Source of the DNA: a virus
Taxonomy: Duplodnaviria; Caudoviricetes
IMG/VR virus record: IMGVR_UViG_3300049009_000131
Location: 1 to 41,365 of that record
Reading direction: 5' to 3' (one strand)
Length of the DNA stretch: 41,365 bases
A program made the translations under genes and the position numbers. Below the pieces are notes generated by a model. That model saw nothing but the letters and a program-made list of their open reading frames with translations, was not told where the DNA came from and ran no database searches. Of this stretch, positions 1-41,365 are shown in pieces. Numbering within the stretch: the stretch's first letter is position 1; every line of letters starts with the position of its first letter.

Positions 1-240
1 GGCTACCCCCGTACCCCCGTACCCCGGGTGTCTCTAGAAAGCCCTAGGAAGCCCCGTAGACGACCTTCCAGCATCTCCCCGCTACCCATGTAGCCAAAAG
101 ACCCTAAAGTCTCTGTACGACCTCCTGAGGGGCTTGTGGAGGCATATCGCTGTTTTAAGGCTACTGGGGGTGCTGGGGACATCTTTTCGCCACAATTCCC
201 CGACCTCGGAAGGCCCTTTAGGTGACTTTACCTAACCTGT
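1..240. repeat. Non-coding region of short C-rich repeats (TACCCCCG-like x3 at 4-26, CCTAAAG-like motifs); putative genome-end region
   Basis: No ORF; tandem 8-mers visible; resembles short-repeat regions near T7-like termini (inference); similar CCTAATG repeats at the window end. Confidence 0.45.
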
Positions 241-253
241 GGATTTCTTAAAG

Positions 254-291
254 CGATTTTGAAAAATGGCCCTTTACTACAACTATAGAGG
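254..291 (+). promoter_or_regulatory. Putative phage RNAP promoter for the virion module (+1 probably G288)
   Basis: CGATTTTGAAAAATGGCCCTTTACTACAACT matches 23832-23862 at 27/31 positions; followed by ATAGAGG, resembling the T7-type ACTATAG initiation region. Confidence 0.75.
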
Positions 292-299
292 AAGCCCAA

Positions 300-620
300 G
301 CCTACCCTTAGTTACTAAAGTTAACTAAAGACACATTTAGGACACAATTAGAGGACCTAGAGGTGTAACTTAAGGTAACTAGATTATCATCATTAGTATC
401 AACTATAGACCACTTAAGTTACTAATGCTAACGATAGTAACTATAGTCCTCTTAAAGCTACTTAAAGTGACCTGAGTTATCATCATTGTAATCACTATGA
501 TCATCACTCTAGTCACCTTAAGCAGCTTAAAGCTCCCCTAGTTACATTAGTTAACATATGTAACCTTCTTATTGTCGTAGCTCTCTTCATGTTACTTATG
601 TAACGAAAAGCCCTTTTTAT
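300..620. other. AT-rich region of short palindromes (GTTAAC, CTTAAG, CTATAG, GTAAC/GTTAC); candidate replication origin or end-processing region
   Basis: Non-coding, strongly AT-shifted, directly downstream of a phage promoter as in the T7 phiOR/primary origin arrangement (inference). Confidence 0.4.
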
Positions 621-688
621 TCGATAGGAACCTTTGATGTTCCTCACACCTCCCTTTCACGTCTCCCGTTTTTTGAAGGAACCTTCCG

Positions 689-1498
689 ATGGCATTGGAA
701 AGCGCCACCTACATTAGTGATCTGGTGTCTACCAATCCGACATCTTCAGATAACCTTTCGCAGGGCGATGATCACCTTCGTCTACTTAAGTCTACCATCA
801 AAGCTACGTTCCCCAATGTATCGGGAGCAGTTCTTCCGACCCATACGGAACTCAACTATGTCGATGGTGTTACGTCGTCTATTCAGACGCAGCTTGATGC
901 TAAGGCTGTCTTAGCGAGTGCCAACACGTTTACGGGTAACCAGACGATCAATGGCAATCTTACCGTCTCAGGAGCGGTCAGCGGGGTTTTCCCGTCTGGT
1001 ACCAAGATGCTCTTTCAGCAGACTGCCGCGCCGACTGGATGGACGAAAGACACGACCCACAACGACAAGGCGCTCCGCGTTGTCTCTGGTGCCGCTAGTT
1101 CAGGCGGAACTGTCGCCTTTAGCACTGCCTTCGCCAATCGCACGGTCTCCGGCAACGTCGACAACTTTACTGCTACGGGCACGGTCGGCGGCACGGCGCT
1201 CACTGTCGGCCAGCTTCCGGGCCACCAGCACTTTATTGCTGCTGTTGATGTAGTGCAGACAACCCCGGCTCTTTCAGCCACTAATTACGTGTCAAGAGTA
1301 AGAAGCGATACGAATAACTCCCCGAATTACACCCTTACGGGTACGACTGTAGACGCCACGCTGGGCCTTACCAGCGCGACTGGCTCCGGCGAAACTCACA
1401 CACACACCTTCACCGGAACCGCGCACAACCACTCCTTCACGACCACGCTCGACATCGCCGTCCAGTACGTCGACCTCATCATTGCGACAAAGAACTAA
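689..1498 (+). CDS. Tail fibre protein
   Basis: SD AAGGA; N-terminal LESATYISDL...GDDHLRLLKS podovirus fibre anchor; collar-like FQQTAAPTGWTK; HxH motifs (HQH, HTH, HNH) typical of metal-binding fibre tips. Confidence 0.8.
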   Translation: MALESATYISDLVSTNPTSSDNLSQGDDHLRLLKSTIKATFPNVSGAVLPTHTELNYVDGVTSSIQTQLDAKAVLASANTFTGNQTINGNLTVSGAVSGVFPSGTKMLFQQTAAPTGWTKDTTHNDKALRVVSGAASSGGTVAFSTAFANRTVSGNVDNFTATGTVGGTALTVGQLPGHQHFIAAVDVVQTTPALSATNYVSRVRSDTNNSPNYTLTGTTVDATLGLTSATGSGETHTHTFTGTAHNHSFTTTLDIAVQYVDLIIATKN

Positions 1499-1500
1499 AT

Positions 1501-1809
1501 ATGCAGCTTAAACCCGGCACCTTCTGTCCGCTGATCAAGGGTGAGTGCAAGGGGCTCCAGTGCAACTGGTTCACCCAAGTGCGTGGCACGAACCCGAACA
1601 CCGGTAAGGACGTCGATGAGTGGGGCTGCGCCATTACGTGGCTCCCCGTGCTCCTCATCGAGAACTCCCAGCAGCAGCGCCACACGGGTGCCTCTGTCGA
1701 GAGCTTCCGCAATGAGATGGTGAAGGCCAACGAAACGAGCCAGCAGGTTCTTCTAAAGAGCCTCCTCGTGTCTTCCGCACCCCCCGATCTCAAGCTTATC
1801 TCCAGTTAA
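1501..1809 (+). CDS. Conserved Cys-rich phage protein that commonly follows tail fibre genes (possible fibre chaperone)
   Basis: CPL..C...C.WF...G.NPNTG...DEWGCA..WLP.L.IEN motif; adjacent to the fibre gene. Confidence 0.65.
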   Translation: MQLKPGTFCPLIKGECKGLQCNWFTQVRGTNPNTGKDVDEWGCAITWLPVLLIENSQQQRHTGASVESFRNEMVKANETSQQVLLKSLLVSSAPPDLKLISS

Positions 1810-1826
1810 CGAAGGACTCCCCCACA

Positions 1827-3701
1827 ATGGTCTTAGCAGCGTCTGGCCCTTCATCCGCCGCTGGGGCCACTATGAAGTCGGCTTCTCAGTCAGCCTCTCG
1901 CTCCACCGGACCCGGAGGTCCCAACGGCCCCAATAGCGGCCCAAGTTCCTCAGGTTCCGGCCCTCGTGGACCCGCAGGCCCCTCGAACTCCCAGCCGCGC
2001 TCGTCTCCCGCAGGTAACGCAGGTGGAGCCCCCGGCAGCACCTCGCGCACCTCGAACGGAGGTCTCGGCCAAGGTGGACAGGGGAACAGTGGTTACGGGG
2101 GTAGCTACGGTGGACCCGGAGGTCCCAATGGTCCCAACAGTGGACCTTCGTCCGGAGGTGGCTTCAAGGGCTCTACGACCTCAAGTATCGGCAGTGCCGC
2201 AAGTGCTCAACGATCCTCTGCACAAGCCTCCGGTAACATGGGTTACGTGGGTGGCCCCCCGAATGCTGCCGCTGCGAGGGCTTCTGCGGCTCTCAACGCG
2301 GGCCTAAGTGGCGGAGCTACGCCCCTCGGTAGGCCCACCGCTGGCGCTCTGAACACCTCGCAAGCTATAGGTGTCGGTAGTAGCGTTGTACGTTCGCCAT
2401 CCGGGGCTGCTTTAGGTAGCTTCAGGACGGCTACGGAGCCCGTGGTTCGGAATTACCTTTCGTCTCCTCAGAATATCGCTGATCAACAGGCCGGATGGTC
2501 AAACTTGTCTCAGCGAGCGCGGGCTAATGTCGTTGCTCGTGACGTCCTTAGTCGCCCCGGCATGGTGACGCCTAGCGCTCCTTCGGGTCAGTTCGGCCCC
2601 CGTACGAACGCAGGCTCTAAGTACCTCCGCGATGCCATGCAGATGGGTATGATCACCACGGGGATGCCCTCCGAGTTGAGTGGTATGCCCACGCAACCTC
2701 AGGGCACTTACAGCGGCTATGGGAACTTCAATGTCCCTAATACCACTCCGATGTCGGTACGGTCAGCTTCCTTTGGTCCCCCTGCTGTCTCAGGTCTTAA
2801 CGAGAGCATCGTCAACAAGAACCAGACGGCAAGTCCGGTCACGACCCTTCCTGATGGTACCCGTGTCGCCAGCAATCAGTATCAAGAGGTCTTCAAGACA
2901 CCCCCGGCAACCTCTGTCCCCTCGTGGCGACAGGGTTCATACGTAGGCCCAGAAGAGCGCATCCTTGCGGTCGAAGACGTTCCGCCTCTCGGTACGTCAG
3001 TCCAAGGTGGCCTTGGTGCCTTAGGTATCACTTCGCCCGTACAGTCCGTCCAGCCCCTCAGGGTTCCCGCTCTTAGTACCGGGGAACAGCGTGATGCGTT
3101 TTACGGAGGTGGACCTTCGGCACCTCGTCAAGTTGCTTCGGGAACTACGCTACCAAGCAACCAGCAATCGACCTACACGGGTCCCGTTGCACCTATCGCC
3201 CCTGCGTCCACCCCGATTGACGGTGTGATGAAGGATGAAGCTTACAGTTACCCAGTCAAGCCTTACGGCAAGGCGCGTCAACAGAGCATCGATGCTGCCG
3301 TTGGTGTTCTCCCCGTTATCGGCCAGATCAACTCGGGCCTTCAGCCCTTCGGGTACTCCGCTGGTAACATCTTCGTAGACGAAGAGAACAAGCTCGCCAA
3401 CATGACGCCTGAGCAACGGGATCGCTATCGTTCCTATTGGTCCGATAAGCGGGCCAACTCTCCGGGCAGGGGCGATGAGTCCCGTGGTAGTCGTTATGAA
3501 AGCACGGCGCTCCAAGCGTATCGTAATTCCTCTACCGCTAGCAACAAGCCCACCTCAGGGAACAATGGCGCGGGCGGTGCTTGGGAAGCCGATGCAAAGA
3601 CCTATGGCTACTCTGAGGCCCAGCTAAAGGACCCGGAGACCCGTGGTCTCATCAAGCAACTTTGGGACATGGGGTTCATCCCTAAATCAACTCCCGCATA
3701 A
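1827..3701 (+). CDS. Large Gly/Ser/Pro-rich low-complexity protein, possibly virion or ejection associated
   Basis: 624-aa ORF, SD GAAGGA, fills the gap between virion genes; duplicated GPGGPNGPNSGPSS. Confidence 0.6.
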   Translation: MVLAASGPSSAAGATMKSASQSASRSTGPGGPNGPNSGPSSSGSGPRGPAGPSNSQPRSSPAGNAGGAPGSTSRTSNGGLGQGGQGNSGYGGSYGGPGGPNGPNSGPSSGGGFKGSTTSSIGSAASAQRSSAQASGNMGYVGGPPNAAAARASAALNAGLSGGATPLGRPTAGALNTSQAIGVGSSVVRSPSGAALGSFRTATEPVVRNYLSSPQNIADQQAGWSNLSQRARANVVARDVLSRPGMVTPSAPSGQFGPRTNAGSKYLRDAMQMGMITTGMPSELSGMPTQPQGTYSGYGNFNVPNTTPMSVRSASFGPPAVSGLNESIVNKNQTASPVTTLPDGTRVASNQYQEVFKTPPATSVPSWRQGSYVGPEERILAVEDVPPLGTSVQGGLGALGITSPVQSVQPLRVPALSTGEQRDAFYGGGPSAPRQVASGTTLPSNQQSTYTGPVAPIAPASTPIDGVMKDEAYSYPVKPYGKARQQSIDAAVGVLPVIGQINSGLQPFGYSAGNIFVDEENKLANMTPEQRDRYRSYWSDKRANSPGRGDESRGSRYESTALQAYRNSSTASNKPTSGNNGAGGAWEADAKTYGYSEAQLKDPETRGLIKQLWDMGFIPKSTPA

Positions 3702-3712
3702 GGAACGTCACA

Positions 3713-5326
3713 ATGCCAATTCTACCGATCCGTAACCTCGGTCAGATTGGTGTCATTACTGACGTGAACTCTTACGACCTTCCGCCAAACGCTGTCTCGA
3801 TGGCGAACAACGCCCGCTTTGATGACGGTAAGATCAAACGATCCTTCGTGTACCGGAGTGTGCTGAATACGACCTCAGCTACTCCGGTCTTCACGTTCAC
3901 CTACGAGATACCGAGTGGCTACGACAAGATCGGCATTGCAGATCGTAATGGTCGCGTGTGGTTCTACAGTAGCGGTACGGAAGACGAGGTATCGGAAGGG
4001 ACGTGGACAGCATCCACTGACAACGCCCCGTACACCTATACCTACCTTCAGGGTGTCGGATATCTCAATCGTGTCGATAGGGTCCCTTGGTTCTACAAGG
4101 ACGGCTCTACGGACTTCGCGAAGCTGACCAACTGGGACTCGACGTGGCGCTGTCGCTCACTTCGGGCTTTCAAGGACTACCTTTTGGCACTCAACGTGAC
4201 CAAGGGTTCCGCAGTGTACCCCACGATGGTCAAGTGGTCGGACATTGCCCAGTACAACGCAGTCCCCGCTTCGTGGGACGCCACGCTGACGACGAACTCC
4301 GCAGGTGAAAACACGCTTGCCGAAATGAAGACCCCAATCCTCGATGGTCTTCCGCTGCGGGATGTTTTTATTCTGTACAGCCAAGAGCAAGTGTGGATGA
4401 TGGAGGAGACGGGGGATGCCCTCGTGTTCCGCTTCCGCAAGCTTTTCGAGAACGTTGGTATCATCAATACCAATTGCTGCGTAGAGGTCGATGGTCGCCA
4501 TTTCGTCTTTGGCTTTGACGATATCTACGTCCACGATGGTAACAGTGTTGAGTCTATCCTTGATGGTCGCAACTGGCATTACGTCTACAACAATCTGAAC
4601 AAGTCCGAGACCAACAAGTTCTGGGTACAGCACAACCCGTACTCCTCCGAGATCATGTTTGCGTATGTCTCGGGAGACGCTAACGCCAACTTCATTGCTA
4701 CGGTATATCCGAACCGTGCAGCGGTCTACAACTACAAGAACCAAACGTGGTCCTTCGTAGACCTCCCGCTGGCGTCCCGTCCTACCTCCGCTAACTTCTC
4801 GACCTCGACCACCTACGCAAACGCGACGGGCTCTTGGGACGCTACAGGCGGCACTTGGTACGACCAAGACGAAGCTGGAGATGACGTCCTGTTTATGGCG
4901 GGTGTCGCGAGTGCCTCTAATGGTATCACGGCCTCTCGCCTCTACGGCTACGAAGAGCCAAACGGCGGCGTTCTTCCTTTTGACATCAACACGGAAGCCA
5001 CAAAGCCCATGTTTGTCGAGCGGATCGCCATTGATCTGGACGACACCGGGGAAGAACTGAGGGCCTACAAGGTCATCAAGAGCATCTACCCACAGGTCGA
5101 AGTCAGGTCACCTACACAAACCGTCGATTTCAAGTTCGATGGTGTTGAGTTCCCCGGATCGTCCGTCACTTGGTCAACTCAAGTCAGCTTTACGCCTAAC
5201 TCTGGATACAAAGTGGATACCCGAGAGAACGGACGTTACCTTGCGTGGCGAATGGAAAGCACGGACAACAATGACTTTGAGGTCTCAGGGTTCGACCTTG
5301 ATGTCGTAACGACCGGAAGGCGCTAA
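3713..5326 (+). CDS. Tail nozzle / tail tubular (stabilisation) protein
   Basis: 537 aa, beta-rich; N-terminal G.I.D...DLPPNA.S.A.N.RF motif; VKWSD; C-terminal GRYL...GFDL...GRR pattern of podovirus nozzle proteins. Confidence 0.75.
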   Translation: MPILPIRNLGQIGVITDVNSYDLPPNAVSMANNARFDDGKIKRSFVYRSVLNTTSATPVFTFTYEIPSGYDKIGIADRNGRVWFYSSGTEDEVSEGTWTASTDNAPYTYTYLQGVGYLNRVDRVPWFYKDGSTDFAKLTNWDSTWRCRSLRAFKDYLLALNVTKGSAVYPTMVKWSDIAQYNAVPASWDATLTTNSAGENTLAEMKTPILDGLPLRDVFILYSQEQVWMMEETGDALVFRFRKLFENVGIINTNCCVEVDGRHFVFGFDDIYVHDGNSVESILDGRNWHYVYNNLNKSETNKFWVQHNPYSSEIMFAYVSGDANANFIATVYPNRAAVYNYKNQTWSFVDLPLASRPTSANFSTSTTYANATGSWDATGGTWYDQDEAGDDVLFMAGVASASNGITASRLYGYEEPNGGVLPFDINTEATKPMFVERIAIDLDDTGEELRAYKVIKSIYPQVEVRSPTQTVDFKFDGVEFPGSSVTWSTQVSFTPNSGYKVDTRENGRYLAWRMESTDNNDFEVSGFDLDVVTTGRR

Positions 5327-5331
5327 CGCCA

Positions 5332-5640
5332 ATGGCTTATGACATCAAAGACCTTGTGATCGTCCCGTATCGTCGGGCCTCACAGCCACTGTTGTCCCAC
5401 GGAAAGTCACCCGAAGACATCGAACGTTCCCACAAGAACCTTCACGTCTACCTTGCGACCGAGTTCCGCAAGCTTGAGCAAACGCTCGCAACCCTCGTCA
5501 GTGCGTCTCCTCAGGTTGCCTTTAAGGAACCGAGCGAGGTCATGACGGGGATGATCCGATACGCCAAGGCACCTTGGGACCCTTTGGGGACCGGGGATGC
5601 GTGGGTCTATTGGGACGGTTCTGCTTGGGCCGCATTGTAA
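5332..5640 (+). CDS. Small virion protein
   Basis: YL..E.RKLE...GMIRYA..PWDP...G....YWDG..W; located between nozzle and ejection genes. Confidence 0.6.
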   Translation: MAYDIKDLVIVPYRRASQPLLSHGKSPEDIERSHKNLHVYLATEFRKLEQTLATLVSASPQVAFKEPSEVMTGMIRYAKAPWDPLGTGDAWVYWDGSAWAAL

Positions 5641-5669
5641 CACAATATCTTTTTTGAGGAATAAAAACG

Positions 5670-6725
5670 ATGGGTCTTTGGGACACCGTAGCCAGCGTGG
5701 GGTCAACCCTAGTCGGTGGCCTTCTCGGAGGCTCAAGCGGTTCAAACGCTAACAACGCTTCTGCAAAAACCACGACAGCCCCTTGGAAAGTACAGCAGCC
5801 TTATCTCCTTGGCGGCTTTTCGGACGCTGCCAGTGCCTACAACTCTCTCAAGTCGCAGCCGTTCTATCAGGGTGACCTGTACGCTGGCATGACGCCGCTA
5901 CAGAACCAAGCCATCGCTGGTACGCAGAACTTTGCGACCGGGGCAGGGACCGATACGGCCTCAAACATGCTTGGGGCTTCTAACGCCTCTCTCAATGGAG
6001 CAGGCGGACAGATGATGGCTGGCGGGGCCTTGATGGGCTTTAACCCCGGCAACGCCACGATGGGCAACATCGCGGACGCGGGGATGTACGCCGATAACCC
6101 CTACATGAGCGGTATGATCGACGCGGCGTCCCGTGACGTTACGCGCAACCTTACCGAAGACGTCCTCCCCGGCATTAACCGCCTTGGGTCGGCTACTGGT
6201 AACACCAACTCCTCGCGTACTGGTGTTGCTGAAGGTATCGCCCTTCGTGGTGCTCAAGACCGCCTTGGTGACATTTCGGCGGGCATGCGCGGTGACGCAT
6301 ATCAGCAGGGCCTTTCGCTCGCTGAGAATGCCCGTGGCGCAAACATGAACGCCCGCCTTAACTCCCTCACGAACGCAGGTAACATCTACGGCAATGCGTT
6401 CGGTCAGGGTCTTCAGGGCACCGCAGCGGGCCTTACCGCAGGCTACAATAACCTCGATGCTCTCAGCAAGGCAGGCGCACTGCAACAGCAGGACCAGCAG
6501 GGCCAGATGAACGCGGACTTTGCCAAGTGGCAGGGCGGCGACCAGCGGGCCTTCGATCTTCTGGATCGCTACATGCAGGCTGTCGGTGGCTCCTATGGTT
6601 CCACCAAGACTTCTTCGGCAGACAACGGTCAGCCTACGTGGATGAACACGCTTCAGGGTGCCGTTGGCGGCGCTTCGGCAGGTTTGGGCCTCTATGGGCA
6701 GTACAAAGACATATTCAGTAAATAA
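5670..6725 (+). CDS. Internal virion / DNA ejection protein
   Basis: SD GAGGA; Gly/Ala/Gln-rich with glycine-zipper ends; PW..QQPYL and NPYM motifs. Confidence 0.65.
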   Translation: MGLWDTVASVGSTLVGGLLGGSSGSNANNASAKTTTAPWKVQQPYLLGGFSDAASAYNSLKSQPFYQGDLYAGMTPLQNQAIAGTQNFATGAGTDTASNMLGASNASLNGAGGQMMAGGALMGFNPGNATMGNIADAGMYADNPYMSGMIDAASRDVTRNLTEDVLPGINRLGSATGNTNSSRTGVAEGIALRGAQDRLGDISAGMRGDAYQQGLSLAENARGANMNARLNSLTNAGNIYGNAFGQGLQGTAAGLTAGYNNLDALSKAGALQQQDQQGQMNADFAKWQGGDQRAFDLLDRYMQAVGGSYGSTKTSSADNGQPTWMNTLQGAVGGASAGLGLYGQYKDIFSK

Positions 6726-6739
6726 CGGAGGCATCTTCG

Positions 6740-8038
6740 ATGGCCGCAATCTACGATGCCCAAGGTAACTACATGGGGGACGATGGTCTACCAGAACCCG
6801 GCGCTCTTATGCAGCCGTCCCCGGTAGCACCTATCGCTGGCACTGCGCCCCTTGCGGGCACGGCGGCTCTGTCGGCTCCTGTGGCCCCCGCGATGCCCCA
6901 GATGCCTCAGCCTGCTTTGGAGCAGCCTGCGGACGTTATGGGCTATGGTCTACCTGAGGGTGTCCTTGGTCCCAGCACGTACGCCGAACCCATCATGGGC
7001 GAAGGTGTCCTCATGGCTGCGGGCGCTCCTGAGGGTGCCCTTATGCAACCCCAGCAGGACACAGGTCTCTTCAGCTTCCTTAACAAGCCGGGGGCTTCAG
7101 ACAGCCTCGTGGCGTTTGGCAGCGCGATGCTGCGGGCTCCCACGTTCGGTGAAGGTCTCGCCAATGCAGCGGATGCTGTGACGCAGGTGGCCCAGCAGTA
7201 TCGTGAGCCGACCCCGCGTGAGATTTCACTTGCCCAGATGCGGGGTAAGCTCGCAAGGTCCGCAAGTGGTCAGGATGTTCCTTCGTATCAGAAGGGCGAC
7301 ATTTGGTATGCCCCCGGTGGCGGGGCGTATCGTGAGGTCTTCGATCCGACCTCAGGTTCCAAGTTTATGAATATCCAAACGGGTCAGATGGTCCAGATGC
7401 TTCCTGAGGGTTCTCAGCAGCGTGTGGATAGCGGTATGGGCGAGCGTTCGCGTGATGAGCAGAAGATGCTTACAACCGTTCGTGACTCCGCCGACAAGGC
7501 GTTCTCTAACCTTCAGCTTTACGATGACCTTGAGTCCTTGATACCGACCTCCGGTACAGGCCCTGATGTTGTCTCGCAGGCCAAGCGTGGCTTTGTGCAG
7601 GCTACGGGTATCGACCTCGAAGGTGTCGATCTTAGCGACATGCAGGTTGTCAACTCGCTTGTTCGTCAGCTTGAGCTTCAGATGGCAGAGTCCCAGCGTG
7701 GCCTTGGTCAGCTTACCGAAGCTGAGCGTGACATCATTCGTCAGTCGCTAGTCACTCTCGATAGCAATCCGCAGGCCATTCGCCAGATCATTGGAACGCT
7801 CCGTACCCGCGCCGAAAAGGCACAGCGTCTTTACGGAGAGTGGATGGACATGCCGAGTGACGTCAAGCAGTCCCAATACAACGGGTCGTTCGAGAACTTC
7901 TCTTGGTATTGGAAAAAGGCAAACTCGGGCTCTCGCGGCTCGACCGGAGGTGGACCTGCCGTTGGTGCGGTCCAAGACGGATATCGATTTAAAGGCGGCG
8001 ATCCCGCTGCTGAAACCAGTTGGGAAAAGGTAAACTAA
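6740..8038 (+). CDS. Internal virion / DNA ejection protein
   Basis: SD GGAGG; Pro-rich N-terminus, helical core, C-terminal VG.VQDGYRFKGGDP...WEKV motif. Confidence 0.6.
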   Translation: MAAIYDAQGNYMGDDGLPEPGALMQPSPVAPIAGTAPLAGTAALSAPVAPAMPQMPQPALEQPADVMGYGLPEGVLGPSTYAEPIMGEGVLMAAGAPEGALMQPQQDTGLFSFLNKPGASDSLVAFGSAMLRAPTFGEGLANAADAVTQVAQQYREPTPREISLAQMRGKLARSASGQDVPSYQKGDIWYAPGGGAYREVFDPTSGSKFMNIQTGQMVQMLPEGSQQRVDSGMGERSRDEQKMLTTVRDSADKAFSNLQLYDDLESLIPTSGTGPDVVSQAKRGFVQATGIDLEGVDLSDMQVVNSLVRQLELQMAESQRGLGQLTEAERDIIRQSLVTLDSNPQAIRQIIGTLRTRAEKAQRLYGEWMDMPSDVKQSQYNGSFENFSWYWKKANSGSRGSTGGGPAVGAVQDGYRFKGGDPAAETSWEKVN

Positions 8039-10267
8039 ATGGGCGCTCCGTGGGAAATGTACCAACAGAACGCGGCCCCGGCCTCTAAGGGGCCTTGGTC
8101 GAAGTACGGGTCTGGTGCAACTCCTGCGGAAGCCTCCGAGCCCCCCAAGCAGATCAACTACCAAGACGCTACTGACGATCCTACGTGGATCAAGAACGCC
8201 CGTACCCTTTACAAGGAAGTCAACAAGGCTGACCCCAAGGATGACTTTGAGGCCACAAACTTCCTCAAGGACTACCTGTACGACTTTAACTATCGTCTTG
8301 CAGGCTCCGACAAGGTAGGTCTTCGTAACACCTTTGGTGTCGCGAGCGACGTGGGTTCCTTCAGTCCTGAAGGTAAGCAGGCGTTCCTCGATGCCCAGCA
8401 ACAGTTCGAGGGCTTCGACACCACGCTTGCTGGCGTCCTTGAAGCTGGACAGCGCGTTATCACTGACCCTACGACCTATCTGGGTCTCGGGGGCGGTACG
8501 GTTGTCAAGCAGGGCGTCAAGGAAGGTATCAAAGAGACCGCCAAGCAGGGCCTCAAGAGGGGCTTGGTTCGCGGTGTCGGAACGGGTGCAGCTGAAGGTG
8601 CTGTGTACGCAGGTGCTTCCGATCTCGGTCAACAGCAGGCTCAAGTTAACGCAGGTGGACAAGAAGCCATCGACTACGGCCAGCTTGCGACTAACGCAGG
8701 CATTGGCGCAGGTGTCGGTGGTGCCGTAGGTGGCCTTGTGGGCGGCGTGAGTGGCTTTAAGGCCGAGCGTAACCCCACCGTACAGGCTGCTAGGCGCATC
8801 GTTGATGACCCAGAGAAGGCTGTACGTGGCGCTGAGATCACCCAGAAGCTCGCAGATGTCCAATCGACCCGTGACGCCCCAATGGGACTGTCTGACGTCA
8901 ATCAGGTCGTAGACCTTGAGCGCGAACAGATACTGACGAGCCTCAAGAACCTTGGGCTCCCTAAGGACGAATACAACCGTTACGCCTCTCTTCTCCGTAA
9001 GTCCCGCGGTGTTTCGGGGGATGACCTCGTAAAGCTTCGTGAGACCGAGACGGGCTCGCGTGTCGCGGACACTATAGAAGAGTTTAAGCAGTACCGAGAC
9101 ATGACGGCCCCCCGCGCCTCTGAAGGGGGTGTTAAGCGGGCTATTCGTGTTGGTCTTGACTACGCGCCTGTTCCTAAGGTTGTCGGTGACGCACTAAAGT
9201 ATGCGTTCCTGAAGCCGCGAGTTACGGGCGAAGAGCAGATATCCAAGATAGTAGAGCCTCGTAACCTAGAAATTGCTAAAGAGGTAATCCGTCTGCAAGG
9301 CCAGTCCGCAGCTACACGCGGTCGCCAAGAGCTTCTTGACGCTGGCTTGAACATGGCTCGCGCCCGCAAGACGATGCGTGAGACTCAGAAGGCACAAGAA
9401 GCCGCCGATCGCTCAAAGCGTCAGCAGGACTTCGAAGCCAAGCGTTCCGAGCGGATGAACATCAAGGACGCTACGACCTCCATGCGGTTCCAAGAGCGTA
9501 TGCTCAAGGAGCGTGCGCGTGTCGAAAAGGAAGCACAGCGAGCCACAGCCAAAGCAGAAGCGGATAACATCGCAACTGCCAAGCGGGCTATGGGTTTCCA
9601 GTGGAAGATAGAAGCGCAGAAAGCCCGAGAGACCTCTGGTAACATCTCGGACGCAAAGCGCTCTCAGTACTTCCAGATACGTATGGCCCAGCAGAGGGTC
9701 AAGGAAGAGCTTGAGGCTCAGAAGGCCCTTGATAGCCTTGAGAAGGCGCAAGTAACCGCCAAGACCAAGGAAGAACGCTCATTCAACAAGGCCCTTGCGG
9801 AAACAAACCGTATCATACGGTTCCGCAGAGCGATGGAACGGCTAAAGGCTTCCGAAGCAAGCGGCGCACCTGCTGAGACCATCAGCATCCCGCAGAGCGG
9901 TATGTCTCCGGGGATGGCCCCTAGGGCTCCGCGTGAGCGCAAGGCGGCTCCTGAAGGTATGTCCGCAGGGGAACGCAAGCAGTACTCCCGCGAAGGGGGC
10001 GACATCCGTAACCAACAGCGTTGGGAAGGCGGCAAGGCCACCATTCAGGAATACGAAGAGAACGCCCTTGAGATTGCAAAAGAGCAGCCCAAGGACCTTC
10101 GTCGTGTTCTTGAGAGAGCTATTGCTGACATGCGTTTGGCTAAAAACAATCAAGACAAGCGCGAGAAGTCGTATTTCGACGCCATCGATGCCGCAAGTCC
10201 GTTCGGGCCTGAGGCCCTACAGGTCGTTGATGACGCTCTGTACTTCCTTGTGCGGAAATACCAGTAA
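8039..10267 (+). CDS. Large internal virion / DNA ejection protein
   Basis: 742 aa; N-terminal PWE.Y/PWSKY repeats, DPTTYLG plus glycine zippers, long coiled coil. Confidence 0.65.
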   Translation: MGAPWEMYQQNAAPASKGPWSKYGSGATPAEASEPPKQINYQDATDDPTWIKNARTLYKEVNKADPKDDFEATNFLKDYLYDFNYRLAGSDKVGLRNTFGVASDVGSFSPEGKQAFLDAQQQFEGFDTTLAGVLEAGQRVITDPTTYLGLGGGTVVKQGVKEGIKETAKQGLKRGLVRGVGTGAAEGAVYAGASDLGQQQAQVNAGGQEAIDYGQLATNAGIGAGVGGAVGGLVGGVSGFKAERNPTVQAARRIVDDPEKAVRGAEITQKLADVQSTRDAPMGLSDVNQVVDLEREQILTSLKNLGLPKDEYNRYASLLRKSRGVSGDDLVKLRETETGSRVADTIEEFKQYRDMTAPRASEGGVKRAIRVGLDYAPVPKVVGDALKYAFLKPRVTGEEQISKIVEPRNLEIAKEVIRLQGQSAATRGRQELLDAGLNMARARKTMRETQKAQEAADRSKRQQDFEAKRSERMNIKDATTSMRFQERMLKERARVEKEAQRATAKAEADNIATAKRAMGFQWKIEAQKARETSGNISDAKRSQYFQIRMAQQRVKEELEAQKALDSLEKAQVTAKTKEERSFNKALAETNRIIRFRRAMERLKASEASGAPAETISIPQSGMSPGMAPRAPRERKAAPEGMSAGERKQYSREGGDIRNQQRWEGGKATIQEYEENALEIAKEQPKDLRRVLERAIADMRLAKNNQDKREKSYFDAIDAASPFGPEALQVVDDALYFLVRKYQ

Positions 10268-10279
10268 AGTGAGAGCATT

Positions 10280-10774
10280 TTGATCAACGCAATCGACGTC
10301 TTGAGGGTTCTTGAAGCATTCAAGGCCCTCAAGGCCACTGATGAAATCCCCAACGACACAAAGAAGCGCATCGCAGGCGAGCTACTAACGCTCGTTCCCT
10401 CCGAACTCATGGTCCCAAGCGCGAAAATCACTGCTGAAACCATTCGAGACCTGTTGAAGGCGTATATCACCGATGGAAATAGACCTAGAGAAGCCAGAAC
10501 TACCGGAGGAACCCCCGAAGCGGAAACGCGGAAGGCCCCGGAAGGAACCAGCGCCCCCAAAGAAGCCCAAGAAGCGGGTGTTGGGCCGCAAGAAGTCCCC
10601 GAAGTCAGCCAATCCGTGCGCCCATCGCACCAGCAAGAAGTGGCAGGGACCGGGGATCGGGATCGTGTCCAAGAGCCGCCTAAAGGAACTCTGGGCAGAC
10701 CCGGAGTGGCGGGAAAAGAAGCTCGAAGCGATGAAAAGCGTAAAGGGCAGGGGAAGGCCACACGGCGTCCCTGA
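10280..10774 (+). CDS. Hypothetical protein (TTG start); 3' part overlaps terS in another frame
   Basis: First ~65 aa look helical and protein-like and fill the intergenic gap; GAGAG SD-like motif upstream. Confidence 0.55.
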   Translation: MINAIDVLRVLEAFKALKATDEIPNDTKKRIAGELLTLVPSELMVPSAKITAETIRDLLKAYITDGNRPREARTTGGTPEAETRKAPEGTSAPKEAQEAGVGPQEVPEVSQSVRPSHQQEVAGTGDRDRVQEPPKGTLGRPGVAGKEARSDEKRKGQGKATRRP

Positions 10775-11093
10775 TGGTTTCCGAAAGGTTATCATAGAGC
10801 CGATCCGTGCGCGGATTATCCAAGAGAACAAGCTTATCGTGAGGTACATGGTGGCAACCAATCAGTTTAATCCCGACAACAACGTGTCGGAACAGGCGTT
10901 CGAGACGCTGCTAGAGGCCATTCGTGTCCCCGGCGCTCTCAAGGACCGCATCAGTGCCGCAAAGGCTCTGCTCGAATACACCCAGCGCAAGCCCGCTGCC
11001 TACAGCGAAGTCACGCTTAACAAGGCCGAGACATTCCTAGAGGCTGTCTTAGAGGAGGCGAAGAGTGCGGAAGGAACTTCTGGAGGTTCGTAA
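10473..11093 (+). CDS. Terminase small subunit (putative)
   Basis: Directly upstream of and overlapping terL; GRP.GVPDG and R..AAK.LLEYT..KP motifs; basic N-terminus with AT-hook-like KRGRPRK. Confidence 0.6.
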   Translation: MEIDLEKPELPEEPPKRKRGRPRKEPAPPKKPKKRVLGRKKSPKSANPCAHRTSKKWQGPGIGIVSKSRLKELWADPEWREKKLEAMKSVKGRGRPHGVPDGFRKVIIEPIRARIIQENKLIVRYMVATNQFNPDNNVSEQAFETLLEAIRVPGALKDRISAAKALLEYTQRKPAAYSEVTLNKAETFLEAVLEEAKSAEGTSGGS

Positions 11094-12636
11094 GCGTCTG
11101 CTTACGGAATATCCCTTCTACGCACGTAACGCTCTCAAAATCCGAACCAAAGACGGTGATATCAAGCCCCTCGAACTCAACCCAGCCCAACGCATCCTTC
11201 AGGAAGCGATTGACGCCGAGATGTCCGAGAAGGGCTACGTCCGTCTCATCGTCCTGAAGGCTCGCCAACAGGGCCTCTCGACAGCCATTGGTGGCTATCT
11301 GTACTTCTCGGTCTCCCAGAGCAAAGCCCGCAAGGCGATGGTCGTTACGCACCACGCCGACAGTACGCGGGCTCTGTTCGACCTTACGAAGCGCTATCAC
11401 GACAACTGTCCTGAGGCCCTTAAGCCTTCCACGAAGTACTCTTCGCGACGAGAGTTGTCATTCGACATCCTCGATAGCGCATATGTCGTGGCGACCGCAG
11501 GTGGCGATAGTATTGCCCGTGGTGAGACCATCAGTCACCTTCACGCCTCTGAGTTGGCCTTCTGGCCCGTGAGTAACGCCAAGGAGAACTGGAACGGCCT
11601 CATTCAGGCTATCCCGAACTCCAAGGGCACCGCCGTGTTCGTTGAGAGTACAGCCAACGGTGTCACAGGTATCTTCTATGACCTGTGGAAGGGCGCTGTC
11701 GAAGGCACCAATGGGTTCCGCCCCGTGTTCATCCCGTGGTTCGTAGACCCCGGGTATCGAGAGCCTGTCCCCGAGAACTTCGAGCAAACTCCAGACGAGG
11801 AAGACCTCGCGGCCAAGTATGACCTCGACAACGAGCAGTTGATGTTCAGGCGGCGTAAGATCGCCCAGAACGGTCTTGACCTCTTCCGGCAGGAGTACCC
11901 CGCAGAGCCTGACGAAGCCTTCCTGACAACTGGTAGGCCCGTGTTCAATGCCCAACAACTGACCGATCTGTTGGGCAAGGCCCGTGATCCTGTCGCACGT
12001 CTCGCCCTTGAGGGTGACGAGTGGCTACCCAATGTCCGTGGGGAACTCGTGACGTACTATCTCCACGACCCCGGCGAAAGCTACACCATAGGTGCTGACG
12101 TGGCGATGGGCGTGCGTAACGGGGACTACTCCGTTGCTCAGGTCCTTGACGGTAAGAAACGTCAGGTAGCCGTGTGGCGCGGTCAGGTACACCCCGACTA
12201 CTTTGCAGACATCCTGAGGGCCTTAGGTGACTTCTACAACACCGCAAGGATCATCGTGGAGAACAACAGCCACGGTATCTTGACGTGTACACGCCTTGGC
12301 AAGGACTACGCCTACGAAAACCTCTACTACACTACAGAGGTCGATAAGATTACGGAGCGCGAGAGTACAACTTTCGGCTTCCGTACCACCGTTAAGACGA
12401 AGCCCCTTGTGATCGACCAGCTACGTGCGGCCATGCGCGAGGGTGAGATCGAGCTTAACGACAAGACCACCATCCGCGAGATGCTGACGTACATCGTGAC
12501 CGAAAGCGGTTCGATGGAAGCCGAGAAGGGCTGTTTCGATGACACGGTGATGAGCCTTGCGCTTGTCAACCACATCCATGAAGGGCGCTTCACGCCTGTT
12601 GACGTAACTGACGATTTTTACATTGAGGCAATCTGA
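11065..12636 (+). CDS. terL: Terminase large subunit
   Basis: SD GAGGAGG with GTG start; Walker A-like LKARQQGLST, HASELAFW, ESTANG, nuclease IGADVA.G...GDYS and DDTVMSLA. Confidence 0.95.
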   Translation: MRKELLEVRKRLLTEYPFYARNALKIRTKDGDIKPLELNPAQRILQEAIDAEMSEKGYVRLIVLKARQQGLSTAIGGYLYFSVSQSKARKAMVVTHHADSTRALFDLTKRYHDNCPEALKPSTKYSSRRELSFDILDSAYVVATAGGDSIARGETISHLHASELAFWPVSNAKENWNGLIQAIPNSKGTAVFVESTANGVTGIFYDLWKGAVEGTNGFRPVFIPWFVDPGYREPVPENFEQTPDEEDLAAKYDLDNEQLMFRRRKIAQNGLDLFRQEYPAEPDEAFLTTGRPVFNAQQLTDLLGKARDPVARLALEGDEWLPNVRGELVTYYLHDPGESYTIGADVAMGVRNGDYSVAQVLDGKKRQVAVWRGQVHPDYFADILRALGDFYNTARIIVENNSHGILTCTRLGKDYAYENLYYTTEVDKITERESTTFGFRTTVKTKPLVIDQLRAAMREGEIELNDKTTIREMLTYIVTESGSMEAEKGCFDDTVMSLALVNHIHEGRFTPVDVTDDFYIEAI

Positions 12637-12638
12637 CG

Positions 12639-14669
12639 ATGGCGAAGTACAAGAAGATGACCGACGACGAAATCCTAGTCGCTATCGAAAAGGGCGTCAG
12701 GCAGGCGGTTGGTTATCACGACTCGAAGCTATCCCGCGAACGTCAGGATGTCCTTGAGTACTTCCACGGGGAGCGTCCGAAACCCCAGCACGCAGGTAAC
12801 TCCCGCTACGTCTCGATGGACGTCTATGACGCCGTGGAGAGTTCCAAGGCGGTACTGTTGGAAACCTTCGCTGCCGGGAACCAGATCGTAGAGTTCGTAC
12901 CTAACGGACCTGAAGATACCGTCCCGGCTCGTGTAAGCTCCCTGTACACCGACTACGCCATCCATAGCCAGAACAACGGCTACAAGGTGTTCTCGGATGT
13001 CATCACTGACGGTCTCCTTGCCCGCATTGGTATCGCTAAGGTCTATTGGGACAAGCGCGAAGAGAAGGTCGAGGAGGAGTTCGAGAAGCTTCCAGTTGAG
13101 CAGTTCGACATGCTCATCTCACAACCTGACGTCGAGCTTGAGGAATACGAACTTGACGAAGATGGCCTTGTGTCCGGTGAAATCTGCCGTATCAAGGATA
13201 CCTCTCAGGTCTGCATTGCGACCATTCCGCCCGAAGAGTTCCTGATCAACAGTGGTGCCAAAGACATCGATGATGCCTTTTTCGTGGCCCACCGTGTCGA
13301 AAAGACCCGTAGTGAACTCATTGCCGAAGGGTACGACAAGAAGATCGTAGAGAAGCTTTACGATGACGAAGCGAACTTCTACGACGAAGAGAGGGACGCT
13401 CGCCTTCGTGAGATCGAAGACGATAGCATTGGCACCGCCGACTTCCTTCAGGATCAGGTCCGCAAGGTTACCGTTTATGAGTGCTACGTCACTCTTGATA
13501 TTGAAGGTACTGGCGAAGCGCGTCTTTGGAAGATCATTAAGGCAGGCGGTCAGGTCCTCGACAAGGAAGAGGTCAATCGCAAGCCCTTCGTAACCTTCGT
13601 TCCCCTTCCGATACCCCATAGCTTCTATGGCTCAAACTTTGCCAAGAAGATCATTCCGATCCAGAACGCTCGCACGGTTCTCATGCGCGGCATCTTGGAT
13701 CACACCGTCATCACGAATAACCCACGCTATCAGGTCGTCAAGGGCTCGCTGGTCAACCCCCGTGAACTCCTTGATAACCGCATTGGCGGTGTCGTTAACG
13801 TGACACGCCCAGACGGTATCATGCCGCTCACTCAGGCATCGTTGAACCCCTTCGTGTTCCAGACCATCCAGTTGCTGGACGAGGACAAGGAAGATACCAC
13901 GGGTATCTCCAAGTTGTCGCAAGGCCTCAACAAGGACGCCATTTCGAAGCAGAACAGTGGCGCTATGGTTGAACAGCTTGTTGGCCTTAGCCAGCAGCGC
14001 CAGAAGATCATCGCCCGTAACTTCGCGAACCACTTCCTTGTCCCGTTGTATCTTGAGGTCTACCGCCTCGTGATCGAGAACGAGGACAAGCAGAAGGTCG
14101 TGGAGCTTGCTGGCGAGTGGATGGAGATCACTCCGTCCCGTTGGTCCGAGCGCCTTGATGTCCAAGTGGCCCTCAAGCTGGGCTACGGTGAGCAGGAGAA
14201 CGAGGCCAAGAAGTTCCTCGGGCTCCACCAGATGCTGACCGCTGACCCCGGTGTGCAGCCGCTCTACACCATCGAGAAGCGCTTCAACATGCTCCGGTCG
14301 TTCCTAGAGAAGTCAGGCGTCAAGAACGTCAGTGACTACCTGTTGCCGCCTGATCAAGTACAGCCGCCAGAGCCTGACCCAATGCAGGTTATGCAGATGG
14401 AGATGCAGAAGAAGCAGATGGAGCTTCAGGAGCGTCAGGTCATGGTTGCCGAGATGAAGGCTTCCGAGAGCGCCAAGATGGATCAGATGTCCCACGATCT
14501 TGATCGCATGAAGACCATGATCGAACTTATGGTCAGCCAGCGTGAGATCGAGCGCAAGGAGTTCGATAGCACCACTCGCGCCGAGATCGGCAGGGCGGAG
14601 CTTGAGATACTCAAGTCTCAGGAGCCTCTGGAAACCAAGCAGACACAGATCGTGTCTCCTAACGCATAA
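12639..14669 (+). CDS. Portal protein (large, SU10/LUZ24/P22-like size class)
   Basis: 676 aa after terL; GIAKVYWD, IPPEEFLI, PFV...P.P.PHSFYG, TGISKLSQG; C-terminal Gln/Met coiled-coil barrel. Confidence 0.9.
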   Translation: MAKYKKMTDDEILVAIEKGVRQAVGYHDSKLSRERQDVLEYFHGERPKPQHAGNSRYVSMDVYDAVESSKAVLLETFAAGNQIVEFVPNGPEDTVPARVSSLYTDYAIHSQNNGYKVFSDVITDGLLARIGIAKVYWDKREEKVEEEFEKLPVEQFDMLISQPDVELEEYELDEDGLVSGEICRIKDTSQVCIATIPPEEFLINSGAKDIDDAFFVAHRVEKTRSELIAEGYDKKIVEKLYDDEANFYDEERDARLREIEDDSIGTADFLQDQVRKVTVYECYVTLDIEGTGEARLWKIIKAGGQVLDKEEVNRKPFVTFVPLPIPHSFYGSNFAKKIIPIQNARTVLMRGILDHTVITNNPRYQVVKGSLVNPRELLDNRIGGVVNVTRPDGIMPLTQASLNPFVFQTIQLLDEDKEDTTGISKLSQGLNKDAISKQNSGAMVEQLVGLSQQRQKIIARNFANHFLVPLYLEVYRLVIENEDKQKVVELAGEWMEITPSRWSERLDVQVALKLGYGEQENEAKKFLGLHQMLTADPGVQPLYTIEKRFNMLRSFLEKSGVKNVSDYLLPPDQVQPPEPDPMQVMQMEMQKKQMELQERQVMVAEMKASESAKMDQMSHDLDRMKTMIELMVSQREIERKEFDSTTRAEIGRAELEILKSQEPLETKQTQIVSPNA

Positions 14670-14689
14670 CGACCAAATGGAGAGCAACC

Positions 14690-14971
14690 ATTTCTAACGA
14701 TCTCAACGATGACGAGCGGTTACTGGTAGAGCTTGGTATTCAGGCCCAGTACCTCTTGTCCTCTGAAACATTTAGCAACGCAGTCAACACGCTCAGTGAG
14801 CAGTTCACCAATGCCATCTTGTCCACAAAGCTGGAAGAGACGCATCGGCGCGAACGGCTCTACATGATGCACAGTTGCCTCAATGAACTCGTCGGCATCC
14901 TCAAGTCCCGCGCAGCCGCGAAGGACCAGATTGAGATGAAGCTTAACGACGAAACTGATAACGAAGGATAA
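14690..14971 (+). CDS. Small head-assembly region protein between portal and scaffold; probable non-canonical ATT start (93 aa)
   Basis: Frame is open from a stop at 14660 with no upstream ATG/GTG/TTG before 14756; SD GGAGAG (14679-84) lies 5 nt before in-frame ATT at 14690. Confidence 0.65.
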   Translation: MSNDLNDDERLLVELGIQAQYLLSSETFSNAVNTLSEQFTNAILSTKLEETHRRERLYMMHSCLNELVGILKSRAAAKDQIEMKLNDETDNEG

Positions 14972-14977
14972 CTATTT

Positions 14978-15997
14978 ATGACCTCTATCCCTGCGGACGA
15001 GGCTACCGAAGAAATTGGCGCTCTCAGCCCGAGTGACGCCGAAGACGCTTTCCTTAATCGTTGGAAATCGGACGCTCCCGAGCCATCCGACGACGATGAA
15101 GGGGCAACCGAAGCCGATGATGACGATCTTGAGACCGTCGAAGCTTCGGACGAGGACGACCAGACCGAAAGTGACGATGAGTCCGAAGAGGACCCTGAAG
15201 AGACTCCCGACGACACCAAGAAGAAGGACCAGAAGTACGTCGAAGACGACGATGCTGTGGTCAAGATCAAGGTGGGCGACGAAGAGCTTCAGGCATCCAT
15301 CAAGGACCTCAAGCGCCTCTACGGTCAGGAAGCCGCCCTCACCAAGAAGTCTCAAGAAATCGCGCTGAAGCGCAAGGAAGCTGAAGACACGGGTGCCAAG
15401 CACCTTGTTGGTCTACAGAAGCTCTACGAACGGGCTATGGAACGTTACAAGCCCTACGCTGAAGTAGACATGCTCGTGGCATCCAAGTCGCTGAGTAACG
15501 AAGAGTTCGCGGCTCTGCGTTCGGAAGCCTCTCGATCCTACGAGGACGTTCAGTTCCTGCAAGCTGAACTTGATGGGTTCGTACAGAGCCTTGAGAGCCA
15601 GCGTCAGCAAATGATCCGTGAGCAAGCCAAGAGTGCCATTGAGGTCCTGAAGGACCCCGAGAACGGCATTCCTAAGTGGTCTCAGGAAACCTACGATGAC
15701 ATTCGTAACTACGCCATCCGCAACGGTATGCCCAAGGATATTGTGAACCAGATCGTTGATCCGGTCATCATCAAGACCCTGTGGAAGGCGATGAAGTACG
15801 ACAATGGCAAGACCGTAGCTACCGTGAAGAAGACCAAAGCTCCCAAGAAGGTCCTGAAGTCCAAGTCCTCAAGTGAGACACAGCGTTTCACCAAGACTGA
15901 CGGACACAAGGCCATTAGCAAACTTAGAAGCTCCGGGTCGCGTGACGATGCCGCAAGTGCATTCCTCAGTCGCTGGGGAGTGGACAAAGGCGATTAA
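14978..15997 (+). CDS. Capsid scaffolding protein
   Basis: Very acidic N-terminus, KIKVGDEE...LK..Y.....TKKSQE, coiled coil, C-terminal LR.SGS.DDAA; directly before capsid. Confidence 0.85.
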   Translation: MTSIPADEATEEIGALSPSDAEDAFLNRWKSDAPEPSDDDEGATEADDDDLETVEASDEDDQTESDDESEEDPEETPDDTKKKDQKYVEDDDAVVKIKVGDEELQASIKDLKRLYGQEAALTKKSQEIALKRKEAEDTGAKHLVGLQKLYERAMERYKPYAEVDMLVASKSLSNEEFAALRSEASRSYEDVQFLQAELDGFVQSLESQRQQMIREQAKSAIEVLKDPENGIPKWSQETYDDIRNYAIRNGMPKDIVNQIVDPVIIKTLWKAMKYDNGKTVATVKKTKAPKKVLKSKSSSETQRFTKTDGHKAISKLRSSGSRDDAASAFLSRWGVDKGD

Positions 15998-16036
15998 CAC
16001 AACGCCCCCTAATCATACTTAAGGAATTTTAAAACT

Positions 16037-16951
16037 ATGGCTACTTACACCACCTACGATCAGGTAGGTAAGGCTGAAGACGTCTCCGATATCATCAGCA
16101 ACATTTCGCCTACTAAGACCCCGTTTTCTTCGGGCTTGAAGTCCGAGAAGATTTCTGCCCGTACGTTTGACTGGCAGGAGGATAGCCTTCGCGCCGTTCA
16201 GGTGAACTCGCAGACGGAAGGCTTTACGGCCTCCGATGCGACCCTCACTGCCACTACGCTCCGCTCAAATGTAGCGCAGATTCTGGAGAAGACCATCAAG
16301 GTCTCTGCCACGGCGGATGCAATCAAGACCTACGGGCGCGCACGCGAGACAGCTTACCAACTCAGTAAGGCCGGAGAGGAGCTAAATCGCGACCTCGAGC
16401 ACGCTATGGTTGGTCTTGCGCAGGCTTCCGTGACGGGTAACTCCACCACGGCTCGTAAGATGGCTTCGGCCCTCAACCAGATCGACGCCGCTGCTACGGT
16501 TATTACCGATAGCAACACAGGCACCACGGGCAATCAGGCAGGTCCTCTGACTGAAGCCAACGTGCTTGAGCTTCACCAGAAGCTTTACAACGAAGGTTCC
16601 GATCCCTCGATCCTCATGGTCAAGCCCGCTGACTCGCGCATTGTCGCGGGTTTCACGGGCGTGGCTAACGCTCGCTCGCGTGTGATCAACGATGCTTCCA
16701 CGACCCTCGTGAACAGCATTGAGGTATACATTTCGCCATTCGGCCAGCTTAAGGTCATGCTTAATCGCTTCCTGAAGTCGGACCATGCGCTGATGTATGA
16801 CCCGGACATGTGGCGTAAGGCCGTGCTGCGTCCGTGGTCGCGCACGATGTTGGCGAAATCGGGCGATAACGAAGCCCATCTTATCGTAGGAGAATATTCT
16901 TTGAAGCATATGAACTTCAAGGGCTCTGGTAAGATCACCAATCTGACTTAG
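16037..16951 (+). CDS. Major capsid protein (SU10/DUF5309-like family)
   Basis: SD AAGGA; G.AEDVSDIISNISPT.TPF, WQEDSL, N.AQI..K...VS.TA, Y.SPFG.L....NR, GEYSL. Confidence 0.9.
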   Translation: MATYTTYDQVGKAEDVSDIISNISPTKTPFSSGLKSEKISARTFDWQEDSLRAVQVNSQTEGFTASDATLTATTLRSNVAQILEKTIKVSATADAIKTYGRARETAYQLSKAGEELNRDLEHAMVGLAQASVTGNSTTARKMASALNQIDAAATVITDSNTGTTGNQAGPLTEANVLELHQKLYNEGSDPSILMVKPADSRIVAGFTGVANARSRVINDASTTLVNSIEVYISPFGQLKVMLNRFLKSDHALMYDPDMWRKAVLRPWSRTMLAKSGDNEAHLIVGEYSLKHMNFKGSGKITNLT

Positions 16952-16965
16952 GTCTAACTACACTT

Positions 16966-17065
16966 GGCAAAAGGGCCGGGATAATAGCCGGATACTAAAA
17001 GCGAAGAGAGGAAGCGCATTGCTCTCCTGCGTGTAACCTCTCGCACCCTTTCTGCCGTTTTATTT
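16966..17065 (+). ncRNA. Putative structured RNA (three-way junction plus U-rich tail) in the capsid 3' UTR; may also act as terminator
   Basis: P1 GGCAAAAGGG(16966-75)/CCCTTTCTGCC(17046-56); P2 CCGG/CCGG; P3 GAGAGG/CCTCTC plus GCGCA/TGCGT closing loop TTGCTCTCC(17019-27); followed by GTTTTATTT. Confidence 0.6.
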
Positions 17066-17076
17066 AAGAGCTTCTA

Positions 17077-17589
17077 TTGGAAATCACGTCTCGCGCGGAA
17101 GCGCTTGAGCGTGGGTTGACCTATTACTTCACTGGTAAGCCGTGTGTTAACGGACACGTTAGTAAACGTAACACAAAGAACAGATGTTGCTACGTCTGTG
17201 TATCTCTAGCACGAGATGCTTGGAGCAACGCGAATAAAGAGAAATGTCGCGAGTACTCAAAGCGCTTCCGCCTTAACTCCCCTGAAAAACGACAGGTGAT
17301 TTCTGCGCGTTGGAAAGCGCGTAATCCAGATAAGGTAAATGCGCAGTGCGCTAAGCGTAGAGCATCGAAGCATTCGGCTACGCCCCCTTGGTTAACCAAC
17401 GCTCACCTCAATCAAATTACGTCTTATTACACCTATGCGAAACTGCGGGAACGACTCACAAGCGTTGAGCATCACGTAGATCACATAGTCCCAATTCTAG
17501 GGAAGTCCGTTTGCGGACTACATGTTCCGTGGAACCTTCAGGTCATTACTGCGACTGAAAACCTTCGGAAGAACAACCGTTTCAACTAG
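17077..17589 (+). CDS. Free-standing HNH endonuclease
   Basis: SRAEA...YFTGKPC..GH N-terminus; HHVDHIVP...VCGLHVPWNLQVITATENLRKNN HNH motif; lower GC than neighbours. Confidence 0.85.
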   Translation: MEITSRAEALERGLTYYFTGKPCVNGHVSKRNTKNRCCYVCVSLARDAWSNANKEKCREYSKRFRLNSPEKRQVISARWKARNPDKVNAQCAKRRASKHSATPPWLTNAHLNQITSYYTYAKLRERLTSVEHHVDHIVPILGKSVCGLHVPWNLQVITATENLRKNNRFN

Positions 17590-17609
17590 CTACTAAAGGA
17601 ACCACAGAA

Positions 17610-17882
17610 TTGGACCCGTACAAGATTATTGGTACTAACGTCATCACTGTGTCAGGTACGTCTGCGGCTTCTCCTGCATTCATGAACCAGACCACCATCA
17701 TCCGTCTCGTCAGCACTACTGATTGTCACATCCGCTTCGATGGTACACCCACGGCCACCACGACCCAGATGCTACTTCCGTCCAATGTGGTCGAGTACTT
17801 CCGTGTGACTCCGGGCACGAAGGTCGCTGTGATCCAGAGGTCGGCTGGTGGCTCACTATTTGTAACTGAAATGACTCGATGA
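17610..17882 (+). CDS. Small beta-rich virion protein (TTG start)
   Basis: SD AAGGA; IRLVST.DCH..F...PTAT.....LP...VEYF.V.PG.KVAVI pattern. Confidence 0.6.
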   Translation: MDPYKIIGTNVITVSGTSAASPAFMNQTTIIRLVSTTDCHIRFDGTPTATTTQMLLPSNVVEYFRVTPGTKVAVIQRSAGGSLFVTEMTR

Positions 17883-17896
17883 CGGAGGGTTGACAT

Positions 17897-19699
17897 ATGG
17901 TCTACCCTTTTCCTAGGCCGTTCCCCGGCCCTTCGATACTTAAGTCATTCTCCGTCCTCTCGCTGTTCTCCAGCGGCGAGCAGGGCGCGTGGTACGACCC
18001 GTCTGACTTCAACACGATGTTCCAAGACAGCGCAGGGACCACGCCCGTCACTGCCGTGGAGCAGCCTGTCGGGTTACTGCTCGATAAGAGCAAGGGGCTG
18101 GCGCTGGGTGCTGAGATTATCTCAGTGGCAGCAGATCGTGATTTCAGTAGCAACACTGGATACTGGAGTTTCAACGGAGGTGTTGGCATCTCTGGCGGGA
18201 CCATGAATTGGTCGGCAACTGCTGACTCGTATGCGGGGTACACCACATCTAATTCCATCACCACACCGGGCAAGTACTACGAAATAACATGGACACTCTC
18301 AAGCGTCTCGTCTGGTGGCATTAAGGCGGGAGTTGGAAATCAATTTGGAGTAGCAAGAACAACGACTGGAACCTACACGGATCGTGTCCTTGCTGGTTCA
18401 GCGTCCAATAGAATTGGTTTTTTCTGCGTAGGGACAACTACCGCTTCCATCGACAATGTGTCTGTAAAAGAGGTATCCGGCAACCACGCCAGTCAGTCCA
18501 CCGCCGCCTCACGCCCCGTGCTGAGTGCTAGGGTGAACCTGCTGACGTACTCTGAGCAGTTCGATAATGCGGCTTGGACGAAGGGTGGCCTTGTTACTGC
18601 TGGCATGTCGAACGTCACAACAGCCCCGGACGGGACAACGACAGCCGACCAACTTATTGAGACTGCCGCCACTGCCGTGCACTATGCCGAGCAAAGCGAC
18701 GGAGCAACTACGGCAGCAACGAACTACACAGCTAGCGTGGCTATAAAGGCAAACGGTAGACAGTATGCAACGGTTTCGTTTACTGGGACAGCAGCGACAC
18801 TTTGGGTTGCTGCCACTTTTGATTTGAGCGGAGGTGGAAGCGTTTCAAATACTGGAAACGGAAGTTCCGCAACCTATGTCTCTTCAAGTATTACCTCTCT
18901 CGGGAGTGGCTGGTTCCGTTGCACCGTCACAGGCTCGCTTACAAGCGCCAGCACTGGCGTAATCACTATACAGCCCAGCAATAGCGGGACGCCGACATAC
19001 GGCGGCTATAGCGCATACTCCTACACCGGAGATGGTACCTCTGGCCTTTACATCTGGGGCGCAGACCTCCGCGTCACCAACGTAGGCGTAGGCCTCCCCG
19101 CGTACCAGCGCGTTGGTGCTGCGGTTACTGCTACGACAAACCCTGCTGTTACGGGTGTACCGGACTACGACACCAGTGGCTTCCCGCTGTACCTCCGTTC
19201 TGATGGCGTCGATGATCGGCTTATCGGCCCCGCTATCAGCAACATCATCTCCGCATCCGCATACGAGGCGTGCATTGGCGCGCGTGTCATTTCTGTTTCG
19301 ACGGATAGTTCGAGCCCGTGGGCAAACCATACGCTAGTGGCTGATGACGCTGGCTATGTCGGAATGGGTTACGCGAGAACATCAAACATCATTGGCGCGT
19401 ATAACTTTGATACGGGAATTGACACCTCTACTGTGTCAATGACGCCGCCAAGCACGTTCGTCTTGCAGCAGCGCCACGATGCGGGCAACCTCGTGCTGTC
19501 CCTGAACGGCGGCGCGGAGGCAAGCACGGCATCAGGAGATACGGCTGTTGTAACAGGCAATCTCAGGCTGTTCTCAGCTCTTTCTTCTGTATCCATTCCC
19601 GCGCGTCTTTACGGCGTTGTTATCCGCAATAGCTCATTCACGGCTACAGAGCGCGCAAATGCGTTGGCATGGATGAACGGAAAGACGGGAGCATACTGA
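17897..19699 (+). CDS. Receptor-binding or head/tail fibre protein with carbohydrate-binding-like domains
   Basis: SD GGAGG; GAWYDPSD..TMFQDSAGTTPVT..QPVG..LDKS, NLLTYSEQFDNAAW, APDGT.TAD, GWFRC, DGVDD; Ser/Thr/Gly-rich beta protein. Confidence 0.7.
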   Translation: MVYPFPRPFPGPSILKSFSVLSLFSSGEQGAWYDPSDFNTMFQDSAGTTPVTAVEQPVGLLLDKSKGLALGAEIISVAADRDFSSNTGYWSFNGGVGISGGTMNWSATADSYAGYTTSNSITTPGKYYEITWTLSSVSSGGIKAGVGNQFGVARTTTGTYTDRVLAGSASNRIGFFCVGTTTASIDNVSVKEVSGNHASQSTAASRPVLSARVNLLTYSEQFDNAAWTKGGLVTAGMSNVTTAPDGTTTADQLIETAATAVHYAEQSDGATTAATNYTASVAIKANGRQYATVSFTGTAATLWVAATFDLSGGGSVSNTGNGSSATYVSSSITSLGSGWFRCTVTGSLTSASTGVITIQPSNSGTPTYGGYSAYSYTGDGTSGLYIWGADLRVTNVGVGLPAYQRVGAAVTATTNPAVTGVPDYDTSGFPLYLRSDGVDDRLIGPAISNIISASAYEACIGARVISVSTDSSSPWANHTLVADDAGYVGMGYARTSNIIGAYNFDTGIDTSTVSMTPPSTFVLQQRHDAGNLVLSLNGGAEASTASGDTAVVTGNLRLFSALSSVSIPARLYGVVIRNSSFTATERANALAWMNGKTGAY

Positions 19700-20109
19700 T
19701 GGCTGACACCTTCGCAACTTTGATAGTCACCGCCGCAGACGCTCCGACCTCCCGCGCCATCGCAGCCGCCTTCGGCCCCGGTGGTGTCAATATGTGGACG
19801 ACGCCGCTCTCTGCATCCGGCCTCGACCCTGTTACGCACTACATCTCCACCGGCTACATCCCGGCTGAGTTTGTTTCGATGTGTCCTATGGTGACATGGG
19901 AGCAGGATGAGGACGGCGGCTGGTGGGAGACGGACTACTACCCCGGTGACGCCGCTGCGGTCTACGGCTTCTGCCAGCAGGCGGGCCTGCCGTACACGCT
20001 GGCCGAGATCGAGGGCGTCTTCTCCCGCTCGGATGTCAGCCAGCAGGAGCCGTTCGTGGCGCTTGGCCGCGCGGGGCTTAAGATCGTTAATCCCCCAGAG
20101 TCACTGTAA
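19699..20109 (+). CDS. Hypothetical protein associated with the upstream fibre gene
   Basis: TGATG overlap with upstream stop, SD GGGAG; LSASG..P.THYISTG motif. Confidence 0.65.
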   Translation: MADTFATLIVTAADAPTSRAIAAAFGPGGVNMWTTPLSASGLDPVTHYISTGYIPAEFVSMCPMVTWEQDEDGGWWETDYYPGDAAAVYGFCQQAGLPYTLAEIEGVFSRSDVSQQEPFVALGRAGLKIVNPPESL

Positions 20110-20405
20110 TGAACAAAGTAATACTGCGCGATGTCGAATGGGACATCGATGCCAACATGGATGGTCTTCTGGTCCGCAAGGATCAGGAGATCACCTCCGA
20201 CTTCCTTGACCAGCTTGCCGATGATCGTCTCGCTTCCAAGGCTACGTCCAACGACTTCCACAAGATCGCTTCGATCCCCGTGGTTGTCGTTGAGAAGTGG
20301 CTTCGCGAGGGTTTCGATGTGTTCCGCGAGGATGCCAAGGCCATCATTAAGAAACTTCGGGATGAAGACCTCACGGCGTTCATCGCCACGACCAAGAAGG
20401 TGTAA
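20109..20405 (+). CDS. Conserved podovirus hypothetical protein
   Basis: TAATG coupling; Q.I...FLD.L...R and ASIP.VVVEKWLREGFD motifs. Confidence 0.65.
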   Translation: MNKVILRDVEWDIDANMDGLLVRKDQEITSDFLDQLADDRLASKATSNDFHKIASIPVVVVEKWLREGFDVFREDAKAIIKKLRDEDLTAFIATTKKV

Positions 20406-20408
20406 GGT

Positions 20409-21011
20409 ATGAACTACGGCCAGATCAGAACTCAGTTCAAGGCTATCCTAAATCGTACGGACTGTAGCGATGCTTTGGCCGATACCTTCATCAGCCAAGG
20501 TCTCCTCCGCTCCCAGCGCTTCCTCCGTATCCCTGCGAACGAAGAGCAGGCCACGGAGGTTGTCGCTGGTGGCTTCACCGCCTTCACGCTACCCACCGAC
20601 CTCATGGAGATCATCAGTGTCGTTGTGGATGATCGTGTCGTCCAGTTCCTGCCCGTGCGGGCGTGGACGGACGTTCCGATTGCCACCAACGGTGTCCCTG
20701 AGTACTTCACGCGCATCGGTACGGCCCTCAAGTTCAAGCCGACCCCTTCGACGGGCGCGCAGATCGTTGTGGACTACTACGGCTCCTTTGAGCCTTTCAC
20801 GAGTGACACAACGACTACCAAGCTCTCTACGGTGGCTTCCGATGTCGTGGTGTACGGGGGTCTCTCCTACGCCAGCGACTACTTCCTCGATGAGCGTAAG
20901 GGTATGTTCGAGGAACGTTACCTTGGCATCATCGCTGACCTTCAGTCGCAAGCTTATGACAATGACGGCCCCGCGCAGGTTGGGGCTGCATACGCTCTAG
21001 AGGGGTACTGA
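20409..21011 (+). CDS. Head-tail adaptor protein
   Basis: MNYGQIR....LNR.D....A.TFI...R..R.LR, LP.D..E, G.P.YF, P.P, YF.DER motifs. Confidence 0.75.
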   Translation: MNYGQIRTQFKAILNRTDCSDALADTFISQGLLRSQRFLRIPANEEQATEVVAGGFTAFTLPTDLMEIISVVVDDRVVQFLPVRAWTDVPIATNGVPEYFTRIGTALKFKPTPSTGAQIVVDYYGSFEPFTSDTTTTKLSTVASDVVVYGGLSYASDYFLDERKGMFEERYLGIIADLQSQAYDNDGPAQVGAAYALEGY

Positions 21012-21226
21012 TGATGCCGGAGTACGAGCGTGAACTCGGAGAGATGTCTGCGAAGATCACCATCCTCGAAATCACAGTGTCAGAGATGCGTCAGGACCTC
21101 AGGACCGTCAGAGACACCCTCACAGAGGCCAAAGGTTCGTGGCGTACCCTCGTGGCCGTTGCGGGGCTTTCGGCATCCTTGGGTGCCTTTGTCGTCAAGC
21201 TATTCCCGTTTATCCCCCGCCTATAA
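21011..21226 (+). CDS. Small coiled-coil protein with C-terminal TM helix (holin/XhlA-like)
   Basis: Heptad coil then hydrophobic TLVAVAGLSASLGAFVV; precedes endolysin. Confidence 0.55.
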   Translation: MMPEYERELGEMSAKITILEITVSEMRQDLRTVRDTLTEAKGSWRTLVAVAGLSASLGAFVVKLFPFIPRL

Positions 21227-21235
21227 GGAAACCCC

Positions 21236-21631
21236 GTGTCACTGGTACTTAACAAGGCATCCGAAGCAAAGCTTAAGGGTGTCCATCCCGACCTCATTAG
21301 GGTCATCCGGCGTACTCTTAAGGATTGGAAGCACAAGGACCTTGGGTTCGTCATTACGTGTGGCGTTCGTACTCTTGAGGAACAGAAGATACTTTTGAAG
21401 CAAGGGGCATCCAAGACGCTCCGCTCGAAGCACCTGAAGCAGAAGGATGGCTTTAGTCACGCCTTCGATGTCGCTGTGACGGCCAATGGGGTCGTGAAAT
21501 GGGATTGGCCCTTGTATGACAAGGTGTCCAAGAACTTCCTCAGTGCCGCCAAGGCCGAGAAGGTCACGATCACTTGGGGCGGTTCGTGGACGAGTTTTCG
21601 CGATGGGCCTCACTATCAACTCGAAACATAA
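21236..21631 (+). CDS. Endolysin, L-Ala-D-Glu peptidase (M15 family, T5 Lys-like)
   Basis: S...L.GVHPDL, G.RT.EEQ, SKT..SKH, HAFD, WGG.W.SF.DGPHYQL. Confidence 0.92.
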   Translation: MSLVLNKASEAKLKGVHPDLIRVIRRTLKDWKHKDLGFVITCGVRTLEEQKILLKQGASKTLRSKHLKQKDGFSHAFDVAVTANGVVKWDWPLYDKVSKNFLSAAKAEKVTITWGGSWTSFRDGPHYQLET

Positions 21632-21645
21632 TTGGAGATACGCTC

Positions 21646-21822
21646 ATGATGAGTGGAGAACAGGTTTGGGGTATCGTGAGAACGATCCTCGCAGCCGCCG
21701 CAGGTTGGGGCGCAGCTAAGGGCTACATTGATAACGAGACGGCCATGACGATTGTCGGTGCCATCGGTACGATCTTCGTTGCCGTGTGGTCGTGGCGGGC
21801 CAAGAAGGCCGTGCCTGCATGA
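21646..21822 (+). CDS. Holin (two TM helices)
   Basis: SD GGAGA; 58 aa, two hydrophobic segments, basic C-terminus WSWRAKK; follows endolysin. Confidence 0.7.
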   Translation: MMSGEQVWGIVRTILAAAAGWGAAKGYIDNETAMTIVGAIGTIFVAVWSWRAKKAVPA

Positions 21823-22061
21823 CGTGGCTTGAGGTCGCTCTCGTTGTCGGTGTCCTACTAGGCGCTGGCTGCGGGACGGCTCTGGTTGTCCGTAGCCCAA
21901 CGTTCTGGCTGGACCTTGGGAAAGCCGCCGTTATCGCCGTTCTCCCCGTAATCGCCCGCCGCATGTCACCCGAAGAAGAGCGTGAGATGCGACAGGCATA
22001 CCTCGCGGGCCGGGGTGACGAATGGGAACGCAAGCGACGAGGGGCACCACCAAAAGGTTAA
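21819..22061 (+). CDS. Membrane protein of the lysis cassette (possible spanin)
   Basis: ATGA overlap with holin; hydrophobic N-terminus with LGAGC, second hydrophobic stretch, charged tail. Confidence 0.55.
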   Translation: MTWLEVALVVGVLLGAGCGTALVVRSPTFWLDLGKAAVIAVLPVIARRMSPEEEREMRQAYLAGRGDEWERKRRGAPPKG

Positions 22062-22062
22062 C

Positions 22063-22110
22063 ACACCGATCACGTATCAGTAGTTTACGCTACGTGATCG
22101 GTGTTTTTCT
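22063..22110 (+). terminator. Intrinsic terminator ending the late operon
   Basis: Perfect 14-bp stem ACACCGATCACGTA/TACGTGATCGGTGT, 14-nt loop, then TTTTCT. Confidence 0.75.
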
Positions 22111-22111
22111 G

Positions 22112-22140
22112 TTGTCATACGTAGAAACTCCCTCTATGTT
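22112..22140 (+). promoter_or_regulatory. Sigma70-type promoter of the repressor-integrase operon
   Basis: TTGTCA-N17-TATGTT. Confidence 0.7.
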
Positions 22141-22187
22141 GATGGTCAGTGATGGAGTATGGATCGTCAGCAACAATGGTGAGACAA

Positions 22188-22547
22188 ATGGAAGACGCAG
22201 ACAGACAGGTCCTACAGCGCCTGTATTATGCTTTGGAAGAGATCAAAGGCATCGCAGCCCACATGCCTGTTGGGCAGATCATGGCTTTGCTTCTGGTATC
22301 CCTGCACGAGAACAAGCCGATGAAGGAGCTTGCGTCTTTGGCAGACACCAACATCTCGACCATCAGTCGCCAGTTGATTGACCTAGGTGCGCGTAATCGT
22401 CGCATGGAGCCGGGGTACGGGCTGATCGACCAGCGCCAGAACCCGATGAACCTTCGCGAGAACCAGTACACCCTCACGATCAAAGGTAGTCACCTGATCA
22501 AGGGTATCCTCAAGCAACTGACCCGCAAGACCGGGAGTGTCGCATGA
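22188..22547 (+). CDS. MarR-family winged-helix regulator, probable prophage repressor (alternative starts 22149-22176)
   Basis: MKELASLA.....TISRQL.DL...GYGLI....P...RE..Y.LT.KG; SD GGTGAG before ATG 22188; directly upstream of integrase. Confidence 0.8.
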   Translation: MEDADRQVLQRLYYALEEIKGIAAHMPVGQIMALLLVSLHENKPMKELASLADTNISTISRQLIDLGARNRRMEPGYGLIDQRQNPMNLRENQYTLTIKGSHLIKGILKQLTRKTGSVA

Positions 22548-23728
22548 GCGTGTACCCCATGAAGCGAAACGGCAAGCACACGGGCAAGTGGCGTGTCGAA
22601 ATCCAAGTGGCAGGACGGCGGGCGCGGGGTGTCTTTGCGTCCCTTGAGGAAGCCCGCGCTGCTGAGGCCAACTGGACCAAGGGCCTGCCTGAGGTCGCTA
22701 TCGTCAGGGAAAGTCGCAAGGGTCCCCCTAAGACACTCAAGGACATCTACAGCGAGACCGGGGGTGCCTTGTGGTTCGGCAAGGTGTATCGCCAGATCGC
22801 AGAGCAGCGCCTGTGGCGGGTCCTTGAGATCATAGGGGTCAACACCCCGGCTGACGCTGTGGCGACCACGGACCTCGATAAGGTCGTCCAGACCCTACGG
22901 GCTGAGCGACTGAGCGGTTCGACCATCAACAAGTACCTGTCCGCCTTCCACAAGCTCATGGAGTGGGCGCGGACCCGCAAGTTCATCACGAGCCTTCCGC
23001 ACTTCCCCAGTGAGGACGAGGACAATGGTCGCATCCGGTGGCTGACGCCGCAGGAGGAGCGTGTGTTGCTCAGTTTGGTCCCTGAGGACGTCAAGCGGAT
23101 GATCCGGGTAGCCATCCGCACCGGAATGCGGCGTGGGGAGTTCTACACGCTCCAGAAGCAAGATGTTGTCTATCGCTGGGTTAGGTTGTGGGAAACCAAG
23201 ACCGATGAGCCACGTTCGGTCCCCATTGGCGACCAGACTGAAGCTGACCTTGTGTGGCTCCTAGACCACGGAATGCCTTCTCGGGACAAGCTGAGGTACT
23301 GGTGGGACGAAGCACGTTCCAAGATGAAGCTCAGTAAAGACCCGTGGTTTACGTTTCACGTTACTCGCCACACCTGTGCAACCCGCCTTGTCGAGGCCAA
23401 TGTACATCTGAGGACTATCCAAAAGTGGCTTGGGCACAAGAATATCGAGACAACATTGAGGTACGCCCAGCTTTCGGAAGGTGTTCTTGCGGCAGCTTTA
23501 ACCGCACTGGAAAAATATCCGGGTGGGGTTATGGACATCTCCCCACGCGGGGGGTACACGGGCGAAACGGCTGATACGGGGCTGTCTTTGGACAACCCTA
23601 AGTCGGTAGAAAGCAACCCTAGATACGGCCAGATCGATGGAAACGTGCGCGGGCGTGGTGAAATTGGCAGACACGCAGGATTTAGGTTCCTGTGTATCGA
23701 CGAGCCGTCTCAAGAAGATAGCGAATAA
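22544..23728 (+). CDS. int: Tyrosine integrase
   Basis: TGMRRGE, K, HVTRHTCATRL, LGHKNIETTLRY catalytic motifs; STINKYLSA core-binding region. Confidence 0.95.
   Translation: MSVYPMKRNGKHTGKWRVEIQVAGRRARGVFASLEEARAAEANWTKGLPEVAIVRESRKGPPKTLKDIYSETGGALWFGKVYRQIAEQRLWRVLEIIGVNTPADAVATTDLDKVVQTLRAERLSGSTINKYLSAFHKLMEWARTRKFITSLPHFPSEDEDNGRIRWLTPQEERVLLSLVPEDVKRMIRVAIRTGMRRGEFYTLQKQDVVYRWVRLWETKTDEPRSVPIGDQTEADLVWLLDHGMPSRDKLRYWWDEARSKMKLSKDPWFTFHVTRHTCATRLVEANVHLRTIQKWLGHKNIETTLRYAQLSEGVLAAALTALEKYPGGVMDISPRGGYTGETADTGLSLDNPKSVESNPRYGQIDGNVRGRGEIGRHAGFRFLCIDEPSQEDSE
23649..23694 (+). mobile_element. attP core: 5' half of tRNA-Leu(TAG), not a complete tRNA
   Basis: GCGGGCG-TG-GTGAAATTGGCAGACAC-G-CAGGA-TTTAGGT-TCCTG: acceptor 5' strand, D arm and anticodon arm present; no T arm or 3' acceptor strand follows. 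Confidence 0.85.
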
Positions 23729-23730
23729 CG

Positions 23731-23750
23731 AGAGCCCCTTCGGGGGCTTT
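23731..23750 (+). terminator. Intrinsic terminator-like hairpin after int/attP
   Basis: AGAGCCCC-TTCG-GGGGCTTT with C(UUCG)G tetraloop; short U tract. Confidence 0.7.
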
Positions 23751-23831
23751 CGGATACGTATAAACACTGTACAAATGTATAGCATCTATAGGTGTCAAAT
23801 GTCCAAAGGATAAGAGCTTGAAGTTACAGCC

Positions 23832-23870
23832 CGATTTCGAAAAGCAGCCCTTTACTACAACTTAAGCAGA
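23832..23870 (+). promoter_or_regulatory. Putative phage RNAP promoter upstream of the RNAP gene (+1 probably G23866)
   Basis: Second copy of the 31-bp motif at 254-284. Confidence 0.7.
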
Positions 23871-23893
23871 GAAGACGGACGGAGAGAGACGAC

Positions 23894-26395
23894 ATGGCGA
23901 CCCTCGAAGACCAGCTAAAGCTAGAGATCATTAGCCTTACTGAAGGTTACAATAGGTACGTAAGGAGCGAGAGTAGACTTAAGGAAGACCAAGGATATGC
24001 AGCTACTAGTTCAGTATCTCAAGTCATCAGAGATGCTATTCCTCAGGTAGCTCTCGACATCGAAAGGTTCCTTAAGGCTGACTATAAGGGTCGTTACCCT
24101 GATGGTCATGGTTACCTAAAGGACCTTGAGTCTACCTTAAGTGCCTATATTGGTCTTTCGTGCGTCTTTAACTCCATTGGTCGCCAAAGCACCCTTCTTC
24201 AGACTTGCATTGACGCAGGCCGTTTTGTCGAAAACGAACTGTGGGCGAAAGCTCTCAAGTCCCACGATAAGACCCTGTATGAGCGTTTGGTCTCAAGGGT
24301 CCTCAAGACCCACGGCAACATCGTGTATCGCAAGAAAGCGATCAGGGCGACAGCCGCCAAGGAGGGCTTTCGGTACGAGAGCCTGCCTAACGATGTCAGG
24401 GCGAAGATCGGGGAACCTCTGGTCAACGCAGTCCTCAAGGTCTGCCAAGACGTCTTTGAGTTGTACGAGGACCGCAAGGACAACTACGTAGGTCTCACTG
24501 AAGAGGCCAGTAGCTACCTTACGGAACTGCGGGAACTTGAGGCATGGATGCACCCCGCGTTCAAGCCAATGATCATCCCCCCGAAGCCTTGGGTCACCTA
24601 CGAAACAGGGTGCTACCACAGCGAGGCCCTGAGCAGGCACGTAAAGCTCGTGAGGACCCACTCCAAGGAACACAAGGCTCTCGTCGCCAAGGCTATCAAC
24701 AGTGGCCTCATGCAGCCCTGCCTCGAAAGTATCAACACGATCCAAGCGACACCTTGGGCCATCAATCAGCGGGCTCTGGAGGTCGTCCAGTGGGCGTGGG
24801 AGCAAGGGGTTACCCTCGACAGCTTCCCGCCCCGCTTTCCGCTCCAGAAGCCCCCTAGGCCCGTGGATTGGGATACCCTTGAGGACAGTCGCAAGAAGGC
24901 ATGGCGCATCAAGGCATCCAAGGTAGCCGAAAGGAACCGTGGGATCGTCGGTGAGGCTATGGTCATCAATCAGGACCTAGCGACTGCCAACGATATGCTT
25001 CAGTACCCCGAGTTCTACCTTCCGTACTCGATGGACTTTAGGGGCAGGGTGTACGCCATACCCCACTTCTCGATCCAAAGGTCGGATTACGTCCGCTCGC
25101 TCTTCAAGTTTGCCGTAGGTGTCCCTCTGGGTCCAGACGGTCTGTACTGGCTTGCCGTGCACATCGCCAACACCGGAGACTTTGACAAGCTGTCGAAGCG
25201 TCCGTTGGACGAGCGTGTGCGATGGGTCACTGAGAACACCGCCATGATCGAGAAGGTCGCCAAGGACCCCTTTGGCACCTTCGATATCTGGAAGAAAGCT
25301 GACGCTCCCTTTCAGTTTGTCGCGGCGGCGATGGAATGGGCAGAAGCTATCAAGGACCCGGAAGGCTACGTCAGTCACCTTCCAATCGCTCTTGATGGCT
25401 CAAACTCTGGCCTTCAGCATTACTCTGCAACCATGCGCTCGATGGAGGGTTCTCTCGTCAACCTCGTGGCCTCTGAGATACCTTCTGATGTCTATCAGGT
25501 CGTGTGTGACAAAGCAAAAGCTATTGTTGAGTCAGACGCAGCAAAAGGTGACGAATTAGCTAAGATCGTTCTGAAGAATGGTGTGTCACGCTCTATCGTC
25601 AAGAGGAACGTGATGACCTTTGCGTACTCCTCTGAGCAGTATGGGTTCGCTCAGCAGCAACGTGAGGACCTTATGCGACCCTTGAGCCTTGAGGTTCTCG
25701 AAGGTCGCCTTGAGGAACACCCGTACGGGGCTGACCACGGCTTCGCAGCTTCTCTGTATATCGCGAAGGTCGTGTGGACTGCTGTGAACGAGGTCGTTAA
25801 GGACGCATCGCTGGGCATGAAGTTCTTCCAGAGGTGTGCCCAAGTCCTTGCTCACGAAGCTAAGGCCCTCGTGTGGTTCACTCCCATTGGTCTCCCGGTT
25901 CTCCACAAGTACGTCACGTACCAAGTGAAGCAGGTGAGCCTGTGGCTCTACGACAAGCGGCTCTCCGTTGGCGATGTCAACAAGGAGGACCGTGTAGAGG
26001 ACGGTAAGGTCATCAAGTGGGTGAGGTCGCGTGTGCGGCTAAAGCCTACGGAAGTGATCAACAAGGACAAGCAGAAGTCGGCAGTCGCCCCGAACATCAT
26101 CCACAGTTTGGATGCGGCCCATCTGATGCTGACGGTTCTTGAGGCCCACGAAGTCGGTATCAACCACTACTCGCTCATTCACGATAGCTTCGGTACTCAC
26201 GCTGGGAACACCACACGGTTCTTCCAGATCATTCGTGAGACCTTCGTGCAGATGTACGAGGAGTATGACCCTTTGGAGGAAATCCATAGCAGCACGCTCA
26301 AAGCGGCGGACGACAAAACCAAAGTCCCCCAGCCCCCAGTACGAGGTCCCCTTGATATTCGGGGGGTTATCAACAGTCTATACGCCTTCGCGTAA
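23894..26395 (+). CDS. T7-like single-subunit DNA-directed RNA polymerase
   Basis: PMIIPPKPW, DFRGRVY, DGSNSGLQH, R..VKR.VMT..Y, APNIIHSLDA.H, IHDSFGTH, C-terminal YAFA. Confidence 0.98.
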   Translation: MATLEDQLKLEIISLTEGYNRYVRSESRLKEDQGYAATSSVSQVIRDAIPQVALDIERFLKADYKGRYPDGHGYLKDLESTLSAYIGLSCVFNSIGRQSTLLQTCIDAGRFVENELWAKALKSHDKTLYERLVSRVLKTHGNIVYRKKAIRATAAKEGFRYESLPNDVRAKIGEPLVNAVLKVCQDVFELYEDRKDNYVGLTEEASSYLTELRELEAWMHPAFKPMIIPPKPWVTYETGCYHSEALSRHVKLVRTHSKEHKALVAKAINSGLMQPCLESINTIQATPWAINQRALEVVQWAWEQGVTLDSFPPRFPLQKPPRPVDWDTLEDSRKKAWRIKASKVAERNRGIVGEAMVINQDLATANDMLQYPEFYLPYSMDFRGRVYAIPHFSIQRSDYVRSLFKFAVGVPLGPDGLYWLAVHIANTGDFDKLSKRPLDERVRWVTENTAMIEKVAKDPFGTFDIWKKADAPFQFVAAAMEWAEAIKDPEGYVSHLPIALDGSNSGLQHYSATMRSMEGSLVNLVASEIPSDVYQVVCDKAKAIVESDAAKGDELAKIVLKNGVSRSIVKRNVMTFAYSSEQYGFAQQQREDLMRPLSLEVLEGRLEEHPYGADHGFAASLYIAKVVWTAVNEVVKDASLGMKFFQRCAQVLAHEAKALVWFTPIGLPVLHKYVTYQVKQVSLWLYDKRLSVGDVNKEDRVEDGKVIKWVRSRVRLKPTEVINKDKQKSAVAPNIIHSLDAAHLMLTVLEAHEVGINHYSLIHDSFGTHAGNTTRFFQIIRETFVQMYEEYDPLEEIHSSTLKAADDKTKVPQPPVRGPLDIRGVINSLYAFA

Positions 26396-26591
26396 GTTCC
26401 TGAAGCTCCTTGAAGACCCAAACGATGAAGTGAGGAAGCTTACCCTCATTCTGTTGGCTCAGGGGCTCGCATATCAACACATCGAGAAGACCCTTGTGAT
26501 CGCTGCCGAGACAATTGGCATCGACGCGAGGGTCGTTGCTGACGAGTGCGTTCGCCAGCTTAACGAAATGCAATCACTGGAGAGACATTAA
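26352..26591 (+). CDS. Hypothetical protein (start uncertain: TTG 26352 or GTG 26430)
   Basis: Open frame fills the gap after RNAP; SD GAGGT before TTG 26352. Confidence 0.45.
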   Translation: MIFGGLSTVYTPSRKFLKLLEDPNDEVRKLTLILLAQGLAYQHIEKTLVIAAETIGIDARVVADECVRQLNEMQSLERH

Positions 26592-26864
26592 GTGGAATAC
26601 AATACTCAGGTTTCCGTCAAGGAGACCAACGAAGACGGCTATGGTTTCGAGTGCACGGTGGCCGTAGACCCCGGCATCAGCAACATGGTGACCTTTGATA
26701 TCTCGTGGCTCCACGAAGACAGCGAGGGGACCGTTGAGGCTCTGGAATGCGTAGGCGTCCTTATGACCCCTGAAGCTGCCCGCGTCATCTCAGAGCGCCT
26801 ACAGCAGTGCGCGTACCTCGCTGACAAGCCTTCCGCCCCCCTCGAAAACAAGGTTCTGTTCTAA
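26592..26864 (+). CDS. Hypothetical acidic protein
   Basis: SD GGAGA with GTG start; coupled to the SSB gene. Confidence 0.55.
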   Translation: MEYNTQVSVKETNEDGYGFECTVAVDPGISNMVTFDISWLHEDSEGTVEALECVGVLMTPEAARVISERLQQCAYLADKPSAPLENKVLF

Positions 26865-27367
26865 TGGCAAAACTCACGTTCGTATCTCCCGTTGGCACGG
26901 CCCGCTATCCGCATATCACGACACCTGACAACACGGGACAGTATGCAGATGGCAAGTTCAAGACCAAGCTTGTCGTACCTAAGAAGGACGCAGCGGCCCT
27001 CGTTGAGCATCTGAAGGGTATCGCCAAGGAACACAAGGTCTCGAAGCTCCCGTTCACGGAAGAGGACGGGGATGTCGTGTTCAACATCAAGTCCAAGTTC
27101 AAGCCCCTTGTGTTTGACGCGAAGAACCACGAGGTCAAGAAGGTTGACCTTCGTGTCGGAGGGGGCTCGAAGCTGCGTGTAGCGGGTGTTGTGTATCCCT
27201 ACGACAAGGGTCTGTCGCTTCAGATGAAGCAGGTGCAGGTCCTTGAGTTGCAGGACGGCAGCGATGCGATGTTCGAGGCAGCGGAGGGTTCCTTCGACGC
27301 TTCCGATTTCGAGCCGAGCGACACGGGTTCGTCGTTCGAAGCAGCCCCTGATGGCTTGGATATCTAA
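26864..27367 (+). CDS. Single-stranded DNA-binding protein (T7 gp2.5-like)
   Basis: SP.G.A.YP....PD, KSK.KP..FDAK, GGGS, GLSLQ...VQV.EL, acidic C-terminal tail. Confidence 0.85.
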   Translation: MAKLTFVSPVGTARYPHITTPDNTGQYADGKFKTKLVVPKKDAAALVEHLKGIAKEHKVSKLPFTEEDGDVVFNIKSKFKPLVFDAKNHEVKKVDLRVGGGSKLRVAGVVYPYDKGLSLQMKQVQVLELQDGSDAMFEAAEGSFDASDFEPSDTGSSFEAAPDGLDI

Positions 27368-27824
27368 GCGCCGACATACGCCGCGTTTAGAGAGTAGATA
27401 TCGATCACGATTTGAACAACGGGTGGCGGAAGCTCTTGAGGAGCTAAAGGTTGCTTACGAGTACGAGAGCTTCAAGATTGAATATGAAGTTCCGTCTCGT
27501 GTCTCCAAGTACACTCCAGACTTCCGCCTACCCAACGGTATCATTGTAGAAGCGAAGGGGCTGTGGGACGCCGCAGATCGCGCCAAGCATCTGTGGGTCA
27601 AAGCACAGCACCCCCACCTAGACATTCGCTTCGTGTTTCAGAACTCCCGAAACAAGCTCTATCGCGGCTCCCCTACGACTTACGCCATGTGGTGTGACAA
27701 GTGGGGCTTTAAGCATGCCGACAAGGAAGTCCCCCTTCATTGGATCAAGGAGAGTCCCCAAGATGGTCGAACTACGTCTGACACCTCAGGCCAAGCGCAT
27801 CCTCCTGCACCTCGAAAAGCATAA
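27351..27824 (+). CDS. Endonuclease I / Holliday junction resolvase (T7 gp3-like)
   Basis: YRS.FE, YTPDF.LPNGIIVEAKG, QHP.LDIRFVFQ, TTYA.WC.K.GF. Confidence 0.93.
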   Translation: MAWISKRRHTPRLESRYRSRFEQRVAEALEELKVAYEYESFKIEYEVPSRVSKYTPDFRLPNGIIVEAKGLWDAADRAKHLWVKAQHPHLDIRFVFQNSRNKLYRGSPTTYAMWCDKWGFKHADKEVPLHWIKESPQDGRTTSDTSGQAHPPAPRKA

Positions 27825-27981
27825 GACGATCACCCCCCTCGAAGCCTTTGGTGTCTACAGCATCTTCAGGCTTGCTGCACGTATCTGGGAGCTTCGCCGG
27901 ATCGGCAAGGCGATCACCACAGTGTACATGAAGGACGAGAATGGGAAGCCGTATGCACGTTACGTCCTCGCGAGGGCGTGA
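27763..27981 (+). CDS. Small winged-helix DNA-binding protein
   Basis: SD AAGGAG; Q..RIL.HL.....ITPLEA...Y.I.RLAARI.ELR..G. Confidence 0.75.
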   Translation: MVELRLTPQAKRILLHLEKHKTITPLEAFGVYSIFRLAARIWELRRIGKAITTVYMKDENGKPYARYVLARA

Positions 27982-29572
27982 AGATGGTCACAGATCGACA
28001 AGTAACCTTGTGCGCCACGAGCCCTGTCCATCCTGCGGCTCCCGCAACAACCTCGCTCGATACACAGATGGTCACGGATGGTGCTTCGGATGCGGACACT
28101 ATGAAAGCGGAGATACAATGCAAGGTTCAGTGGGCACTAGCGTATCTCGGGAAGGGGCGGATACCAGAAGCAACCTTAGCACTGGAACAGTTACAGCAAT
28201 CCCTAACCGCCGCCTCGATGAAGACACTTGCCGCCTCTTTAATTACCAAGTCGGTGGAGAGGGGGACAATCGGTTTCACATTGCCCCTTACCGTGATCGA
28301 CATGGACGCATAGTCGCCCAGAAGATACGGAAGCGCAGCAAGGAGTTCTCGTTCGAGGGTGACACAAAGGCCATAGGTCTCTTTGGAGATCACCTGTGGT
28401 CTTCTGGTAAGAAGATCGTCGTCACAGAGGGTGAAATCGATTGTATGTCGGTTTCGCAGGCTCAGGGAAACCGCTGGCCGTGCGTCTCGATACCCAACGG
28501 TGCCCAAGGTGCCGCTAAGGCCATTCAGAAGTCATATGACTACCTCAATACCTTTGAGGAAATCATCTTGATGTTCGACATGGACGATCCGGGGCGCAAG
28601 GCAACTATCGAGTGCGCTGAGATACTTCCAGTTGGCAAGGTAAAGATCGCCAGCCTTCCGTACAAGGATGCCAACGAGTGTCTGGTCAACGGAAGACCTG
28701 ACGCAATCATCTCGGCCATCTGGAACGCAAAGCCCTATCGCCCTGACGGTATCGTGAGTGCGAAAGAGCTTAAGGACCTCGTGATGCAAGACGATGGTCC
28801 TATGGGTTTCCCATACCCATTCAGTGGTCTTAACACCATTACTCGTGGCATCCGTTCCTCTGAGCTAGTGGTCATCACAAGTGGCAGTGGGATGGGTAAA
28901 ACGACCTTTGTTCGTGAGGTAGCTTACGCCCTCCATATGGCTGGCCGTAAGGTCGGGATGATCATGCTGGAGGAGAGTAACAAGCGGACCATCCAAGGGC
29001 TTGTGGGACTTCACATGAACAAGAACATCCTTGTGGATCGTTCGCTCTCTACTGATACGGAGATTAGCCGTGGATTTGATGAGCTATTCGGCAATGATGA
29101 TATCGCTCTGTATGACCACTTTGGCAGTACTGATGTTGATAACATCCTCAACCGCATTCGATACATGGCCCGTGCTCTGGGCTGCACTCACGTTATCGTT
29201 GATCACATTAGCATCCTCGTTAGTGGCATTGCTTCTGGAGATGAGCGGAAGCTGATCGATATGGCGATGACGAAGCTGAGGACCCTCGTGCAGGAAACGG
29301 GGATCACTCTGTTCGTCGTAAGTCACCTTAAGCGCCCTGAGGGCAACCTAGGCCACGAAGACGGAGCCAAGGTCCACCTTGGGCAACTCCGGGGCTCGCA
29401 CGCCATCGCACAACTCGCGGACATCTGTGTGGCCCTCCAGAAGCCCGATGCAGACGCGGTGGACAGTACGGAACTCCGCGTCCTCAAGAACCGCTTCACG
29501 GGCGAAGTGGGTAACGCGGGAACCATCTTTTACAATCGAGAAACCGGACGCCTGACGGAGGGTGTCTTCTAG
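27941..29572 (+). CDS. DNA primase/helicase (T7 gp4-like)
   Basis: Zn finger CPSC...CFGC, TOPRIM TEGEID and FDMD..G, Walker A GSGMGKTT, DHI, LRGS, KNRFTGE. Confidence 0.96.
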   Translation: MGSRMHVTSSRGREDGHRSTSNLVRHEPCPSCGSRNNLARYTDGHGWCFGCGHYESGDTMQGSVGTSVSREGADTRSNLSTGTVTAIPNRRLDEDTCRLFNYQVGGEGDNRFHIAPYRDRHGRIVAQKIRKRSKEFSFEGDTKAIGLFGDHLWSSGKKIVVTEGEIDCMSVSQAQGNRWPCVSIPNGAQGAAKAIQKSYDYLNTFEEIILMFDMDDPGRKATIECAEILPVGKVKIASLPYKDANECLVNGRPDAIISAIWNAKPYRPDGIVSAKELKDLVMQDDGPMGFPYPFSGLNTITRGIRSSELVVITSGSGMGKTTFVREVAYALHMAGRKVGMIMLEESNKRTIQGLVGLHMNKNILVDRSLSTDTEISRGFDELFGNDDIALYDHFGSTDVDNILNRIRYMARALGCTHVIVDHISILVSGIASGDERKLIDMAMTKLRTLVQETGITLFVVSHLKRPEGNLGHEDGAKVHLGQLRGSHAIAQLADICVALQKPDADAVDSTELRVLKNRFTGEVGNAGTIFYNRETGRLTEGVF

Positions 29573-29586
29573 CAATCGGAGCACAC

Positions 29587-29943
29587 ATGATCGCAGCAGT
29601 ATTGCTGGCTGCGGCCCTTAGTACCTCAAGTCCCAAAACGGATCGAGAGGCCCCTGAGGACTGCTTCTTAGCCCAGAGTTTTAAAGATGACCTCCGCAAC
29701 GCCGGGGGTTTTTTATTGATCGAAGCGGAACGCGAGGTGACCATTCGTTACCTCGCATCACTGGTAACCCTTGGCTTCGAAGCGCCGCCTATCGATGTCG
29801 GGAAGGTTACCTCGATGTTGATCATCACCAACCCAAAGACCCCAGACACGGTGCTTATCGCGCTTATCGACAGCGATGGGCTGATCTGTGTTGCAGCTAA
29901 CATCCCAAGAGCCATTCACGATGCAGTCCTCAGAGGAGCTTGA
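29587..29943 (+). CDS. Hypothetical protein with signal-peptide-like N-terminus
   Basis: SD GGAG; MIAAVLLAAAL hydrophobic leader. Confidence 0.55.
   Translation: MIAAVLLAAALSTSSPKTDREAPEDCFLAQSFKDDLRNAGGFLLIEAEREVTIRYLASLVTLGFEAPPIDVGKVTSMLIITNPKTPDTVLIALIDSDGLICVAANIPRAIHDAVLRGA
29689..29716 (+). terminator. Intrinsic terminator-like hairpin inside a CDS
   Basis: GACCTCCG-CAACGC-CGGGGGTT followed by TTTTATT. Confidence 0.45.
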
Positions 29944-29950
29944 GACAACG

Positions 29951-30115
29951 ATGGAGAAGATGCGTATCCTTAACAGGCTCGCAGATGCCTTGGAAACAGC
30001 ACGACACGCCTTCGTGCAGAACCCAAGCCACAAGACAGCCCTCGCTATGCAGAACATCAACAAGCAGCGCGAGGCCATTAGACGTACGCTCCCCAAGCTG
30101 CGTGAGGTAGCGTGA
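29951..30115 (+). CDS. Small hypothetical protein (start uncertain)
   Basis: Fills gap before polA; GTGA overlap with the pol start. Confidence 0.45.
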   Translation: MEKMRILNRLADALETARHAFVQNPSHKTALAMQNINKQREAIRRTLPKLREVA

Positions 30116-31893
30116 GGTTCGTCTTTGACGTCGAAACAAACGGCCTCCTAGAAACCCTCACAACGATCCACTGCCTTGTGTGTCTCAACGCTGATACGGA
30201 CGAGATACATAGCTTCGGACCTTCAGATATCCCTGAGGGTCTTAGGCTTCTCCAAGGTGCTTCCGAACTCATTGGTCACAATGCGATCAAGTTCGACCTC
30301 CCCGCGATCTCCAAGGTCTACCCCTCGTTCACGTACAACGGCTTAGTGACGGACACCCTAGTCCTCACAAGGTTGATCTACAGTGACCTTAAGGGCGACA
30401 AGCAGGACGGTATCCGCCTTGCGACCGGACAGATTACCAAGGAGGTCTACGGCTCCCACAGCCTCAATGCGTGGGGCCAGCGTATTGGTCTTCACAAGAT
30501 GGAGTACAGTGGCGGGTGGGAATCCTTTACCCCCGAGATGCTTTCGTACTGTGAGCATGATTGCCGTGTAACTCTCGCTCTCTACAAGTTCCTCAAGATC
30601 GATAGCTACTCAAAGCTGGCCGTCGATCTCGAACACGATGTCGCAAAGCTCTGCTTCCAGATCGAACAGAACGGATGGCCCTTCGATGTACGCGGGGCCA
30701 CCGAACTGTACGGGAGGTTAGCTAAGAGGCGTGAGGAGCTTAAAGCCGACCTACGAGGACTATTCGATCCTTGGGAAGAGGTCGATAGGGTCGTTACGTA
30801 CAAGCGTGACAACAAGCCCAAGGGCATCAAGGCCGGGGACACAAAGACCTTCTACAAGACCGTGGAGTTTAACCCAGCGAGCCGCCAGCACATCGAGAGA
30901 TGCCTGAGGGACAAGTACGGGTGGAAGCCACAGGTCTTTACGCCCTCAGGGCAGGCGAAGGTGGACGAAGAGGTTCTGGCGAAGCTTGAGTACCCTGAGG
31001 CTAAGAAGCTCGCTGAGTTCTTTCTCGTGGAGAAGCGGGTCGGACAGTTGGCCGAAGGTGACCAAGCGTGGATCAAACTAGAACGTAATGGAAAGATACA
31101 TGCAAGTTACAATACCAACGGAGCTGTCACTGGACGAGCTACACACAGCAATCCAAACATCTCTGCTGTCCCTTCAGTATCCGCCGAGTTCGGTAGGGAT
31201 TGCAGGGCACTTTTCCACGTACCCAGTGGATGGAAAGCTGTTGGCGCAGATTACAGTGGACTTGAGCTTCGATGTCTCGCCCACTACATGCACCACTTCG
31301 ACGGAGGGGCCTACGCCCGAGAAGTCGTAGAGGGTGATGTACACACGGCCAACCAGAAGGCCGCTGGGTTACCTACGCGCAACAACGCGAAGACATTCAT
31401 CTACGCCTTCCTGTATGGCGCGGGTGACGAAAAGATCGGAAAGATCATTGGCAAGGGCCGTAACGAAGGCCGGGAGCTTCGCGAGAGGTTCCTAGGGGCG
31501 ACACCCGCCATAGCCAACCTCAAGAAGCAAGTCGGACAAGCGGCATCCAAGGGCTACCTAAAGGGGCTCGATGGTCGTCATTTGCCCGTTAGGTCAGAGC
31601 ATAGCAGCTTAAATCTTTTACTTCAAAATTGTGGGGCAACGCTCTGTAAGGCGTGGATCGTCGGTATAGACAACGCTCTCAAGGAACAAGGACTACGACA
31701 CGGATGGAACGGAGAGTACGTATTTCTGGGATGGATTCACGATGAAGTCCAGATCGCCGTCAAAGACGGTCACGAAGAAACTGTCGGCCAAACCTGCCTC
31801 AGAGTGGCCGAAGAAACTGGACACCGCTTCCAGTTCAAGTGCCCCCTTGCCGCCGAGTACAAAGTTGGAAGCAATTGGGCCGAAACGCATTGA
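30112..31893 (+). CDS. DNA polymerase family A (T7 gp5-like)
   Basis: Exo I FDVETNG, GHN...FD, Exo III YCEHD, NGAVTGR, motif A DYSGLELR, motif B RNNAKTFIYAFLYG, IHDE. Confidence 0.97.
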   Translation: MRFVFDVETNGLLETLTTIHCLVCLNADTDEIHSFGPSDIPEGLRLLQGASELIGHNAIKFDLPAISKVYPSFTYNGLVTDTLVLTRLIYSDLKGDKQDGIRLATGQITKEVYGSHSLNAWGQRIGLHKMEYSGGWESFTPEMLSYCEHDCRVTLALYKFLKIDSYSKLAVDLEHDVAKLCFQIEQNGWPFDVRGATELYGRLAKRREELKADLRGLFDPWEEVDRVVTYKRDNKPKGIKAGDTKTFYKTVEFNPASRQHIERCLRDKYGWKPQVFTPSGQAKVDEEVLAKLEYPEAKKLAEFFLVEKRVGQLAEGDQAWIKLERNGKIHASYNTNGAVTGRATHSNPNISAVPSVSAEFGRDCRALFHVPSGWKAVGADYSGLELRCLAHYMHHFDGGAYAREVVEGDVHTANQKAAGLPTRNNAKTFIYAFLYGAGDEKIGKIIGKGRNEGRELRERFLGATPAIANLKKQVGQAASKGYLKGLDGRHLPVRSEHSSLNLLLQNCGATLCKAWIVGIDNALKEQGLRHGWNGEYVFLGWIHDEVQIAVKDGHEETVGQTCLRVAEETGHRFQFKCPLAAEYKVGSNWAETH

Positions 31894-32152
31894 CAGCAAC
31901 CTCAAGCAGGTCCTGCACACCATATGGACCTGTCAAGTTACCACCAAGTCAGACTTCGCCCGTGAGAACGCCGACTACATCGCTATGGCGGCGTCTATGG
32001 GACTCATTAGTACACGCATTATGTCCCAAGTTTACGGACGCCAATGGCAAGTCACCGCAAAAGGACTCAACGCTCTTGAGAAGCATTATGGCATCAAAAC
32101 AACCGAAGACCACGACGACGAAGACCGCCGACAACCGCTCCTCCCCCTCTAG
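31865..32152 (+). CDS. T7 gp5.7-like protein (start uncertain)
   Basis: LKQVL..I......KSDFARENA..IA.AAS.GLIS...W.VT.KG pattern recalls T7 gp5.7; same position after the polymerase. Confidence 0.65.
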   Translation: MEAIGPKRIDSNLKQVLHTIWTCQVTTKSDFARENADYIAMAASMGLISTRIMSQVYGRQWQVTAKGLNALEKHYGIKTTEDHDDEDRRQPLLPL

Positions 32153-32387
32153 TCGCCTAGTGATCGTAGAGTGGCATGATGCAGCGGTGAGTATCGGATG
32201 GGACGAAGGACAGTCGGACGCGAAGATCGAACAAGTGTCAAGCGTGGGGTGGCTCTTGGCAAAAGGCGACACAGAGGTCGTTCTAGGAGCCGACGTCTCG
32301 ACCGCTGCGGAAGGTATCGTCCATACCAACCGCCGCTTAGCGATCCCTGCGTCTTGGATCAAGAGCATCAAGGATATCAAGGCATGA
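32088..32387 (+). CDS. Conserved phage hypothetical protein
   Basis: V.VEW.DA....GW and SVGWL...IP...I..I motifs. Confidence 0.6.
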   Translation: MASKQPKTTTTKTADNRSSPSSRLVIVEWHDAAVSIGWDEGQSDAKIEQVSSVGWLLAKGDTEVVLGADVSTAAEGIVHTNRRLAIPASWIKSIKDIKA

Positions 32388-32725
32388 ACCTAAACGACTA
32401 TCAGACTGACGCTCGCAAGACAGCCATCAGCACCAACCCGGAACATATGTCCTTTGGGTTACTTGAGGAAGCAGGCGAGATCGCGGGTATCTTTAAGCGC
32501 ATCTACCGTGGCGATCAGGACTACATGGACATGGAGGACGGCCTTGGGTTCTCCCCGTTCACCTATGAGCGTCTGAAGGGCGAGCTTGGGGATGTCCTGT
32601 GGTACGCCGCGATGCTCGCTGATGTCCTTGGGATGACCCTTGAGGATGTCGCCAAGTACAACCTCGCGAAACTCCAGCGACGCAAGGCCAAGGACATGAT
32701 CCACGGCTCTGGAGACGACCGATGA
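32384..32725 (+). CDS. MazG-like nucleoside triphosphate pyrophosphohydrolase
   Basis: YQ..A..TA, GL.EEAGE, ELGDVLWY, N..KL..R, GSGD.R. Confidence 0.9.
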   Translation: MNLNDYQTDARKTAISTNPEHMSFGLLEEAGEIAGIFKRIYRGDQDYMDMEDGLGFSPFTYERLKGELGDVLWYAAMLADVLGMTLEDVAKYNLAKLQRRKAKDMIHGSGDDR

Positions 32726-32967
32726 CGATGGTTGTCCTTACGGCCCCTGAGTGCCTCTGGTGCGACAAGGCCAAGCGTCTCCTTGAGGAGCTTCAGTTCC
32801 AGTACGTCGAACTCGATGTCACCAAGCACGAGGGGCTGCGACTGTTCATGGATGCCCTAGGTATTCGCACGGTCCCCCAAGTGTTCAATCGTCACACCCG
32901 TCTCGGGGGGTACACCGAGTTAACCGCAGTTTACGGAGAGCCCCGCGATGAAGCTTCTAAAGAGTAG
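32722..32967 (+). CDS. Glutaredoxin-like protein
   Basis: CLWC active site, TVPQVF, GGYTEL. Confidence 0.9.
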   Translation: MTMVVLTAPECLWCDKAKRLLEELQFQYVELDVTKHEGLRLFMDALGIRTVPQVFNRHTRLGGYTELTAVYGEPRDEASKE

Positions 32968-33586
32968 CCACATTGTTATTCTCGGAACACACCCCGAGAC
33001 CTTGGAGTCGTTCGATCCGTCCGTCCACGCCGATGACGAAGTGTGGGGCATGGCACACCACGCCAAGACCCGACTGTTCGCCACGAAGGCGTTCGAAGCT
33101 CACAGCCCTGAGATCGTGTGGGAGCATGGCGGTAACGGCCACGTCGAACGTCTCAAGGCCATTGCGTCCGAGATGCCCCTCTACACGATGTACGAGTGGC
33201 CTATGAGCCTTGGTCAGTACCACAACACCGTGACAGCTAATGACCTCGCGAATCTAGGTGTCGTTCGCAGGCGTCCCGAACCGTTCATCGAGAGTAGCAT
33301 TGGGTACATCTTGGCTATGGCGCTCGCCAAGTGGGACAACGACTTCGTGAGTGACATCTCGCTCTACGGGATCAACATGGATGGTAGCGACGAGTACACC
33401 TACCAGCGGCCCAATGTAGCGTATCTCATCGGCAAGGCCGAAGGGTTGGGTATCAACGTCCACCTCCCGAAGGCTTGTGGTCTGCTGTCGAGCCAATGGA
33501 CCGCAGGTGTCTATGGTCACCCCCAGAACATCCGCGACATCAACTACTACCTGAGGCCCGAAGGGGCTCCCATCTATGCAAGTTGA
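32948..33586 (+). CDS. Conserved hypothetical protein (possible transferase)
   Basis: SD GGAGAG; SSI.Y.LAMA...I.LYGI.M....EY.YQRP...Y.IG.A.G.GI.V..P motif. Confidence 0.65.
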   Translation: MKLLKSSHIVILGTHPETLESFDPSVHADDEVWGMAHHAKTRLFATKAFEAHSPEIVWEHGGNGHVERLKAIASEMPLYTMYEWPMSLGQYHNTVTANDLANLGVVRRRPEPFIESSIGYILAMALAKWDNDFVSDISLYGINMDGSDEYTYQRPNVAYLIGKAEGLGINVHLPKACGLLSSQWTAGVYGHPQNIRDINYYLRPEGAPIYAS

Positions 33587-34238
33587 TCTCATTGATCACA
33601 TGGGTAGCGATCTGACTGTCGTGAATGCTGCCCGCGTAAGTTTCGATAAGACCACAAGCTATCGTGAGGACGCCTTTGGGTGGCATTTGGAACCCCGAGA
33701 CGCCAAGCTTCTTGAGTACCTCGCGAAGCACAATCACTGGACACCTTTCGCCCACTGTGCGGCGACCTTCCGCATCAAGGCACCTCTGTTTGTCGCGAGG
33801 CAGCTTGGGAAGCATCAAGTGGGCCTTGTGTGGAACGAAGTGTCTCGGAGGTATGTCGATAGTGAACCTGAGTTCTACGAGCCGCGAGAGTGGAGAAGGC
33901 GGGCTGAGAACGTAAAGCAGGGTAGTGGCGATGCGCTCGAAGGTAAGGATCATCTCAACGGTGGGTACGCAGGTATCGTAGGGCGAGCCTTGGGTAACTA
34001 TCAGGGGCTCCTCGATCAAGGCGTATGCCCCGAGCAAGCCCGCATGGTCCTCCCGCAGTCCATGTACACCGAATGGTACTGGACGGGTTCTCTCGCAGCG
34101 TTTGCTCGCGTTTGTAACCTTAGGCTCGACCCGCATACCCAGCGTGAAACTCAGGAGATCGCAAAGATGCTTGGGAAACATATGGAACGGTTGTTCCCGA
34201 AGAGTTGGGCTGTGTTGATCGGGGGTAGCAATGACTGA
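33576..34238 (+). CDS. thyX: FAD-dependent thymidylate synthase
   Basis: MGSDLTVVNAARVSF, H.TPF.H, FVARQL.KH, NEVSRRYV, EQARMVLPQ, R....TQ.E. Confidence 0.95.
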   Translation: MQVDLIDHMGSDLTVVNAARVSFDKTTSYREDAFGWHLEPRDAKLLEYLAKHNHWTPFAHCAATFRIKAPLFVARQLGKHQVGLVWNEVSRRYVDSEPEFYEPREWRRRAENVKQGSGDALEGKDHLNGGYAGIVGRALGNYQGLLDQGVCPEQARMVLPQSMYTEWYWTGSLAAFARVCNLRLDPHTQRETQEIAKMLGKHMERLFPKSWAVLIGGSND

Positions 34239-34530
34239 CATCACAATCCCACCCGCTGCGCTGGAGGCGGCTGTATCGGCTTACAACTATGCATCCAGTG
34301 ATTGTTATACGACACAAGAACAAGACATGGGCACCGCAATCGCAGCCGCCCTCAATGCATGGCCGGGGATGCACTTTATCGGCAACATTGGGGTTCACTT
34401 ACCCCTGACGCAGGAGGCGCGTGATGAACGATCTAAAGGACTGCTACGCCGAAATCGAACGGTTGTCAGAGGCGAACACTCACGTGTGGGCAGACAACGA
34501 ACGGCTGCGGGCGGCACTGCGGGAGATTGA
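34231..34530 (+). CDS. Hypothetical protein
   Basis: IPPAALEAA...AALNAWPGM; coupled to thyX; 3' end overlaps the next ORF. Confidence 0.5.
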   Translation: MTDITIPPAALEAAVSAYNYASSDCYTTQEQDMGTAIAAALNAWPGMHFIGNIGVHLPLTQEARDERSKGLLRRNRTVVRGEHSRVGRQRTAAGGTAGD

Positions 34531-34660
34531 CCACGCGCGGTACACGGGCCGCAACACCATTAACCCGGACAATGCGTTTGAACACGCCATTTCGCTCAAT
34601 GAAAAATTGATAGCGGTAATGGACATCGCCCGCGCAGCACTCGCAGAGGAACGCACATGA
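34424..34660 (+). CDS. Hypothetical coiled-coil protein
   Basis: SD GGAGG; EIERL...ENERLRAAL-type pattern ending ARAAL. Confidence 0.6.
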   Translation: MNDLKDCYAEIERLSEANTHVWADNERLRAALREIDHARYTGRNTINPDNAFEHAISLNEKLIAVMDIARAALAEERT

Positions 34661-34747
34661 GCGATGAACCGCTTTGTCCATTTGATTGGTCATAAGGGCG
34701 GCTTGTGACCAAAATTCTGTACGTAATGTCATCAAGGGGGAACGCAC

Positions 34748-35137
34748 ATGAAACGTAACATACTTATACTTACGACAGCCCTGCTACTCACAGGGACGCT
34801 CACCGCTTGCAACAGCAACACCAAACCTGAGTGCTGGAAGGCAAAGCATAATGCGGTCGGTAAGGACTGTAACTCATCAGGTAACGGCGGGTTCTCTATG
34901 AACAGCCCCAGCCGCAAAGGTACGGACGGTAAGAAGCGGAGCGTAGACGCCCCAAAGACTAATGATGGCGGAACTAATCAAAATGTTCCCGCTAAGGACA
35001 ATTCGCCCACTAACGACACCGCTAGTGAGCCAAATGTTCCCGATCAGGAAACCGACGTCCGCCCGCCGCCCCAGAGCAACAGTAATGACATCAAGGGCTA
35101 TGACCCTTTCGGCGGTCTCTATGGCCCCGGTACGTAA
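34748..35137 (+). CDS. Lipoprotein of unknown function
   Basis: MKRN plus hydrophobic core plus lipobox LTAC; disordered polar C-terminus; SD AAGGGGG. Confidence 0.7.
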   Translation: MKRNILILTTALLLTGTLTACNSNTKPECWKAKHNAVGKDCNSSGNGGFSMNSPSRKGTDGKKRSVDAPKTNDGGTNQNVPAKDNSPTNDTASEPNVPDQETDVRPPPQSNSNDIKGYDPFGGLYGPGT

Positions 35138-35151
35138 CGAGAGGCCACACA

Positions 35152-35889
35152 ATGACACACCTATTGATCGACGGTGACATACTGCTCTACCGCGCCGCAA
35201 GTGCCTGCGAGACTGAAGTTGACTGGGGAGACGGCCTTTGGGTCCTCCACGGGAACCTAACGGAAGCTATCAACCTTGTAGAGCAGTCTATCGCTTCCAT
35301 CACGACATCGCTGGGTGGCACATCGATTACCTTGTGCCTGAGTGACCGTAGCAACTTTCGCAAGTCATTGACCGACACCTACAAGGCAGGCCGTAAGGGC
35401 ACACGGAAACCTGTGGTCTTCGGCAACCTGTTCAACTGGTCCGTCGAGAACCTTAAGCCCGTCATTAAGCCCACCCTAGAAGCTGACGACACCATAGGTC
35501 TACTTGCGACACATCCCGACTTCAAAGGGATCGTCGTTAGCGAAGACAAGGACATGCAGACGCTTGCGTGTAACCTCTACAAAGGGGGACAGTTGACAAC
35601 GATCACACCTGAGATGGCGGATCGTTTCTGGATGATCCAGACGCTCACCGGGGATGCCACCGATGGATACAAAGGTGTCACGGGTGTCGGGCCGAAGACC
35701 GCAGAGAAGCTCCTGACCGGAAAGACACTGCGAGAGAACTGGCCGCATGTCGTGAATGCCTACAGGCGCGTCAAGATGACGGAAGAGGACGCACTGCTGA
35801 GCGCGAGGCTCGCACGCATCCTGAGGCATGGCGATTACAACGAAGACACACAGACGGTGAACTTATGGAACCCTTCGACACTTACATGA
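35152..35889 (+). CDS. 5'-3' exonuclease (T7 gp6-like)
   Basis: LLIDGD..Y, NFRK....YK.GR...KP, EADD, DKD, GD.TDGY.GV.GVG.K. Confidence 0.93.
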   Translation: MTHLLIDGDILLYRAASACETEVDWGDGLWVLHGNLTEAINLVEQSIASITTSLGGTSITLCLSDRSNFRKSLTDTYKAGRKGTRKPVVFGNLFNWSVENLKPVIKPTLEADDTIGLLATHPDFKGIVVSEDKDMQTLACNLYKGGQLTTITPEMADRFWMIQTLTGDATDGYKGVTGVGPKTAEKLLTGKTLRENWPHVVNAYRRVKMTEEDALLSARLARILRHGDYNEDTQTVNLWNPSTLT

Positions 35890-36182
35890 CAGTTGATGAA
35901 CGCGATGAGTTTGCGAAGGCTTTTGATGATTTACAGAAGCCAAAGGAAGACCTCGTGAAGACGCCGGGGCACTACACTCACTACTTGATCGAGCCGCTGA
36001 ACTACATTCTCCGAAACCGAATGGAATTTTGGCGTGGTTCTGTAATCAAGTACGCGAGCCGTGCAGGGCATAAAACTTATGATGGGATGACGCCTGTCGA
36101 GAGTGAGATTACCGATCTCAAGAAGGCGATCAGATACTGTGAGGCGCGCATCAACCATTTGAATGGCGAGTCTCAACTTTGA
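35865..36182 (+). CDS. DUF3310-like protein (T7 gp1.7 nucleotide kinase-related domain)
   Basis: V..P.HY....IEP..YI......F..G.VIKY..RAG.K...DL.KA..Y. Confidence 0.8.
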
Positions 36183-36613
36183 TGACAAACCGAACGTGGA
36201 AGAAACAACGAGATGGATATTGGTACACTATCCGGCAAGGTAAGCCTAAACTTCTGCACCGTTTAATTGCTCTGGAAAGTGTGCCTAATCCAGAGCCAAA
36301 CATTCGTGTTCAGGTCAATCATATAGACGGTAATAAGGATAATAATGACCCGTCAAATTTAGAGTGGGTGACCCCCTCAGAGAATCAAAAGCACGCATAC
36401 CGCACTGGCCTTAGGACACCACCGCTTCTTGGAAAAACCGGGGGTTCCCACCCAAGATGCAAGTCGGTTGAGGGCTACAATGATACCGTTGTGCGACGTT
36501 ACGGATCATTAATGGACGCTGAGAGGGACGGGTACAGCCACACGAAAATATCAGCCTGCATAAATGGGAGACAAACTGTCCACAAAGGTCTCTGTTGGCG
36601 AAAGGTTGCTTAA
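36182..36613 (+). CDS. Free-standing HNH homing endonuclease with NUMOD1-like C-terminus
   Basis: [34 protein letters not shown]; C-terminal I.AC.NG...HKG..W; AT-rich. Confidence 0.88.
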
Positions 36614-36638
36614 TTTGAATAAGGAAAAGAAAAATAAC

Positions 36639-38330
36639 ATGGGACCTACCCTTCCGATTTCCGACGAAATCCACACCATGAAGTACCGCCAAGAGGGCGA
36701 AAGCTTCCGAGAGGCCATGACCCGCATCGCGGATGCCCTCAAGGACTCGGACGAACACTTCCATGCCTTCCGTGACATCCTGTTGGACATGCGTTTCCTG
36801 CCTGCGGGGCGTGTACAGGCTGCTATGGGTGCTGCCCGTCAGGTCACGCCTTACAATTGCTTTGTAAGCCCCACGATCCCCGACAGCATGAACGGGATCA
36901 TGGATACCGCCAAGTATGCCGCAGAGACCATGCGTCTCGGGGGTGGCATTGGGTACGACTTCTCGACCCTGCGGCCCAAGGGCGACATCATCAGCAAGAC
37001 AGGAAGCTCCGCTAGTGGCCCCGTGAGCTTCATGCGTATCTTCGATGCCGTGTGTGGCACTGTGGCGTCTGCGGGCCACCGTAGGGGCGCACAGATGGGG
37101 GTGCTTCGGGTGGATCACCCTGATATCGAGGAGTACATCAGAGCGAAGCAGAACACCACGAACCTAACGAACTTCAATGTGTCGGTGGGCATCACCGATG
37201 AGTTCATGGAAGCCGTGGCAAACGACACGCTCTTTGACCTGACTTGGGGTGGCCGCAAGTATCGGTCGATCCGGGCCAAGGCCCTTTGGGACCAGATCAT
37301 GCGGTCCACTTGGGATTGGGCAGAGCCGGGGGTTCTGTTCATCGACACGATCAATACCTATAACAACCTTTGGTATTGCGAAGATATCGCAGCCACTAAC
37401 CCGTGTGCCGAACAACCCCTCCCCCCGAATGGCGCATGTCTCCTTGGCAGCTTCAATCTCGTGAAGTACCTTAGCCTCAACGGTAACGACTTTGTGTTCA
37501 ATTGGGACCAGTTCCTCGCGGACATACCTGTGGTCGTAAGGGCTATGGATAACATCGTGGACCGTGCGCTTTACCCCCTCGAAGCACAGTTTGACGAAGC
37601 GAACGCCAAGCGCCGCATGGGTCTCGGGGTTACGGGGGTCGCTAACGCTATCGAAGCACTTGGGTATCCGTATGGTTCCGCCGAGTTCTGTGATGTGCTT
37701 GAAGCTATCCTGAGCGACTTTACGAACGCCTGTTACCTCACGAGCGCAAAGCTTGCGGGTGAAAAGGGCAGCTTCCCGCTGTACGACGAATCACAGTACC
37801 TCGCGGGGAACTTCGTGGAGCGTCTGGACCCCGGTGTCGTTGAGATCATCAAGAAACACGGGCTACGCAACTCCCACCTGACATCTATCGCACCCACGGG
37901 CACCATCAGCCTTACCGCCGATAACATCAGCAGCGGCATTGAGCCCGTGTTCAGCTATGGGTTCGACAGGACCATTCAGACACCGGAAGGGCCTAGGGTT
38001 GAGCATGTGAGCGACTACGGCCTGAGGGTGCTGGGGGTACGTGGGAGAACGGCGGACAAATGTTCCATCGATGACCACCTGAATGTCCTTGCGGTGGCCT
38101 CTCGATGGATGGATAGCGCAGTGTCGAAGACGTGCAATGTCGGTGATGACGTGGGCTTTGAGGAGTTCAAGGACATCTACCTGAGGGCCTACAAGATGGG
38201 CGCTAAGGGCTGCACGACCTTTAGGGCGGCTGGTAAGCGAATGGGCATCTTGAATGTCACGGCACCGGAGGAGGGCGAAGGGGCGGCGTGCTACATCGAC
38301 CCTGAGACCGGAAAGAAAACCTGCGAATAG
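36639..38330 (+). CDS. nrdJ: Ribonucleotide reductase class II (adenosylcobalamin-dependent)
   Basis: FLPAGR, NCF, GGGIGYDFS.LRP, ATNPCAEQPL, CLLGS, IAPTGTIS, KGCTTFR, C-terminal Cys pair; no beta-subunit gene in the window; start placed at ATG 36639. Confidence 0.88.
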   Translation: MGPTLPISDEIHTMKYRQEGESFREAMTRIADALKDSDEHFHAFRDILLDMRFLPAGRVQAAMGAARQVTPYNCFVSPTIPDSMNGIMDTAKYAAETMRLGGGIGYDFSTLRPKGDIISKTGSSASGPVSFMRIFDAVCGTVASAGHRRGAQMGVLRVDHPDIEEYIRAKQNTTNLTNFNVSVGITDEFMEAVANDTLFDLTWGGRKYRSIRAKALWDQIMRSTWDWAEPGVLFIDTINTYNNLWYCEDIAATNPCAEQPLPPNGACLLGSFNLVKYLSLNGNDFVFNWDQFLADIPVVVRAMDNIVDRALYPLEAQFDEANAKRRMGLGVTGVANAIEALGYPYGSAEFCDVLEAILSDFTNACYLTSAKLAGEKGSFPLYDESQYLAGNFVERLDPGVVEIIKKHGLRNSHLTSIAPTGTISLTADNISSGIEPVFSYGFDRTIQTPEGPRVEHVSDYGLRVLGVRGRTADKCSIDDHLNVLAVASRWMDSAVSKTCNVGDDVGFEEFKDIYLRAYKMGAKGCTTFRAAGKRMGILNVTAPEEGEGAACYIDPETGKKTCE

Positions 38331-38422
38331 GGCGCAAGCCTGTGGCTCGCTGAGCGAATGATTTCTGAATGCCGATCCTTGGAGGAACAAATGTTTCCAA
38401 CGAGGATCGGTGTTTTTCGGGC

Positions 38423-38451
38423 TTGCAATGGAACAAAAGAAGAACTACGGT
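38423..38451 (+). promoter_or_regulatory. Sigma70 promoter with an alphaproteobacterial-type LexA box in the spacer
   Basis: TTGCAA-N17-TACGGT; GAAC-AAAAGAA-GAAC at 38431-38445. Confidence 0.7.
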
Positions 38452-38480
38452 AACAAATCCTAACAAGGAGTTTGGTCCAA

Positions 38481-38708
38481 ATGATTTCTGAATGCCGCAT
38501 AAATGACGACCAAATCGCCTCTGAATGCTGGCAAAATGACATACGAATGCTCGCCAATCTGCTCATGGATATCGACCTGATCAGTCGCAGTGGTCACATG
38601 GACCCAGCGGTATATGGGGCAATCGTAAGCCTCGTGGCGATGCACATGGATCGGATTGCAGATGAATGGGAAGCAGCGCTACCCCACGGCAGCGTGAATG
38701 CCGCGTGA
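38481..38708 (+). CDS. Small protein under a LexA-boxed promoter; candidate antirepressor
   Basis: SD AAGGAG at 38465-70; 75 aa; 5' part overlaps the 11-bp array, so coding status is less certain. Confidence 0.5.
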   Translation: MISECRINDDQIASECWQNDIRMLANLLMDIDLISRSGHMDPAVYGAIVSLVAMHMDRIADEWEAALPHGSVNAA

Positions 38709-38821
38709 ATGCAAAGCGAATGCCCACTGAATGCCCACTAAACGCTCGCTGAATGCCAAGCAGATCGCAGGCAAAGCCCGCTATGAATGCCTACTGAATG
38801 CCACATGAATGCCGAAAGAAT

Positions 38822-39229
38822 CTAGGGCAAACTGTTACGCGCCTTCAGTATCTCCATTGCCATTGTTTTTGCCGCCGCGATATAGGGGGCCTTAAGCGTC
38901 TTTCCGTTGTCGTGTACTACACAAGGCCCCGCGCTTCCCGGTTTCCCAACGAGTTCCACGGCTATACCTGAGTAGCTTTCGTCACCATTATATAGCATCC
39001 AATAGTCATCGGCGTCTGGTATGAACACAGGCGGCAAGGGCTGCGGCAGCTTTCGCTTGTCCGGGGGTTCTAAGTAGTTGTCGCCTTTGTCTATCATTTG
39101 CCAACACGATTGGCACGTATGCGCTACCCATGAGAAGTGATACACGCGATCACCATTGCCACACTTGGGGCAATAGATCACTCGGCCCTCCTGAGGGGCA
39201 CGGGTATAACGATTAACTCGTTTTGTCAT
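38822..39229 (-). CDS. Hypothetical protein with Zn-ribbon (CPKC...CQSC)
   Basis: Two CxxC motifs; coupled to the upstream minus-strand ORF. Confidence 0.65.
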   Translation of the reverse strand: MTKRVNRYTRAPQEGRVIYCPKCGNGDRVYHFSWVAHTCQSCWQMIDKGDNYLEPPDKRKLPQPLPPVFIPDADDYWMLYNGDESYSGIAVELVGKPGSAGPCVVHDNGKTLKAPYIAAAKTMAMEILKARNSLP

Positions 39230-39384
39230 CCTACGATCCTTTCAGTCGGTAACAGCCATACCCAAGCAGGTAGAAACGTTGCAAGGTGTAACGGTAGCTT
39301 GTCGTGGATTATGTCATCGAGCAACACGACAGCCCCCAGAACGAGGGCTGTCTTAAGTGTAGCGAGGGTTAGCTTAAGGATCAT
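39226..39384 (-). CDS. Small membrane protein (52 aa)
   Basis: SD GGAGG before ATG at 39384; hydrophobic; ATGA overlap with upstream ORF. Confidence 0.55.
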   Translation of the reverse strand: MILKLTLATLKTALVLGAVVLLDDIIHDKLPLHLATFLPAWVWLLPTERIVG

Positions 39385-39650
39385 TCGGTAACCTCCAGCA
39401 TGCGCTGGATAGCTGAAGGCTTGTATAAAGGTTGCCACCCGCCAGCTATAGCCATCTGAAGATAAGTCCTCAGGGCACGATCTATGCCGTACCTCTCGCA
39501 ATCCTCCCGCCACATTTTGCCAATCTTAGGACCAAAGAGCGCAACACAATGCCCATCTGTCTTTCGGGCAATCGTGAGCATGTAGCCATGTCCGGGGGCT
39601 CTCCCGATTTCTACAAGATAATCCGGTGTCTTTGCGAGGGGTTTCAACAT
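39381..39650 (-). CDS. Hypothetical protein
   Basis: 89-aa ORF in a tightly packed minus-strand operon. Confidence 0.55.
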   Translation of the reverse strand: MLKPLAKTPDYLVEIGRAPGHGYMLTIARKTDGHCVALFGPKIGKMWREDCERYGIDRALRTYLQMAIAGGWQPLYKPSAIQRMLEVTE

Positions 39651-39686
39651 GAGCGAATGTCCAGTTATGTGGAGTGTTGTGACGGG

Positions 39687-39881
39687 TTAAAGACGCAGCG
39701 CATCGTCAAGCGCAAGCTCGTAAGTAGCGAAAGGCCCGATAGGCTCACTGTCCGGCAAGCATCCCGGGAAACACGCGGCCCAATGCCAGCCTGTTAGATC
39801 GGGTTCGTGGTCCTCAATCCAAAAGATTTCAAAGGAACCAAACGCGGCCCCGGTTTCATCTGTGAACTGGTGCATAGCCAT
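39687..39881 (-). CDS. Conserved small phage protein
   Basis: GSFEIF...GW.W..CFPGCLPDSEP.GPF.T...A..DA motif; SD GAGGA. Confidence 0.7.
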   Translation of the reverse strand: MAMHQFTDETGAAFGSFEIFWIEDHEPDLTGWHWAACFPGCLPDSEPIGPFATYELALDDALRL

Positions 39882-39884
39882 TGT

Positions 39885-40148
39885 TCAATCCTCACCATAA
39901 GCGCTAGGGATAAGCTCGCCACTGTGGTCACAAAAAAGCTCGCAATCTTCCCAGTTGATATCCACGCCAACCACGCGCCAACCATCGTTGACCTTGTGCC
40001 GCATGGATGACAACACAGAACAAAAGTTTCCGCGTACGGAACTAAACGACAGCGCCGCGCCATCGCTAGTTATAAAGTACATGGGATAACCCCCGGGCCA
40101 AGCGTACGGGCCGTTTCTCAGGTATGCCTTCAGGTCTTTGGTTTTCAT
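39885..40148 (-). CDS. Conserved small phage early protein
   Basis: YAWPGGYP.YF...DG and INWED..L.CD.SG..IPSAYG motifs; SD GGGAGAGG. Confidence 0.75.
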   Translation of the reverse strand: MKTKDLKAYLRNGPYAWPGGYPMYFITSDGAALSFSSVRGNFCSVLSSMRHKVNDGWRVVGVDINWEDCELFCDHSGELIPSAYGED

Positions 40149-40350
40149 GTTAGCGAACCTCTCCCATAAAGCTAATGATCGCTTGCCGCTTTGTGTAACC
40201 CACGTACACGCGGGTAACGAGGTGACCGTCGTGGATCGCTGATATTCTCCACGTTCCCTGTATCGTGCGCTCTATTGTCATCGCTACGTTCTCCGAAAAT
40301 CAGCAGCGTGATTGCTGCCGATAAAAAGACAGTAGCGCATAAAACGACAG

Positions 40351-40379
40351 TTGACAAGTGTGGAATTAGGGGGCATTGT
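40351..40379 (+). promoter_or_regulatory. Sigma70-type promoter
   Basis: TTGACA-N17-CATTGT; shares 18 bp with the promoter at 40980. Confidence 0.55.
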
Positions 40380-40408
40380 GTTTCTTACGGTAACAAATGG
40401 AGGACACA

Positions 40409-40840
40409 ATGACTGACTGGAAATTCGACGGAACGGAAGATCAGATTGATAGTCGTGAGATCATTGAGCGCATTGAGGAGCTTGAAGCAGAACAAGCTGA
40501 CCTTGTGGAGCGCTTGTCTAACGGCGCGATAACTGAGGGCGATATGCAAGCTTTCGACAAGGAACAAGGTGCAGAACTCGATGCACTAAGAGCCCTTGCC
40601 ACTGAGGCCGAAAGCTCACCCGATTGGACCTATGGTGAGCAACTGATCCACGACAGCTATTTCATCGAGTACACCGAACAACTGATTGACGATTGCTACC
40701 CTGAGGTATCGAAAGCCCTCGCAAGTTCCGCTTGGCCCATGACGTGCCTTAAGATGGACTATGAGCAGGCGGCGCGTGATCTTAAGGTTGACTATTTCGA
40801 CGTCACGTTTAACGGCAGCACCTATTGGATCAGGGGGTAA
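40409..40840 (+). CDS. Highly acidic early protein, possible ArdA-like anti-restriction DNA mimic
   Basis: SD GGAGGA; D/E-rich; IDSR.IIERIEELE N-terminus; C-terminal DYE..ARDL..DY resembles the ArdA C-terminal motif. Confidence 0.65.
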   Translation: MTDWKFDGTEDQIDSREIIERIEELEAEQADLVERLSNGAITEGDMQAFDKEQGAELDALRALATEAESSPDWTYGEQLIHDSYFIEYTEQLIDDCYPEVSKALASSAWPMTCLKMDYEQAARDLKVDYFDVTFNGSTYWIRG

Positions 40841-40842
40841 TC

Positions 40843-40950
40843 ATGAGGATGCTTAGAGAGCTATGCGACCTCACGCTCCAGCTAACCAAGCTGACGGTTT
40901 TCATGGGGAGCTTGTGGGGCGGAATGTATCTTGCGTTTATCATCGAATAA
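40843..40950 (+). CDS. 35-aa hydrophobic peptide
   Basis: SD GGGGG; MRMLRELCDLTLQLTKLTVFMGSLWGGMYLAFIIE; below the ORF-track cutoff. Confidence 0.45.
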   Translation: MRMLRELCDLTLQLTKLTVFMGSLWGGMYLAFIIE

Positions 40951-40979
40951 AGAAGCGCAAGCTTCGCTCGCTTTAACAG

Positions 40980-41008
40980 TTGACAAGTGTGGAGCGTTGG
41001 GTTAACTT
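40980..41008 (+). promoter_or_regulatory. Sigma70-type promoter
   Basis: TTGACA-N17-TAACTT. Confidence 0.7.
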
Positions 41009-41035
41009 GGGATCATAAAGAAACGGAGAGAAACA

Positions 41036-41134
41036 ATGTTTGACCTTATGCTTGCTACTGTCATCATGACGTTCCCGGTGTGGTTCGCGTTCGGCGCGGC
41101 GTACATCTTGGATGCGATCAGCGACATGGTGTAA
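41036..41134 (+). CDS. 32-aa single-TM peptide
   Basis: Own promoter, SD GGAGAG; MFDLMLATVIMTFPVWFAFGAAYILDAISDMV. Confidence 0.55.
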   Translation: MFDLMLATVIMTFPVWFAFGAAYILDAISDMV

Positions 41135-41270
41135 CGGGAAGGGACATGGGTGACGTGATTGGACCTTGGGGTAACCTGAGGTCCTTTCGCTATGTGTGGT
41201 AATTGTGCAACAGTCCGTGTTTTTCTTTAAAAGAGCCAAAGGGTGCTCAAATATTAAGCAATCGTCCTCA

Positions 41271-41365
41271 GGTAACGAAATGTTACAGTTTGTTACAATG
41301 TAACAATGTGTGACATTTATGTCACAGTATGCCTAATGCCCCTAATGTCCCCCAAGCCCCTAACC
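41271..41365. repeat. Cluster of GTAAC/GTTAC palindromes and CCTAATG repeats
   Basis: TGTTACA direct repeat (41281, 41291); palindromes TGTTACA-A-TGTAACA (41291-305) and TGTGACAT-TT-ATGTCACA (41309-26). Confidence 0.6.

What the first reader, a model, noticed from the sequence alone, without database searches (positions are those of the whole stretch)
14675..17065. Long-range kissing-loop RNA pair bracketing the scaffold-capsid unit
Seen: the capsid 3' UTR folds into a three-way junction whose apical loop is exactly TTGCTCTCC (17019-27). Its perfect reverse complement GGAGAGCAA (14679-87) is the SD and loop of the hairpin AAATGG-AGAGCAA-CCATTT just after the portal stop, 2.3 kb upstream. A 9-mer match alone could be chance, but both partners are loop-exposed, intergenic and flank the small gene-scaffold-capsid block. 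Inference: an RNA-based head-gene control system, either cis 5'-3' pairing that defines or stabilises a capsid mRNA, or a 3' UTR-derived sRNA feeding back on translation to set scaffold/capsid/portal stoichiometry. A structural pRNA-like role is a less likely alternative. I do not know of a description of this element.
Basis: partly seen in the sequence, partly recalled or inferred. Interest (0 to 1): 0.85.

Follow-up and report, generated by a model that had tools for sequence, protein, structure and literature searches.

The report
Capsid RNA loop masks assembly gene
Right behind the major capsid gene, this uncultured phage and many relatives carry a hairpin whose stem varies freely while its loop stays complementary to the ribosome-binding site of a small gene next to the scaffold gene, so the tail of the capsid message likely pairs with that site and would turn down a probable head-assembly helper, although the RNA and its effect have not been observed.

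Summary
The loop (17019-27) and its only perfect complement in the genome (14679-87) are at the stated coordinates.

The loop is conserved in SU10-type podophages while the stems are rewritten. Of 81 capsid clusters (90% identity), 46 have the full loop and 42 of these keep a matching site at the small gene between portal and scaffold. None of the 28 loop-less clusters has the site. GGAGAG marks that gene's start in 48 of 78 loci, against 0-3 of 71-93 for five neighbouring genes. Several compensatory loop/target changes occur. An unrelated capsid lineage shows the same design.

The 'kissing loop' is not general: the 5' hairpin is weak and not conserved, and the three-way junction is local to this clade.

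Against the reading: gain/loss contrasts are too few for significance, some clades keep the loop without the target, and other genes share the motif. No transcript evidence was obtained.

Best reading: an anti-Shine-Dalgarno loop at the 3' end of the capsid mRNA that represses a small assembly gene (0.55). It was not found in Rfam or in my literature searches.

The parts
12639..14669 (+). Portal gene (SU10 type), upstream boundary of the block
   Evidence: Pfam PF23899, E 2.9e-189
14675..14693 (+). Weak predicted hairpin that pairs two G's of the Shine-Dalgarno site with the bases before the probable AUU start; same sequence in L001, not a family feature
14679..14687 (+). Target site GGAGAGCAA: Shine-Dalgarno region of the small gene and exact complement of the loop
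   Evidence: conservation
14677..14697 (+). Six-codon ORF (MESNHF) overlapping the target and the start of the small gene in another frame; same in L001; role unknown
14690..14971 (+). Small conserved gene, 93 aa, three predicted helices, no family name. Start inferred at the non-canonical ATT 14690: the frame has no ATG/GTG/TTG before 14756, yet homology starts near residue 5
   Evidence: no Pfam or PHROG hit; only uncharacterised phage proteins match the fold
14978..15997 (+). Head scaffolding protein gene
   Evidence: PHROG 3927 and 9013, E about 1e-21
16037..16951 (+). Major capsid protein gene (SU10 type)
   Evidence: Pfam PF17236, E 2.8e-81
16966..17065 (+). Structured 3' element: three-way junction 16966-17056 followed by a U-rich tail 17058-17065
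   Evidence: 6 of 24 consensus pairs change on both sides among 5 sequences
17019..17027 (+). Apical anti-Shine-Dalgarno loop UUGCUCUCC; family core GCUCUCCUU

Best explanation
A hairpin right after the major capsid gene displays a conserved loop that is complementary to the ribosome-binding site of the small gene ahead of the scaffold gene, and as RNA it likely pairs with that site and would block translation of this probable head-assembly helper as capsid message builds up. Shown: position, loop conservation against rewritten stems, complementarity, gene specificity among neighbours, and some compensatory changes. Inferred: (1) the hairpin ends the capsid transcript or survives as its stable 3' fragment, like the T7 T-phi terminator behind gene 10 (recalled); (2) the pairing is loop to mostly single-stranded target, probably between two molecules; (3) the effect is repression, as for C-rich loop sRNAs; (4) the small protein is a non-virion assembly helper needed early and in small amounts, so the circuit would give a pulse of helper and then shut it off. 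In this window the gene is further damped by a probable AUU start held in a weak hairpin.
For: GGAGAG lies at the small gene's start in 48 of 78 loop-bearing loci, against 0 of 93 (capsid), 0 of 93 (scaffold), 0 of 77 (adaptor), 0 of 71 (portal), 3 of 87 (next gene), and 0 of 29 small genes of loop-less loci. The small gene is the best partner among core genes in 64 of 76 loci. At 90% capsid identity, 42 of 46 full-loop clusters have a strong (32) or weak (10) site and 0 of 28 loop-less clusters do. Across 15 loop-bearing near-complete genomes the small gene is the top family, 10 of 14. Compensatory changes occur at four loop positions: G:C to U:A (L140, L172, L163, L166, L044), C:G to G:C (L159, L162), U:A to A:U (L107) and G:C (L046), U:A to A:U (L080) and C:G (L140/L172, L166). 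Mean paired run is 9.06 against 8.57 +/- 0.12 shuffled, 0 of 5000, relatedness not corrected. Some targets keep the 3' part that 16S rRNA does not need (GAGAGC, or AGC after a bulge or mismatch) even where the SD core is broken: L072, L076, L188, L198, L051, L229, L075. A protein-blind pattern scan put 13 of 24 hits right behind an SU10-type capsid gene. An unrelated capsid lineage has a CUCCUU loop after the capsid in 49 of 79 loci, matched by AAAGGAG at two small genes (19 of 21, 9 of 11) but at 0 of 45 capsid genes; the variable flanking base pairs in 14 of 16 and 8 of 10 cases.
Against: Presence/absence is not phylogenetically independent evidence: 3 of 3 pairs agree, p 0.25, and with more taxa only 2 supported pairs remain, p 1. 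Four full-loop and six short-loop clusters lack the site. The L185/L266-L287 clade keeps a CUCUC loop with no complement at the small gene, and no complement longer than 7 nt was found outside the hairpin in G001 and G003. Many loop or target changes are not compensated, for example C.C at position -1 in 7 of 63 combinations and most changes at -3. In whole genomes the small gene ranks in the top five in only 8 of 14; others rank 7, 7, 13, 15, 16 and 47. GGAGAG is also commoner at other genes of loop-bearing genomes (46 of 811 against 5 of 376). A U-rich tail follows the stem in only 24 of 93 loci, and the terminator scan did not call the window's element. In the second lineage, loop-less loci also keep AAGGAG at the matched genes (4 of 5, 3 of 6). 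The direction of the effect is untested.
Confidence: 0.55

Rival explanations
1. Multi-target late switch: the loop pairs with a whole class of AGGAGA(G)-type ribosome-binding sites, of which the small gene is one; RNA polymerase, primase and the gene after the capsid would also be turned down late in infection.
For: GGAGAG or GAGAGC at the RNA polymerase family in 5 of 14 and at the primase family in 5 of 15 loop-bearing genomes, against 0 of 10 primases in the other genomes. The window's own RNA polymerase gene has GGAGAGAG. G009 has nine GGAGAG starts. The next gene has GGAGA in 31 of 87. Clades that lost the small-gene site keep the loop.
Against: No other family comes near the small gene. 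The GC extension is rare elsewhere (GGAGAGC 13 of 811). The excess may be a host SD dialect (recalled: GGAGA-type sites are common in some proteobacteria).
Confidence: 0.15
2. The loop is kept for another ligand (a protein, a nuclease decoy, or a mimic of the 16S rRNA 3' end), and the matching SD is a parallel lineage habit.
For: The loop core CUCCUUA equals the 16S tail (recalled). Loops persist without the site. Gains and losses are too few to exclude shared ancestry.
Against: It does not explain why only one of six neighbouring genes carries the complement, nor the compensatory changes at four positions and in a second lineage.
Confidence: 0.12
3. Cis 5'-3' pairing within one small-gene-to-capsid transcript stabilises or activates it.
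For: The partners bracket the block on the same strand. In the window the pairing would open a hairpin that hides the probable AUU start.
Against: Pairing covers the SD itself. The 5' hairpin is not conserved (15 of 80). No promoter-like repeat was found ahead of the small gene. Extra genes sit between portal and small gene in some loci while the site stays with the small gene (L002, L100, L046, L107, L230).
Confidence: 0.11
4. Local pseudoknot: the loop pairs with the SD of the gene directly after the hairpin and limits read-through translation.
For: That gene has GGAGA in 31 of 87 loci and is the best partner in 8 of 76; L003 and L107 have GGAGAGC there.
Against: No such site in the window, L001, L002 or L100. 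GGAGAG occurs there in only 3 of 87.
Confidence: 0.05
5. Structural pRNA-like role at the portal.
For: Three-way junction in the window's clade.
Against: Only the loop is conserved; most lineages have a plain hairpin. The side loop of the window's element is not complementary to the apical loop (sequence).
Confidence: 0.02

Closest known systems
C-rich loop anti-SD sRNAs: Staphylococcus aureus RNAIII and RsaE, Salmonella CyaR (PMC2790875, passages seen)
   Same: A conserved unpaired C/U-rich loop on variable helices binds a Shine-Dalgarno site and blocks initiation.
   Different: Those are stand-alone bacterial sRNAs. This element is the tail of a phage capsid gene region and matches a gene of the same phage operon. 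No sequence relation by Rfam.
3'UTR-derived sRNAs, e.g. CisR of Vibrio cholerae acting on the CTXphi cep mRNA (PMC13250501, search listing and start of abstract only)
   Same: The 3' end of an mRNA acts on another message that encodes a phage gene.
   Different: CisR is host-encoded. Here the RNA is phage-encoded, and release as a separate RNA is not shown.
SviR sRNA of the PLE satellite acting on ICP1 gp120 (10.1101/2022.04.08.487710, passages seen)
   Same: Base-pairing occlusion of the ribosome-binding site of a small gene beside the capsid operon with a proposed role in head morphogenesis.
   Different: SviR is a satellite's weapon against the phage; this element would be self-regulation by the phage.
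P22 scaffolding-protein translational autoregulation (10.1101/2022.12.13.520362, one passage seen)
   Same: Post-transcriptional control of a head-assembly factor.
   Different: It is protein-mediated and acts on the scaffold gene; here it is RNA-RNA pairing and the target is the gene before the scaffold.
T7 T-phi terminator behind gene 10 (recalled, no call)
   Same: A hairpin directly after the major capsid gene of a phage with a T7-like RNA polymerase.
   Different: No regulatory pairing of the T-phi loop is known to me; here the loop, not the stem, is the conserved part.

Membership tests
Any Rfam 15 family | Covariance-model match at the gathering score | tested here: not met
   None in the window; best local E 7.8. 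In 37 related loci only group I introns and tRNAs reached the gathering score.
Kissing-loop pair | Both partners are loops of conserved hairpins | tested here: not met
   Target in a predicted loop in 15 of 80 loci; in the window two of nine bases are in the stem.
Kissing-loop pair | Complementarity kept through compensatory change | tested here: met
   Four positions with changes on both sides, beside many uncompensated ones; relatedness not corrected.
C-rich loop anti-SD regulators (RNAIII/RsaE/CyaR type) | Conserved unpaired C/U-rich loop on variable stems | tested here: met
   93 of 129 loci; 53 distinct 5' stem 10-mers.
C-rich loop anti-SD regulators (RNAIII/RsaE/CyaR type) | Complementary to the SD of a specific mRNA | tested here: met
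C-rich loop anti-SD regulators (RNAIII/RsaE/CyaR type) | Exists as an expressed RNA | tested here: inconclusive
   Only assembled contigs were available; they cover the whole region and cannot show an RNA's ends or level.
C-rich loop anti-SD regulators (RNAIII/RsaE/CyaR type) | Blocks 30S binding and lowers target protein | not testable with these tools
   Needs toeprint and reporter.
3'UTR-derived sRNA | Lies at the 3' end of an mRNA and shares its intrinsic terminator | tested here: inconclusive
   Position met. U-rich tail in 24 of 93; not called in the window. In some lineages a plain terminator hairpin precedes it.
3'UTR-derived sRNA | Released by processing or an internal promoter; chaperone-bound | not testable with these tools
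   No RNA end data; no promoter repeat found nearby.
phi29-type prohead RNA (features recalled) | Conserved multi-helix fold with two mutually complementary loops | tested here: not met
   Junction only in the window's clade (against 19, 45, 49); the two loops are not complementary (sequence).

The most novel reading that the evidence does not exclude
Tailed phages of unrelated capsid lineages have repeatedly turned the hairpin at the end of their most abundant message into an anti-ribosome-binding-site loop, and have tagged a few small non-virion assembly helpers with the matching sequence. The capsid mRNA would then act as its own timer for morphogenesis: a general, undescribed RNA layer of control over virion assembly that also points out unknown assembly chaperones by their ribosome-binding site.
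Probability: 0.4. Interest if true: 0.88.

Novelty: new variant of a known kind. Interest (0 to 1): 0.72.

Why it matters
How phages set the amounts and timing of head-assembly factors from long late operons is known for few cases, such as P22 scaffold autoregulation. This element offers a small, directly testable RNA-RNA mechanism with natural compensatory alleles already in hand. It is spread over dozens of SU10-type phage clusters and is echoed in an unrelated capsid lineage. It also singles out an uncharacterised gene, kept between portal and scaffold in all five annotated phage records inspected, as one whose dose likely matters for assembly.

Tried and rejected
Rfam searches: no family.

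Transcript evidence: three runs with small word shares were laid. All are contigs, the RNA run covers all 30 bins and may hold DNA, so they say nothing on ends, level or habitat.

Promoter mapping: the sigma-70 scan gave fewer sites than shuffles. One 15-base repeat occurs only at 270 and 23848. No repeat shared by three upstream regions was found in the window. Cis versus trans stays open.

Tree-based contrasts did not reach significance; the careful tree did not finish and quick trees were used.

RNAalifold on the five-sequence alignment mis-paired the apical arm because of alignment shifts, so single folds were used.

Function of the small protein: Pfam, PHROGs, PDB Foldseek and the protein atlas gave no named family. 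BFVD hits to N4-like phage proteins have E above 0.1 and are a lead only. No complex prediction was sent, as adjacency was the only ground.

A +1 frameshift from the six-codon ORF into the small gene was considered and set aside: no slippery site is evident, and the SD spacing fits an ATT start.

Start codons were picked by a simple rule and are wrong in some rows. In one search the window's loop string was truncated, so its rank of 5 is not meaningful. L104 is probably a false 'full loop' call, and the L056 clade's real start lies upstream of the window examined, where a weak site exists.

Five annotated phage records (Venkman, HTVC106P, ctXG6705, LAh_8, A24) showed no such loop in the 140 bases examined.

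Full report
Context. The window is a 41,365-base virus record, 99% complete. It encodes an SU10-type portal, capsid and adaptor, a T7-like RNA polymerase, primase-helicase and DNA polymerase, and an integrase. The order is terminase, portal (12639-14669), small gene, scaffold (14978-15997), major capsid (16037-16951).

Observation. Both 9-mers are at the stated places and are the only exact copies in the genome. The 3' region folds into a three-way junction with the 9-mer as apical loop in the centroid structure (z -2.37). The 5' hairpin is weak (z -1.41 in 31 nt, +0.38 in 61 nt) and holds two of the nine target bases in its stem. The predicted duplex is -15.9 kcal/mol, with opening costs of 4.27 and 0.36. 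The target is the Shine-Dalgarno region of the small gene. Its frame has no ATG, GTG or TTG before 14756 but is homologous to relatives from about residue 5, so the start is most likely ATT at 14690, five bases after GGAGAG. AUU starts are known from E. coli infC and pcnB (recalled).

Conservation of the loop. Loci of related capsid genes were gathered from viral, metagenome and genome contigs. In a first de-duplicated set, 93 of 129 loci had a hairpin after the capsid stop with a loop core close to GCUCUCCUU, on 53 distinct 5' stem 10-mers. The three-way junction folds in the window, L001, L002 and L003; most other lineages show one long hairpin, sometimes behind a plain terminator-like hairpin. 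A pattern scan blind to proteins placed 13 of 24 hits directly behind an SU10-type capsid gene.

Specificity of the target. In loop-bearing loci, GGAGAG lies at the start of the small gene in 48 of 78. The counts for the neighbours are capsid 0 of 93, scaffold 0 of 93, adaptor 0 of 77, portal 0 of 71 and next gene 3 of 87; in loop-less loci the small gene has it in 0 of 29. The small gene is the best partner in 64 of 76 loci (starts picked by rule, some wrong). With 230 usable loci clustered at 90% capsid identity (81 clusters), 46 have the full loop (32 strong site, 10 weak, 4 none), 7 a short CUCUC loop (1 strong, 6 none) and 28 no loop (0 with a site). The site stays with the small gene when other genes are inserted behind the portal. 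In 15 loop-bearing near-complete genomes the small gene is the top family (10 of 14), ahead of RNA polymerase (5 of 14), primase (5 of 15) and DNA polymerase (3 of 14). It ranked in the top five of about 50 genes in only 8 of 14 genomes, and GGAGAG is commoner at other genes of loop-bearing genomes than of seven loop-less ones (46 of 811 against 5 of 376). Further targets or a host SD dialect therefore remain possible.

Covariation. Of 93 loop-bearing loci, 80 had a core to anchor on, giving 63 distinct loop/target combinations; the core positions pair by construction. Outside them, changes on both sides occur at four positions in about six lineages (listed under best explanation). The mean paired run is 9.06 against 8.57 +/- 0.12 in shuffles (0 of 5000), without correction for relatedness. 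Many changes are not compensated, for example C.C at -1 in 7 of 63, U.U or C.U at -2 in 4, and most C's at -3. Several targets keep the AGC part, which the 16S tail (recalled) would not need, although the SD core is broken or bulged. Tree-based gain/loss contrasts are too few: 3 of 3, p 0.25; 2 supported pairs, p 1. Presence/absence alone is therefore not independent proof.

Counter-examples. The L185/L266-L287 clade keeps a hairpin with a CUCUC loop and U tail, but its small gene has no matching site, and G001 and G003 hold no complement longer than 7 nt outside the hairpin. L272/L278 have a 6-base match at the scaffold gene instead. The L062 clade has the full loop with a poor site at the small gene but GGAGAGCA at other starts. 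The loop can thus outlive this target.

Geometry. The target lies in a predicted hairpin loop in only 15 of 80 loci, so the conserved interaction is loop to ribosome-binding site, not loop to loop. A U-rich tail follows the stem in 24 of 93. No late promoter could be placed and the RNA data were uninformative, so cis versus trans and the direction of the effect are inferred.

A second lineage. One hit of the pattern scan (L307) lay behind an unrelated capsid (Pfam PF25209). Among its relatives, 49 of 79 loci have CUCCUU within 110 bases of the capsid stop, mostly as the loop of a long variable hairpin. AAAGGAG marks two small genes (19 of 21 and 9 of 11) but 0 of 45 capsid genes, which use GGAGG. 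The base next to the core pairs in 14 of 16 and 8 of 10 distinct cases, with A:U, U:A and G:C all present. Loop-less loci there also keep AAGGAG (4 of 5, 3 of 6). Earlier AI notes of this scan report like elements in other phages; I did not test them and do not count them as support.

The regulated gene. It encodes a three-helix protein (pLDDT 93.7) with no named family; confident fold matches are uncharacterised phage proteins. A gene of this size lies between portal and scaffold in all five annotated records inspected. In the SU10 proteomics passage seen, gp6, gp8 and gp9 are listed and gp7 is not among the rows shown (PMC4281155, passages, table cut). A non-virion assembly helper is the likely role; this is inference from synteny.

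Known systems and novelty. It works like C-rich loop anti-SD sRNAs (PMC2790875, passages) and like SviR on ICP1 gp120 (passages), but it is not a member of any Rfam family and fails the kissing-loop and pRNA tests. Ten literature searches were run; seven aimed at such an element returned no description, judged from listings and abstract starts. PMC5737381 has no 'capsid' in its main text and its supplement could not be read. In PMC10690425, four of nine supplementary files were searched; the one DUF5309 entry is a candidate upstream of the capsid gene, and mmc1-mmc5 could not be read. A candidate listing there cannot be excluded. PMC11445570 and 10.64898/2026.07.01.735769 (passages) held nothing on it.

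Verdict. The element is real and conserved. Pairing with the small gene's ribosome-binding site is well supported by comparison (about 0.75, my estimate). Repression by the capsid mRNA tail is the most likely mechanism (0.55). New variant of a known kind; interest 0.72.

Noticed in passing
L376-L455 (e.g. L376:5890-5960, L388, L421, L436): An unrelated phage family with PF25209 capsids has a long variable hairpin with a CUCCUUU loop right after the capsid gene, matched by AAAGGAG at a 113-aa gene before the capsid and a 130-aa gene further down; no Rfam match.
   Followed up: partly
window 14677-14697 and 14690: The small gene likely starts at a non-canonical ATT, overlapped by a six-codon ORF in another frame; both are identical in L001.
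   Followed up: partly
window 17077-17589: An endonuclease VII/HNH-like gene (PHROG 1035) sits right behind the hairpin; in the 98%-identical relative L001 the next gene follows directly, so it looks like a recent insertion.
   Followed up: partly
L058:2245-2462, L064:1338-1571, L152:4643-4867, L100:4778-5016: Group I introns interrupt the major capsid gene in several relatives.
   Followed up: no
L267-L287, L185 (about 100-200 bases after the capsid stop): A clade keeps a hairpin with loop CCACUCUC or CUACUCUC and a U tail without any target at the small gene; partner unknown.
   Followed up: partly
L013, L016, L018 (after the portal stop and after the capsid stop): Near-identical hairpins (CCTTTGGAT...GTCCAAGGG) stand at both ends of the small gene-scaffold-capsid block, perhaps a repeated protein-binding or processing site.
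   Followed up: no
L310:3501-3522, L314:3501-3522, L322: A hairpin with the same loop stands just ahead of a phage tRNA cluster, with no capsid gene nearby.
   Followed up: no
L341 (G009, about 16300-17500, minus strand): Four neighbouring small genes share the start motif GGAGAGTAACC, a strong predicted match to that phage's loop.
   Followed up: no
window 270-284 and 23848-23862: An exact 15-base repeat ahead of the ORF at 689 and of the RNA polymerase gene, possibly a phage promoter.
   Followed up: partly
window 38357-38822: A cluster of degenerate TGAATGC repeats with 11-base spacing in a gene-poor stretch, possibly an origin or protein-binding array.
   Followed up: no
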